From: Octopus vulgaris
Taxonomy: Eukaryota
Direction: 5' to 3'
Length of the DNA: 64,000 nt
NCBI GenBank assembly: GCA_951406725.2
Contig: OX597823.1
Coordinates: forward strand, 95,790,001 to 95,854,000
Shown here: one piece after another, positions 1-64,000 of the stretch
Layout of the letters: every line of letters begins with the position of its first letter
Position numbering within the stretch: the stretch's first letter is position 1
Position numbers and translations under genes: made by a program
Notes under the pieces: model-generated
Database searches by the model: none
What the model was told of the DNA's origin: nothing
The model's input: only the letters and a program-made list of their open reading frames with translations

Positions 1-129
1 AGAACCCTTGACAAGAACGGTTTCCTTTACAAAGCTGTCTACAAGGGCTGGTATTCAACTCACGATGAAATGTTTGTCCCTGAAAACAATGTTGAAGAAA
101 TCAAGATTGAGAATAACAACTCTGTAAAA
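1..129 (+). CDS. MARS2: Mitochondrial methionyl-tRNA synthetase, first exon in window (5' part of gene lies upstream)
   Basis: Frame 1 reads RTLDKNGFLYKAVYKGWYSTHDEMFVPENNVEEIKIENNNSVK (MetRS 'Y.G.Y.GWY...DE.F' CP/knuckle region); donor GTAAGA at 130, phase 0. Confidence 0.9.
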
Positions 130-381
130 GTAAGAACCAATTCCTAATAATGTTTTATACATTTTTTTTATTTTATGAATAAATTCTGTTGAGTCATTAA
201 AGACTGAATCATTTAGTTTGAGCTAAATCCACGTCATAAGTTCTGGCAAACTTTCCCAGTTGGGTCATGGAGAGTAAAGACACCAGAGTTCTTTGTAAAT
301 TGTCGGTACAAGAATAGGTCGTGATGAGACTGTTGTTGAAGCGTTAGCTCTTGTTGTGGCTGGTTACAATTGAACCTGTTG

Positions 382-652
382 GGCATATGGCGTAGTGGTT
401 AAGAGCACGGGCTACTAACTCCAAGATTCCGAGTTCGATTCCAGTCAGTGACCTGAATAATAATAATAATAGTAATAATATCAAAAAATACCTTAGGAAT
501 GAGAACTCAGGTTTGAAATTTCCCCAAGACACTTGATGAAGGCTGGACGGTATATCAGCCGAAACGTTGTGTTAATAACAAACGAGATGAGGACAAATAT
601 CCGTCAAATGTAAATAATATACATAATTCCTCATCTCTTAAATATAGAACTG
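382..652 (+). mobile_element. SINE-like element: tRNA-like head + (AAT)n + hammerhead-ribozyme tail (copy 1)
   Basis: A box TGGCGTAGTGG, B box GAGTTCGATTCC; HHR motif 528-573; homologous copies at 16721-16950 and 19256-19496. Confidence 0.8.
528..573 (+). ncRNA. Minimal type I hammerhead ribozyme motif (C3>U in this copy)
   Basis: Stem I GACAC/GTGTT, core (C>T)TGATGA+A, stem II GGCTG/CAGCC, GAAA, palindromic ACGT stem III, GUU triplet. Confidence 0.7.
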
Positions 653-986
653 TATGATTTTACATGAATATATTTTATCCAAAACTGCTTCATGTGACAT
701 TAATTTTAAGGCATGAAGCTGGCAGAATTGTCAGCAAGCCGGATGAGATGCTGAGCAGCATTTTGTCTGTCTTTACATTCTGTTTCAAATTCTACCAAGA
801 TTGACTTTGCCTTTCATCCTTTCAAGGTCAATAAAATAAATACCAGTTATGCACTGGGGGAGGGGGTCAGTGTAACTGACTTGCCCCTACCCTTGGAATT
901 GCTGACCTTCTGCTAAAATTTGAAACCAATTACATACACACATATTTGTGTGTGGGTCTGTAGGAATAAAATATATCTCTTTTCAG

Positions 987-1092
987 ATTTGTGTGGACAC
1001 AGGAAATGAAGTGAGTTGGATGGAGGAAATGAATTACATGTTTGCCCTGTCAAGACTAAAACCAGAACTCACAGAATTGCTTAACACACAAT
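987..1092 (+). CDS. MARS2: MARS2 exon
   Basis: Acceptor tctcttttcag; ICVDTGNEVSWMEEMNYMFALSRLKPELTELLNTQ (MetRS 'V.W.EE.NY.F.LS'); donor GTAAGT at 1093, phase 1. Confidence 0.93.
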
Positions 1093-3546
1093 GTAAGTGT
1101 TCCATGTTGTATTTCTTCTGTTCTTCCATTTTGTATAAGAATCATCTGTGGAGACATGCAGAAAACGGTCGGCAGGAAAATAATGATGGGTGCTTTGGAG
1201 TTATGTGCAGCTAAACTAGACTAAATGCTAAGACAAAATGTCTGACTAATTTGGGATATTAATAAAAATACAAAGTGAACCAGTTAGAAAATGCATGAAA
1301 TGAATTTGCTCTCTGGTTGATATTTGTTGTATGTCTTCTAGAATAAGCTTCTACAAATCAGTTTTAATTTCCCATGTCTAATGACTTTCGAGAATGCTGA
1401 CATATAAATTTATCTGGTGTCACTGGAATGTCGATCTCTCACTTCTAAAAATACCATGTGACCTGCCTTGACCAATAGCAGCCCAGTTCTCAATACCTCT
1501 ACGTTTGGCTCACTAAGCCTGACAAACTAGGTTTCTGTAAAAAGCCTATACTACTTTAAGTTGCACTGGGCTGAATCAAACTGTTTTAAACAATCATCAT
1601 CATTTGATGTCCGTTTTCCAAGCTGGCATGGGTTGGACAGTTTGACTGAGGTCTGGAGAGCCAGCAGCCACACCAGGCTCGAAAAATTGTATTGTAGATA
1701 AACAATGACAGGGGAAAAAATGTACAACATATACCGAGTGTACAATTGGATAGGAGTCAGACACAGAGGTCCCTAATTCTTCATCAGTTATCAACCAGAT
1801 GGTTTTGCACCATTAATGATGAGACTGAGAACTTCGCATGCTGGCAGTGGCCATGAAAGTTGCAGAGAATATAGGGCTGAGAGCAAACAAACCAATACAG
1901 AGTGGACATACAAAAGTGAATAAATGTAATTTAAGACAATGGACAAAGATGAAACAAACAAGAAATGAGCAAAATATAGTCTTAGGGCCAAAAAGACATA
2001 TGTACATACAAAAGACAGCAGAGTGTGATTTGAGGAGCATTTGGGTATTATTTCTAGCAGTTTAGAGGACTCGTTCACTGTTCACTTCCTGTGCATTGTT
2101 CTCTATTCCATTCATGCACTTTTGGCTACTTTTTTTCTGATGAGTTGTGGTGTACCTGAGCAGCACCTGTAGACTATAGGTTCATTATCATTATCATCAT
2201 CCAAGTAATGTGGTGAGCTGGCAGAAATGTTAGCACACCGGGTGAAATGCTTAATGGTATTTCGTCTGTCTTTATTTTCTGAGTTCAAATTCCGCCAAGG
2301 TTGACTTTGCCTTTCATCCTTTTGCGGTCAATAAATTAAGTACCAGTTACATACTGGAGTTGATCTAATCGACTGGGCCCCCTCCCCAAAAATTTTGGGC
2401 TTGTGATTATTATAATCCCAGTATTTGATTCATATTTTATCTACCCCTGAAGGATGAAAAGCAAAATCAACCTTGATGGGACTTGATCTTAAAATATTAA
2501 AGCATTTCATTCAGCATTCTAACAATTCTATAAATCCACCATCATCATCATCGTTTAACGTCCGCTTTCCATGCTGGCATGGGTTGGACGGTTCCACCGG
2601 GGTCTGGGAAGCCAGGAGGGCTATACCAGGCTCCAGTCTGATCTGGTAGTGTTTTTACAGCTGGATGCCCTTCCTAATGCCAACCACTCCATTAGTATAG
2701 TGGGTGCTTTTTACGTGCCACCAGCACAGGGGCAGAGGAGGCTGGTAACGGCCACAATCAGTTGGCTTTTTACATGCTACCCCACTTATCTGCTATTACC
2801 CTCAATCCTCACCCTAAAATGTCTCCTGTATTTCTTGCCATCATTTGTAACAGTCACCTCTTTCATGCCCAGTCACCCAGTCCAAACCTCTATATCACTT
2901 CATTTATTTTCACCACCCCCAATGTCCCTTAAGGGCATGTCCCAACACATCTCTGCCATAATTGCTCTATCACTCTCTTTACTATACTCTCTAACTTGCC
3001 CCACTTTGTTTCCCAACTGGGGTACCCATGTATCTACTCTACAGCAAGACACCTATCCTTGTCCCTCTTCACCTTCAATCTCTCAACACCTACAAATCCA
3101 CACCCTTCACAACTACTCCCACCCACCCCAGCTGAGGGGGTTTTGTCTTGCAAGTTACTTGGTGACCCTGTCGGTACTGGGGCCATGTAAAACGCATTGG
3201 TGATGGTGCTGCATAAAAAGCACCTGCTACACTCTGTCAAGTGGTCAGCATTAGGAAGGGCATAAAGCCATAGAAACCGTGTCAAAAAATACAATTGGGG
3301 CCTGGTGTGACTCTTGGCCTTGTCCAACCCATGCCAGCATGGAAATCAGACATTAAATGATGAATGATGATATATAATTACTCACAAAGCTTTGATTGCA
3401 GTGGGATTGAACCTAGAAGCATGTGGCTGAGAAGCAAACTTCTTAACCACACAGCCACACCTAATTCAACATTTTCTACAACTGAAATCGTGTCTCTATG
3501 CTGTTGTAACATCTTTCTCTTTCTCTTTTTTAAAATTATTTCCCAG

Positions 3547-3674
3547 TTGTACAACCTGCAGTATGGCAGCCATTGGCTCGGAGTTACCTTCACAATCTGC
3601 CTGATCTTTCTGTTTCACGAAGAAGAGATAGACTTCCCTGGGGTATTGCGGTACCAAATGATGACACACAGACC
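3547..3674 (+). CDS. MARS2: MARS2 exon
   Basis: Acceptor tttcccag; (F)VQPAVWQPLARSYLHNLPDLSVSRRRDRLPWGIAVPNDDTQT (DLSVSR..L.WGI.VP motif); donor GTAAGT, phase 0. Confidence 0.95.
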
Positions 3675-5211
3675 GTAAGTAATTCTTTAAGACATTCTAC
3701 ATTCTTGACACGACTTCAAAGAACCGTGTCTTTGTTCTTTCCATACTCTCACATTTAAAATGTAATCTACGAGAATCTCAAGAGAACTTTCTGGTTCTTT
3801 CAAGACAACAAAAAACACTCCATGTTAGGCATGGGCAACCTATTTTTGCTCTTTTTGAAGCTAGCCACTCAAGGTATGGCTCATTGGTGGGCCACACTGC
3901 TAAAGAAAAATTCAAGGTAATTTTTTGTTAAGTGAGCCATTAAGAAAGTCCTGTCACTGCTCTCTGTAGTTTCCAGAAATAGCAGCGAAATTTCCCTCCA
4001 ACCACACCCTACTGTCTTAAAAGAAGGAAGGACAGGTTGGATAATGTAGTTGTAAAGATTAGTAAATAAAGGTAGGATGGTGACTGAGAGGTAAAGCAAT
4101 CAGAACAGCAGTTACATTTTCTCTTGAATTTGTTGGTCCTAGGTGAGGGACAGTACTCACAACTTTTCCCCAGGGACTCTCCGAGAGTGAAGTAGAGAGT
4201 TAATTTGAATGTAATTTATCTTCAATTCGAGCTGTAACTATTGTAGGTCGGTGTCTGTGAAGATGGTGAAAGTGGCTAGGAATCTGTAGCACTTTGTTAC
4301 TGGAAGGAAACAGATAAGCGAAAAAGTAGTTAAAGGGAGATAACTAAGGATAGCAGCCATGATGCTGGTTGTTAAAAAAAACAAAAAACCATGAAGATTT
4401 CAGAGAAGAAAAAGATCTTCTATAAGACTGGAGTGGTGGGATTTAATTATATTCTTCAAATTCTGAGATTAAATCCTGCCAAGGTGAACATTGAAGCACT
4501 TTCGGCTATGGTTGATAAGTTCTGGAATTCATGTAATCAGCTAAATTTTTACACTAAAAAATTGCTAGCCTCATACTTAAATTAGAAATCTTCATCATCA
4601 TCATTATTATTATGATGATGATGACCTCTGCTTAGATATATAAGAATGAGTTGAAACAATCACTGAAATCTCAACAGCTTAGTTTGACATCTTGGGGCAA
4701 GTTATTGCCTAAGATTGATCTGAGTGGCAGAGAAGGTGTCATGATGCATCTAAACAATATCAGTTGAAGAAACAGAACGGTAAAGGAATTCTATCCTGCA
4801 AATCAACAGACGACACATTTGTCCAATCCCAGCTAAAATCCAAATCATCAGTTATTGTGACTTCATAGCAAACTCCATCCGTATCTGGACTCAAATCATA
4901 GATGCAGCTTCATGTTTTTTTTTTTAATCGTTTCCTTCAAATTTTGAAGTCAGCCGACACGTGTGATTATCATTATAATATCAGGGGCAGTGGATTGACG
5001 GAATTATCATGGCATCAGGAATAAAATACTCTCCAGTATTTGTTCCACCTCTCTCACACACAAGTTCTGAGTTCAAATTCTGCCTAAACCATGTGCTTGG
5101 GAAGCTAACTTCTTACCACACAGCCACACATCCATTATCACAAATTGTTTTGTCTGATGTTCTACCAATTCTCCCTGCCCTGACCTTATAAATTTAATGA
5201 CAAATGTCTTC

Positions 5212-5247
<36 letters not shown>

Positions 5248-5729
5248 GGCAGCAAGCTAGCAGAAATGTTAGCATGCTGAGCAAATTGCTCAGCAGTATT
5301 TCATCTGTCTTTTCATTCTGAGTTCAAATTCTGCCGAGGTCGACTTTGCCTTTCATCCTTGGGGGGTGAGGTTGATAAATTACCAGTTGCATACTGGGGT
5401 CGATCTACTCGACTGCCCCCCACCTCCCCCAAAATTTTGGATCTTGTGCCTCAGGAAAGATTATTATTATTATTATTATTATTATTGTTGTTATTATTAT
5501 TATTAAGATGGTGAGCTGGCAGAATAATTAGCATGCTGGTCAGAATGCTTTGTAAGATTTCATCTATCTTTATGTCCAAAGTTTAAATTCCACTGAAGTC
5601 AACTTTGCCTTTCAGCTGTTTCATCCCTTTAATGAAATAAATACCAGTTGAACACTGGGGTTGATGTAATCGACTATCCCCCTCCCCCAAAATTTCAGGA
5701 CTTGTGCCTTCTGTAGAAAGGATTATTAT

Positions 5730-6290
5730 TATGAGAGAGAGAGAGCAGTGCATGCTTTCAAAGTGACACTGGGGTAAAATATATGAAGCCCAGTATACCC
5801 ATCATGACCACCCGTCTGATAAGGGTACACCAGGCACGTGCAACACAGCCATATGTGCGCAACATGGTGATCACATATCAAGATAAACAGCGCATGACCT
5901 TGCAGGTGGGGCCCAGTTAGAATTTTCTTCAGGCCGAGTAACCCATTCCACACAAGATGTTCCTGAATAAGGGTTGTTTAAGGATGTTGAACAAAATACC
6001 CATATTTCCAAGGGTGAGTTATCCAAACCCCAAAGAATCCCTCTCAACACATGGCTATGATGCTCCCCCATTACTTATGCTTGTGATCAGAGATGCACAT
6101 ATCGTCAGCCACCAAGGGACATGCTCAACTGGTTAAGGTCAAACAACTGACAAACAAATCTGTGGTATTGAGCAGAATATTTGCTGTAGCCCATCTTTTA
6201 CACCAAGACAAAATAATGTACGCAATAACACTTCCAATCAGTTAAGATCAGAAGCCATGAGAGCCACTGCCTGGTACTGCGTCAGGGCAT
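5730..6290. repeat. Unclassified interspersed repeat flanked by (ATT)n
   Basis: 560-bp higher-GC block with sharp boundaries inside ATT runs; no recognisable ORF. Confidence 0.45.
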
Positions 6291-6566
6291 TTTTATTATT
6301 GTTATCATTATTATTATTATTATTCCTTTCTATATATGTTGTTGTATTCTTTGATTTATGTCTAACCCTTTAGCATTCAAATTACTCTGTCGAATGTGGA
6401 GCATATTTATTTACATTGTTTGGAATTAATCGTTCATTATCTCAGCTTTGAGATTTCAATAAATTGATTGTTTATATTTTAGAATGACATAGTTGGGCTG
6501 GTGTCAAAGGCTTGATCTGTCCAGTTTTAATGCTAAACGACCCATCATTTCTCTCTTTCACCTTAG

Positions 6567-6676
6567 ATCTATGTTTGGCTCGATGCTCTGGTCAATTACC
6601 TCACTGTAACTGGTTACCCAAATATGCAAAACAGTTGGCCACCAAACTGCCATGTCGTTGGTAAAGAAATCCTAAA
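6567..6676 (+). CDS. MARS2: MARS2 exon
   Basis: Acceptor ctctctttcaccttag; [36 protein letters not shown](K) (YVWLDAL.NY motif); donor GTAAGA, phase 2. Confidence 0.96.
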
Positions 6677-7857
6677 GTAAGACAGACTTTGTTACAATAT
6701 TACAGAATTATTACAATGTTTAGAGGTTTTGGATGGGGTCAGAGTGGTGATGGTGGTGGACATCATGTCCATGCTGGAGTGGAGTGTGAAACAATGCTTC
6801 ATATATCGTTTTGAGTGGAGTCAGTCTCTCTCACTGTGTGTCTGTGTACATATGTGCACATGCATATATACATGTGTGCAGCATAATTTAATGAGTGTTG
6901 TTGAGTCATATCTCACTGTTATCTACATTGCTATCACTCCTCCTCATCATCACTACCATCGTCATCATCATCATCTCCACCATCATCCCCATCACTGTGT
7001 CCACACAACTTGGACACCTCTCAGCAGACTTGCACTAGTTTCATGGACAAAAGACCTCAGAGGGGTTTCGACAATCTCAGCTCCTAACAATGTCAAGACA
7101 ACTGTTGGCCATATTAAACCAGCAGTGTTGCTCCTCAGCCTCCCAACATGCAACTAAAGCCTCGCTTATGATAATCTCACAGATTCTGATTAATCTCATA
7201 GATTATAACATAAATTACATCATGGCTAAAGCTGCATCTCAAACTCTATGTTTATTCTTCAGGGTCAGACTGTGTTTTTGTTTTGGTCAGCTGCAAATTC
7301 CTGTTGAAATACACAGACTTTGTTTCAATTCATTTTGAAAATAATGAAAAATTTAGGAAAATAACTTTGTCATTTATTAAACTGGTGTTTGAAACATAAA
7401 TTAACATACATTAACATGAAATTCTGATGGAAGATTTTCAGTCAAGTCCCTTCAAGCATTCAGCTTTCACATTTATTCAGTTAAATATAATACTTATTTA
7501 TTAACATGGTTTTGAATTAATCATGCAGTTATCTTACTAAGTCTTTGGTTTTTGCTAAATTAACTCTAAGGCCCTTTGATTCTTAGACCTTACTTCCACA
7601 CCTGGAATTTCTTCTCTAGTTCTGGTAGTAAATCAGCTTTATAAATATGGTTCCAGACGTGAAAGTTGTAAACTTCATGACTCCATATTGTTTTGTACAC
7701 ACTCCCATTGGTTGACAAGGACCAACTGCAGCATAGTACAAAGCTAAATAGAAAGATATATCAGCGGATAACATGTCTATGGAGAATTCTCTAAGAGAAT
7801 AAAGGATTAATGATGGCAACAATTCTCATAACACAGCATAACATGAAAAGAAACACA

Positions 7858-8341
7858 TACAAGGTCTGAGCAAAATGTATCGGGATTGGTGCTATAAAAA
7901 GAAAACTACATCATCATCATCATCAATCATCCATCATCAGTAATTAACGTCCGTTTTCCATGCTGGCACAGGTTGGACAGTTTGACTGAGGTCTGGAGAG
8001 CCAGTGGCTGCCCCAGCATTTAGTCTCCTTCAAAGTAATCCCCCTTTTGAAGCCACATGCTTTGTATCCAGCACCATTTCCATTGATGGAAACATTCCTG
8101 GAACTCCTTTTTTTGGGATAGCAAGCAATTGCTTCAATGCGTTATCTTGCATTTCCTTGGGGCCTTGAAATCTTGTTCCTTTCACACTTCCAGTCACTGC
8201 TATAAACAACAGCGGTGAGTGCGAACATTGTAACTTGTGTGACAGAGTTGAAGGTGTCAGTCTGTGCCAAACCGCTTCACTCTGTATAATTGATCTCTGT
8301 TACCATAGCAGCAGTCCTGATACTTTCTGATCAAACCTCAT
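7858..8341 (-). mobile_element. Internally deleted mariner element with nested RTE-tail insertion (~7908-8016)
   Basis: Imperfect TIRs tacaaggtctgagcaaaatgtatcgggattggtgctat / atagcagcagtcctgatactttctgatcaaacctc; minus-strand C-terminus ...QECFHQWK...GDYFEGD*. Confidence 0.7.
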
Positions 8342-9000
8342 CGGCACACATGTTAATCACAAACAACTAAACTTTGACTGTTAGATTCACACAACACCAG
8401 TCAAATTGCAGCAGTTTTGGCTCTGCTTACAACAAAGAGGTAGCAATACACACCAACATCATCCAGAAGATGAGACAGTGAAGGTTGAAAAATGTTAATG
8501 GATTTTGGAAAGTTTTTGTTCCAAACTAACCGAAGAAACTTATTTGAGAACATGGCAAAGCCTTCTTAGAAAGTTCAAACTCAAGCATAGTCTTGTACTA
8601 GAACACACACACACACGTCTCTCTCTCATAGAGTGCTGCTGCCACAAAAAAGAAAGAAACATCCAGTACATTTTTTTGTTGGCAGCTCCACCTATAAGAA
8701 GTATGCCAAAGCTACATAGGAGCTCATTGCATTCTTCTGCCTCATCAGATCTTCTTGATCTGTGCAACCCATGCCAGCATGGAAAGCAGACATTAAGTGA
8801 TGACGATGAGGATGTATGAAATAAGTACATATATATTGTTAAATGATGATGATGATGATGATGATGATATTGTACATAATTTATATAGTTTTATATATGT
8901 ACATATATTTATATTAATAAGTCTAACCCATGCTAGCATGGAAAGCGGACGCTAAACGATGATGATGATGATTATATAGAATCAAGTCTCTCCTTTCCAG

Positions 9001-9100
9001 ATTCCATGCCGTGTTTTGGCCAGCCTTTTTACTTGCTGCAAACATGAAACTTCCACATCAAATCCTGTGCCATGCTCATTGGACAGTCGATGGCCACAAG
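9001..9100 (+). CDS. MARS2: MARS2 exon
   Basis: Acceptor ctctcctttccag; FHAVFWPAFLLAANMKLPHQILCHAHWTVDGHK; donor GTAATA, phase 0. Confidence 0.96.
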
Positions 9101-9170
9101 GTAATATTTTATTACACACAAATTGTATGCATGTAAGTGTTGTGTGTGTGTGTGTGTATATATATATATA

Positions 9171-9331
9171 GGTGCAGGAGTGGCTGTGTGGTAAGTGCCT
9201 TGTTTACCAACCACATGGTTCTGGGTTCAGTCCCACTGCATGACACCTTGGGCAAATGTCTTCTACTATAGCCTCGGGCCAACCAAAGCCTTCTGAGTGG
9301 ATTTGGGAGACAGAAACTGAAAGAAGCCCAT

Positions 9332-9380
<49 letters not shown>

Positions 9381-9585
9381 TTATGTGTCTGTGTTTGTCT
9401 CCCAACATTGCTTGTCAAGCAATGTTGGTATGTTTACATCCCCCGTAACTTAGCGGTTTGGCAAAAGAGAACCAATAGAATAAGTACTAGGCTTACAAAG
9501 AATAAGTCCTGGGGTCGATTTGCTCAACTAAAGGCGATGCTCCAGCATGGCTGTAGTCAAGTGACTGAAACAAATAAAGAAAAAA
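9171..9585 (+). mobile_element. tRNA-derived SINE family B with internal (TA/TG)n (representative; also 18145-18500-, 25301-25720, 32560-32920-, 38490-38880, 42757-43150, 52530-52885, 55110-55495-)
   Basis: A box tggctgtgtggtaag, B box gggttcagtccc, ccttgggcaag core, tail agcatggc..cagtca..tgactgaaacaa. Confidence 0.85.
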
Positions 9586-9590
9586 GAATC

Positions 9591-10836
9591 TACACAGACA
9601 TGCAGGAAGTAAATAGACACCTTTAATATTCAAAATCTTTTATTTAATACGCGAACAATTGAAATGTAATCGATAGGTAGGACTACATACTTTAGTATTT
9701 AGTTGACATTCCCTTTGCAGTTTTTAATTCAGAAACTCTTTTTGGCATTGAACTGATGAACTTTGTGATTGTCTCTTGTGGAATTTCTGCCCACTTTTCA
9801 CGCAACAATCGAAACAGTTCATCTTTAGATTTAGGTTTCTGTCGAGTTTTTCATTTAGCTCTATCTAGTATGCTCCAAAGATTTTCAATTGGGTTCATGT
9901 CAGGAGATTGGCTCGGTCAAGGAAGCTTTTTGATCCCATTTTCAGTCAACTATTGTTGATTCCTTTTCAGTGTGTGACATGGAGCCTCATCTTCCATGAA
10001 TAAAAACTCATTTTTCATTATGTTATTGTGAGAATACATCAGAAGTAGTCCTTGCTTAAGTATTTCAATGTATTTTTCGGAATTTGTGGTTCCAACACAT
10101 TTGATCAGCTCAGAACGACCATTGCTGGTGACAGCTCCCCATAGCATTACAGAGATACCACCATGTTTCACAGTTGGATGGAATCGTTTCAAATCAAATA
10201 CTTGATTGGGAAGCCTCCAGACCCAAACACGTCCACTGTCTGAAAATAATGCAATTCTGGATTCATCTGAGAAAATTTCTGACATCTCCTTAGTCCATTT
10301 CTTTCTTTTCATGATATTAATTGGTTGAAGGAGAGGTTTTCTTCTAGCTGCTTGTCCATAATACCCCAGCTTATGCAGATATGTAACACACGTTCTTGGA
10401 CTAACTTCTAGCTGTTTTGCAATGTCAGAAGCCTTCGAATGGGGTTCATTTTCCACAATTCTCTTCAAACAGTGAAGCTTCCTTTCCAAGGGCCCAGGTC
10501 GGCTGGGATGAGAATCTGTTGATTCTTTTCCTTGGCTTTTAAATTGCACTATAATTCTATTAACAGTAGAGGAATTTGAAGATTTTTGGCAATTTTTCAC
10601 TATCTAAGACCAGCCTCAGACTGCCCAATAATACGACCTCTTTGAAAATCTGACAGTTCTGCTGAATTTTTTTGTGCGTGGCATGGTTACTCTTCACAAA
10701 TGTTTGATATAATGGCACCTGGAATGAAAAAGAATAATTACATTGTAAATTCTACACTGCTGAAAACATATTAATACGCTTAGATCAGAAATTTTTAAAA
10801 TTAAAGGTGTCTGTTTACTTCCTGTGTGTGCTCTGT
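9591..10836 (-). mobile_element. Tc1-family DNA transposon, full-length but defective
   Basis: TIR cores caggaagtaaatagacacctttaat (9603-9627) / attaaaggtgtctgtttacttcctg (10800-10824). Confidence 0.9.
9692..10684 (-). pseudogene. Tc1-like DD34E transposase pseudogene
   Basis: [70 protein letters not shown]; stops and frameshifts. Confidence 0.9.
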
Positions 10837-10903
10837 CCAATCCCTGTCAGCATGGAAAATATGGAACACGGTTTTTAAATGATGATGATGGTGCTCTCTC
10901 TCA

Positions 10904-10981
<78 letters not shown>

Positions 10982-10986
<5 letters not shown>

Positions 10987-12007
10987 TAAATGAGGGTGAA
11001 AAATCGATATTAATTTAATAATACCATTAATTTAACACCAAGTGGCTTAGCACAAAAAACTACGGAGAAAATACAAATTTATACATAACTTATTAGAGAG
11101 TTATCCACTATGTGGATAACTCTAGTGCTAAAAATAGCTCCGAAGCAACCACAGAAGATCAGTTTCCAACTAGAATCAACATACATTTAACGGAAGGAAA
11201 GTGAAATACAACGAATAAAATAGATTGACTCTATACAATTGTTTCATTACTAATGTAATATGTAGTTTTACTTACACTTACATCTATAAATCTTCGGTAG
11301 AGTTTGTCAGAAATGCAATTAATTAGATTGATTCGAGCGTCAAAAACACGAGCGGTCCAACCAATTACATTTTTAGTTATGTCTCAAATTCCGCGCCAAA
11401 AGCATGCCTAGACTCCATTGGAAACGTATGCCGCATCAAATAAAATATTGACTGCCGTGTAGTTAAATTTATAAAATTATAAATGAGGGTGAAAAATCGA
11501 TATTAATTTAATAATACCATTATAGTTTTTTCTCCGTAGTTTTTTGTGCTAAGCCACTTGGTGTTAAATTAATGGTATTATTAAATTAATATCGATTTTT
11601 CACCCTCATTTATAATTTTATAAATTTAACTACGCGGCAGTCAATATTTTATTTGATGCGGCATACGTTTCCAATGGAGTCTAGGCATGCTTTTGGCGCG
11701 GAATTTGAGACATAACTAAAAATGTAATTGGTTGGACCGCTCGTGTTTTTGACGCTCGAATCGATCTAATTAATTGCATTTCTGACAAACTCTACCGAAG
11801 ATTTATAGATGTAAGTGTAAGTAAAACTACATATTACATTAGTAATGAAACAATTGTATAGAGTCAATCTATTTTATTCGTTGTATTTCACTTTCCTTCC
11901 GTTAAATGTATGTTGATTCTAGTTGGAAACTGATCTTCTGTGGTTGCTTCGGAGCTATTTTTAGCACTAGAGTTATCCACATAGTGGATAACTCTCTAAT
12001 AAGTTAT
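10982..12007. mobile_element. Young inverted/partial-tandem non-coding element (Penelope-like architecture) in (TA)n
   Basis: 11085-11522 and 11570-12007 are reverse complements (438 bp, 2 mismatches seen); 10982-11071 is the reverse complement of 11528-11617. Confidence 0.85.
11789..11864 (+). ncRNA. Type I hammerhead ribozyme motif (mirror copy on minus strand at 11228-11303)
   Basis: Stem I ACTCTA/TAGAGT; core CCGAAGA (U4>C variant); long AU-rich stem II; GAAAC-AATT-GTA. Confidence 0.65.
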
Positions 12008-12605
12008 ATATATATATATATATATATTTAATATCCTCCTTCCATACTGGCATGATTGTGTGTGTGTTTATATATATATATATATATATATCCTGCTTAA
12101 TGGTGTGTGTATATATATTATATTTATTTATACACACCATTAAGTATGTATGTATAGGTATATGTATGAAAATGTACACTTACTGTCAAGCCTACATCAT
12201 CAGCTGCCTCTCATCCCTCTAACACTTTCGACTCTCCCACCTCACAAACCTGTCTGTCACCCATACCACCATCATTCACAGCTGTCTCTTGCATGCCTCT
12301 CCTCCTCATACCTCTTTTGCATCTCTCTCAATCACTCTCTCCTCTTCTCACCCTCCCTCTACCATACGGCTGCTGTGATTCAAGATTGCAGTGCATCTGC
12401 TCTGTTCACAGGTGTGGCTGTGTGGTAAGTAGCTTGCTTCCCAACCACATGGTTCTGGGTTCAGTCACTTTGCATAGCACCTTGGGCAAGTGTCTTCTAC
12501 AATAGCCTTGGGCTGAACAAAGCCTTGTGAGTGGATTTGGTAGCTGGAAGCTGAAAGAAGCCCGTCGTATATATATATATGTGTGTGTGTGTGTGTATAT
12601 ATATA

Positions 12606-12935
12606 AAGGAATACAAAAAATGGGACAAGAACGCAAAACATCCAGACAGATGATACAAAAAAGGGACAAGAAAAAACAAGGATGGGTCATTCAGAGTTTT
12701 CTTTCCTCAGTTGAGTTCCAGATTAGCTTTGCAATTTTGGCTGTTTATACTTGAGATTGCTCCAATCTGGCCAGCCCCAAGGAAAAACTAAGCTAAGAGG
12801 ACTAGATTCCTTGGAAGAAAGCAGCGTATGTATACAAAAACAAGGATGGGAAAAAAAAACAGAGAAATGGTACACAAATGTAAATAACAGGACATTAACA
12901 ACAGGTGTCTTTTGACTAAGGACAAATTAAATTAA
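12606..12935. repeat. Unclassified interspersed repeat (diverged relative at 48205-48575), nested in the microsatellite of a split SINE
   Basis: Shared blocks cttgagat..caatctgg, ctaagctaagag..tagat, caggtgtcttt.gact in both copies; host SINE head ~12410-12570 resumes ~13355. Confidence 0.6.
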
Positions 12936-13131
12936 TCTGGGGGCATTGGTGTTCAGAAGACCCTAGACGTCAGGTAAGGCTATGTAAATGCTACGGAAGG
13001 ACTGTAGTTAGACTCTCGGTTCGATTGAGGAGGCTAATGCAGGTCTTGTGTGAGCATGTATATGTTAAATAAAATGAGATAACAAAGCCAAGGCTGTGTA
13101 GAATTTATAGGACATTTATAAGGAGAAAGGT

Positions 13132-13181
13132 AGTCTTACAGCTGTTTCTGGGATATTACGGATATCCCTTCCTCAGAACAC
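13132..13181 (-). ncRNA. Type I hammerhead ribozyme motif (stem I degenerate)
   Basis: Minus strand: CTGAGGA-A-GGGATA tccgtaa TATCCC-A-GAAAC-AGCT-GTA-AGACT. Confidence 0.65.
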
Positions 13182-13919
13182 GATATGAGAGAGTTGAATA
13201 GAGGGAAATAGTGGAGCGCAATATAAGGAGTTATTTTGGAAAAGGATGGAGATAGGAAGTATAAAGAGAAATAAGAGAATAAAAAAAATAAAAATATATG
13301 TAAGAAGTAACAGCTTCATTATCCAAGGAAAGTGCTGTGTAGAATGGGTGTATATATTTGTGTGTGTGTGTCTGTTTGTCCCCCCTCCATCGCTTGACAA
13401 CCGATGTTGGTGTGTTTATGTCTCTGTAACTTAGCAGTTCAGCTAAAGAGACTGATAGAATAAGTACTAGGCTTACAAAGAATAAGTCCTGGGAGTGGTT
13501 TGTTCAACTAAAGGCAGTGCCCCAGCGTGGCCACAATCAAATGACTGAAACAAGTAAAAGAATGAAAGAATATATGTATTGTTGTATAGTGAAATTGTAC
13601 ACCTCTCCCGGTAAAAAGTGGTAGTAGTCAATCATTATGAATCGACCAGTAGCTAGTTGACAGAAGGTTGAGAGTATGTGTAGACTGTTGATAGTCGTGT
13701 CTGTGCTGATATAGTAATTATACTGTGATACTGAGTTGATGTTATAAGGATCCAACCCTTTCAGGATAATAATACTGTACAACTGGGGGTCGTACAGTGC
13801 CAGATAGAACCATTCTATTGGCGACTTTAAGAGTTTAAACTAATTCATGTGAAGAATTAAATACCTTGACAAAAAAGAAACGAAAATTTTGTTGTGCAAA
13901 CTTATGAAAATCGTAAAAT

Positions 13920-16900
13920 ATGGAAGGCCTGTTAGCTGAGATAGTTGAGTTACAAAAACAACAACTTACTACAACAACTCGCAGAACAACGAGAACAACA
14001 ACAAGGATTGCAGCAGTAAATGTTCCAAATAATGAAGTCGATAACGAAACCGGAGAAAACATTTTCACCTGACCCTGTAGCAAATTCCATGAGTGAATTC
14101 AAATATGATTCCGAAGAAGGAGTAACTTTCGAGGCTTTCTTTCGAAGATTTCAACAAACCTTTGGAAAAGAATTCCAGGATTGGATGGACGATAGGAAAA
14201 CACGTCTAGTGTTAAGAAAACCAGGGACAGCAGAGCAACTTCATACTGCCCCCCAAAAAAGCGTCCGACATAAATTTCACCGACATAGTTGACGTTTTGT
14301 GCGAAATGTTTAGTGAAAAGAGATCACTGTTTAATACAAGATGGAAATGTTTAGACATAGAAAAGAGCGAAGATGAAGACTTCACTCCTTACAGAGGCAG
14401 AGTCAACAAAGAATGTGAGAGACTTAGACTAGAAATGCTTACTCCAGATTCTTTCAAGAGTTTTGCACAAGGCTTGGCTGATGACAGGGATGCAGAAAAA
14501 CCGAACGAAAACTCTATCAAAACTGGAAATGAACCAGGATTTGACATTGCAGAAACTGTCGGAAGAGTGTGAAAGGATATTAAAACTAAGGCATGACACA
14601 GAAGAAATTCAATGGAAAGAGTGATTACACATAAGACCAGTGCAAGGACGTCGGAAGACAAAAGGTTGCATGAAAACCAGAAAAAATATCGGGATGTAGA
14701 CCCATGTAGTGAGATGTGCCTGAAAAAGATTGTTCGTGTAAAAAAGCAAAGGGTTTTCGCTGCGGATTTACAGAACATATAAAATCACACTGCAAAACTA
14801 GAATGATAGGAAAATGGAACAAACAAGAAGAAATAAAATAGTTTGTCAGCAGGAAAAGTTGTGACAACAACAAACAGAAAATTTGTGGATGTGAGAATTG
14901 AAAACACTAGCGTCAGAATGCAAGTAGACACAAGAAGTGATATAACAATCGCAAACAAGGAAACATGGGGACAAATGTGTAAACCTAAATTATGTAGTTC
15001 AAACAAAATGTAACAGGAAGAAAATTATATTTTACGGGCGAACGCGTTTGTAATATAATGTTCAAAGGTCGAACCAAAGAATTGAACGTTTATGTGTTTA
15101 AAAAATCCATGAATATATTTGGCACCGAATGTATGGAGAAGTTTAATTTATGGGATACCCTCATAAGCGCTTTGTGCAATAGCGTAAACAAAGGAGTCAG
15201 ACAATTGAATGAGGTTGATGAAGTGAAACAAATAATGAAAGAAACTTTTCCAAAAGTCTTTTCGGAAGGTTTAGGCTGTTGCACAAAAGCAAGAGTTGCT
15301 ATCAAAGAAAATTCAACACCTATTTACAAGCCCCAGGTCAATAAAGAACTAGAAAGGTTGGAAAGCCTGAATATAATTGAAAAGATTGGCCATGCAGACT
15401 GGGCAGCCCCAGCAGTGAATGTAAAAAAAACATAATAAGCCTAGAGGGTGCACAGACTTCTTAAGAGGATTAAACAACTGTTTACTCACACAAAATTTAC
15501 CCACTTCCAAGCCCAGAAGTTTTTGCTAAACTAAATGGAGAGATAATTTATTCAAAGTTAGACCCCTCAGAGGGGGATCTTCAAATTCAGTTAGAGGAAG
15601 ATTTCACACATCTACTAACAATCAACACGCACCATGGATTGTACAAGTTCAAATGACTGCTGTTTGGGGTAAAAGTAGCACTCACCATACTCCAACAAAT
15701 AATGAATGTGATGTTAAGTGATTGAGACTTCGCCATTGCATACCTCAACATTTTGATAAAGAGCAAATTTTGGGTGCAACATGTCGAACACATAAAGAAA
15801 GTATTCGAGAGAATGAGTGAGTACAGTCTAAAACTGACAGAAGAAAACTGTAAAATTTTTTATGAAAAAAATAAAATACCTAGGTCAAGTAATCGACAAA
15901 AGTGGACACAGATTGGACACATCAAGGACAATAACAACAATGAAATATGCCACACCCCCAATGAATGTGACAATGCTACAAGCATTCCTAGGCTTGGTAA
16001 ATTTTTACCAAGTGTATATCCCAAATATACATAAAGTACAGGCACCACTTAATGAATTACTAAATTAAAAATAAAAATGCCAAATGGGTTTGGACAGAGA
16101 AATGCCAGAAAGCATTTAACGAGTTAAAAGATGTTAACTTCAGACTTGTATCTTATGCATTTTGACCCAAAGTTAGAGATAGTACTAGCTACAGATGCTA
16201 GTGAGTATGGGATAGGAGCCATGCTCCTACACAAGGATAATGATGGCAGGAGAAAGGCCATAGCTCACACATCAAGGACACTACTACTGGTAGAAAAGAG
16301 CTAAAGCCATATTGAAAAAGAGGTGTTGGTTATTATATTTGACATGAAAAAGATCCACAGGTTCATTCACAGCAGACGTTTTTTGGTTGCAAACGGACCA
16401 TAGACTTCTAATAGTGATATACAGATCCAAGAAAGGAATCCTGACGCATACAGCAAACAGACTGCAGTGGTGGGGTACCATTCTATTAAACTACAATTAT
16501 AGAATGGAATATCTGCCTTCAAAAAAGTTGAGGGTATGCCGATGGTCTGTCTAGGCTAATCCCAAGAAATAACGACCCGCTGGAGGACACTGTAATAGCA
16601 GCACTAAGAGTGGAAGCAGAAGCAAAAAAAAGTGAACACTATTTACGTTATTTACATTTGACGAATATTTGTCCTCATCTTGTTTGTTGTTAGCACAATG
16701 TTTCGGCTGATATACCCTCCACTAACCCCAAGATTCCAAGTTCAATTTCAGGCAGTGACCTGAATAATAATAATAATATGATCGAAAAATACCTTAGGAA
16801 TGAGAACCCAGGTTCAAAATTTCCAAGACACCTGATGAAGCCTGGAGGGTATATCAGCCAAAACATTGTGTTAACAACAAACAAGATGAGGACAAATATC

Positions 16901-17485
16901 CATCAAATGTAAATAATGTAAATAATTCCTCATCTCTTAAATATAGAACTGCGAAAAAAAGTGATATGGAACATTGTGTATGAACTACCAGTAATACTGG
17001 AAGAAATAAAAAGAAATGCAAGAAATGACAAATTAATTAATTAAACAAAAATGATTACTTAGTAGTGGACCACGACACAAAATGGCCTGAGGGTGTAAGT
17101 GACCACCCTTATATACGGTAATAAACTTCTTAGATGAGCTGTTTGCAAAATTTAGTGCACTGGATATAATTGTTTCTGTTAAGGGAACATGGTTACAGTT
17201 TGTATCCCATGAGTTTAAAAGATTTTTGAGATGTCCACATTAGAACATAAAATTATAGCACCATATCACCCTAGATCAAATGGAATGACCGAACAGTTTA
17301 TGAACACTTTTAAGAGAACTTTGAAGAAAGCTAAGAAGGAAACCATGGACGAAGTCACGATCCAATATTTCTTTAGGGTATACAGGGTAACTCCAAATCC
17401 AAATGTACCAGAAGGAAGTTCACCATCAGAATTAATATTTGCCAGAAAGGTGAAGTCAGTATTCGATAAACTGTTGTGCAAATAA
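13920..17485 (+). pseudogene. gypsy gag-pol remnants
   Basis: gag FKYDSEEGVTFEAFFRRF and SLFNTRWKCL; protease MQVDTRSDITI; RT WAAPAVNVKK and LQAFLGLVNFY; RNase H LATDASEYGIGA; integrase APYHPRSNG; many stops/frameshifts. Confidence 0.88.
16636..16950 (+). mobile_element. Copy 2 of tRNA-head/hammerhead element, 5'-truncated with inverted segment, inserted in gypsy pol
   Basis: 16640-16720 is the reverse complement of 16844-16924; 14-nt flanking duplication gcaaaaaaaagtga (16622-16635) / gcgaaaaaaagtga (16951-16964). Confidence 0.8.
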
Positions 17486-19255
17486 AGACACGCCAAAATT
17501 CTTTAGAATCAGTGTAAGGTTTATGTAAGAATGTACAAAATGGCAAGCAATACTGGGAAGAAGGAGAATACACAGGAAGAATGATGTATGGTGTAAGAAG
17601 TTGAAATGGAATAGAAAGGAGAGATAGAAATCAACTTAAGGAGTCATAGAAAAGGAACCAACAAAAGTAGAAATACCGATGGATTGGCTCTATGAGATTT
17701 TTCAGGTTCCAACACCGTTACAAGAAGTCGAAACCACATGTATAAGGAAAAGAGAGAACACTGAATACCTAAAAGTGGACCCTAAGAAGAAAAGATATTG
17801 AATATATTGAGATAAAAAGGAGGAGGTGGGGGTGAATAAAAGAAATTGCTAAATAAAAAATTAAAAGGTGAGTGTTGTTTAGTGAAACTACACCCTCCCG
17901 GTAAAAAGTGGTAGTAACCAGTCATTATAATTAGACCAGTAGCGGTCGAGAGAAGGTCATGAAGGTTGAGAGTACGTGTAGACTGAGTTGATAGTCGTGT
18001 CTGTGCTGATATAGTAATTATACAGTGATGCTGAGTGGATGTTATAACGATCCAACCTTGCTGAGTGTAAAAAGTTGAAAGAAACATTGCAAAGCATTCT
18101 GGCTGATTCTTTGACAATTCTGCCAGCTTGCCATGTTATCTATTCATCTTTCACTTGTCATTGGACTGCGGCCATGCTGGGGCAGCACCTTGATGAACTC
18201 TTTTTAGTTAAAGGAATTGATCTCAGGACTTATTTTTTTAAGTCTAGTCCTTTTCTGTTGGCCTCTTTTGCTGAACTGCTAAGTTACAGGGATGTAAACT
18301 CACCAAAGCCAGTTCTCAAGCAGTAACAGGGGACTAACACACACACACATATATGACGGGCTTCTTTCAGTTTCCAGTCACAAGGCTTTGGTTGCCATGA
18401 TACTGCTGTAGGAAACTCTTGCCCAAGGTGCCATGCAGTGGGATTGAACCTGGAAGCCTGTTGTTTGAAAACAAGCCCCTTACCACACCTCCACACCAGC
18501 ACCTAGTAATAGTTAGCATAGTAAAGCAGAAAGATTAATATTTATTTCTTTATTGCCCTACAAGGGGCTAAACATAGAAGGGGACAAAAACAAAGACAAA
18601 GGGATTAAGTTGATTACGTCAACCCCAGTGCATAACTGGTACTTATCTAATTGACCCCAATAAGATGAAAGGCAAAGTCACCTCAGCAGAATTTGAACTC
18701 AGAATGTAATGGCAGATGAAATACCACTAAGCATTTCGCCCAGCATGCTAACGATTCTGCCAGCTCACCGCCCTAGAAAGATTGATATTAAGCAAGACTT
18801 TCAACCAAGACTTTCAACCAATTTCCATTACATGCTGTTGTGTTGTGACATCTGAGAGCATGAGCGATGCTTACACATCACTGTGAACATCCACTTGAGA
18901 AGTTAGTGGTGCTATATTTACACTTTGAATCACTTCCCCTGCCTGTGTCAGCAAACCACTTAACCTGATTACGATCAAGCAAGAGGCCCTTATCATGGAA
19001 ACTTTGGCTCAAGTAGAAAATTCTGAAAATTAACTTTATTTTAATATTAATTTCAATTTAAACATCATTTAAGTTAAAGTAGAGGGCACGACTGGAAAAT
19101 ACAAAAACTAAAAGAAGCAGCACATGCGTTAGGACACAACAACCTCCTAAGCAGACTGAGTGCAGATATGAGTAGCATATGGGGAACTGGTACTAAGGAA
19201 GGATAGGAAAATATTAGATTTATAAGCCCTAAAATTCACTCCATAATTGCCCACA

Positions 19256-19496
19256 GGCATATGGCGTAGTGGTTAAAAGCACAGGCTACTAACCCCAAGA
19301 TTCCGAGTTCAATTCCAGGCAGTGACCTGAATAATATTAATAATAATATCAAAAAATCCCTTAGGAATGAGAATTTTCCCCTAGACACCTGATGACGGCT
19401 GGAGGGTATATCAGCATTGTGTTAACAACAAAGATGACAAATATCCAATAAATGTAAATAATGTACATAATTCCTCATCTCTTAAATATAGAACTG
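19256..19496 (+). mobile_element. Copy 3 of tRNA-head/hammerhead element
   Basis: Same 5' start ggcatatggcgtagtgg and 3' end cttaaatatagaactg as copy 1; small deletion removes the GAAA of the ribozyme. Confidence 0.8.
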
Positions 19497-19784
19497 TATC
19501 ATTGTTGTTGTTGTAAGGCAGTGAGCTGGCAGAATTGTTAGCATGCTTAGTAAATTGCTTAGCAGCATTTCAGCCATCTTTATGTTTTTGAGTTCAAATT
19601 CCACCGAGGTCGACTTTGCCTTTCATCCTTTTGGAGTTGATAAATTAAGTACCAGTGAAACACTGGGGTCGATGTAGCCCCCTCCCCCAAAATTCCAGGT
19701 TTTGTGCCTTTTGTAGGAAGGATTATTATTATTATGTTCCACATTTTTAATTTCTATTTTTCATTTTATTTTGTGTGTGTGTGT

Positions 19785-20320
19785 GTGGAAGGGGTAGGCC
19801 CAGGAAGATGTCAGTTGAAGTAGTGAGAAAGGATCTTCAGATGTTGGACCTCACAGAGGAGATAACGAGAAGCTGAGACTTTTGGTGATTTGCTGCGCTT
19901 GAAAAGTTATGTCAAGCTAAGTAACATTGTGGCCATTCATGCGTACAGGCATGTTCTTTATGGCCATAGCCACCACTCCTCTCCATCAAGAGGTCTTTGT
20001 CTTGTGAGCTTGCTGGTGCTGGTACCATATAAAAAGCACCCATGCCAGTGTCATATAGGAAAGTACCAATGCCACATGGCAAAGCATCCATGTCAGTGCC
20101 ATGTTGAAAAGCGCTTGTACCTGTGCCGTGTAAAAGGGATTCCTGCTGGTAGCATGTTAAAAGCACCCAGTCAACTCTGGAAAGTGGTTGACATTAGGGA
20201 GGGCATCCAACCATTGGTACCATGCCAAAACAGATAATTGGAACCTGGTGCAGCTTTACCAACTCTGGTCATTCTGTCCAACCCATGCCAGCATGGAAAA
20301 TGGACATCAAATGATGGTGG
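19785..20320 (+). mobile_element. RTE-clade LINE 3' end (ORF2 C-terminus plus repetitive 3'UTR with GAT tail)
   Basis: GRGRPRKMSVEVVRKDLQMLDLTEE; tail acccatgccagcatggaaaatggacatcaaatgatg recurs >15 times in the window (e.g. 2540-2780, 29935-30420, 37255-37690, 40620-40945, 41320-41870, 62373-62630). Confidence 0.75.
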
Positions 20321-20523
20321 GAATGAGACTCATATATATCATCTCATTCTATGTAAACCCCAACACTTTGTATTGTCCCTTTCATTCATCCCCTTGGTGG
20401 AAAAGAAAAATTATGCTTTTCAATGCAAAAATTCCTCTTTATTTCCGTTATAAGGTTGGATGAAAGACAATGATTCTAGGTTGATATAATAAATCCCCTC
20501 AAATATTTTCATTTTGTTATCAG

Positions 20524-20635
20524 ATGTCAAAATCTAAAGGTAACGTGGTCGACCCTATGCTATTGATGTCCAAATACACTCCAGATGCACTCCGTTATTT
20601 CTTGCTCAGAGAAGGTGTCCCCCATTCTGATAACA
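20524..20635 (+). CDS. MARS2: MARS2 exon completing the KMSKS class I motif
   Basis: Acceptor ttttgttatcag; [37 protein letters not shown]; donor GTAAGT, phase 1. Confidence 0.96.
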
Positions 20636-22989
20636 GTAAGTGGTTATTTCTTTCTTTGAAAGCCAAAAATGAATTCTTTCTTGGAATAAATTTAATTAAA
20701 ACTCTACTGAGTACTAATGATTCAAAACAAGTAAGCAACTTTTGTTTTGTTAACCCATAAAACGCTGGGATTTGTATGGACTGCTGAGCACATTTTATGA
20801 AAATGAGACTACCATGCACACATCAAAAGCAAAAAATAGTTTAAATATCTTCTTAGTATAAAATGGTGGCAAGTTTTACATCATCTGAAAAGTCATTAGT
20901 TGAACTATTAGTCCTCTTGCATTCTGGGGGATATCAGAGCATTTGAGGGACATTAGACCCCGACAAATGCCCATAAACTAAATGCATCTATCTTGGCCAC
21001 GATTGTGGCCTTTCAACTTGTGCCTGACAGCCACAATCGTGGCTCGTTGTTCTTTGAGTGTTAAGTCTACATCCTGGTTTTTATTTGGAGAAGCTGTGTC
21101 TCTTTAGGTATAGAGGGACGGATGTAGGTGTCTTAGTGCAGGTACGTGGATGTGCCAGTTGGTAAGGAAAAGAGAGTGAGTTAGGGAATAGGATGAGGAG
21201 AGTGGCAGCGAGAAGGAGATGATGGCAAAGATGTGTTGGGACATGCCCCCGAAGGATATTGGGAGTAGTGGGAATAGAAGAGGTGAAAGAGGGGTTTGGA
21301 CTGAGTGGGGTCGGCAGGAAGGAGGTGACTGTGGCAAATGATGGAGAGAAATAGAGGAGAGGCCCATGGGTGGGGATTGCAGTAGATATGTGGGAGATAA
21401 CAACAGATGAGCAAGATGAAGCACAGAAGGGAAGTGGCAGGTGGCCAGTGCAGAGTCAAAATAGAAAGGCTTTCAGGATGTGGACCTAATTGAGAAGAAA
21501 CATCCTTTCTTGATGCCATCACTTGAAGAATAAGGTGGAGGTGTTGTGGCTTATATCATCTCCCACAACATTTACTAGTTCACTGACATTGTCTGCTGCC
21601 GATATAGACGGCCAGTCTAAGAATAATAATCAAAATATTCAGAGATTGTTGTTGTTATTGCTCTAGGTCATCCCTGATCAAGCAGACCTAGGGCCAAAGT
21701 ATTCCATTTGTGACCATCACATCTTTTCTTAGTCATACTGTATCTAGGATGACCTCATGTAATGTATCCTGTTTTTAAGATGGCTGGTAGTGATGTGGCT
21801 GCTATGTCTAGCAGGTTGAGTGGTTGATCAGGGTGCAGTGCCGAATTGGCATCTATCAATATTGTGCCAAATGTATTTCATGCTTCTTGACTTTAGTTCC
21901 ACTGCAGCTGTTTTGTTATTGATGACAAAAATCACATTGTCTTGGAAAGACTTTGGTCTTCCGTCCAAGGTCTCTCACCAGACTTGTGATAAAAAGAAAT
22001 CACGGATGCAATGGAATGGCGAAATGAGGAACCAAACCCAGACTAGGCTTAATGGAAGCTTGTCTCAACTCTAAGGCAACTAACAACTACTTGTTCATAC
22101 CACAATAGCCAAATCTTTCTCCAAACAATATTCACCAACTTAATGGCATTCACAGTTTTCAGGTCCTAATCCTCTGGGAAATAATCAAAGACAGTCTTTG
22201 ATGGCTGTGTGCTAAGCAGCTTGTTTCCTAACCACATGGTTCTGGGTTCAGTCCCACTGTGTGGCACCTTGGGTGAGTGTCTTCGACTACTAGCCTCAGG
22301 CTGACCAAAGCCTTGTGAGCAGATTTGGTAGACGGAAACTGTAAGAAGCCTGTCCTGTATGTATAGCTATTAAACGATGACTTAAAAGCAGCACCAGTCA
22401 TGCAAACGTTGTTGGCCACACATTCACAATGCATGTGTTTTGTTTATTTGTTGAATTTGCTGCAGGGTAGCACTTAGGAGAACACCCTAATAATGGTGGG
22501 TATGAAAACACCTGAAAGTCATAGACCAGGTGAGACAACTCACCTCACATTGAACCAAGAATGCTGGATATTGATATTTTGCCATTATGGCTTATCAATA
22601 CCACATACTTGGATCGAAATGAAGACTGTACTGTGTATGTGCGTGTCCCCCACCACTGCTTGATGACTGGTGTTGGTTTGTTTATGTCCTTGTAACTTAG
22701 TGGTTTAGTAAAAGAGACTGATGGAAAAATACCAGACTGTAAAAAAAGGTCCTGAGATCAATTCTTCAAGGCAGTGCTCCAGCATGACCATAATCTAATG
22801 ACTGAAAGAGATAAAAAAAATAAAAGAATGATTTTAAGTTTTGCACAGTCCAGTAAGTAGGGAGAGGGGCAGTGCAAAGTTTCATGACTGAGCTACATGT
22901 TTCCTTCTCATGTGGGATTAATTTTCAGAACAAATAAATCGTTGTCTGCAAGTAGGTTTGTTTTTGCATTAATTTTATTTTCTTTCTAG

Positions 22990-23181
22990 ATTTCAATGAA
23001 CAGAAAATGGTAGAATGCATCAACAGTGAGATTGTCAACACACTGGGAAACCTTTTGAGTAGGTGCACATCACTCAGTATCAACCCGAATCAGATCTTTC
23101 CTGCCTTAAACAAGGCCACACTCAAAGCATCCTTCTCATCTGAAGCCCAGCACACTTTTTACCAACTACAAGAACTTGCTG
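22990..23181 (+). CDS. MARS2: MARS2 exon (start of anticodon-binding helical domain)
   Basis: Acceptor ttttctttctag; (N)FNEQKMVECINSEIVNTLGNLLSRCTSLSINPNQIFP...QELA; donor GTCAGT, phase 1. Confidence 0.94.
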
Positions 23182-23866
23182 GTCAGTTTTACATTTCATT
23201 TTCTCTTTTCTCTCTCTAACTAGATTACAAACAAACTCTTGAATTTAGAGCAAAATATGGCCCTTCAGGGGTAGCCTCATTTATGAGGTGAGTTCCTGGA
23301 TATTTGATGGACACATTGAGGAATTGTAGTCTGGCTTAGAGATAGACAGGAAAATTCTTTATTCAAAGATTTAATATGAATTAGATTGAGTGACCACTGC
23401 TGTTGACAAGACTATTGTTGTAAAGAAGCTTAAGTGACCACTGCTGTTGGCTGAACAGTAATTGTGGAGTGGAAGCCCGAGTAACCTCTGGTGTTGATTA
23501 GACAATAGCTGTTATGTAAAAATATGCAAGTGTCACCACTGGCTTGGCTAACCTTTAGCTACATTGTGAATATGAAACTATGGTAACTACTGGTGTTTAA
23601 TAGGATAGGAACTAAGAGAACAAACTGGCATTCACCAGAACGAAGAATTTAGTTATGTCACTGTAATAACCCTATGTGAAGAAATTACTCACAGATCCCA
23701 TTTGCCCCCCAAAATAAATCAAGTTAAAGCCATACAGTAAGAGAAAAAGGATCTAATTAATTAATAGAACTTATGTAGTGAAGTATAGAGATGAGAAGAA
23801 TGCATTATTTTAGAGGCTAAATTATTTTACTCTGATCTTGGCATAAAAGGGAAACAATACCAAATA

Positions 23867-24016
23867 TGGAGTAAAGATTGTTTGCCAACATAACATGGCA
23901 GTCCTGATTTAGGACGAATGTTGCTGTAATTTAGCCACCGGCAAACAATCTTTACTCCAAAGTACTGTTACTGAATATCTCTCATTGTGAGATTTACAAA
24001 TAGTAATTTTCTAATA
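23867..24016. repeat. Interspersed repeat with inverted 5' part; colinear copy at 51890-52018
   Basis: ggagtaaagattgtttgcc...tttagcc is inverted relative to ggcaaacaatctttactccaaagtactgttactgaatatc. Confidence 0.7.
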
Positions 24017-24363
24017 TCAAATATGTTTTGGACTTATTAGATAGCCTTTCTAAGTAGTTGACAAATTAGTAATAAGAGAATCCAATATGTTGGTAATAAT
24101 TTTTGATAACTAAAGTGTTGGAATAGAGGACACCAAAGTAGGACAAATGACAGTCAAACAACTGCTGGTGGTTAGAGACGTTTGGAGGCTGGAACAGGAT
24201 GCAGATGAATATGGAAACATTTGAAGGAGAGAAAGTGGAAGTCTTTATTGTCCAGTGTTAGATTAGAAGAATACAATTAGAGAAGATTAACGAGCGTTTA
24301 TGATTGTAGGAGATTGTGAATAAGGTCGCGATTAGACAAAAGTCTATAGATATTGGTGGAGAG

Positions 24364-24616
24364 CAAGGGTTCTCAACCATATTTTTTTTTGTCAATTGAC
24401 TCTCTTGGTTCCTATTTTATCCTGCTGTCCCCATATTAAAAAAAAACAAATCCTGTTATATTTTTATAGTTAAATATAAAAAAATTGTATTAGAAAAATT
24501 GTTAAAATACTTTTGTGTTTTGTAGGAGTGTAACCAACTTGTTGGACATAAATTTAAGCAACAAAATCCTTATGTGGAGCTTCAAGGGTCATGTGGCCCC
24601 TGGTTGAGAATGACTG
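24364..24616. mobile_element. MITE with caggg/cagtg-gttctcaacc type termini (hAT-like); relatives at ~58020-58618 and 59370
   Basis: caagggttctcaacc ... ggttgagaatgactg inverted ends, AT-rich interior. Confidence 0.55.
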
Positions 24617-27600
24617 GGGTAGAGGGAAGGTTGCTTGGTTGATTGAGGAGTGGTCTTAGAAAATATCATAAAATATTAACACAACCATCACTTTTCTAAG
24701 TGTTGAGTAAACTGGTGCTCGTTATCTATAAATAGTTTATTGTTATTTATTATATTTGTCCCTTTTTTCTCTTTTTTTAACTGAATTTATTTTATTTTGA
24801 GCAACCAATATATTTTTAGTCAAATCTTTTCGTCAAAGTTTTTTTGGCATAAAAAATTCCTTAAAAAATGTATTTTGTAACTAATGATTAATTCATATTC
24901 TGTTATTTCACATTTGTTATTATCATTATTATTATTGATACTCTCCTTTCTGTTGCTGCTGGTCTGGATGTGAGGCGCATCTCTTTTGCTACTCGGAGTA
25001 AATTTTCAGTCCATTTCAAGTGTTTCTACATGTGAATAAGTGGTTTGCTGTTTCTTTACTGCAACATAATACAATCATTATTATTACTACTACTACTACT
25101 ACAATAGCCTCCTTCCTCCATCAGTGTCCAATACAACTACTACCACCACCACCACCACCATCATCACAACCATTACCATTAGTAATACTATTGCCCCCAT
25201 CACCAGAAAATAATTAAGCCAAAAAACAAGAGCAATTATAAATAATCTTGATATAAATTTGCTATTAGGAAAGTGTTTCTGAACGATATATATATATATA
25301 GCCGCAGGAGTGGCTGTGTGGTAAGAGGCTTGCTTACCAACCACATGGTTCCAGGTTCAGTCTCACTGCCTGGGCACTTGTGAGTGGATTTGGTAGAAGG
25401 AAGCTGAAAGAAGACTGTTGTATGTATATATATATATATATATGTGTGTGTATGTGTGTATGTATATGTGTGTGTATGTGTGTGTGTGTGTATGTATGTA
25501 TGTGTGTGTGTGTGTATGTATGTATTTGTGTGTGTGTGTTTGTCCCCCCCCCCCATCGCTTGACAACTGATGTTGTCCCTGTAACTAAGCAGTTCAGCAA
25601 AAGAGAGCCAATAGAATAAGTACTAAGTTTACAAAGAATAAGTCCTGGGGTAATTAGTTCGACTGGAGGCAGTGCTCCAGCATGGCTGCAGTCAAATGAG
25701 CAAGTAAAAGATCAAAAGATTATGAGTGAGTGAACAAATGAAAGAAAGTTGCACTCAATACGTTTGGTTGGCGCTAAAGTCTGACTCAACTCCACATCAC
25801 TTAGTTTCATGGGTGTAGGTCATGTCCACTTCCTCAGATGTACACACAAAATAATGATGGTACACACACAAATATACATACATTTGTGTGTTTGTACATA
25901 TGTGTACACACACACACACACTATAATTTCCTTAAAGATAAAAACCTTTCTTCTTATCACATTCCATGTTTTTGTTAATTGGTGTCAAGACTTTAATCTC
26001 AAACTTGATTAATCTGACGGCAAACTTGGGAAACACTCGATTTGAGTGGATTTGTTTGTGGAATGTTGTTTGTAAATTATATTTGTCCTGACATGTGGCA
26101 GAGACATTTATCACTTTTATAAGACTGCTTAATTTGTGTATACGCATGCATGCAAGTATACTATTAACAATCTATGTGTATGCATGCATGTATGTATGTA
26201 TTGTGTATATGCAAACGGTCGCACACAATATGTAGGTATTGACTTGATAGATACAAAGTGTGCATGGGTAAATATTAACTGGACACACAGATTCTATTGT
26301 AGTGTTGACCTGGTAAATACTGAGTGACAATATGGACAAGACGCAGCTGCACTTATTTTTATCATTTCTCCTTAAGGTTGGCAGAGTTGTTAGCAGACAA
26401 AATGCTTTGCAGTATTTCTCTTTATGTCCTAAGTTCAAATTCCATTGAGGTTCACTTTGTATTTCATCTTTTCGGGCTTCATGAAATGAGTATTAAGCTT
26501 TGGTGTAAAGAAATGCCCTCTCCCTCAAAATCTTCACTTTCTGCCAATAATAGAAAGAATTATTATTTTTATTATTATTATTACTATTATAAGGCAAGGA
26601 GCTGGCAGAATCGTTAGCCCACCGGATAAAAGGCTTAATGACATTTTGTCCGACTTTATGTGCTGAGTTCAATTTCTGCTAATGTCAGCTTTGCCTTTCA
26701 TCCTTTTGGGGTCGATAAAATAAAGGACCAGCCGATGACAGGAATTGATGTAATCAACTAGTTTTCTCCCCCAAAACTGCAGACTTTATGCCTTTCATAA
26801 AAATAATAATTATTATTATCATTGAGGTGGTGAGCTGACAGAATTTTCTGTTGCATTAATTCTGGCTCTTTATGTTCCGAGTTCAAATCTCATCAAACTC
26901 AACTTCCATCTTTTCAGGGATTGATAAAATAAAATAGCAGTGAAGTGGTTGTCAGTTTAGCCAACTTCAGTCCCACATCTTAAAATTGCTGGCCTACAAT
27001 GTTCTGGCCTTGGCCCTTAATTAGAGGGAATTGTTATTAAGGGTGATGGATTGGAAGTGCTGGAGAAAACTTTTGTGCTTTATCGGTTTTGGTTTTTTAT
27101 CTTCTGAGTTCAAATCCCATTGAAGTTACCCTTGTCCTTCCAGCATCAATAAAAAAAAAACACTGGTGGGGTTGGTTTAAGTATGTCCCTTGTCCCAAGA
27201 TTCATCACCCTAAGCTGTTTAGAAATAATTTTTATATCAAATTATAATTGATATTGGTTTCAAATTTTGGCAAAAGGCCAGCAAGTGCAGCGGGTAGGGT
27301 GGAGTAAGTTGATTACATTGACACCAGTACACAACTCGTACTTATTTTATTGACCCTAAACGGATGAAAGGCAAAGTCGACCTTGGTGGAATTTGAACCC
27401 AGAGCATAATGACAAACAAAATGCCATTAAGTATTTTGTCTGGTGTGCTAACGATTCTGCCAGCTTGCCACCTTAATTGTAATTAATACTTGAGAATGAA
27501 TATTTGAAGATTGGTAAGCACTGAATAGTAAGCACTGAAAAGTCAAAGATAAATTGTAAGAGAAACCAAGATAGAAATGTAAAACTTCAATCATTTTGTA

Positions 27601-28356
27601 AAGAATAAGCTACAAACCCAACAGTATTCTGGTCCTTCTCCCCTAAAAACATAAGACCTTGTGCATATTCAGCAGAAAACAATAGTTAGAAATAAATGGT
27701 TGTTGTGCTGCTGCAGTTTCAGTCAGCTTTGTCCGAACTAAATTCTGACATTGAGCTAACCAACCAATCAAGGCATTTAGCAGTGTAAAAAGCTTTGTTG
27801 CAGTTGTAAAAAAAAAAAAAGAAATGGTAAAGAGAATATGCTGCTGGATTGCTAGCTCATACTCAGATTCTGTTAGTATTTCACTGAGAGTCTGCATCGA
27901 ACAATTCTATTTAGTTTTTGGCAATGGTTATCAGCAATAGACTGATGATTTAAACAAAGGGTTGGGTTACCATTTACTTGAGTGCCGTGAAACTGGAGTT
28001 AAGTGTTGGAACTTAAATGTCACTTGGGGACTCGTGAGATATTCATATTACACAAAGAAAAAACGAAAACTTAGACACAAAAACCTCGTTTGACATTTGT
28101 TTAAAATTAATAATTATAAATAGAAATGTTTCAAGAATCTATTTCTTTATTTGAAAACCTGCTCCGTCCTGGAACATTCTTCTATGAAATAATATAACTT
28201 TTTTAACTCTCTAAAATTGTATAAAGCCTTAAATCCTGCTATAAATATCATTTTTGGTTTGGCATCCTGTATTTCTACTTTCGTATCCCCGCTGGGCCAT
28301 GATGATAACCAGTTTTTTAAATTTATTTGTTTAGTCTTTTATTTTTGTCTCCTCAG

Positions 28357-28712
28357 GTAATGTTGAACTAAACTATTCAAGATTTTCCATCTACAAGACT
28401 CTGGAGCAGATCAGTGCAACCTTACGCTGGGCAAATGGCCTGATGGAGGAACACAAACCTTGGCAATTGGTGAAGCACTGTGACCAGAAAGACCACCTCA
28501 ACACATTGCTGCACATCACCCTGGAAACATTGCGGGTTTGTGCATTATTGCTATCACCTGTAATTCCAGAACTTTCTGGTAAACTTCTAAATAGATTAGG
28601 TGTCCCTCCAGAAAACCAAACTTGGAATGATATTAGATCCCAGCAACAAACCAATCAACCTTTAGGGAACGACAGCAGTGTTTTACTGAAACGAATAAAA
28701 TTCCAACATTGA
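28357..28712 (+). CDS. MARS2: MARS2 terminal coding exon
   Basis: Acceptor tttttgtctcctcag; (G)NVELNYSRFSIYKTLEQISATLRWANGLMEEHKPWQL...LETLRVCALLLSPVIPELSGKLLNRLG...RIKFQH*; the eight exons sum to 1233 nt = 411 codons in frame. Confidence 0.94.
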
Positions 28713-28798
28713 AAACCAACAGAATTTCTCTTATATTTCTTCATGTTTTTGTATTTATATTTCTAATGTTTTCTTCTTGTCAGGTTTTCTACTGTAGC

Positions 28799-28804
28799 AA
28801 TAAA
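28799..28804 (+). promoter_or_regulatory. Probable MARS2 polyadenylation signal AATAAA
   Basis: First AATAAA downstream of the stop codon (~87 nt), after a U-rich 3'UTR. Confidence 0.55.
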
Positions 28805-30777
28805 CCATTTTAGCCATTTTGAAATGTGGCGCGAATTGGCAATATGACGTAATGTCTTTGCCGAAGAATTATCATTTTCGGTTTTTTCCATTGGTTAATA
28901 TAACTGCTCATATAGGGATTCTAGAAGTTTCGTAAAGAATATCTGTCATGAATTTCGATTCTTTTTAGTCAAGTTGAGCAGTTATAAAAACCCTGGATTT
29001 TGGAAAATAAATCAGTGTTCGTTTGGTAGTCACTCAACTCCACATCACTCACTCTTTTGGAGACATCGGTAATTTTTTATGCCATGTCTAAGTTAATCAC
29101 AAATCTATTTTGATTTGTTGGTTAACGTATTAGATAGAAAGAAGAAATTAGCTAAGGAATTTATAGTCGTTTTTCTTCACGACGAAGTTATCTTTCTTAC
29201 TGTAAATAAATATAAAATGTTATATTTATATAATAAAAAATGATTAAAAAGAATATGTTTCTCTTCACGTTTGTTTTTCAACTGAGCATAGATAAATATG
29301 CATTTCTGTAATCTTTGATTTATGTTTCTTATAGCGATTTAAAGGACACGATTAAAATATTCAACATACATGGTCGTTGATGTAGCGTTCCATGCGTATA
29401 TGTCTATATGACGTTATAACGGCAGTTAGGGTTTTAGATATGATGATAACACTTGAGTATAAGTGACGTTGAATCATTATATTTTCCCTTACTCAGAGGA
29501 AAGCCTAAATAAATAATATAACTTAAGAGAAAGCTTAAGGTAGAATAAACCGACAACCGCCGTAGGAAACTACAATATGTATGTCTTATAGAACAAAGGG
29601 CAAATAGCATCTATAACTCACAAGAATCTCTCTCACAGCTGACAATAACTGGTTTCGGTGAAAGTGAAGTATAGAACACTGTGTATCAGAACTAATTGAA
29701 CCAGAAAATTAAGATTCTTAATTAAAGAATAACAGACCTGTGATCCATTATTGGTGATGCTGAGTATTTATTAAGTGAAATTATTTCACAGTCCCTGGGC
29801 AGGACTCCAGTCTCTTAAAAGTAACTTTCCACATAAAATTTTCATCAATTAAAACTTCATGGGTTACTCCATTAATTATACTATAAATAGATAAATATAT
29901 ACATGATATATGTATATTATATATGTGTGTGTGTCATCATCGTTTAACGTCCGCTTTCCATGCTAGCATGGGTTGGACGATTTGACTGAGGACTGGCAAA
30001 CCAGATGGCTGCACCAGGCTCCAATCTGATTTGGCAAAGTTTCTACAGCTGGATGCCCTTCCTAACACCAACCGCTCTGAGTGTGTAGTGGGTGCTTTTA
30101 TGTGACACCGGCATGAGAGCCAGTCAGATGGTTCTGGCAACAACCACACTCAAAAGGTGTTTTTTACGTGCTACCTGCATGGGAGCCAGTCCGGCGGCAC
30201 TGGCATCGACCACACTCGAATGTTGTTTTTCACGTTCCACCAGCAGATTTACCAGTAAGGCGATGCTGGCAACGGTCACACTTGAATGGTGCTTTTAACG
30301 TGCCACTGGCACAGGAGCCAATCTGTGGCCCTGGCAATGACCACGCTCAGATGTGCTTTTAATGTTCCACTGGCACGAGTGCCAATCAGGCGGTACTGTC
30401 ATCAGCCATGTCAGTGATTTTGATTTGTTTTTGTGTGTGTGTTTAAATACACACACACACTATGAGGTGGTGAAGCATGACCTTCGAACATTGGGCCTCA
30501 CAGAGGCAATGACAAAAGACTGAGACCTCTGGTGATATGCTGTGACTGTAAAGACCCGGAAAATAAAGTGAGTTCACAGCTGTGACCTACACCAGTGTTG
30601 CATAACTAGCCCACTCAAAAGTACCTTGGATCGTAGGGTGACATGCCATGCTTGAGAAGACCTATTTAGTCAAGTACATCAACTTCAAAATCAAATGGAA
30701 ATTGTAGTTGTGATCCCTGTGTCAGTGGCACATAAAAAGTACCATCTGAGTGTGACCAATGCTAGCGCTGCTTTGAC

Positions 30778-31015
30778 TGGCTTCTTTCCAGAGGCAGGGC
30801 AAGGAACCAAATTCTGCTGCCGCAGATATGGCCTTTTGGCAGTAACCCTCTCCAGCTAAGATTTGACCAATCTCCAGCAGCTTTACATAGCCGTCTGAAT
30901 TGAGCCAAAGGCCCTTCTCAAAAGTGCGGGGTCACATGACACCACCCTCACTGTAGACACACCCAAAGACCATCACAGTATGAGGGAACTTGGTTTTCAT
31001 AATGTCTGTGGCATC
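30778..31015 (-). pseudogene. Tc1/mariner-superfamily transposase fragment
   Basis: Minus strand IMKTKFPHTVMVFGCVYSEGGVM*PRTFEKGLWLNSDGYVKLLE then ..KRPYLRQQ; same family as 44947. Confidence 0.7.
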
Positions 31016-34000
31016 ATATGGATGTCTTTACAATGTTCCCAGAGCACTGAGCAGCTGCCATCATGTCAACATTTTCATACTCGGCATGAATCATCATCAT
31101 CATCATACAAGTAACTCTGCTCCAATATTCGGATGCTCTCCAGTCCTCCATATCAGATGACTTTTTCTCAACTACAACTTTAATCTTTATGCTCTCCAAC
31201 GCCATTGACCTGTTCACCAAAACATCAAGCTGTTGGTGAGCAAAAGGAGGCATAAAACAATCACCAAATTTAGCCTGATCACCCTGTATTTATATCCCTT
31301 GATGTTATGAGTTCAAATCCCACCAATCATTGCTTTTTATTCTTCCACAGTCGATAAATTAACTACGAGTCATGTAGTACAATCACTCCGACTGATTATC
31401 CATTCCCCTTAAATCAATCTAATTGACTACCCACTTCCATGCCATAGATCTTCATTATCTGCTTGCATCAAATTTGTAGCTTTCACCCTATCACAAATCT
31501 ACGTATTATTTGTTTCCGGTCACCAAACCAATATTGCATGCAGGCAACAAGATCGTCTGCATCATATTCTGCTGGAGATTTCCCTCACAACATGAAACTA
31601 ATGCAGTGGTGTGCATGTCCCACGGGTGGAGACATAGCAATATTTTGATAGACTGGAAGTTACTTCAGAATGGGGCGTAAGTAACAAAGAAATAAAACTT
31701 GCAATGTTTTAATTAAGACTTTTGAGTAAAAACGAGTACTGGAATTTACTTGAAACATTGCAATACATAAATGATATAAACATTAAAGAAAATTCTTTGG
31801 GCCGTGCTGGTGAGAAGTTAAGCAAAATATGCAAGGTGTAGCCAATAAATAAAAATAAAGAGAAAAGATATTATATTACCTTACATGGTTTGTTTAATGC
31901 TTCTTTACTATTTCGGGAAAGATTCCCCTTATCAAATAAAAGGAAGCAAACAATCCAAGCGTTCCGAGAAAAGTGTTGTTACCAGCATATATATTTGTTA
32001 TTAACCATAGCAGTTTTAGTACCGAAAGCAATCTGCATATCTTACTCAACATGGTTGTATTAATAGAAAGCCACAATGCTGTGATATTCATCATGAGAAG
32101 GCATCTCATGGAGATGTATAGTGCTAAAAGGCACCAAAGTATCAGTAACAGATGTAAAATGTCCAGCAGCAGCAGTAGAATTGCTACATCGTAAAATTTC
32201 TGTGTATTTCTATGTCATCCGTATCCATTATCATTGTATGCTTCAACAAATTTCCCCTCTACTGATTTATAAAATAACTGATTGATCAGTCACTGATGTT
32301 GCAAATAACTGGCAGGCTGTGTAAAAATTCATTACTAGCAATGCCAGCAATATAAGTATACCTACTGATATGCAAATACACAGAAGTCACATGATCTAGC
32401 AATCCCACCACCATCACCGGTGCTGGACATTTTTTTGTCTCAGTTCTTTTTAGTGGTATACATGTGTCTGTGAGGCCTTCTCAAGATGAAGGCTGCTGTG
32501 TTGTGGCTTTGGACAATCTATCCGCTTTAGATAAAAGATGCTGGGTGCTTTTATGCATCTTTTATCATTTACTCGTTTCAGTTATTAGACTGTGGCCTTG
32601 CTGGGATGCTGCAGTTAAGAGCTTTTAGTCAAATGAATTGACCCCCAGTTCTTATTCTGTCAGTTTCCTTTGTGAAACTGCTAAGTTACAGAGACATAAA
32701 CACATCAACACTGGTTAGCTTGTCAGGCAGTGGTGGGGCACAGACACAAAGACACACACACACTGGGCTTCGTCTCAGTTTCCATCTTCCAAATCCATTC
32801 ACAAAGCTTTTTGGTTGACCCGAGACTATAATTAAAGACTTTGCCCAAGGTGCCACACAGTGGGATTGAACCCAGAACCACGTGGTTGGGAAGAAAATTT
32901 CTTACCACACAGCCACTCTTGTGCCTACACACACACACACACTTTGTCCATTCAGGATTAGAAAACCAAAATGAGTGGGTAACAAAATGGCTGAAAAACA
33001 GTGAACAAATGTAAAAACGGTGGTTGTGATGGTGGTGGTGGTTGTGATGGTGGTGGTGGTGGTGGTTGTGATGATGGTGGTGGTGATGGTGGTAAGGTTA
33101 TGATTGTGTTGTGTAATGGATGTTGCACTACTGTGGTGGGGCAAAAGTATCCATCGTGATGTTGATGTGTTGCTTAATCTAGCCGAACAGATTTGAAATC
33201 AAAGATGTTCTAGCCATGACCATCCTGTCTTTTATGCAAATATAGTGCATCTAGCATAACCATTATGCAAAGATTTGAAGGATATCTGGCTGCTATTTTT
33301 AGCAGGTTGAGTAACCATGTAGTAGCTTCCTCATTGGTGTATGGTGGTGGAAGTGGTGAAAATATTTAGAGAGGGTGGAGGGTGTCATTGTGGTGTATTT
33401 GGTAGAAGTTAGAGGTGATGGCAGTGGCAGGGTTAATGTTGATATTGGTAGTGGTGGTGGGGGTAACGGCACACATGGAATGATTTTTTTTTCCCCCAAA
33501 ACAATTGTGCTATATATTTAAATATTATGATTCATCAAACTTCCATCCAATGAAATGGTTTTCTCTTTAAACCCCCCTGACCCCCCCCCCGTCTCCCATT
33601 TTTTTATTTGTGCCTCTTTCTCTTTCCTCAGGATATGTCTCTCGTCTTTGCTTATGGAAAATGTGTGACAAGCACACACAGACAGACATGCACACACACA
33701 CACACATTCTCATAACCAAAATATACAATCATTAGAACCTTCAGAAAATATTTCTGAAATGTGGAAACCCAAATCAGCTGATCTCCCTCTTGTTATTGGT
33801 TTTTACTGTTGTGAATGTGTGTATGGTGGGGTGAGGGGGTGAAGGCTTGTGGCGTAGTGGTTTGGGTATTCAGCTCATGATCACAAGGTCGTGAGCTCAA
33901 TTCCTAGTAGCACCTTGTGTCCTTGGGCAAAGCACTTTATTTCATGTTGCTCCAGTTCACTCAGCTGGCAAAAGTGTGTTGTACCTGTAATTCACATGGG

Positions 34001-37000
34001 GCCAGCCATATCAGATTCTGAGTCATGCTGAATCTCCCTGAGAACAATGTCAAGGGTGTCTGTGGAGTCCTCAGCCACTTACATGTTAATTTCACGAGCA
34101 GGCTGTTCGGTTGGTCAGATCAGCTGGAACCCTCATCGTCGTAACCATACTGTTTAACAGTATGGTTATGTATGTGTGTGTGACTTTAAATCGACATATG
34201 TCTGTACACGTAGGCTTTAATTCTTATGAAACGCCCATCGTATTCAACAAATGCTTCCTTGTAAAACTCGCCCACAAGATTCCGCTGACAGATTCTGGTG
34301 GTGATTACAAGAACAGGAGAAAAGTGATTTGTACTGGCCTAATATCATACAGTTTTATAGGAGAAGGAATCAACGCTGGTCTGGTTGTTAATTGTTCAAA
34401 GAAAGAATTAATCTATATAATGCTAATTATAGTATAGAAAGGGAATTATTCTAAAGACTGCAGACCTCTTCAAGTGCTTGTTTAGAGTTTGGAGAAATAA
34501 GTTTTGAAAAAAGCAGCAGAAGCAATGAGCATGTTAAAAATTCTATGGAAGACTAACTGTCACACAACACAGACACGCACACACACACATAGTAAGATCA
34601 ATATTACTTTATGGTCATCCATTCTGGCATTGCTACATTTGACATTAAATTCTTAGGAATTAAGTAGAATATAAGGAATTGGATGGCATGATCACAAGAG
34701 AGTGAGGAACATGGTTTATGTAAGATTGAGGATAATTTTACGATGATGGAGGGTGGGGAGGCATCACATACGTGAGATAGAAATATTGTTTGGGATGTAA
34801 TTAGGTGGAGAGCAGAAGAGAGAGAGAGAGAGAAAGAGTGTGTGTGTGTGGGTAAGAATGGTGCAATAGGAAACAAAGGAGGAATATTGAGATAAGGGAC
34901 ACGGCACAAGATGGATGTGTTTGGTGAAAATTCTTCAAAATTCTATGCACACCACTGGAAGAAGAATATTGGTTTCAAATTTCAGTGGAGGGGGTAAGTC
35001 AATTACGTCAACCCTACTGTTCAACTGGTACTTATTTTATTTTGACCCCAAAGGATAAAAGGCAAAGTCAACCTTGGCATAATTTGAACTCAGAACATAT
35101 AAAGACCGGTGAAATGCTTAGCAGCATTTCACCCAGCATGCTAACAATTCTGCCACCCTAGAAGAAGAACATATTAATAAATTAATTAATGACACTCTCT
35201 ATACCATTTGTTTGACTGGTAATTTAATTATATAACTTTTTAACTCAATCACTTACTAATGAATACACTATTATGCAAATTGAATCGACCAGTTTAACTA
35301 AACCTATGTTTGTGTTTCATAAAAATAACTGTAAACTTTCAATCTCTCCATGCGTAAAGGTAATGGGTGTATGTTCTCTGATGAATCTCCAAATAGAGTT
35401 CAACTTGCTTACTTAATATAAGATCACAAACTGTTAGTCACATAAAGTTAGAAACAATGTACCTCAGCAATGTCTTTGTAACCTCAGATATATTGCCAAC
35501 TGCCCTCTGAACAATAGGTGCTTCAAGAAGGAGCTAGTGTAGAGAGATGACTTTGACAAGATACTGAAAACATGTCAATATCATTGAGATCACTTTGAAG
35601 ACTTGGTACATACAGTATTCCACCAGAGAACATAGGAAGAAAAAGAAACTCTTTCTTACTTTCAAGATTCAACTGATGGATTGTGATGAGGAACACAGCT
35701 TTCAGATGTAGTATCACAGCAAGTGCAAGAAAATACTGTGGGAATGGGGAGAAAATGAAATCTATGTACAATGAAGGAAACATCGTCAACAAAAAGAAAC
35801 CTTTTGCCTGCACACAATCATTCAAACACGTCCCTGTCCTGACTGAGTATCAGAATCAACCTGGTTACCCCACCCCCACTAACCCCATCTTATTCACCTT
35901 TCCCTCATGTTCTCTTTTATTTCTCCACTCTCCCCCACCCCATCAACCAACATCATACCCCTTCTACCACAAACATTTATCCTACATCCTGACTGAGCCC
36001 CTGAAGGACATTGACTTTTGCTTTTGAAGAATATTCTTTGCCTAACCATTTTGCTGACCCTTCTCACACAGGAGGGGCAAAAAAAGCGTTTCTGCAATAC
36101 AGTCCTTGTGGTAGGTTTTAGGGAACTAATCATTGTACACACCACCACAGAGCTTTGGGTGGAAGTGCTGTAAATAACAAACTACAATAGAACTTGGCAA
36201 GCCGGAAGCACAACAAGAGATCTCCACCATAATGCTATGGACTTTTAGTGGACAAACCCAGACTTGATCTGCTAAAAGCTTGAAAAAAGAATCTAAAAAG
36301 ATCTCAGACAGGCAATTACAACAGCAACATCTATAAGATGGTGGGGAGGCACAGAACAATTCTGAAATGAATTATAGATGAACCCTAAACCGACAGGCAG
36401 CCAGCCACAGCACAGTTCTTGAATGGTGAGTATTAAGAAAATAGTGACAGCAGAACCAATGCAGACAGACACATAAACCATCAGTTGCCAGACAACCATG
36501 CAACGTAATTTATTATTACTGAAAGTTCAGAGCTAGAAATTGAGTCCAGCTCATGGCACTGCACCAAGTAACATATAGAACAACAATGTCTAGAAGTAAG
36601 TTAAACGGTGGAGATATTATATAACTGCCAAAAACTGAATCTATCCAAAAGAACTTTGTAACATTATAACTATTTTGCAGTTGGGTTTTCTATTTACTGC
36701 AAATGCACTTCTTTGCAGTTGTTAATTGTGTGTGTGTGTGTGTGTGTGCGTATGTGTTCTTCTGTAGCTATCAATCGCAGACTTGCTGTGAATATGACTC
36801 CAAAACTGTCTTTAATGACAGTAGTACTTCAGCTAAGAGAAAAAAAACAGTTTTACCAGGTGCTGCTTCCTTTTTGGCTGTTAAAAACCGTGTTTTTCGT
36901 TGAAAAGGAGACTGGAATTCAGCATCACCTCCCGACAAGAGCTGTGTCTCTGTTGGACATCTTGGCATACAGTCAGACATTTTACTGACTGTTGGAATGC

Positions 37001-39338
37001 TAGCAGACCTGATCTGCCAACAGCAAATCCAAAGTATTGACAGAGAATTCCAATAGTGATTTACATCATAAAGAATGTAAGATCATCCTTTTACATCTGC
37101 TTCTCATATTGCTATGGATTAGACGGATTATCATGATCTGGGTCAGGTCTTCTTTGGAGTTCCTGCCCTCTTTCTGATGTAGATCAGAGGACAGTGTCTT
37201 GGTCCTACATTCCATTTTTGTCATGATTTCTACAACTGGATGTTCTTTTTAATGCCATCATCATCATCGTTTAACATCCATTTTCCATGCTAGCATGGGT
37301 TGGACGGTGCGACTGGGGTCTGGAAAGCCAGGAGGCTGCACCAATCTGATCTGGTAGAGTTTCTACAGCTTGATGCCCTTCCTAACGCCAACCACTCCAA
37401 GAGTGTAGTGGGTGCTTTTTGTGCCACTGACACAGGGGCCAGAGGAGCTGACATCAACCATGATCAGATGGTGCTTTTTATGTGCCACCAACATGGAATA
37501 CAGTCAAAGTGGCACTGGCATCAACTTTTTACGTGCCACCGGCACAGAAGCCAGTTACGGTGGCACTGGCATCGACCACAATCAGATGGTGCTTTTTATG
37601 TGCCACTGGCATCAACTATGATCGGATGGTGCTTTTTACGTGCCACTGGCACAGAAGCCAGTCAAAGTGGCACTGGCATTGGCCACGTTTTTACAAATTG
37701 TATTGAATGTATTTCATTGTGGAACAAACACTTGGGAGGTTGACCAGTCCTCAGCAAGACCACTGAGTGTTTTTCACACTCTTCTGTCTCATTTCCTTCA
37801 CCAGTCACTTGACATAGTATGGTGGCTGCGTTTTAGCAAGGCACCCACATTAAAAGGGTTGTCCTGTGCTTTGCACAACTGAAGAGTCCTCTCTCCTCTG
37901 TGTTGCCCACATTCATTGAAGGAGAGTGTGGCTTAGAAGATGACTAAAAGAAAAGGAACTGAGGGGAGGGGTGTAAAAAGAAGACAGAATATGAGTATGA
38001 TAAGAGAAACAGAGACAATGATAGGCAGCTAAACATTGGTTGTTGATAAAGAGATTGAATAGAAAAAACAAACATGAGAAAGGGAGCTATGAGAATGATG
38101 CAGCAGAGAATGACTAACAGAAAAGGGAGTGATGTGAATAAAAGAGTAAAGAATAGATATAAAGAGAGGAGAGAGGGAGAGAACAAGTGGTGGCTAGCAA
38201 TAAAGATGGATGATGGTAAGAGAGATTGATGAATGTCAGCAAAGAATGACATGGGCAGAGAGTGATAAATAATGGCCAAGAGGGAGCACTGATGACAGAG
38301 CCTATGCAATCTCTGGTTGCTCAGCCAACTGCAGTTCCTAAGAGATACACAGATTGAAGCCTGGCACTTATTCTATCAGTCCCTTTTGCCAAACTACTAA
38401 GTGATGGAGATGTAATAAACCAACACTGCTTGTCAAGTTGTGGTGGGGGACACAGGCACAAAGGGACACACATTATATATATAGATAGGTGCAGGACAAA
38501 TGGTTCCGGGTTCAGTCCCACTGCATGGCACCTTGGGCAAGTGTCTTATACTATAGCCTAGGGCCAACCACTGCCTTGTGAGTGGATTTGGTAAACAGAA
38601 ATTGAAAGAAGCCTGTCATATATATATATATATATATCTGTGTGTGTGTGTTTGTGTGCGTGTATGTGTGTTTGTGTGCCTGTGTTTGTCCCCCCACCAT
38701 CGCTTGACAACCAATGGTGGAGTTTTTATGTTCTCATAACTTAGCGCTTTGGCAAAAGTGACCGATAGAATAAGTGCTAGGCTTACAAAGAATAAGTCCT
38801 GGGGTCTATTTGTTTCACTAAAAAGGCGGTGCTCCAGCATGGCCACAGTCAAATGACTAAAACAAGTAAAAGAATAAAAGAATATATATATATATATATA
38901 AAATATATGCAATTATTATGTAAATATCTCAGTTTGTATACATATGCAAATATAATTTCCATCTGATTGCAAAACGTTTCCATCATTTTGACCTGAGCAA
39001 AAATTATCTTTCGAGAAATCAAGGAATTTCGTTTTTGGTTATTTCCTTTTTAATGAAATATATTAACGTCCATCCAAATTTAATTCTATCCAAAAGCTTA
39101 AACTCCTCTGCTCAATATCTGAGAACGCACTCAACTATCAACCATCTCAAAATGCCATCAGTAATTCTGGTTCTCTTTGTGGTTATTTATTTCTACGATA
39201 AAGATGAGTGTTGATCAAAAAAAAAAAGACAATATATAAACAACTAAAAATAAATAAAAACAAGGCATATTACGAAGCATGTAACTGAGAAAATGAGGCC
39301 AAAAATGTTGTTTAGTACATTATTATTATTTATTGTTG

Positions 39339-39384
<46 letters not shown>

Positions 39385-39394
39385 CATCATCATC

Positions 39395-39662
39395 ATTGCC
39401 TTTGCACAGCTTGTAACGCTGGAGATGTACTACAGTGTCAGCTGTTCACTACCAGTGAACTAAGGTAATACCCCTTGTTTTCGAGCACCTTCCGGAGTAT
39501 TCAAGCGGTTCCAAGCAGTGCTGTTTTCTGCAAGTGCTCCACCCTTATTGCAGCCCCTATTTCTTCCACAACTATTGGTACTCCAACAACTATTGGTTCT
39601 ACTGCTACCTTTTTCATCGACCACAACTGCTTAACTTCCAAACCTGTTGTATCTCTCGATCG
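39395..39662 (-). mobile_element. 3' fragment of an R4/Dong-like RLE non-LTR retrotransposon within (TAA)n
   Basis: Minus strand EVKQLWSMKKVAVEPIVVG..EEIGAAIRVEHLQKTALLGTA*ILRKVLE; (ATT)n on both sides. Confidence 0.75.
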
Positions 39663-39668
39663 TCGTCA

Positions 39669-39724
<56 letters not shown>

Positions 39725-39962
39725 TATTGTTATTATTATTAAAAGGCAGTGAGCTGCCAGAATTGTTATTGCGCTGGATGAAATGCTTAGCTGTATTTTG
39801 TCTGTTTTTATGTTCTGAGTTTAAATTCTGCCGAGGTCAACTTTGCCTTTCATCCTTTTAGGGGCGACAGATTAAGTACCAGTTGCGTACTGGGATTGAT
39901 ATCAATTAGTCCTATCCCCACAACTGCTGGCCTTGTGGAAAAATTTGAAACCATTATCATTA

Positions 39963-39994
<32 letters not shown>

Positions 39995-41868
39995 AGTGGT
40001 GTTGTTTTTGTTGATGTTGTTGTTGTTGTTATTTCTTGCTTTGCTAATCACATATTTAGAAGCAGGATTTTCTGTTTGCTCTTCTTCTCTGAGTCATTTA
40101 ACCAATGGAAGTAGAACTTAATAAACCATATGAAATAAATGGTTGCCCTACTTACAAAGAATTTGCATAACCAGTGACCTTTGGCTTATTCTATGCCATG
40201 AAAAGATAATGGCAAATGGTAATTTTTAGCATCAATTATTTTTTCAATGTTGCTGTTGTAATTGTTGTTGTTGTTGTTATTGTTGTGCCAGTGTTGTAGT
40301 CACTGTGTATCTAGAACCAAAGTATTCAATGCATCCTTCCTTATTTTCTAATATGGAAATTTGGTTACTATTTCTAACAGGCTGAACAACCACATGGGGA
40401 TATCCCTCATTAAATCAGATGCTGCTAAATAAAGCAATTGATCTACAGATTTTGGTAAGGCAGCAGACAAAATATCCTGTCATATTGTATTCCGTCCCTC
40501 AATGTTCTTCTGCTATAGTACCAAGCTGACCAAAGCCTTATGAGTGGATTTAGTTGAAGGGAACTGAAAGAAGCCCACCATATATTTATGGTGGGCCATA
40601 TATATATGTGTGGCCGAGCTCCTTTTGAGTGTTGGGCCTCGTGGAGGCAAGGACCAAGACCTTTTGGCATTATGTCGTGCTTGGGAAGAAGACCCATCAA
40701 GCCAAGTAAAATCACAGTTGTGGCAGATACCAGTGTCATGCAAATGGCACTTGTGTCAGCGACTCGCGAAAGCACCCATTACACACTCAGAGTGGTTGGC
40801 ATCAGGAAAGGCATCCAGCCATAAAAAACCATGCCAAATCAGACTGGATCCTGGTGCAGCCTTCCAGCATGCCAACCCAATCAAACTGTCCAACCCATGC
40901 TAGTATGGACAATGGACGTTAAATAATGATGATGATGATGATGATATATATATCAAGGACATGCCACTGAGGTAGGCAATGTAGGCAGTGCCTACTTTGA
41001 ATAAAATAGATCGATAGTAACATTTTTCTTTTATGGCAAAATATGCCCCTAATTCAATAAAATTATGAAGGTTATTCTGATTACTTTGCATAAAATACCA
41101 AATATTTTTTTTTTTTTTAGATTAGGGAGGCATAATTCTCCCTTGCTTTACATTCTCAGTATTTAAGCTACACATAATACTGCTGTAGTACACTTGCTGC
41201 ATACACTCCTACAACACTGTTTTCTTTACGTGCTATAAAGGCAGAAGTAAATCTGCCTTCAACTCAGTCATGTGCCTATATTTCACTTACTGATGACATG
41301 TGCTTGATGTGTATATATATCATCATCATTTAACGTCCGCTTTCCATGCCAGCATGGGTTGGACGATTTGACTGAGGACTGGCGAACCAGATGGCTGCAC
41401 CAGACTCCAATCTGATCTGGCAGAGTTTTTACAGCTGGATGCCCTTCCTACCGCCAACCACTCCGAGAGTATAGTGGGTGCTTTTACATGCCACCGGTAG
41501 GAGGGCCTGTCAGGCGGTACTGGCAACAGCCACGTCCAAATGGTGTTTCTTTTTACGTGCCACCTGCAAACCGGCACGAGTGCCAGTAAGGCGATCATGC
41601 TAGAATGGTGCTTTTCATATGTATATGTATGTATGTATGTATGTATGTATATATATATATATATATATATATCTGGCACCTGTGCAGGTGGCACGTAAAA
41701 AGCACCCACTACACTCACGGAGTGGTTGGCATTAGGAAGGGCATCCAGCCGTAGAAACACTGCCAAATCTGACTGGGCCTGATGAAGCCTCCCGGCTTCA
41801 CAGACCCCAGTTGAACCTTCCAACCCATGCTATCATGGAAAACGGACGCTAAATGATGATGATGATGA

Positions 41869-41903
<35 letters not shown>

Positions 41904-43286
41904 TATATATATATATATCACTGTATCAACCAGACTATCAGATGTTAGACATCACTGGTCACAATTCGCTTTGCATCATTTTAGGTTTTGAATGATGCCA
42001 CCCCACTGGCTAGACAAGCAGACTAATATTTCCCCTGGTTGGAAGGTTGGTCTGTGGCAGGGTGACCCACATACGGGTGAGTGGACTGGAGCAACGTGAA
42101 GTGAAGTGTTTTGCTCAAGAACACAACACACGGCCCAGTCCAGGAATTGAAACCTTGGTCTAACAATCATGAGTGCAATACCCTTACTACTAAGCCTCTG
42201 TGTGTGTGTGTGTGTGTGTGTTTATGGAAGGCAGTTTTTATCATCTAATGAAACAATTTTCTATGTAAAAGATAACACCCCCCCCCCCACACACACACAC
42301 ACAACTACATTATCTGAAAGGAAAATAATTTTATGAAAACGGGGAGAAAAAAATAAAGAGATTTCACTCCCTGAATGTTTATATTTGTCGCTGGAAATAG
42401 ATTTGGGGTCCCCTAGATTTTGTGTAATTCTAGAACATCACTGAGCAGGCATTTTTTCCTCCCTCCATCCCAGCCGGAATTCCGTAACTGTTTATTTTTG
42501 ACATGAATTTTGGTAAAGTTTTGTGATGAGAATTAATAATCTTTATTGTTGTTTAAACCCTTGTAGTCATCAGTTGAGGAAGGCATTCCAGTTGTGACCA
42601 TCCCATCTTTAACGTGCCTTGATATACATTATTTAGGGTGTCTTTCTCCTTTCAAGATATTAATCTATGCATTTGAGGGTGATTCAGTTGTTATTTAGAT
42701 ATCATATAAAACTGTAAAAGAGATAATGTAAATATAGGACAATGTACTAACATAGCTGCAGACGTGGCTGTGTGGAAAGAAGCTTGCCTTCTAACTACAT
42801 GGTTCTGGGTTCAGTCCCACTCTGTGGTACCTTGGGCCAGTGTCTTCTATTATAGCCTCCAGCCAACCAAACTTTTGCGAGTGGATTTAGTAGGCAGAAG
42901 CTGGAAAGAAGCCCATCGTGTGTGTGTGTCTTAGTATCTGTATTTGTCCCCCACCCTGCACCACTTGATAACTGGTGTTGGTGTGTTTACATCCCCATAG
43001 CAGTTCACAAAAGAGACTGATAGAATAAGTACCAGGCTTTTAAAAAAAAATTAAGTACTGGAGTCGATGTATTCAACTTAAAATTCTTCAAAGCATTGCC
43101 CCAGGATGGCCACAGTCTAATGACTGAAACAAGTAAAAGATAAAAGATAAAGGATAAACATTTGAGGGAAATTTGGCTGTTATTTCAGATACCAAGTAAA
43201 CAATAAAAGAAACAAGAGATAATGCAAATATAGGCTGTAATGGTTGTCTGGTAAAATATTTTACAGAGAGAATGGCATCTGCATTA

Positions 43287-43492
43287 AGGCAGCGAGCTGG
43301 CAGAAATGTTAGCACACCGGGCGAAATGCCAAGCAGTATTTCGTCTGTCGCTACATTCTGAGTTCAAATTCCACCGAGGTCGACTTTGCCTTTCATCTTT
43401 TTGGGGTCGATTAAATATGTACCAGTTATGTACTGGGGTCGATGTAATCGACTTAATCCGTTTGTCCCCTCTGTGGGTAGTAAAGAAATAAG
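43287..43492 (+). mobile_element. tRNA-derived SINE family A (representative; ~20 copies, e.g. 709-930, 2208-2412, 5248-5730, 18595-18775-, 19516-19735, 26592-26810, 27250-27475-, 39743-39955, 50053-50268)
   Basis: ggcagcgagctggcagaa.. B box gagttcaaattcc; core gaggtcgactttgcctttcatc..gtcgat..aagtaccag; often (ATT)n tail. Confidence 0.85.
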
Positions 43493-44661
43493 AATGATAT
43501 CTGCATCAGATGACAAAATGTATTTGACAGAAGAGTGAGGAAATATAAAGGTTAGTCATGTCACTCATGAGTGAGTATGACCTGGTTGTTTGTACCACTC
43601 TTTCACAAATTGTTTTAGGTGCCTGTGTAGTCAGAAGCACCATCTAACCCTTCCTACCTAGTGGAATACCAAGGATGTGACTGCTGGAGGGAGGAGGAGA
43701 GGAGGTGGAGAGTTCCCTAGCAACAGACTAGTATCTGTTTACAGCTGAATAGACTGGAGTAATGGGTGAATGGAGTGTCTTGGTCAAGGGTATAATGTAC
43801 TGACTCAGGAATTGAACCCATGAGCTTATGATAGTGAGCCCAACACACTAGTCCCTGGGATTTTGCCTTCACTATAGAAATATACAATAATATCTCACAA
43901 AACTGATAGGTTTGACAGAATGGTTAATCCCTCTTGTGTATAAAGACACAAGAATGGGTGGAGATGGGCAGATAATGGTTCCTTGGGGAAGATCTGTGGC
44001 ACATTGGGCATTAGAGAATGAGTACAAGTGTGATGAAATACAATGTAGAGTCTTCTGAGAGATCATCCTCTAGATGGCTCTGGCTGACAAGAGGTAATTA
44101 GTGTTGTGGTGGTGGTGGTGGGGGGGGGGTCAGCAGAGTGCCATTTGAACGTAGATCTAAGCTTGATCAACCTAGATTAGGTCTCCTGGATGAGACCTGA
44201 AACACCCAATGTAAGATCCCAAACATCCAATGGTTCCAGAACACAACACTAATGAGGTGACAAAGTCTCACATCTGCAAAATGCTTGGAGAACAATCTGA
44301 CTGTTAAGTCTGTTTTCAGTTAAAACCCAAATTAATGGCAGCTTGCACTTAGCAATTGGGCTAATTGGGTCTCACTTCCTAGAATCTCCTCATTTTCAAT
44401 ATAGTTGAGTCCTCTTGAGCCCTCAATTCAAGGGATTATCATACTTTAATTTAACCCTTGTAAATGTTAATGTGGTTCTTAAGCCCCAAACAGTTTTCAC
44501 AACATAAAATAGTAAACCATATTATATTATATTTCAAAGCATCATCATCACTTAACATCTGTTTTCTCAGCTGGCTTGGGTTTGATGGTTCAACAGGACT
44601 TGGCCAGCTGGAGAGCTGCATCAGGCTATATATATCTTTGACATAATGTGTATGCATATAT

Positions 44662-44711
<50 letters not shown>

Positions 44712-44719
<8 letters not shown>

Positions 44720-45299
44720 GATAGGAAAATTGTTGCCATTCATATTTTTCATTTCACGCATGCACATTATTTTGATTTTGTTGACTACACAGTATAGAAG
44801 GGTCAGCTGGGCACCATCTGTGTGAAAAATAGCACCATGATGTAATTTATTCTGCCAGGACTTTCAAAACAACATGCTGTACTGCTTGGCATTCATGCTG
44901 GAAGCTCCAGATTGTTTGGGTGTCAATCTGAGGACATGTACCATGAGTGAAAAAAATCAATCATACAGTCAATATCATCCTGTTTGGAGTGATCACGAGT
45001 GACGGCGACGTTATGCCTCAATTTATCTTCCCACACAGCCTCAGACTCAACACAAGCCTACATCAAATGCCTGGAGGAGGTAGTGCCGCCCTGGATGAAG
45101 AGGGTGGCTGCTGGAACAACCTGTCCAGCAACATGACTCTGCACCATGCCACAAAGCAGGAGAACCCAATGGTGATTTTCATTGAATAAATTTACTCTTT
45201 AGTATTTCATGATATTTTTATGTAATTTTGGTAATTATATGTGTCAAGATAAGATGTGTTATTTTGCGTAATTTAGACAACAATATATTCACCGCGCCC

Positions 45300-45303
<4 letters not shown>
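44712..45303 (+). mobile_element. Deleted Tc1/mariner-superfamily element in (TA)n
   Basis: HTVNIILFGVITSDGDVMPQFIFPHSLRLNT / YIKCLEEVVPPWMKRVAAG / DSAPCH; imperfect TIR ending cgcgccctgtg. Confidence 0.75.
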
Positions 45304-45331
<28 letters not shown>

Positions 45332-46009
45332 CGCACTTGATCTAATGATGTAACTCAGTCAATGTTGTTGACTTTGTTTGAGTTAAAGCTAAGTCTGCTC
45401 AGAGTTGCCTCTCTTTGGTATTTCCAATTGATAATGGCTAAAGAGCTAGAAATGCATCAGGGAATCTGACGGGGAGCAACACTGCACAGATACAGCGTTT
45501 TTACACCTTTTTTTTACCATAAGAAGGAATTCTTTCTTCACAATAACTGCAGTGAATTTGCCTTTAGAAGTTGAAATATGCCACAAACATATTTTAACTA
45601 ACCTAAATTTCCATTATGCATAAACACTGCTTGGAAGTCATACTGCTGTAACACATAAACACACATTATGTGGCCAATATTTTCAATCAAGACATTACAA
45701 TCACATTTGGTTCTTCAAGTGTTTCAATTCTGTGCTTATACATATACTTACTAGATTGCTGACATTATCAATACTTTTATTCTTTTACTTGTTTCAGTCA
45801 TTTGACTGTGGCCATACTGGAGCACTGTCTTTTAATCGAGCAAATCGACCCCAGGACTTATTCTTTGTAAGCCTAGTACTTATTATATTGGTCTCTTTTG
45901 CTGAACCGCTAAGTTACAGGGATGTAAACACACCAGCATCAGTTGTCAAGGGATGGTGGGAGGGACAAACACAAACACACAAATACATGCACAAACACAG
46001 ATATGTGAA

Positions 46010-46346
46010 AGCGCATGGCTCAGTGGTTAGAGCATTGCACTTACGATCGTGAGGTTATGAGTTCGAATTCCGGACCAGGCTGCGTATTGTGCTCTTGAGC
46101 AAGACACTTTATTTCACGTTGCTCCAGTTAACTCTGCTGTAGAAATGAGTTGCAACGTCCCTGGTACCAAGCTGTATCAGCCCCTTTGCCTTTCCCTTGG
46201 ATAACATCAGTGGCATGGAGAGGAGAGGCTGGTGTGCGTGGGCAACTGCTGATCTTTCATAAATAACCTTGCCTGGACTTGTGCCTCAGAGGGTAACAAC
46301 TTTCTATGTGCAATCCCAAGGTCAGTCATGACCGAAGGGTGTCTCA

Positions 46347-46348
<2 letters not shown>
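46010..46348 (+). mobile_element. tRNA-derived SINE family C (also 33845-34150, 41920-42195-, 59670-59955)
   Basis: gcgcatggctcagtggttagagc..gagttcgaattcc..cttgagcaagacactttatttcacgttgctccagtt. Confidence 0.8.
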
Positions 46349-46405
<57 letters not shown>

Positions 46406-46974
46406 TGACAGGCTTCTTTCAGTTTGTTTACCAAATTCACTGAAGGCTTTGGCCGGCCTGAGACTATAGTAGAAGACACTGATAATATTGAAGTCACATT
46501 GTGAATAAAAGATTCACAGTATTTAGTAAAATATTTCCCAATTCAAACTCCACAGGAGTTGACTTTGACATGGTTTCGCTTATTTTTCTGATAATGCCAT
46601 TTTCTATCATTAATAAAGCTGTCAACATTTTTGATGACACACACATACTAGCGTATACACACACACACATATATATATAAAATGCATGTGTGTATGCATA
46701 TGAGTACATGTGAAGTTTGTCATTATTGCTTCTTCACAAGAGACTAGCTGTGCTAAAAACAGTGTCATCATGTTAACATCCCCAGTTGACATTTCATGCT
46801 GAAGTTCTACAGTTTTAGAATTTAATGGAATAATAAAACATCCCTTATTTGTAAGGCATGTAAGAGTTGGTGACAGGAAGAGCACCCAGTCTTAAAATAT
46901 TTGCCACAAAAAGTATTTATTTGTCCAACCTTTACTAATATAGAAAAAAAATGGTTGTAAAATAAGCAAAATCA

Positions 46975-47175
46975 CATAATGGTAAATTCTCTCCCTAAAT
47001 GGCAAAATATCTCACAGCAGCAGAATAGTTCATGGAACTGGTAAATATCACAAGGAAATGGTAAAAATATTTTGATGAATGGTCAATATTTTACAGAATT
47101 GTTGAAAAATGTAGCACAGAAGAGCAGCAACATCTCACAGAATATGAAGATAGCACAATGGTAAATATGTGAACT
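46975..47175. repeat. Degenerate ~20-bp minisatellite (aatggtaaatatctcacag-like)
   Basis: Recurrent atggtaaa / atctcacag units. Confidence 0.6.
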
Positions 47176-48167
47176 AGAAGATTAAAATAACTTTTTTGGA
47201 ATGTGAATGTATTTACAAATGATTAAGAAAACGTGCTGCCAGTCCCTTTTTTGTACTCTTTGGTTTGGATGGCACCAACGCAATTTATGTGACTTCATGA
47301 GGAAATATCAGAATAAAGAATTAGTAATTTCACTTCCAACCTCTTCACATTCTCCACTGCCATCATCATCATCATCACCACTACCATCATTATCATAACC
47401 AGTTATTGTTATTACTCTCATCATTATCATATTAAAATCTTCCTCTTCTTCCTCCTCCTCCTCATCATTATCCCCACTAATACCATTACAAATATCCTAC
47501 ACTGACCGCAAATCTGCCCTCACACCACCCTGCTTCACCCCAGTCTATAATTATGCCATGGTCTCCTTACTACTGCATATGCTAAGCACCTAAGTTCATC
47601 ATTGTCACTGTCACCACCACCACCACCAACACCATCACCATATCACTGTCATCCTTGCAAGAATGGCTTGGTTGGTTCAGCAAAATCTGACGAACCAGAG
47701 GACTACATCAAGCTCCAGTGTCTGCTTAGACGTTATTTCTATGACTGCTTGCCATTTCTAATGCCGACCACTTTACAAAGTTTACCAAGCGATCACCACC
47801 ATTCTGATTTTAACAATCACTTGCATGGGTCACATAAAACTTGCCTAAGGCAGATTTTCTACGGCCAGATGCTCTTCCTGTTGCCAACCCTTTGGAAAGC
47901 AATGGACACCACTTGTATGATGGTGACACTCGTTTACAATTATCATACAATGTGAAGACAAGGAAACACACACACACACACAGTTTCACATGCTCCATCA
48001 TGGTTGTTAGTGAATTGGTTGCCTATTTCTGCCTTACCTGTTTATATGTTTAAAATTCACCTGATAATGGCATGTTTTTGCCGTGATATATTTTAAGAAT
48101 GCATTAATAAAATGCTGCCAAAACAGCTGTTGTGAATTTTGAACCCCACTTGGGTTCCTTATGTATG

Positions 48168-48208
<41 letters not shown>

Positions 48209-48632
48209 GGAACAAAAATGCAATAGAGGACAATGAAACATTCGAACAGATTGACGATACAAAGACGGACAAGAGAAACAACAATTAGAAGGACAGGCAA
48301 ACAAAGACGGCTCATTCTTGGCTTTCTTTCATGAGTCAAGTACCAGAAGTCCCGTCCATTTCAGACAGTTACACTTGAGATGGTTCAATCTGGTTGCTCC
48401 CCGAAAAAGTCTAAGCTAAGAGCATTAGACCCCTTTGTAAGAAAGCTAGCGAAAGTGTATGGCAACAAAGACAAAAAACAGAGAACATGGTACGCAATTA
48501 TGAATACAAACAAGAAAATAACAGCAGGTGTCTTTCGACTGAGAACGAATCCAATTGCGCTGGTGTATATGAAGTGAAAGCCTAAAGGCAGGAACATAGG
48601 AGATGGACATAAGAAGTGTTGGCAGTTGGCAG

Positions 48633-48693
<61 letters not shown>

Positions 48694-48718
48694 TGTATAT
48701 ATTTATATATTATTGAAG

Positions 48719-48843
48719 AAATTGGAGTCAAGAAGAGTACAGTTGGACAGAAATTTGTTAATCACTACAATTGTTTTGACGCAACAGTTGTAGTGATTAA
48801 AAAATAACTGTCCAACCATACTCCTTCTTCTTGACTCCAATTT
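48719..48843. repeat. Fold-back repeat carrying the 3' half of a hammerhead (aaacaattgtagtga) on each arm
   Basis: aattggagtcaagaag..ttggacag..ttaatcactacaattgtt / aacagttgtagtgattaa..ctgtccaa..cttcttgactccaatt. Confidence 0.65.
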
Positions 48844-50266
48844 GTTTAAATTAATATTCAAACACAATGAATGCCCAAACTTAATTATACTACCAGATAG
48901 TACTGGCCAACTCTAAAGGTGGATGAGCTTTATACAGTACTCTACAACGTTCCTAGGCACATAAAAAGCACCATTCGAGTGTGGTTAATGCCAGTGCCAC
49001 CTGACAGGCTGCCGTGTCGGTGGCATGTAAAAACCACTATTTGAGCATGGTTGATGCCAGTGTCACCTAACTGGCCCCTGTGCCAGTGGTATGTAAAAAG
49101 CACCCACTACACTCTTGGAGAGGGTGACATTAGGAAAGGCATCCAGCTGTAGAAACCTTGCCAGAACAGATTAGAGCCTGGTGCAGCCTCCTGGCTCAAA
49201 CTGTACAATCCATGCCAGCATGGAAAGCAGATGGCAAATGATGATGATGATATATAAACACACACAACGAACTGCTTTCAGTTTCGGTCTGCCTAATCCA
49301 CTCACAAAACTTTGGCCAGTCCTGGCCTGTAATAGAAGACACTTGCCAAAGTGTCAATTAGACTGTGGCCATGCTGGAGCACTGCCTAGAATTTTAGTCA
49401 AATGAATCAACTGCAGGACATTTTTTTTTAACCTGGTATTTATTCTTTCTGTCACTTTTGCCAAACCACGAAGTTACAGAGGCATAAACACACACACACA
49501 GATATGTGTGTGTGTATGTCTGTGTATACATATACAATGGGCTTCTTTCAGTTTCCATCTACCAAATCCACATATAAAGCTTTGGTCAGTGTGAGGCTAT
49601 AGTAGAAGCCCTTGTTCAAGGTGCCATGTAGTGGGACTGAACCCAGGACCATGTGGTTGGGAAGCAAACTTCTTACCACATGGCCACAAATTTGCTTTTG
49701 TTATTTTTAACCTGGATTAACTTTATTCAAGTTAACTTATGAACAAAACTGTTCCATGTTCTTTTGTTTTTCATCCCAGGCATAGTGTATCTAAGACTAC
49801 ATTATCCAAACATCTTTTCCAGTTGCAATCTAGCTGCAGTTTAGCATGTTGGGCAAATTGCTTTGCAGCATTTTGTCTGTCTTTATGTTCCGAGTTCAAA
49901 TTCCACTAAGGACATCTTTGCCTTTCATTCTTTCAGGGTTGATAAAATAAGTACCAGTTGACCACTGGGGGTCAATGTAATCAACTTATCCCCTCCCCCA
50001 AAATTGTTGGCCTTGTGCAAAAATTTGAAACATTATTATTACTATTATTATTAGGGCACTGAGTTGGCAGAATCATTAGCACTCTGGGTGAAATGTTTAG
50101 CGGTATTACATCTGTCACTACGTTCTGAGTTCAAATTGTGCTGAGGTCGACTTTGCTTTCCATCCTTTTGGGATTGATAAATTAAGTACCAGTGAAACAC
50201 TGGTGTCAATGTAATCAACTAATCCCCTTCCCCACAAATCTGAGGCCTTGTACCTCCAGTAGAAAG

Positions 50267-50373
50267 CATTATTATTATTGTTATTATTATTATTGTTATT
50301 ATTATTATTATTATTGTTATTATTATTATTATTGTTGTTATTATTATTATTGTTATTATTGCTATTATTATTA

Positions 50374-50465
<92 letters not shown>

Positions 50466-51109
50466 GTTATTATTATTATTATTATTGTTATTATTATTAT
50501 TATTATTGTTATTATTATTATTATTATTATTATATATTATTATTATTGTTATTATTATTATTATTATTGTTATTATTATTATTGTTATTATTGCTATTAT
50601 TATTATTGTTATTATTATTATTATTATTGTTATTATTATTATTATTATTGTTATTATTATTATTATTATTGTTATTATTATTATTATTGTTGTTATTATT
50701 ATTATTGTTATTATTGCTATTATTATTATTGTTATTATTATTATTATTATTGTTATTATTATTATTATTATTGTTATTATTATTATTGTTATTATTGCTA
50801 TTATTATTATTGTTATTATTATTATTATTATTATTGTTATTATTATTATTATTATTGTTATTATTATTATTATTATTGTTATTATTATTATTATTATTGT
50901 TATTATTGCTATTATTATTATTGTTATTATTATTATTATTATTGTTATTGTTATTATTGTTATTGTTATTATTATTATTGTTATTATTATTATTATTGTT
51001 GTTATTATTATTATTATTATTATTGTTATTATTGTTATTGTTATTATTATTATTATTATTATTGTTATTGTTATTATTATTATTATTGTTATTATTATTA
51101 TTATTATTA

Positions 51110-51141
<32 letters not shown>

Positions 51142-51213
51142 GTTATTATTATTGTTATTATTATTATTATTATTATTATAATTATTATTATTGTTGTTAT
51201 TGTTATTATTATT
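50267..51213. repeat. ~950-bp (ATT)n microsatellite with GTT/GCT variants
   Basis: Direct reading; produces the poly-Y/L/I/N ORFs. Confidence 0.98.
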
Positions 51214-52072
51214 TAGGCAGTGAGGTGGCAGAACCATTAACATTCTCAGTTCAAATTCTGCCAAGGTTAACATTGCCTTTCTTCTTTTGGGGGTTGATAA
51301 ATAAATACCAGCTGAACAATGGGGTCAATGTAATCGACTTCTGCCCTCCCCCAAAGTTGCTGGCATTGTGCTAAAATATGAAATCAATGTAGCCACAGGT
51401 CAATGATGACTGAGCCAACTTGCCGATCCTTGGGTATTTCTGTTGGAGTGGCCAGGAACATGCAACAGGTCTGCTGTTGTTGTGGGCTGCCCTTCCTTGT
51501 TTACTTGCAGATCCTATTATACACTCTTGATATCCTCTGATGACTCATGTGGAGTGGAAGCACAAGTGCAGCTTGGCCTTTGCTTCCACTCCAAAGGTGT
51601 GTCTTTTCCTGCTTGGCTACTGTTTAGTTTCAGGTCAACACTGACTGAGCAAAACTATTGTGGAAGACATTCCACCTGTGGCCATCCCAACGTTTGTAGG
51701 GCACCTAAGGATGTGTGTGGGAGTGTGTATGAGTGTTTAGGTTTGGTTGTAATAAAGACAATTTTTACATTAATCTGATGGGTTGTTACACTGTCTTTTT
51801 GTGGAGTAAAATTCATTATTCTGAAACAAGAATGTTATTCGGTGACTTTGAAGCTTAAGAATAACAAATATTGTGTCGTATAGTCTCCTGGGGCTAAATT
51901 ACAGCAACATTCGTCCTAAACCAGGACTGCCATGTTATGTTGGCAAACAATCTTTACTCCAAAGTACTGTTACTGAATATCTGCTGTTGTGAAATTTAAA
52001 AATAGTAATTTTCTAACAAATATATATGTGCATGTGTGCGTGCATGCGTGTGTGTGTATTTGTTATTCTTAA

Positions 52073-52176
52073 ACAAAAATATTATTGACAAGGACTTCAA
52101 AGTTTCGGACAGTTAAGCAGTCCAGTGATGTCTTAACTGGCCAAAACTTCAAAGTCACTGTCAACAATATTCTTGT
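52073..52176. repeat. Palindromic MITE-like hairpin (~45-bp imperfect arms)
   Basis: acaaaaatattattgacaaggacttcaaagtttcggacagttaag / cttaactggccaaaacttcaaagtcactgtcaacaatattcttgt; related arm at 51826. Confidence 0.65.
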
Positions 52177-52336
52177 GGTTTGTTTCTGTATTTTGTATTT
52201 TGATTAGAATTGTATTTTCTCTGTCACTGTTTCTATGGGTTTAGTTTCGTTTGCAAATTGCTAAAAACAGCTTCAAGTATTCATTCTCGCACTGAGTGAA
52301 ATGGCAGTGTAACCTAATGAAGGACTTTTTTAAAGC

Positions 52337-52460
52337 AACCACCTGAAGAAGTGCATCTCACACCTTTGATGGATGATAGGGATTACACAATATGTTATCT
52401 GTATCATCTCACCAATGTACTACGAGTGTAAAAAAGAGTGTCAAAACAATTGTAGTGATT
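52337..52460 (+). ncRNA. Degenerate type I hammerhead motif with long stem II
   Basis: AACCAC CTGAAGA A ... tc(G>A)AAAC-AATT-GTA GTGATT. Confidence 0.55.
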
Positions 52461-54832
52461 TAAAATAAAGAATGCTGCTCAATCCGTTTTCTATTCTTTA
52501 TATATATATATATATAAACTGCTAATAGACATAGGTGTGGTAAGAAGTTTGCTTCTCAACCATATGGTTCTGTGTTCAGTCCCACTGCATGGCACTTTGG
52601 GCAAGTGTCTTCAACTATAGCCTTGGGCTGACCAAAGCCTTGTGAGTGGATTTGGTAGACGGAAACTGAAAAAAGCCTGTTGTGTATGTGTGTGTGTGTT
52701 TGTCTCCTACCCCTCCCTACTTGACAACCTCTGTTTGTGTGTTTACATCTCTGTAACTTAGTGGTTCTGCAAAAGAACAAGTACCATGCCTAAAAAAATA
52801 AATACCAAGATTGAGTCCTTCAACTAAAAATTCTTCTTTTAAATCAGTGCCCAAGCATGGCCACAATTTATGACTGAAACAAATGACAGCTATATACGAC
52901 TCATACACACACAGATGCAAGTGAATGACCAAACAAAACAAAGTAGCACTCAATACATTTGGTAGGAGTTATGTATATTTCCTACATGCTCAGGAAACTT
53001 TTAGTCATGTAGAGTCAAACTATTATTAAAAATATATTTTTATATTATCCAATATGTCTTTCTCAAGTGATCTGAAGGAAATTTGACAGCTATTTCTAGC
53101 AGGTCAAGCAACTTCAGAAAGGCTACTTGGTTGGTTCATCTGTGAACCTTTAGATTGTGGAATTGGTTCCTGTGGAGGTAACCAGGTTAGATTAATGGTT
53201 GTTATTCCTTTATACTTTCTATTGGTGATGTACACCCCAAGACAATGTTTAGGGGTTAATATAACCAATTATATTATACATTTATATATAACAGCATGCA
53301 AGGCAGCAAGCAGGCAGAACCATGCCAGGCAAAATGCCTAGAAGTATTTCAACCATTTTTACATTCTGAATCCAAATCCTGCCGAGGTTGACTTTGCCTT
53401 TCATTCTTTTGGGGGTCGATAAAATAAGTACCAGTTGCATACTGGGGTCCCCTTAAAATTGCTGGCTTTGTGCCTAACTTAGAAACCAAAGTTACCTGTA
53501 TTTCTTTTTGCCCTTTGAAAACACAAAAGTAGAGATTAAAATTGATTTCCTTATGGTTTCCAAACATGATGTCTTGTGGTTAACAACATGTATATTCTTA
53601 TTAGTACTGTGTCAGTATGTTTGTCTGTAGCAAAAGCACAGTCTACATAGCTGTAAATAGGTGCCATTTAAAAGAAGCAATTTACCACTGCGGACCATCT
53701 GCATCTTGCAGACTTTGTTCTAGACATGTTAGCTACAGGAAGACAGAGTTTGCGGCAGTGCTTGGTTGATACTATAGATTATGGAACCCACCACCACCAA
53801 GGCCCTAAAATGTAGATTATATGCTAATATGATAAAGAATTTGTGACAAGGCTTAACACACAAGACCACTGTCATCACCACCACCATTAGCATTTTTATG
53901 TCCATTTTCCAGCTTGTCATGATTAGGACAGGTCATCATAATCCAACCTAATTCTTATTTGGAGTTATTTCTCCTCCAGATGACTTGAGGATTATGTCTC
54001 AGCCATAAATCACAAAATTAATTGAAACAAAGTCATCATATCTCAACAGAAGTAGGGTAATAAAAGGGTTAATCGTATAGAGATTCCAGCTTTTGTTCTC
54101 ATCGAAGCACCAGTGCTGGTGTTTTATCATTGAAAATGCCAGAGTGTGAAAATACCAAAAGACGCTGCAAATGTTAGGATTTTTTTTAGAGAAGACATCG
54201 GAATCGTTTCCAGTGCCAAAACTTGAAGTCCATCAGATAACCTGAATCTTGTACAGTATTCCTCACTGCAGGCTAACACAAACATTTGTCAGTTATGCAA
54301 TCTTTCAACCTACTTGTCTTACACAACCAGTCTTGTGTATTGTAACTATTTATAGTTTGGTGAATTTAGAGTTAAAAGAAGCAAATATCTTGGCCATAAA
54401 CACAACAGAGCAACAAAGCCTGGCTGTACACCATTCACCTTTTGGCAGGTGGACTAATAACCTATCAAATCAAAAAGCAATAGATCTTAGTTTTTTGTAG
54501 ATTCTTTGATAAAATCTTAATTTCTTTAGAAACAAAAAGTTCTTCTTTAACGCAGGAGGGAGATTATTAGAAACTTCAAAGATTATCAGAGAATTTCAAG
54601 AAGTTGAAGCCAGTTAACAAAGAACTTTAGGTAGTGGAGTCTGCCTATTCCTGTCTGGTCTGCTAAATCTGAATATCTGTATTTATTTATCAGTTTGATA
54701 TGTAAATGTTAGGATGTCTATTAGCCTTAACAAATCCTGCTCAAAGTGATAACAATCAAACTTGGTTTATATTCATACGATGGGTTAGCAGTTACAGCAG
54801 AGCAGAGAACAGCATGCAGGCAGTTGTAACAC

Positions 54833-54834
<2 letters not shown>

Positions 54835-54899
<65 letters not shown>
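54835..54899. repeat. (CA)n microsatellite
   Basis: Direct reading. Confidence 0.97.
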
Positions 54900-54900
<1 letters not shown>

Positions 54901-55557
54901 CAACTGTCTGCCAATGTGGAGATAAAGTTCACCAACATGATGTGTTTGTCTTTCCTTTCTGGGCAACTTGACTTTCTTCTCTGCCTTGTTTATACTCAGG
55001 CACATCCACAAAACACGTAGAGGTCTTCAGCAGACACATGAACACAATCATGCAAGCACATACATATCTTTATTTATATACAATCACACCACACACACAC
55101 ACACACATCTTTTGTCTTTTACTTGTTTCAGTCAATGGACTGCGGCCATGCTGGGGCAACATCTTGAAGAAATTCTAGTCAAATGAATCAAATCAGTACT
55201 TTCTTTTTTTAAGCCTGGTGCTTATTCTGTCAGTCTCTTTTACTGAACTGCTAAGTTACAGGGATGTAAACACATCAACACCAGTTATCAAGCAGTGGGG
55301 GGAGACACACACACATACACACACACAACCATATATACACAACTTCCACTTCTAGTTTCTGTCTACCACATTCACTCACAAGGCTTTGGACAGTCCAAGG
55401 TTACAGCAGAAGAAACTTGCTTACAGTGCCACGCAGTAAGACTGAACCCAGGACCATGGGATTGGAAAATAAGTTCCTTACCACATAGCCATGCCTTTGT
55501 GTGTGCATGTGCGTATGTAATATAAGAAAAATGGAGAGTTTGAACACAGAAAAAATC

Positions 55558-55857
55558 AATTTATTTATATAATAGTCAATTTCATATTGTCTACGCCCGT
55601 TTCAGTTTCTCAAATTATTCATATTTTACAATTAAGATTGCATTATGCATATAAAAGGTAAAACCTCTTCAGGGCAGAAAATTGACAAATATTCATTCAT
55701 ATCTTAATGGATGGAAAATTGCTTACCAACTGAATATTTGTCAGTTTTTTGTCTTGAAGAAATTTTTACCTTTTAAATGCATAATGCAATTTTAATTGCA
55801 AAATATGAATGAAGGTGAGAAATTGAAACCTACGAAGATGACTATTATATAAATTGA
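55558..55857. mobile_element. Old inverted-repeat element with a hammerhead motif in each arm
   Basis: Arms ~55558-55695 and ~55731-55857; minus arm CTGAAGA GGTTT...AAACT GAAAC-GGGC-GTA GACAA; plus arm TTGTC TTGAAGA...AATT GAAAC. Confidence 0.7.
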
Positions 55858-56089
55858 CTATATGATTAAAATTCTGTTCTCCTATATTGAATGGATGAAA
55901 ACATCTATAATGACAACTGGAACCTCATATATTAACACAAACTAATGAATTCCAAGTATATTAATCAATATAGAGCCAAACCGGTGTACGCTTGGATGAA
56001 ATACATCCCTGTGAAAGAGCAGCCTCTTTCCATGCGAAACTTTATATATATATATATATACATACATACAGAGAGAGTGAGAGAGAGAG

Positions 56090-56490
56090 TGGTTGTCTAC
56101 TCCTTATGTAGAGTTTGACCACCTCCTGTACCGACACCTGAGACCCATCATGCATCTGATGTGACCTTTTTAAACCAGACAATGTTTTGAAAAGACAACC
56201 ACATAGATTGCATATCCAATTTGGATTACCAAGAGCTGCAGTTAAGTTCTGATCTTTGGGGATCTTAAAATGTCTTATGAGGCTTCTCTTAGATTTGCAG
56301 ACTTTATGGTATACACGGCATATATAGGCAGAATAGTTGGTGGAAGTTCGTTTTCCGTGGGACTGAAAGGCATGCTCTGTCACAAACTGTGCAGAACAAA
56401 AAGGTCATAGTGATTCACCTTCTTGATTGGAATATTCTTCTTTAGATCTCTTTTGAGTCTCGTATGCATTATCCTGGCCTCTTCAAACAC
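56090..56490 (-). mobile_element. RTE/BovB-like LINE 3' end with tandem C2H2-type fingers (frameshifted)
   Basis: VFEEARIMHTRLKRDLKK, FCTVCDRACLS, ICRVYHKVCKSKRSLIRH, WICNLCGCLFKTLSGLKRSHQMH. Confidence 0.6.
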
Positions 56491-57011
56491 TATATACACA
56501 CATACACATGTTTTCTTCACATATGTATATACTTATTATACACCAATGATTATATTGTTTGGAGGCAGGTGGAGCAACTGTCTTTTTGCCTTTTATTATA
56601 GCCTTGGGCATTGAGGCAGATGGAATCTGAAAGAAGCCCAGCATGTATGTGTCTATATGTGTGTGTGTGTGTAATGGGATAACCTGAGAAGTGTCAATAA
56701 CATAATAATAGGTACCCAGTCCACACTATAAAATTTACACAATGGATTTGGCAAATTTATGTATGCGTGTGTGCCAGGAGATATGGACTGCAATGAATGA
56801 TAAGATTCATCCAATACATGACAGCATGGAAAAGCAGACATGAAATGGTGATGGAGGGACAAGAGGAAGGAGGAGGAGGAGGAGGAGGAAGAGGAATTGA
56901 ATATCATTTACTTTTAATAAGCATCCATGACTTGGGTTTTGGTAGGCAGTCTACCTTGCCTACCTACATAAGCATGTCCCTATCATACATACACACATAC
57001 ATACATACATA

Positions 57012-57038
57012 CAGATAGACAGACAGACAGATATCAAG

Positions 57039-57085
<47 letters not shown>

Positions 57086-57178
57086 CAGATGGCCAGACAG
57101 ACACACAGACAGACAGACAGACAGATAGATAGATAGATAGATAGATAGATATCAAAAGATAGATAGATAGATATCAAG

Positions 57179-57272
<94 letters not shown>

Positions 57273-57328
57273 GTAGATAGATAGACAGACAGACACACAG
57301 ACAGACAGACAGATAGATAGATATCAAG

Positions 57329-57383
<55 letters not shown>

Positions 57384-57420
57384 TGGCCAGACAGACTGAT
57401 ATAGATAGACAGATAAGTAG
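57012..57420. repeat. Compound (GATA)n/(GACA)n microsatellite with recurring atatcaag and ggccagac interruptions
   Basis: Direct reading; recurring interruptions show higher-order duplication. Confidence 0.95.
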
Positions 57421-58101
57421 ATGTGTGTGGATAGATATATTTAGACACATACACATATATATGCATACATGTGTGTGTGTGTGTGTGAGTAAAAATTCCG
57501 TTTGACAAATGCAATACATGAGTAACTTTTGAAGTGTTTCCAGCTTCAAAAACAAAATAAATACGCACACACACACACACACACACCAACACACACGCAC
57601 ACACACACACGCACACACACACACGCACACACACACACTGTACATACCTAAAACCATGGCAATCTAAGGTTGTTGTTTAAGAACAACAGGGTGAGGTTAA
57701 TGTGTTTTGAAGTGAAATTGTTTCTTGTTTTTTTTGTGGAAGTTTGACAAGAATACATAGCTTAGGAGGGGCGTTTCATGAGGGGTGCAGGGTTGTTTTG
57801 GTTTTTTTCTTTTTGGAGGGGGCAGGTTAAACCAGCATGGTTGTGTGGGATTAAAACTGAATAGGAATGATGAGAGAAAAGGAAATAATCAAATATTGAA
57901 CCTGTTGAAGTGGGGGTTGTATGTGAGTCAGAAGACTACAGGTCATTGAAATGGTGAGGAATGAAGCCATCCCTATAAATACTGGCATTACAGACCACAT
58001 CCTACATTCTACAGATATTCTACAACCATTTTTTGCCTTTGGATCCTATTTTACTCTGACATTTGATGTTTAAAAAATCCTAGCATACTTTTATAATTAA
58101 A

Positions 58102-58503
58102 CTAGCAGTATCACCCGGCGTTGCTCGGGTTTGTAAGGGAAATAACTATATAAGCATTTTTAGAGAGTTACAGCCAAAAAATAGCAAAAAAATGCATTAA
58201 AAATGGAAAAAAAATTATGGTAAATTTTTTTTAAAATTCGTTGACTTATCGTAGACATTTTTAGAGAGTTACTTCCCTTATATAATAGCGAAAAAAATGC
58301 ATTAAAATGGAAAAAAAAATTATGGTAAATTTTTTTTTAAATCGTAGAGTCATCGTAGACGCGCGGTAATACCCAGAAGGGCTCGATATGAATCACGACT
58401 ATAAGATACCCGGTTTTGGTTAAACTGCACCGCAAAATGTGGGAGTAGTTAGGAATCTAAATCGTAGGAGACAGACACACAACCTTACTTTTATATATAA
58501 AGA
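58102..58503 (-). mobile_element. Non-autonomous Helitron
   Basis: Minus strand begins TCTTTATATATAA, ends hairpin CCCGAGCAACGCCGGG...CTAG; inserted between A and T with no TSD; internal tandem duplication. Confidence 0.85.
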
Positions 58504-58814
58504 TATTGTCAGAAATTGAATTTAAAATATTTGGTTGCGTTATAGAAGTATAACTAATTTATTGTGCATAAACTTTAGCACCAAAATCTTTACATGGACC
58601 CCAGCTGAGAACCTCTGGTCAACAACCTGGCAATGATTCATTTACCAACACATTCTGGCAGTTCTCAAAATGGGCAGAGCTGTTCCTGGGGTGTGGGAAG
58701 GGCTGCAGAAAAGTTGACATAAATACTAGGGACAAAGTGGTGGGGGACAATGAGCAAGACGATAAATCCCCCTTTTAATTTTCAAAAATGTTTTCAGTTG
58801 TTATTGTGTGCAGA

Positions 58815-59030
58815 AAATGTAGTGAAAAGTGCTTTACAGTGGAAACCGGACGGATATAGAAGGAGAGGTAGGCCTAAGAACTCGTGGTGGAGATCAACAC
58901 AAAAGGAACTAGAGAAAGGGGGACATTCATGACAGAGTATAAGTACAGAATCGAAAAATTACGACATGGAATTCAACTATAAGTGGCCTATACTCCGCAT
59001 TGGAGGGTTAAAGGCATAAAGAAAGAAGAT
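58815..59030 (+). mobile_element. RTE-like LINE 3' fragment
   Basis: VKSALQWKPDGYRRRGRPKNSWWRSTQKELEKGG. Confidence 0.7.
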
Positions 59031-59034
59031 CGTG

Positions 59035-59368
59035 TGAAAAAATCATTTCTTGACAGAGTCTGATAGCTTGGAGACCAGAGAACCTCTCCAGGTTGAATCA
59101 ATCCTTCTTTACATTGGAAAGTAACAACTCCAGGACTGCAGACATGCAATTAGAATGTCTCGGGAAAGGATTGCAAAACAGATTCTTTAAACCGACTCAA
59201 CCAGTGGAGACCTAAAGTTAGACCAAGAATGAAATGGTTGGATGATGTCCCTCAGTCGGTCACACTTGGAAATCTAGCAGGAAAATCAAATGACACTTGC
59301 TTCTGACAGAACGTTATTGAGGCAGTGCCTGAAGACTTCTAACCCATGGAAATGGATGGATGGATGGC
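59035..59368 (+). mobile_element. Second RTE-like LINE 3' fragment with (GGAT)n tail
   Basis: LQVESILLYIG..RHAIRMSRERIAKQIL..RPRMKWLDDV..LASDRTL; tail atggatggatggatgg. Confidence 0.6.
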
Positions 59369-60022
59369 ATCAGTGGTTCTCAACCATTTTTTGCCTGTGG
59401 ACCCTCTTTGATTCCTATCTCAATGGATGCAATGGATGCTAAACTTAACAGTCAAATCTCTCTCACATCACCCAATTAACATCTTTTAAAGAAATAAGAC
59501 ACATTGGGTAATGTACTCCCAATTATACTTGTCATAGAAATATAGAGGATGGTCAAAGTAGGCACATCTTTCATTACAGAGCTTTTGTTTAGAACTGGCC
59601 CAGATTAAACAACACATAACCACTGCTCTCTCTCTCTCCCCCTTTCTCTCACCACATGTTCTGTATACAGGTGTGTGGCTTGGTGGTTAGGATGTTGCAC
59701 TCGTGATTGCTAGATCAGGAGTTCGATTCCCAGAGGTGCACTGTGTTCTGGAGCAAAACACTTCATTTCATGCGGTTCCACTTCATTCAACTGTAAATCG
59801 GTAACCCTGTAACAAAATAACCTTCTGATCAGGGGCACAATTGACCCCTGCTCACCTAACCAGTTGGCATGGAATCATTCAAAAGCTAAAATAGTGCAAG
59901 GTGCTTTGTGACCAGCAATGTATAACAACATCTGATAGCCTAATCGATCAAGTGATATACATATATATGTCCAACCCATACCAGTATGGAAAGCAGACAT
60001 TAAACAATGATGATGATGATGA

Positions 60023-60058
<36 letters not shown>

Positions 60059-61515
60059 CAGTCAGCTATCATCCAATTTCACTCACCTTCCACATCATTA
60101 AAGTGTTTGAAAGGGTAGTGACATCAAGAAAAGCTGACTTCCAGGAGATCCACAAATTCCTAAATTCAAACCAGCATGGCTTTCGCTGTGGCAGGGACTG
60201 TCTAATACAGCTCTTACACCACATCAATGATATCCTTAAAGCCTTAGGATCAGGTTTGAACTCTGATGTCATATATCTTGACTTTAGTAAAGCGTTCAAC
60301 AGAGTCGACCACAATATCCTACCATCAAAATTGTCAAATGTTGGAATCTGTGGAAAACTTCTACACTGGATTGTGTATTTCCTGGAGAACAGAATGCAAC
60401 ATGTGATCGGTAGAATCCACTCAAGCCCAGCAAAAGTCACCAGTGGTGTCCCTCAGGGGGCTGTCTTGGACATGCTTCTCTTTATAGTCTATATAAATGA
60501 CCTTTCTAGCATCATAAAATGCAACAAAGTGAAAATACTTACTGATGACTCTAAGCTCCAGAAAATTATCAATGAAGAGGATAAAACTCAACTCCAGTCT
60601 GATCTATATGCTGTGAGTCAATGGGCAGACAAAAACAAAATGCAACTGAACGAGGGAAAATTTGAGCTGATGCATTTTGGAAGAAAGTCTATACTAAAAT
60701 AGCCATACTCTCTTCCTTCAGAGAAACCTCTCAGCATTTAATAATATCAGATACCTAAGAATAATTCTTGACAACAATTTCAGCTGGAGTGTCCACATCA
60801 ACAATAAGGTTGATATAGCTCATAGGATGAGCTCCTGGAGCTTAAGAACCTTCTGGTCCAGAGAACAAGGTGTCATCATTCCTCTTTTCTCCTCCTTTGT
60901 ACGGCCACACCTCAAATACAGCTGCCCCCTGTGGTCTCCCCATACAAAACAAAACATTTGGAAAATTGAATCTCCCCCATAGGTCATTCACTAAAAGAAT
61001 TAAGGGCATGGCTGATCTCAATTACTGAGACAGGCTTAAAGCATTGCAACTCTATCCTCTCCAGTGCCACCATGAGTGATACATCATTCGCATGATATAG
61101 AGAATATACCACCAGCATTGCCCAAATGACCTCAATATTAGCTTCAAAATTTATCCAAGGCTGGGACCATGGGCCATACGTCCCCTACCCATTTCAGGAT
61201 CACAACATGTAAATACACTGCAGCACAATTTCTTTTCCTCAACAGACCCTGCACTACTTAACATTGTCCCAAAAGAAATCAAAGAGGAAAAAGATCCCAT
61301 CACCTTTAAATGGAATCTGGACAAATTTCTTCAAGGAATACCAGATAGGCCACCCATAATTGGATACAGCTCACTCAACAACTCTCTACTGGAATGGGCT
61401 ATGATACCACAAAACTTGACTTAAAAAGGATTTAGATAATCCTATCAGGTGTTACTATTAAGTTAGATATGGTCTGGATCAATCATTGGTCGAAACATAT
61501 CTAACTTAGATAAGT
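60059..61515 (+). mobile_element. 5'-truncated CR1-clade LINE (RT pseudogene) in (TA)n
   Basis: YHPISLT..IKVFER, QHGFR.GR.CL, DVIYLDFSKAFNRVDH, SGVPQG.VL..LLF.VYINDL, TDDSKL; downstream VRPHLKY..PLWSPH with stops. Confidence 0.92.
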
Positions 61516-61694
61516 TATATATATATATATACACACATATATATACATGCGTGCATGAGTCGTCTAAGGGACCATAAGTCAGGGAGATGATGCACCTGTA
61601 TATTTGTCAGCAGAATGAGTAGATTATCCAAAATTTATTGCATTAGCTATCCAGATAAGCCACGATGGATATTTAATACTATAAATTTTGAATA

Positions 61695-61878
61695 AAATGT
61701 ATATATACAATTGCAGCGTGGAAGGTGTTTGTAAGCCATTTAAGAAACACACAAAAGCCGTTCGATTCACTTCAACATTTATGCTTAACTTGCCAAAATA
61801 TTGTCGTTGCTTTAAGACCGCGACCTGTTCACTGACAAAAATCTGTGATGCAACACGGATTTTTGTCAGTGAACAGGT
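61695..61878. repeat. Short repeat terminating in a 25-bp hairpin
   Basis: acctgttcactgacaaaaatctgtg atgcaa cacggatttttgtcagtgaacaggt (61823-61878) directly before (GT)n. Confidence 0.6.
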
Positions 61879-62336
61879 GTGTGTGAGTGTGTGTGTGTGT
61901 TTTTTTTAAATACACTTTTCTAAAGCCTAAACAATACAAGTTATAAAAAATTAATACAACAGGTCAATGGTTAGTACTATTACTTGCTATTTCAAAACTA
62001 ACCATTGACCTGTGTTAGTTCCTTTTTATAACTAGCATTTAAAAAAATATTTAACACCACACACACACACACATATATATATATATGTGTGTATATCAGA
62101 CAATGATGCATGAAAACTATGTATGTATATGAATATATATATATTTATATAAACATATTTATGCATATATATATATATATACATATATATGTATATGTGT
62201 GTGTGCATATATATATATATATGCATGTATATGTATTTGTATGTATACATACAAAATATATATCAGGAAGTATTTATGTATATATGTAGGTATATATAGA
62301 TGCAAGCATACATATGTGTGTGTGTGTGGGTAGGTG

Positions 62337-62375
<39 letters not shown>

Positions 62376-62633
62376 TCATCATCATTGCTTAACGTCCATT
62401 TTCCATGCTAGCATGTGTTGAACAGTTCAACTGGAGTCTGGAGAGCCAGCAGCTGCACCAGGCTCCAATCTGATCTGGTAATGTTTCTACAGCTGGATGC
62501 CCTTCTTAATGCCAACCACTCCGAGAGTGTAGTCGGTGTTTTTTTTTATGTGCCACTGGCACAGGGGCCAGAGGGGGCTGGCATTGGCCATGATTGGATG
62601 GTGTTTTTTATGTGCCACCGGCACGTGTGTCAT

Positions 62634-62668
<35 letters not shown>

Positions 62669-63429
62669 ATATACATACATACACACACACATATTTGTGT
62701 GTATGTGTGTGTATATAGATGTATATGCATGTATATATACATGTGTATATGTGTGTGTGTGGTCACCCAATATAAAAGACAAGTAGCAAGGGTAAGGCCA
62801 GTTCCTTCCACAAGAAAGTAAGCCAATGAAAAAGGAAGTAAACAAAATGATAAATATAAAAAAAAAACAAAAGAAAACCCAGATGGGATGGTCATGAATG
62901 AATCTGCTTTGATCTTAAATTATACTTGTTCAGGGCTGACAACAATATAAATAGAAGAAATATGTAAATAGTTAGAGGAAGGTATATCTGAAGAAAGAAG
63001 TGGTCTTCTGCAATACTGGAATATATATAAACTTGAGCTGTTACCAAAATAAACGAGGCACATGTTTAGCGGCAGACATCATATCAAGATGGGAATCGCG
63101 TGGAGCTTGATGTTGCTTGATCATTTGTTAATAGTTTGAAAGATATTTAATACCAACAGAGAACGAGGTGAGGAAAGTGTGCGTATGGGTGAGTGTATAT
63201 ACTACTACACGTACAGACATATATCTACATACATATACACACACAAACATATACACACATATACACACAGCTACATCATATCATTTTAACATCTGTTACT
63301 CTACACTGACGTAGAACATGTCAGTATATTGAATGATGGTTGTTATTTATCACATAAACACACACACGTGTGTACATATACATGCACCCGTATATATGTA
63401 GACACATACACATATATGAAACAAATCAA

Positions 63430-63770
63430 GCATGCTCCCTCTATTGGGTGTGTAAAGGCAGTGTACATGAACACCAGAGTACAAATGAGCCGAGAGAAAA
63501 ACCGGGTAGAAGAGAAATCAGGTGGATTTTGCAAAGCAAGAAGGTTGAGATGCTTTGGGTAGGTGTATGGAGACTGATTGCTGTGTAAGGAAGTGCTGAA
63601 ACCTTGAGATTAGAGGAACCTGTGGAAAAGAAAGACCAAAGAAAACTTGGAATGAAGTTGTGAAGAATAGCTTGAAAATGCCGGGTCTTCTGAAGAAGAT
63701 GAGAAAAAATCATATTGATTGACAAATATGTGGTGCCACAGATGTGACAATCCACAAGACCAGTAAATTT
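63430..63770 (+). mobile_element. RTE LINE ORF2 C-terminal fragment
   Basis: STNEPREKPGRREIRWILQ / RRLRCFG / CVRKC*NLEIRGTCGKERPKKTWNEVVKN. Confidence 0.7.
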
Positions 63771-64000
63771 GAGAGGAGGGGCAAGCCTTTTCAATGATTT
63801 TAGAAAGATAGATTATGCAACACAAATCATTGTTGATAAGGCCATGTTCACTAGCAAACATCTTAAGGTTGGTGTCATGGAGGGTGTAAGTAAATCTGTT
63901 TTGTTTTTTTTTCTTACTCCCAAAATCATTGTCCTAATGAAACACCACTCCTTTTTAATTCACTAAAGCGGGTCTTTTTTTCTTCAAAGCTTGGTTCAAA

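What the first reader, a model, noticed from the sequence alone, without database searches (positions are those of the whole stretch)
382..652. SINE family fusing a tRNA-type Pol III head to a hammerhead ribozyme tail (candidate Penelope-mobilised SINE/retrozyme)
Seen: three copies (382-652, 16721-16950, 19256-19496) share a tRNA-like head (A and B boxes in copies 1 and 3, B box only in truncated copy 2), an (AAT)n linker, a hammerhead with consensus GACAC-CTGATGA-A-GGCTG..CAGCC-GAAACGTT-GTGTT, and a 3' stem gagatgagga/tcctcatctc. There is no poly-A or LINE-like tail. Each copy has a different core lesion (C3>U; GAAA>AAAA; GAAA deleted), but the consensus is canonical. Known: minimal type I hammerheads with palindromic stem III that cleave as dimers mark Penelope-like elements and non-LTR retrozymes, and Schistosoma SM-alpha is a tRNA-promoter plus hammerhead precedent. 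Inference: a Pol III-transcribed, self-cleaving non-autonomous retroelement using a Penelope RT. I do not know of a description in cephalopods.
Basis: partly seen in the sequence, partly recalled or inferred. Interest (0 to 1): 0.85.

Follow-up and report, generated by a model that had tools for sequence, protein, structure and literature searches.

The report
Penelope retroelement with captured tRNA promoter
The repeat is the end piece of a protein-coding Penelope-type jumping gene, present in thousands of copies in this animal genome, and it carries a tRNA-derived stretch at the point where its RNA likely begins, so the element likely borrows a tRNA-gene promoter and sheds short, SINE-like copies of its own end.

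Summary
The three copies are real, but they are not a separate SINE. The ~272-nt unit (tRNA-like head, (AAT)n, hammerhead, stem-loop tail) is the pseudo-LTR of an autonomous Penelope/Poseidon-type element. It follows the RT/GIY-YIG-type ORF in 23 of 25 RT loci, window copy 3 still carries the ORF's end, and the hammerhead plus tail are the ORF's first ~52 codons. Insertions show Penelope marks: inverted 5' arms (60 of 89), two 3' ends ~25-33 nt apart, and target duplications (23 of 36). The hammerhead is the ordinary Penelope one; stem I covaries across 10 families. The unusual part is the tRNA-derived head lying 29 nt after the ORF stop, absent from 34 related loci. 5' ends pile up at its first base (19 of 27 copies that reach it), and the 2.6-kb majority sequence has no T4 terminator run. 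Solo and ORF-linked copies share one sequence lineage. Most likely the head is a captured Pol III promoter fixing the RNA 5' end, and internal reverse-transcription starts release SINE-sized copies. Pol III use and cleavage are untested; RNA-seq was uninformative. New variant of a known kind.

The parts
381..452 (+). Copy 1: tRNA-derived head (A box 388-398, B box 433-442); its first base is where 5' ends pile up
455..480 (+). Copy 1: (AAT)n linker, variable in length between copies
499..651 (+). Copy 1: first ~51 codons of the Penelope ORF (ATG at 499; one stop at codon 6 in this copy), containing the hammerhead and tail
   Evidence: same frame runs into the ORF in L087/L088; like the N-terminus of intact 847-aa P0005
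528..573 (+). Copy 1: minimal type I hammerhead (stem I 528-532/569-573, core 533-539 with C3>U, extra A 540, stem II 541-545/556-560, GAAA 561-564, palindromic ACGU, predicted cut after 568)
584..654 (+). Copy 1: 3' stem-loop (arms 584-593, 628-637) and tail; the two usual 3' ends of insertions map to its loop (unit +238 to +247) and to ~652-654 (+272 to +274)
16640..16721 (-). Copy 2: inverted 5' arm (hammerhead stem II to tail loop), the Penelope head-to-head signature
   Evidence: 82 nt, 94% to its forward arm
16721..16951 (+). Copy 2: forward arm, 5'-truncated inside the head
16625..16635 (.). Copy 2: left copy of an 11-nt target-site duplication
16954..16964 (.). Copy 2: right copy of the target-site duplication
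19081..19225 (+). Copy 3: broken remnant of the C-terminal endonuclease region of the Penelope ORF, ending at its stop codon (19223-19225)
   Evidence: tblastn 76% to P0002 residues 523-556, E 1.6e-9
19226..19254 (+). Copy 3: 29-nt spacer between ORF stop and head; an imperfect inverted copy of the head's first ~17 nt
19255..19499 (+). Copy 3: pseudo-LTR unit (head, linker, hammerhead with GAAA deleted, tail)

Best explanation
The unit is the pseudo-LTR of an autonomous Penelope/Poseidon-type retroelement into which a tRNA-derived sequence has been built between the ORF stop and the ORF start, and this sequence likely acts as an internal RNA polymerase III promoter that sets the 5' end of the element's RNA. 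Shown: order along the element is ORF stop, 29 nt, tRNA-like head, (AAT)n, ATG, hammerhead, tail stem-loop, rest of the ORF; insertions end at two fixed 3' sites, often have an inverted arm, and have ~9-14-nt target duplications; 5' ends pile up at the head's first base. Inferred, from the Anolis PAc mechanism: the element's RT binds near the ORF start and begins reverse transcription internally at unit +238-247 or +272-274 on two target nicks. A cDNA begun at the upstream pseudo-LTR can run only ~250-270 nt before it reaches the RNA 5' end, so thousands of SINE-sized solo units arise from the autonomous element's own RNA. Longer, ORF-bearing copies come from starts at the downstream pseudo-LTR or from read-through of tandems. 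The hammerhead is the usual Penelope minimal motif, predicted to work only as a dimer or with protein help; it does not define insertion ends.
For: Unit directly after the ORF in 23 of 25 RT loci (three of the 23 are one segmental duplication). Tail continues into the ORF in L087, L088, L112, L182; 102 exact matches to a motif just past the tail. N-terminus 40% identical to P0005 over 194 residues, E 8e-42, and P0005 and P0151 carry the hammerhead-coded TPDDG motif at their N-termini. Inverted arm in 60 of 89 unbiased copies; their 3' ends cluster at 237-247. Duplications >=8 nt in 23 of 36 versus 2.4% of mismatched pairs. 19 of 27 copies that reach +8 stop within -9..+8; per-base stop rate 0.063 versus 0.0044 inside the unit, P~8e-16. 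Inverted arms independently: 18 of 27 stop at -4..+8. Genome-wide, 2,862 exact head 23-mers versus 727 for the 23-mer just upstream. 12 of the 19 have no inverted arm starting at the head, so fold-back is not needed. 3 of 6 ORF-continuing copies that reach the head begin at -3..+4, one running to +1133. tRNA profile >=10 bits in 14 of 25 own loci (13 at the expected place), 0 of 34 related loci, 0 of 25 shuffles. No T4 run in the 2,590-nt sense majority (mononucleotide shuffle P=0.003, dinucleotide P=0.053; N-terminus rechecked at depth 4-36).
Against: No direct evidence of Pol III use. RNA-seq reads (3 runs from an organism with a holder's species label, not necessarily this genome's species) lie about equally on both strands, show no place where many molecules begin or end, and their ~2.6-fold depth step at the head also appears in the contigs of run X15 (kind not on record), so they fit passenger transcription. 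The spacer and head can form a hairpin (-18..+17, -8.2 kcal/mol on the L087 variant), 5 further ends lie at its base (+13..+19), and 7 of the 19 have both arms starting at or near the head. The T4 deficit is borderline after dinucleotide control, and 2 of 17 related ORFs also have none. Drosophila Penelope uses a TATA-less LINE-like internal promoter (PMC2377424), and Pol III transcripts are short and uncapped (PMC10886601 for length; cap recalled), so the protein probably needs another, Pol II, transcript. 3 of 6 ORF-continuing copies extend upstream through the head, so read-through templates exist. Pfam did not detect GIY-YIG in this family's own C-terminus. The tRNA of origin was not identified.
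Confidence: 0.62

Rival explanations
1. Same autonomous element, but the tRNA-like piece is a passenger. The pile-up of 5' ends comes from the hairpin around the head start (RT stalling or cDNA fold-back at the small palindrome), or from a Pol II start or an RNase P-like cut that happens to fall there.
For: Spacer is an imperfect inverted copy of the head and folds with it. Stop rate is also raised at +9..+19 (0.016 per base). 7 of 19 copies have both arms starting at or near the head. Known Penelope promoter is LINE-like and internal (PMC2377424).
Against: Most stops are at the hairpin apex, not at its 3' base where an RT would first meet it (19 versus 5). 12 of 19 lack a head-starting inverted arm. 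The stronger tail stem (pair probabilities 0.8-1.0) and stem II cause no comparable excess in their bins (0.004-0.005 per base). A and B boxes are kept in the majority and the body lacks T4.
Confidence: 0.28
2. One reading: an independent Pol III SINE or retrozyme whose solo copies are themselves the masters, mobilised in trans by a Penelope RT.
For: Copies starting at the head outnumber ORF-linked ones about 3 to 1 (19 versus 8 of 89; 2,862 versus 727 motifs). A solo unit has promoter boxes, no internal T4 and both RT start sites. Solo copies are slightly less diverged (median 4.4% versus 6.0%, confounded by how the first 30 loci were picked).
Against: No diagnostic base separates 55 solo from 43 ORF-linked copies. 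The unit is part of the autonomous element and its 3' half is coding. Some insertions end further inside the ORF (+307 to +875 and beyond), so templates extend past the tail. No tandem arrays of whole units. In PAc the template must include ORF sequence to +172 (PMC11167929), while solo units here stop at about ORF +155.
Confidence: 0.1

Closest known systems
Penelope/Poseidon-clade PLEs (e.g. Poseidon of Anolis, PAc; PMC11167929, PMC8557442, PMC4209133)
   Same: Single RT plus C-terminal endonuclease ORF; pseudo-LTR with a minimal type I hammerhead at the ORF start; heavy 5' truncation; inverted 5' copy; optional ~30-nt tail between two RT start sites in a stem-loop.
   Different: This pseudo-LTR contains a tRNA-derived A/B-box head that fixes most 5' ends. 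The papers read describe none, Drosophila Penelope uses a LINE-like internal promoter (PMC2377424), and 0 of 34 related loci have one.
TRIMp3: Cassandra, Helenus, Ajax (PMC10886601)
   Same: A small-RNA-gene-derived Pol III promoter built into the terminal repeat of a retroelement, proposed to arise by SINE insertion into the repeat.
   Different: Those are non-coding LTR elements of 311-1263 bp with PBS/PPT, and the paper argues that their autonomous partners must use Pol II. Here the promoter-like piece sits in an autonomous, coding, non-LTR PLE.
Schistosoma Sm-alpha / Sj-alpha (PMC2770079, PMC6765202)
   Same: tRNA-related promoter followed by a type I hammerhead, in many thousands of copies.
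   Different: Sm-alpha is a non-coding SINE-like repeat, often tandem, with a canonical active hammerhead. Here the hammerhead is minimal, lies inside an ORF, and the unit belongs to the autonomous element.
Animal non-LTR retrozymes (PMC7229834; bioRxiv 10.64898/2026.07.22.740005)
   Same: Short pLTR-related hammerhead-bearing repeats tied to PLEs.
   Different: Retrozymes are tandem monomers giving circular RNAs. These copies are solo or head-to-head, have a tRNA head, and end at RT start sites, not at the ribozyme cut.

Membership tests
Penelope-like element, canonical EN+ (Penelope/Poseidon) | One ORF with PLE-type RT | tested here: met
   569-aa open frame in L076; RVT_1 E 2.7e-6, just under the gathering score; 2,744 homologues at E<=1e-30; weak profile match to telomerase RT, E 0.028
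Penelope-like element, canonical EN+ (Penelope/Poseidon) | C-terminal GIY-YIG endonuclease | tested here: inconclusive
   Pfam finds none in the own C-terminus; it passes the cut-off in homologue P0071 (40% identical, E 1.6e-5) and is weak in P0005 (E 0.23), whose C-terminus aligns without gaps of note to the own one
Penelope-like element, canonical EN+ (Penelope/Poseidon) | Pseudo-LTRs in direct or inverted orientation with 5' truncation | tested here: met
   60 of 89 with inverted arm; tandem ORF-end/unit/ORF-start in L299, L300, L321
Penelope-like element, canonical EN+ (Penelope/Poseidon) | Optional 30-40-bp tail at one end | tested here: met
   3' ends at 237-247 and 270-272, 25-33 nt apart, slightly shorter than the quoted range
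Penelope-like element, canonical EN+ (Penelope/Poseidon) | Minimal type I hammerhead in the pseudo-LTR | tested here: met
   Core intact in majority; 20 of 57 copies keep core and palindrome; motif downstream of the ORF in 20 of 42 related loci; stem I Watson-Crick in 28 of 30 cells across 10 families versus 9.0 in shuffles
Penelope-like element, canonical EN+ (Penelope/Poseidon) | RT phylogeny within Penelope/Poseidon rather than Neptune/Nematis | not tested
   No tree with named references; assignment rests on domain order and the lack of an extra Cys-rich linker seen by eye
Penelope-like element, canonical EN+ (Penelope/Poseidon) | Ribozyme cleavage as dimer or protein-assisted | not testable with these tools
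   No pile-up of read ends at the cut site in fragmented RNA-seq, which cannot decide it
tRNA-derived SINE (SINE2) | tRNA-related head with A and B boxes | tested here: met
   Own-genome tRNA profile 20.2 bits on the majority; best pair score 60 versus shuffled maximum 50
tRNA-derived SINE (SINE2) | Transcribed by Pol III | tested here: inconclusive
   5' pile-up and lack of T4 are indirect; RNA-seq uninformative
tRNA-derived SINE (SINE2) | Non-coding lineage distinct from its autonomous partner | tested here: not met
   Unit is part of the autonomous element, 3' half coding, no diagnostic bases
Animal non-LTR retrozyme | Head-to-tail tandem monomers each with a hammerhead | tested here: not met
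   0 of 89 with a whole tandem unit; 2 partial pieces
Animal non-LTR retrozyme | Circular RNA monomers | tested here: inconclusive
   No back-joint among the listed RNA joints, but 169 joints were not shown and the library is ordinary RNA-seq
TRIMp3 (Cassandra/Helenus/Ajax) | True LTRs with PBS/PPT, non-coding, 4-5-bp TSD | tested here: not met
   PLE-type ends, coding body, duplications mostly 9-14 nt

The most novel reading that the evidence does not exclude
An autonomous, protein-coding retrotransposon that has captured a tRNA-gene promoter and has its whole ~2.6-2.9-kb template RNA made by RNA polymerase III, the body having been purged of T4 terminators. It would be both LINE-like parent and SINE in one element, and a direct picture of how a tRNA-plus-hammerhead repeat like Sm-alpha can arise from a Penelope pseudo-LTR.
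Probability: 0.22. Interest if true: 0.82.

Novelty: new variant of a known kind. Interest (0 to 1): 0.58.

Why it matters
SINEs are defined as Pol III parasites of LINE-type elements, and autonomous retroelements are assumed to need Pol II. Here the tRNA-type promoter sequence sits inside the terminal repeat of an autonomous Penelope element, and the internal RT start of PLEs turns that repeat into a SINE look-alike in an estimated 12,000 or more tail-bearing copies (4,741 exact matches divided by the 20 of 50 otherwise-found tails that match exactly). It offers a testable origin for tRNA-plus-hammerhead repeats, gives genomic support in an invertebrate for the two-start-site mechanism shown for PAc, and warns that some 'unclassified SINEs' in repeat libraries may be solo Penelope ends.

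Tried and rejected
Rfam: no tRNA or hammerhead hit in the window or in 5 loci; the MIR7723 hit at 16649-16915 is only the inverted-arm hairpin. ARAGORN: no tRNA in the window or in the majority head at a lowered threshold. tRNA of origin: best scores Arg 60/57 and Cys 57 among 35 tRNA sequences of 10 anticodon types from 30 loci; not resolved. A strict A+B box pattern failed on 5 of 5 own positive controls, so that negative was discarded and replaced by a profile test. Monomer folding: stem II is stable (0.98) but stem I is not formed in the whole-unit ensemble (0.01), though it forms in the isolated 62-nt fragment. Within-family covariation was not used: copies decay neutrally. No RNA holder listed for the stretch; raw reads laid were uninformative on polymerase, strand and cleavage. 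Heaps of apparent 5' ends at +76 (AAT linker) and +227 (local duplication) are alignment artefacts and were kept in the background rate, which makes the test conservative; L173 was dropped as a duplicate of L172 (90 to 89). Literature: no paper held with Penelope + tRNA-derived + polymerase III + hammerhead or autonomous + retrotransposon + tRNA-derived + Pol III promoter + Penelope; searches gave no description of this family in listings. PMC108972 and PMC5785218 were not held. Repbase, Dfam, SINEBase and the older octopus SINE papers (recalled: Ohshima and Okada 1994) could not be searched, and supplements of PMC13282606 were not opened, so the family may already have a library name.

Full report
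Observation. The three copies exist as described. They belong to a large family: 6,004 first-look candidates and 4,741 exact matches to a tail 23-mer against 0 for the reversed control in G000, a 2.8-Gb genome in 227 contigs. The copies lie in introns of a methionyl-tRNA synthetase gene (exon pieces at 1-129 and 20521-20631 match tRNA-synt_1g). Rfam and ARAGORN do not recognise the head or the hammerhead. A profile built from this genome's tRNAs does: >=10 bits in 14 of 25 own loci (13 at the expected place), 0 of 25 shuffles.

What it is. DNA upstream of copy 3 is itself a repeat (2,174 candidates) and encodes the C-terminus of a Penelope-type ORF. A protein search of G000 returned 133 matches among 131 scored of 12,190 candidates. 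Of 25 such loci fetched, 23 carry the unit right after the ORF, 29 nt after the stop. L076 has 569 open codons. In L087 and L088 the tail runs straight into the ORF. That N-terminus is 40% identical to the intact 847-aa homologue P0005, whose first residues include the motif coded by the hammerhead. So the unit is the pseudo-LTR: end of one ORF, spacer, head, linker, and the first ~52 codons of the next. In Anolis PAc the ORF likewise begins in the hammerhead (PMC11167929, parts 1-2 of 4 read).

Insertion anatomy. I took the first 90 of the 100 listed exact tail matches on contig C1, chosen without regard to their 5' ends; one duplicate was dropped. 60 of 89 have an adjacent inverted piece, and its 3' end clusters at +237 to +247, while the selected arm ends at +272 to +274. 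Of 36 with mappable outer ends, 23 have direct repeats of 8 nt or more against 2.4% of mismatched pairs. These are the inverted copy and optional tail described for PLEs (PMC8557442, passages), and the two ends match the two internal RT start sites in a stem-loop reported for PAc.

Hammerhead. The majority has an intact minimal core with one extra A, a 5-bp stem II and palindromic ACGU. Only 20 of 57 copies keep core and palindrome; position 7, the one free core base, is the most variable (76 T, 16 A). A matching motif lies downstream of the ORF in 20 of 42 related metagenome loci. Stem I, which my search did not require, is Watson-Crick in 28 of 30 cells over 10 families with four pair types, against 9.0 in shuffles. 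This is the ordinary PLE hammerhead, predicted to act as a dimer with low activity (PMC4209133, passages). Activity was not tested.

The unusual part. No related locus has a tRNA-like piece after its ORF (0 of 34). In this family 5' ends pile up at the head's first base: of 27 copies reaching +8, 19 stop within -9..+8 and 8 go on to -61..-1683; the stop rate is 0.063 per base against 0.0044 inside the unit (P about 8e-16). Inverted arms repeat this (18 of 27). Genome-wide motif counts agree (2,862 head versus 727 just upstream). Among 30 of 102 loci where the tail continues into the ORF, 6 reach the head; 3 start at -3..+4 and 3 extend into the previous ORF. Templates therefore include long RNAs that begin at the head and read-through RNAs. 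The sense strand of the 2,590-nt majority has 16 T3 runs and no T4 (P=0.003 mononucleotide, 0.053 dinucleotide), which suits Pol III but is weak, as 2 of 17 related ORFs also have none; 8 of 9 related pseudo-LTR regions do have T4 runs.

Is there a separate SINE? 55 head-starting and 43 ORF-linked copies have the same majority base at all 14 positions that differed at p<0.01; the differences are decay and deletions. No whole-unit tandems were seen. Solo units are best read as short products of the autonomous element's RNA, not a separate lineage, although a solo unit holds the promoter boxes and both RT start sites and secondary amplification is not excluded.

Mechanism. Shown: anatomy, linkage, ends, pile-up. 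Inferred: the head is a captured Pol III promoter; RT starts internally near the ORF start on two nicks; cDNAs from the upstream pseudo-LTR hit the RNA 5' end after ~250-270 nt. The spacer is an imperfect inverted copy of the head, which suggests the head was captured by the same head-to-head joining and also supplies the main rival, a hairpin stall. Against a pure stall: 19 ends at the apex versus 5 at the base, 12 of 19 without a head-starting inverted arm, and no excess at stronger stems. RNA-seq from three runs (0.07-0.09% of reads laid on the 621-nt stretch) shows both strands equally and no end pile-ups, so it does not decide.

Comparison. It works like a Penelope/Poseidon PLE and meets the structural tests; the endonuclease call rests on homologues and no tree was built. 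It resembles TRIMp3 elements in placing a small-RNA promoter in a terminal repeat (PMC10886601, abstract and passages), Sm-alpha in pairing tRNA and hammerhead (PMC2770079 and PMC6765202, passages), and retrozymes in origin (bioRxiv 2026.07.22.740005, part 1 of 5 and passages; PMC7229834, passages), but fails defining features of each. Drosophila Penelope has a LINE-like internal promoter (PMC2377424, passages). A 2026 Octopus vulgaris repeat annotation lists Penelope families and many unclassified SINEs and never mentions ribozymes in its main text (PMC13282606, passages; supplements not opened). PMC12910113 (passages) added nothing. Ten literature searches found no description of a tRNA head in an autonomous PLE; repeat databases were not searchable. 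Three earlier scan notes describe tRNA-bearing, hammerhead-free, non-coding units with PLE-type ends in other genomes; they are unchecked leads that the PLE-tRNA link may recur.

Verdict. Observation confirmed; interpretation partly supported; new variant of a known kind; interest 0.58.

Noticed in passing
window 1-129, ~990-1090, 20521-20631: Exons of a methionyl-tRNA synthetase gene (KMSKS-type motif at ~20521); the three copies sit in its introns on the same strand.
   Followed up: partly
window 706-930 and 18 other places (e.g. 19514-19668, 27253-27466, 43284-43438): A second, more abundant short repeat family (70-85% identity) that lies shortly after copies 1 and 3 and often follows (AAT/TTA)n runs.
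   Followed up: no
window 50270-51217: About 950 nt of compound (TTA)n-type repeat, next to copies of the second repeat family.
   Followed up: no
L033, 1694-3175 in element orientation: A 494-residue open frame of a different non-LTR-type reverse transcriptase begins right after the head region and an AAT/AAC run of a copy of this element; possibly a microsatellite-targeting element inserted in the linker (type recalled as R4/Dong-like, not tested).
   Followed up: no
P0008 cluster: Among the closest named relatives of the ORF (53% identity) are barnacle (Amphibalanus) proteins; other unnamed relatives reach 55-68%. Possible horizontal transfer among marine invertebrates.
   Followed up: no
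L053, L054, L055 (G000:C17): Three copies lie in a 96-97% identical segmental duplication of more than 5 kb.
   Followed up: no
L216:3-2741 and P0121: In a related element the protein's first residues appear to be encoded by its hammerhead as well, so ribozyme-in-ORF recurs in this clade.
   Followed up: partly
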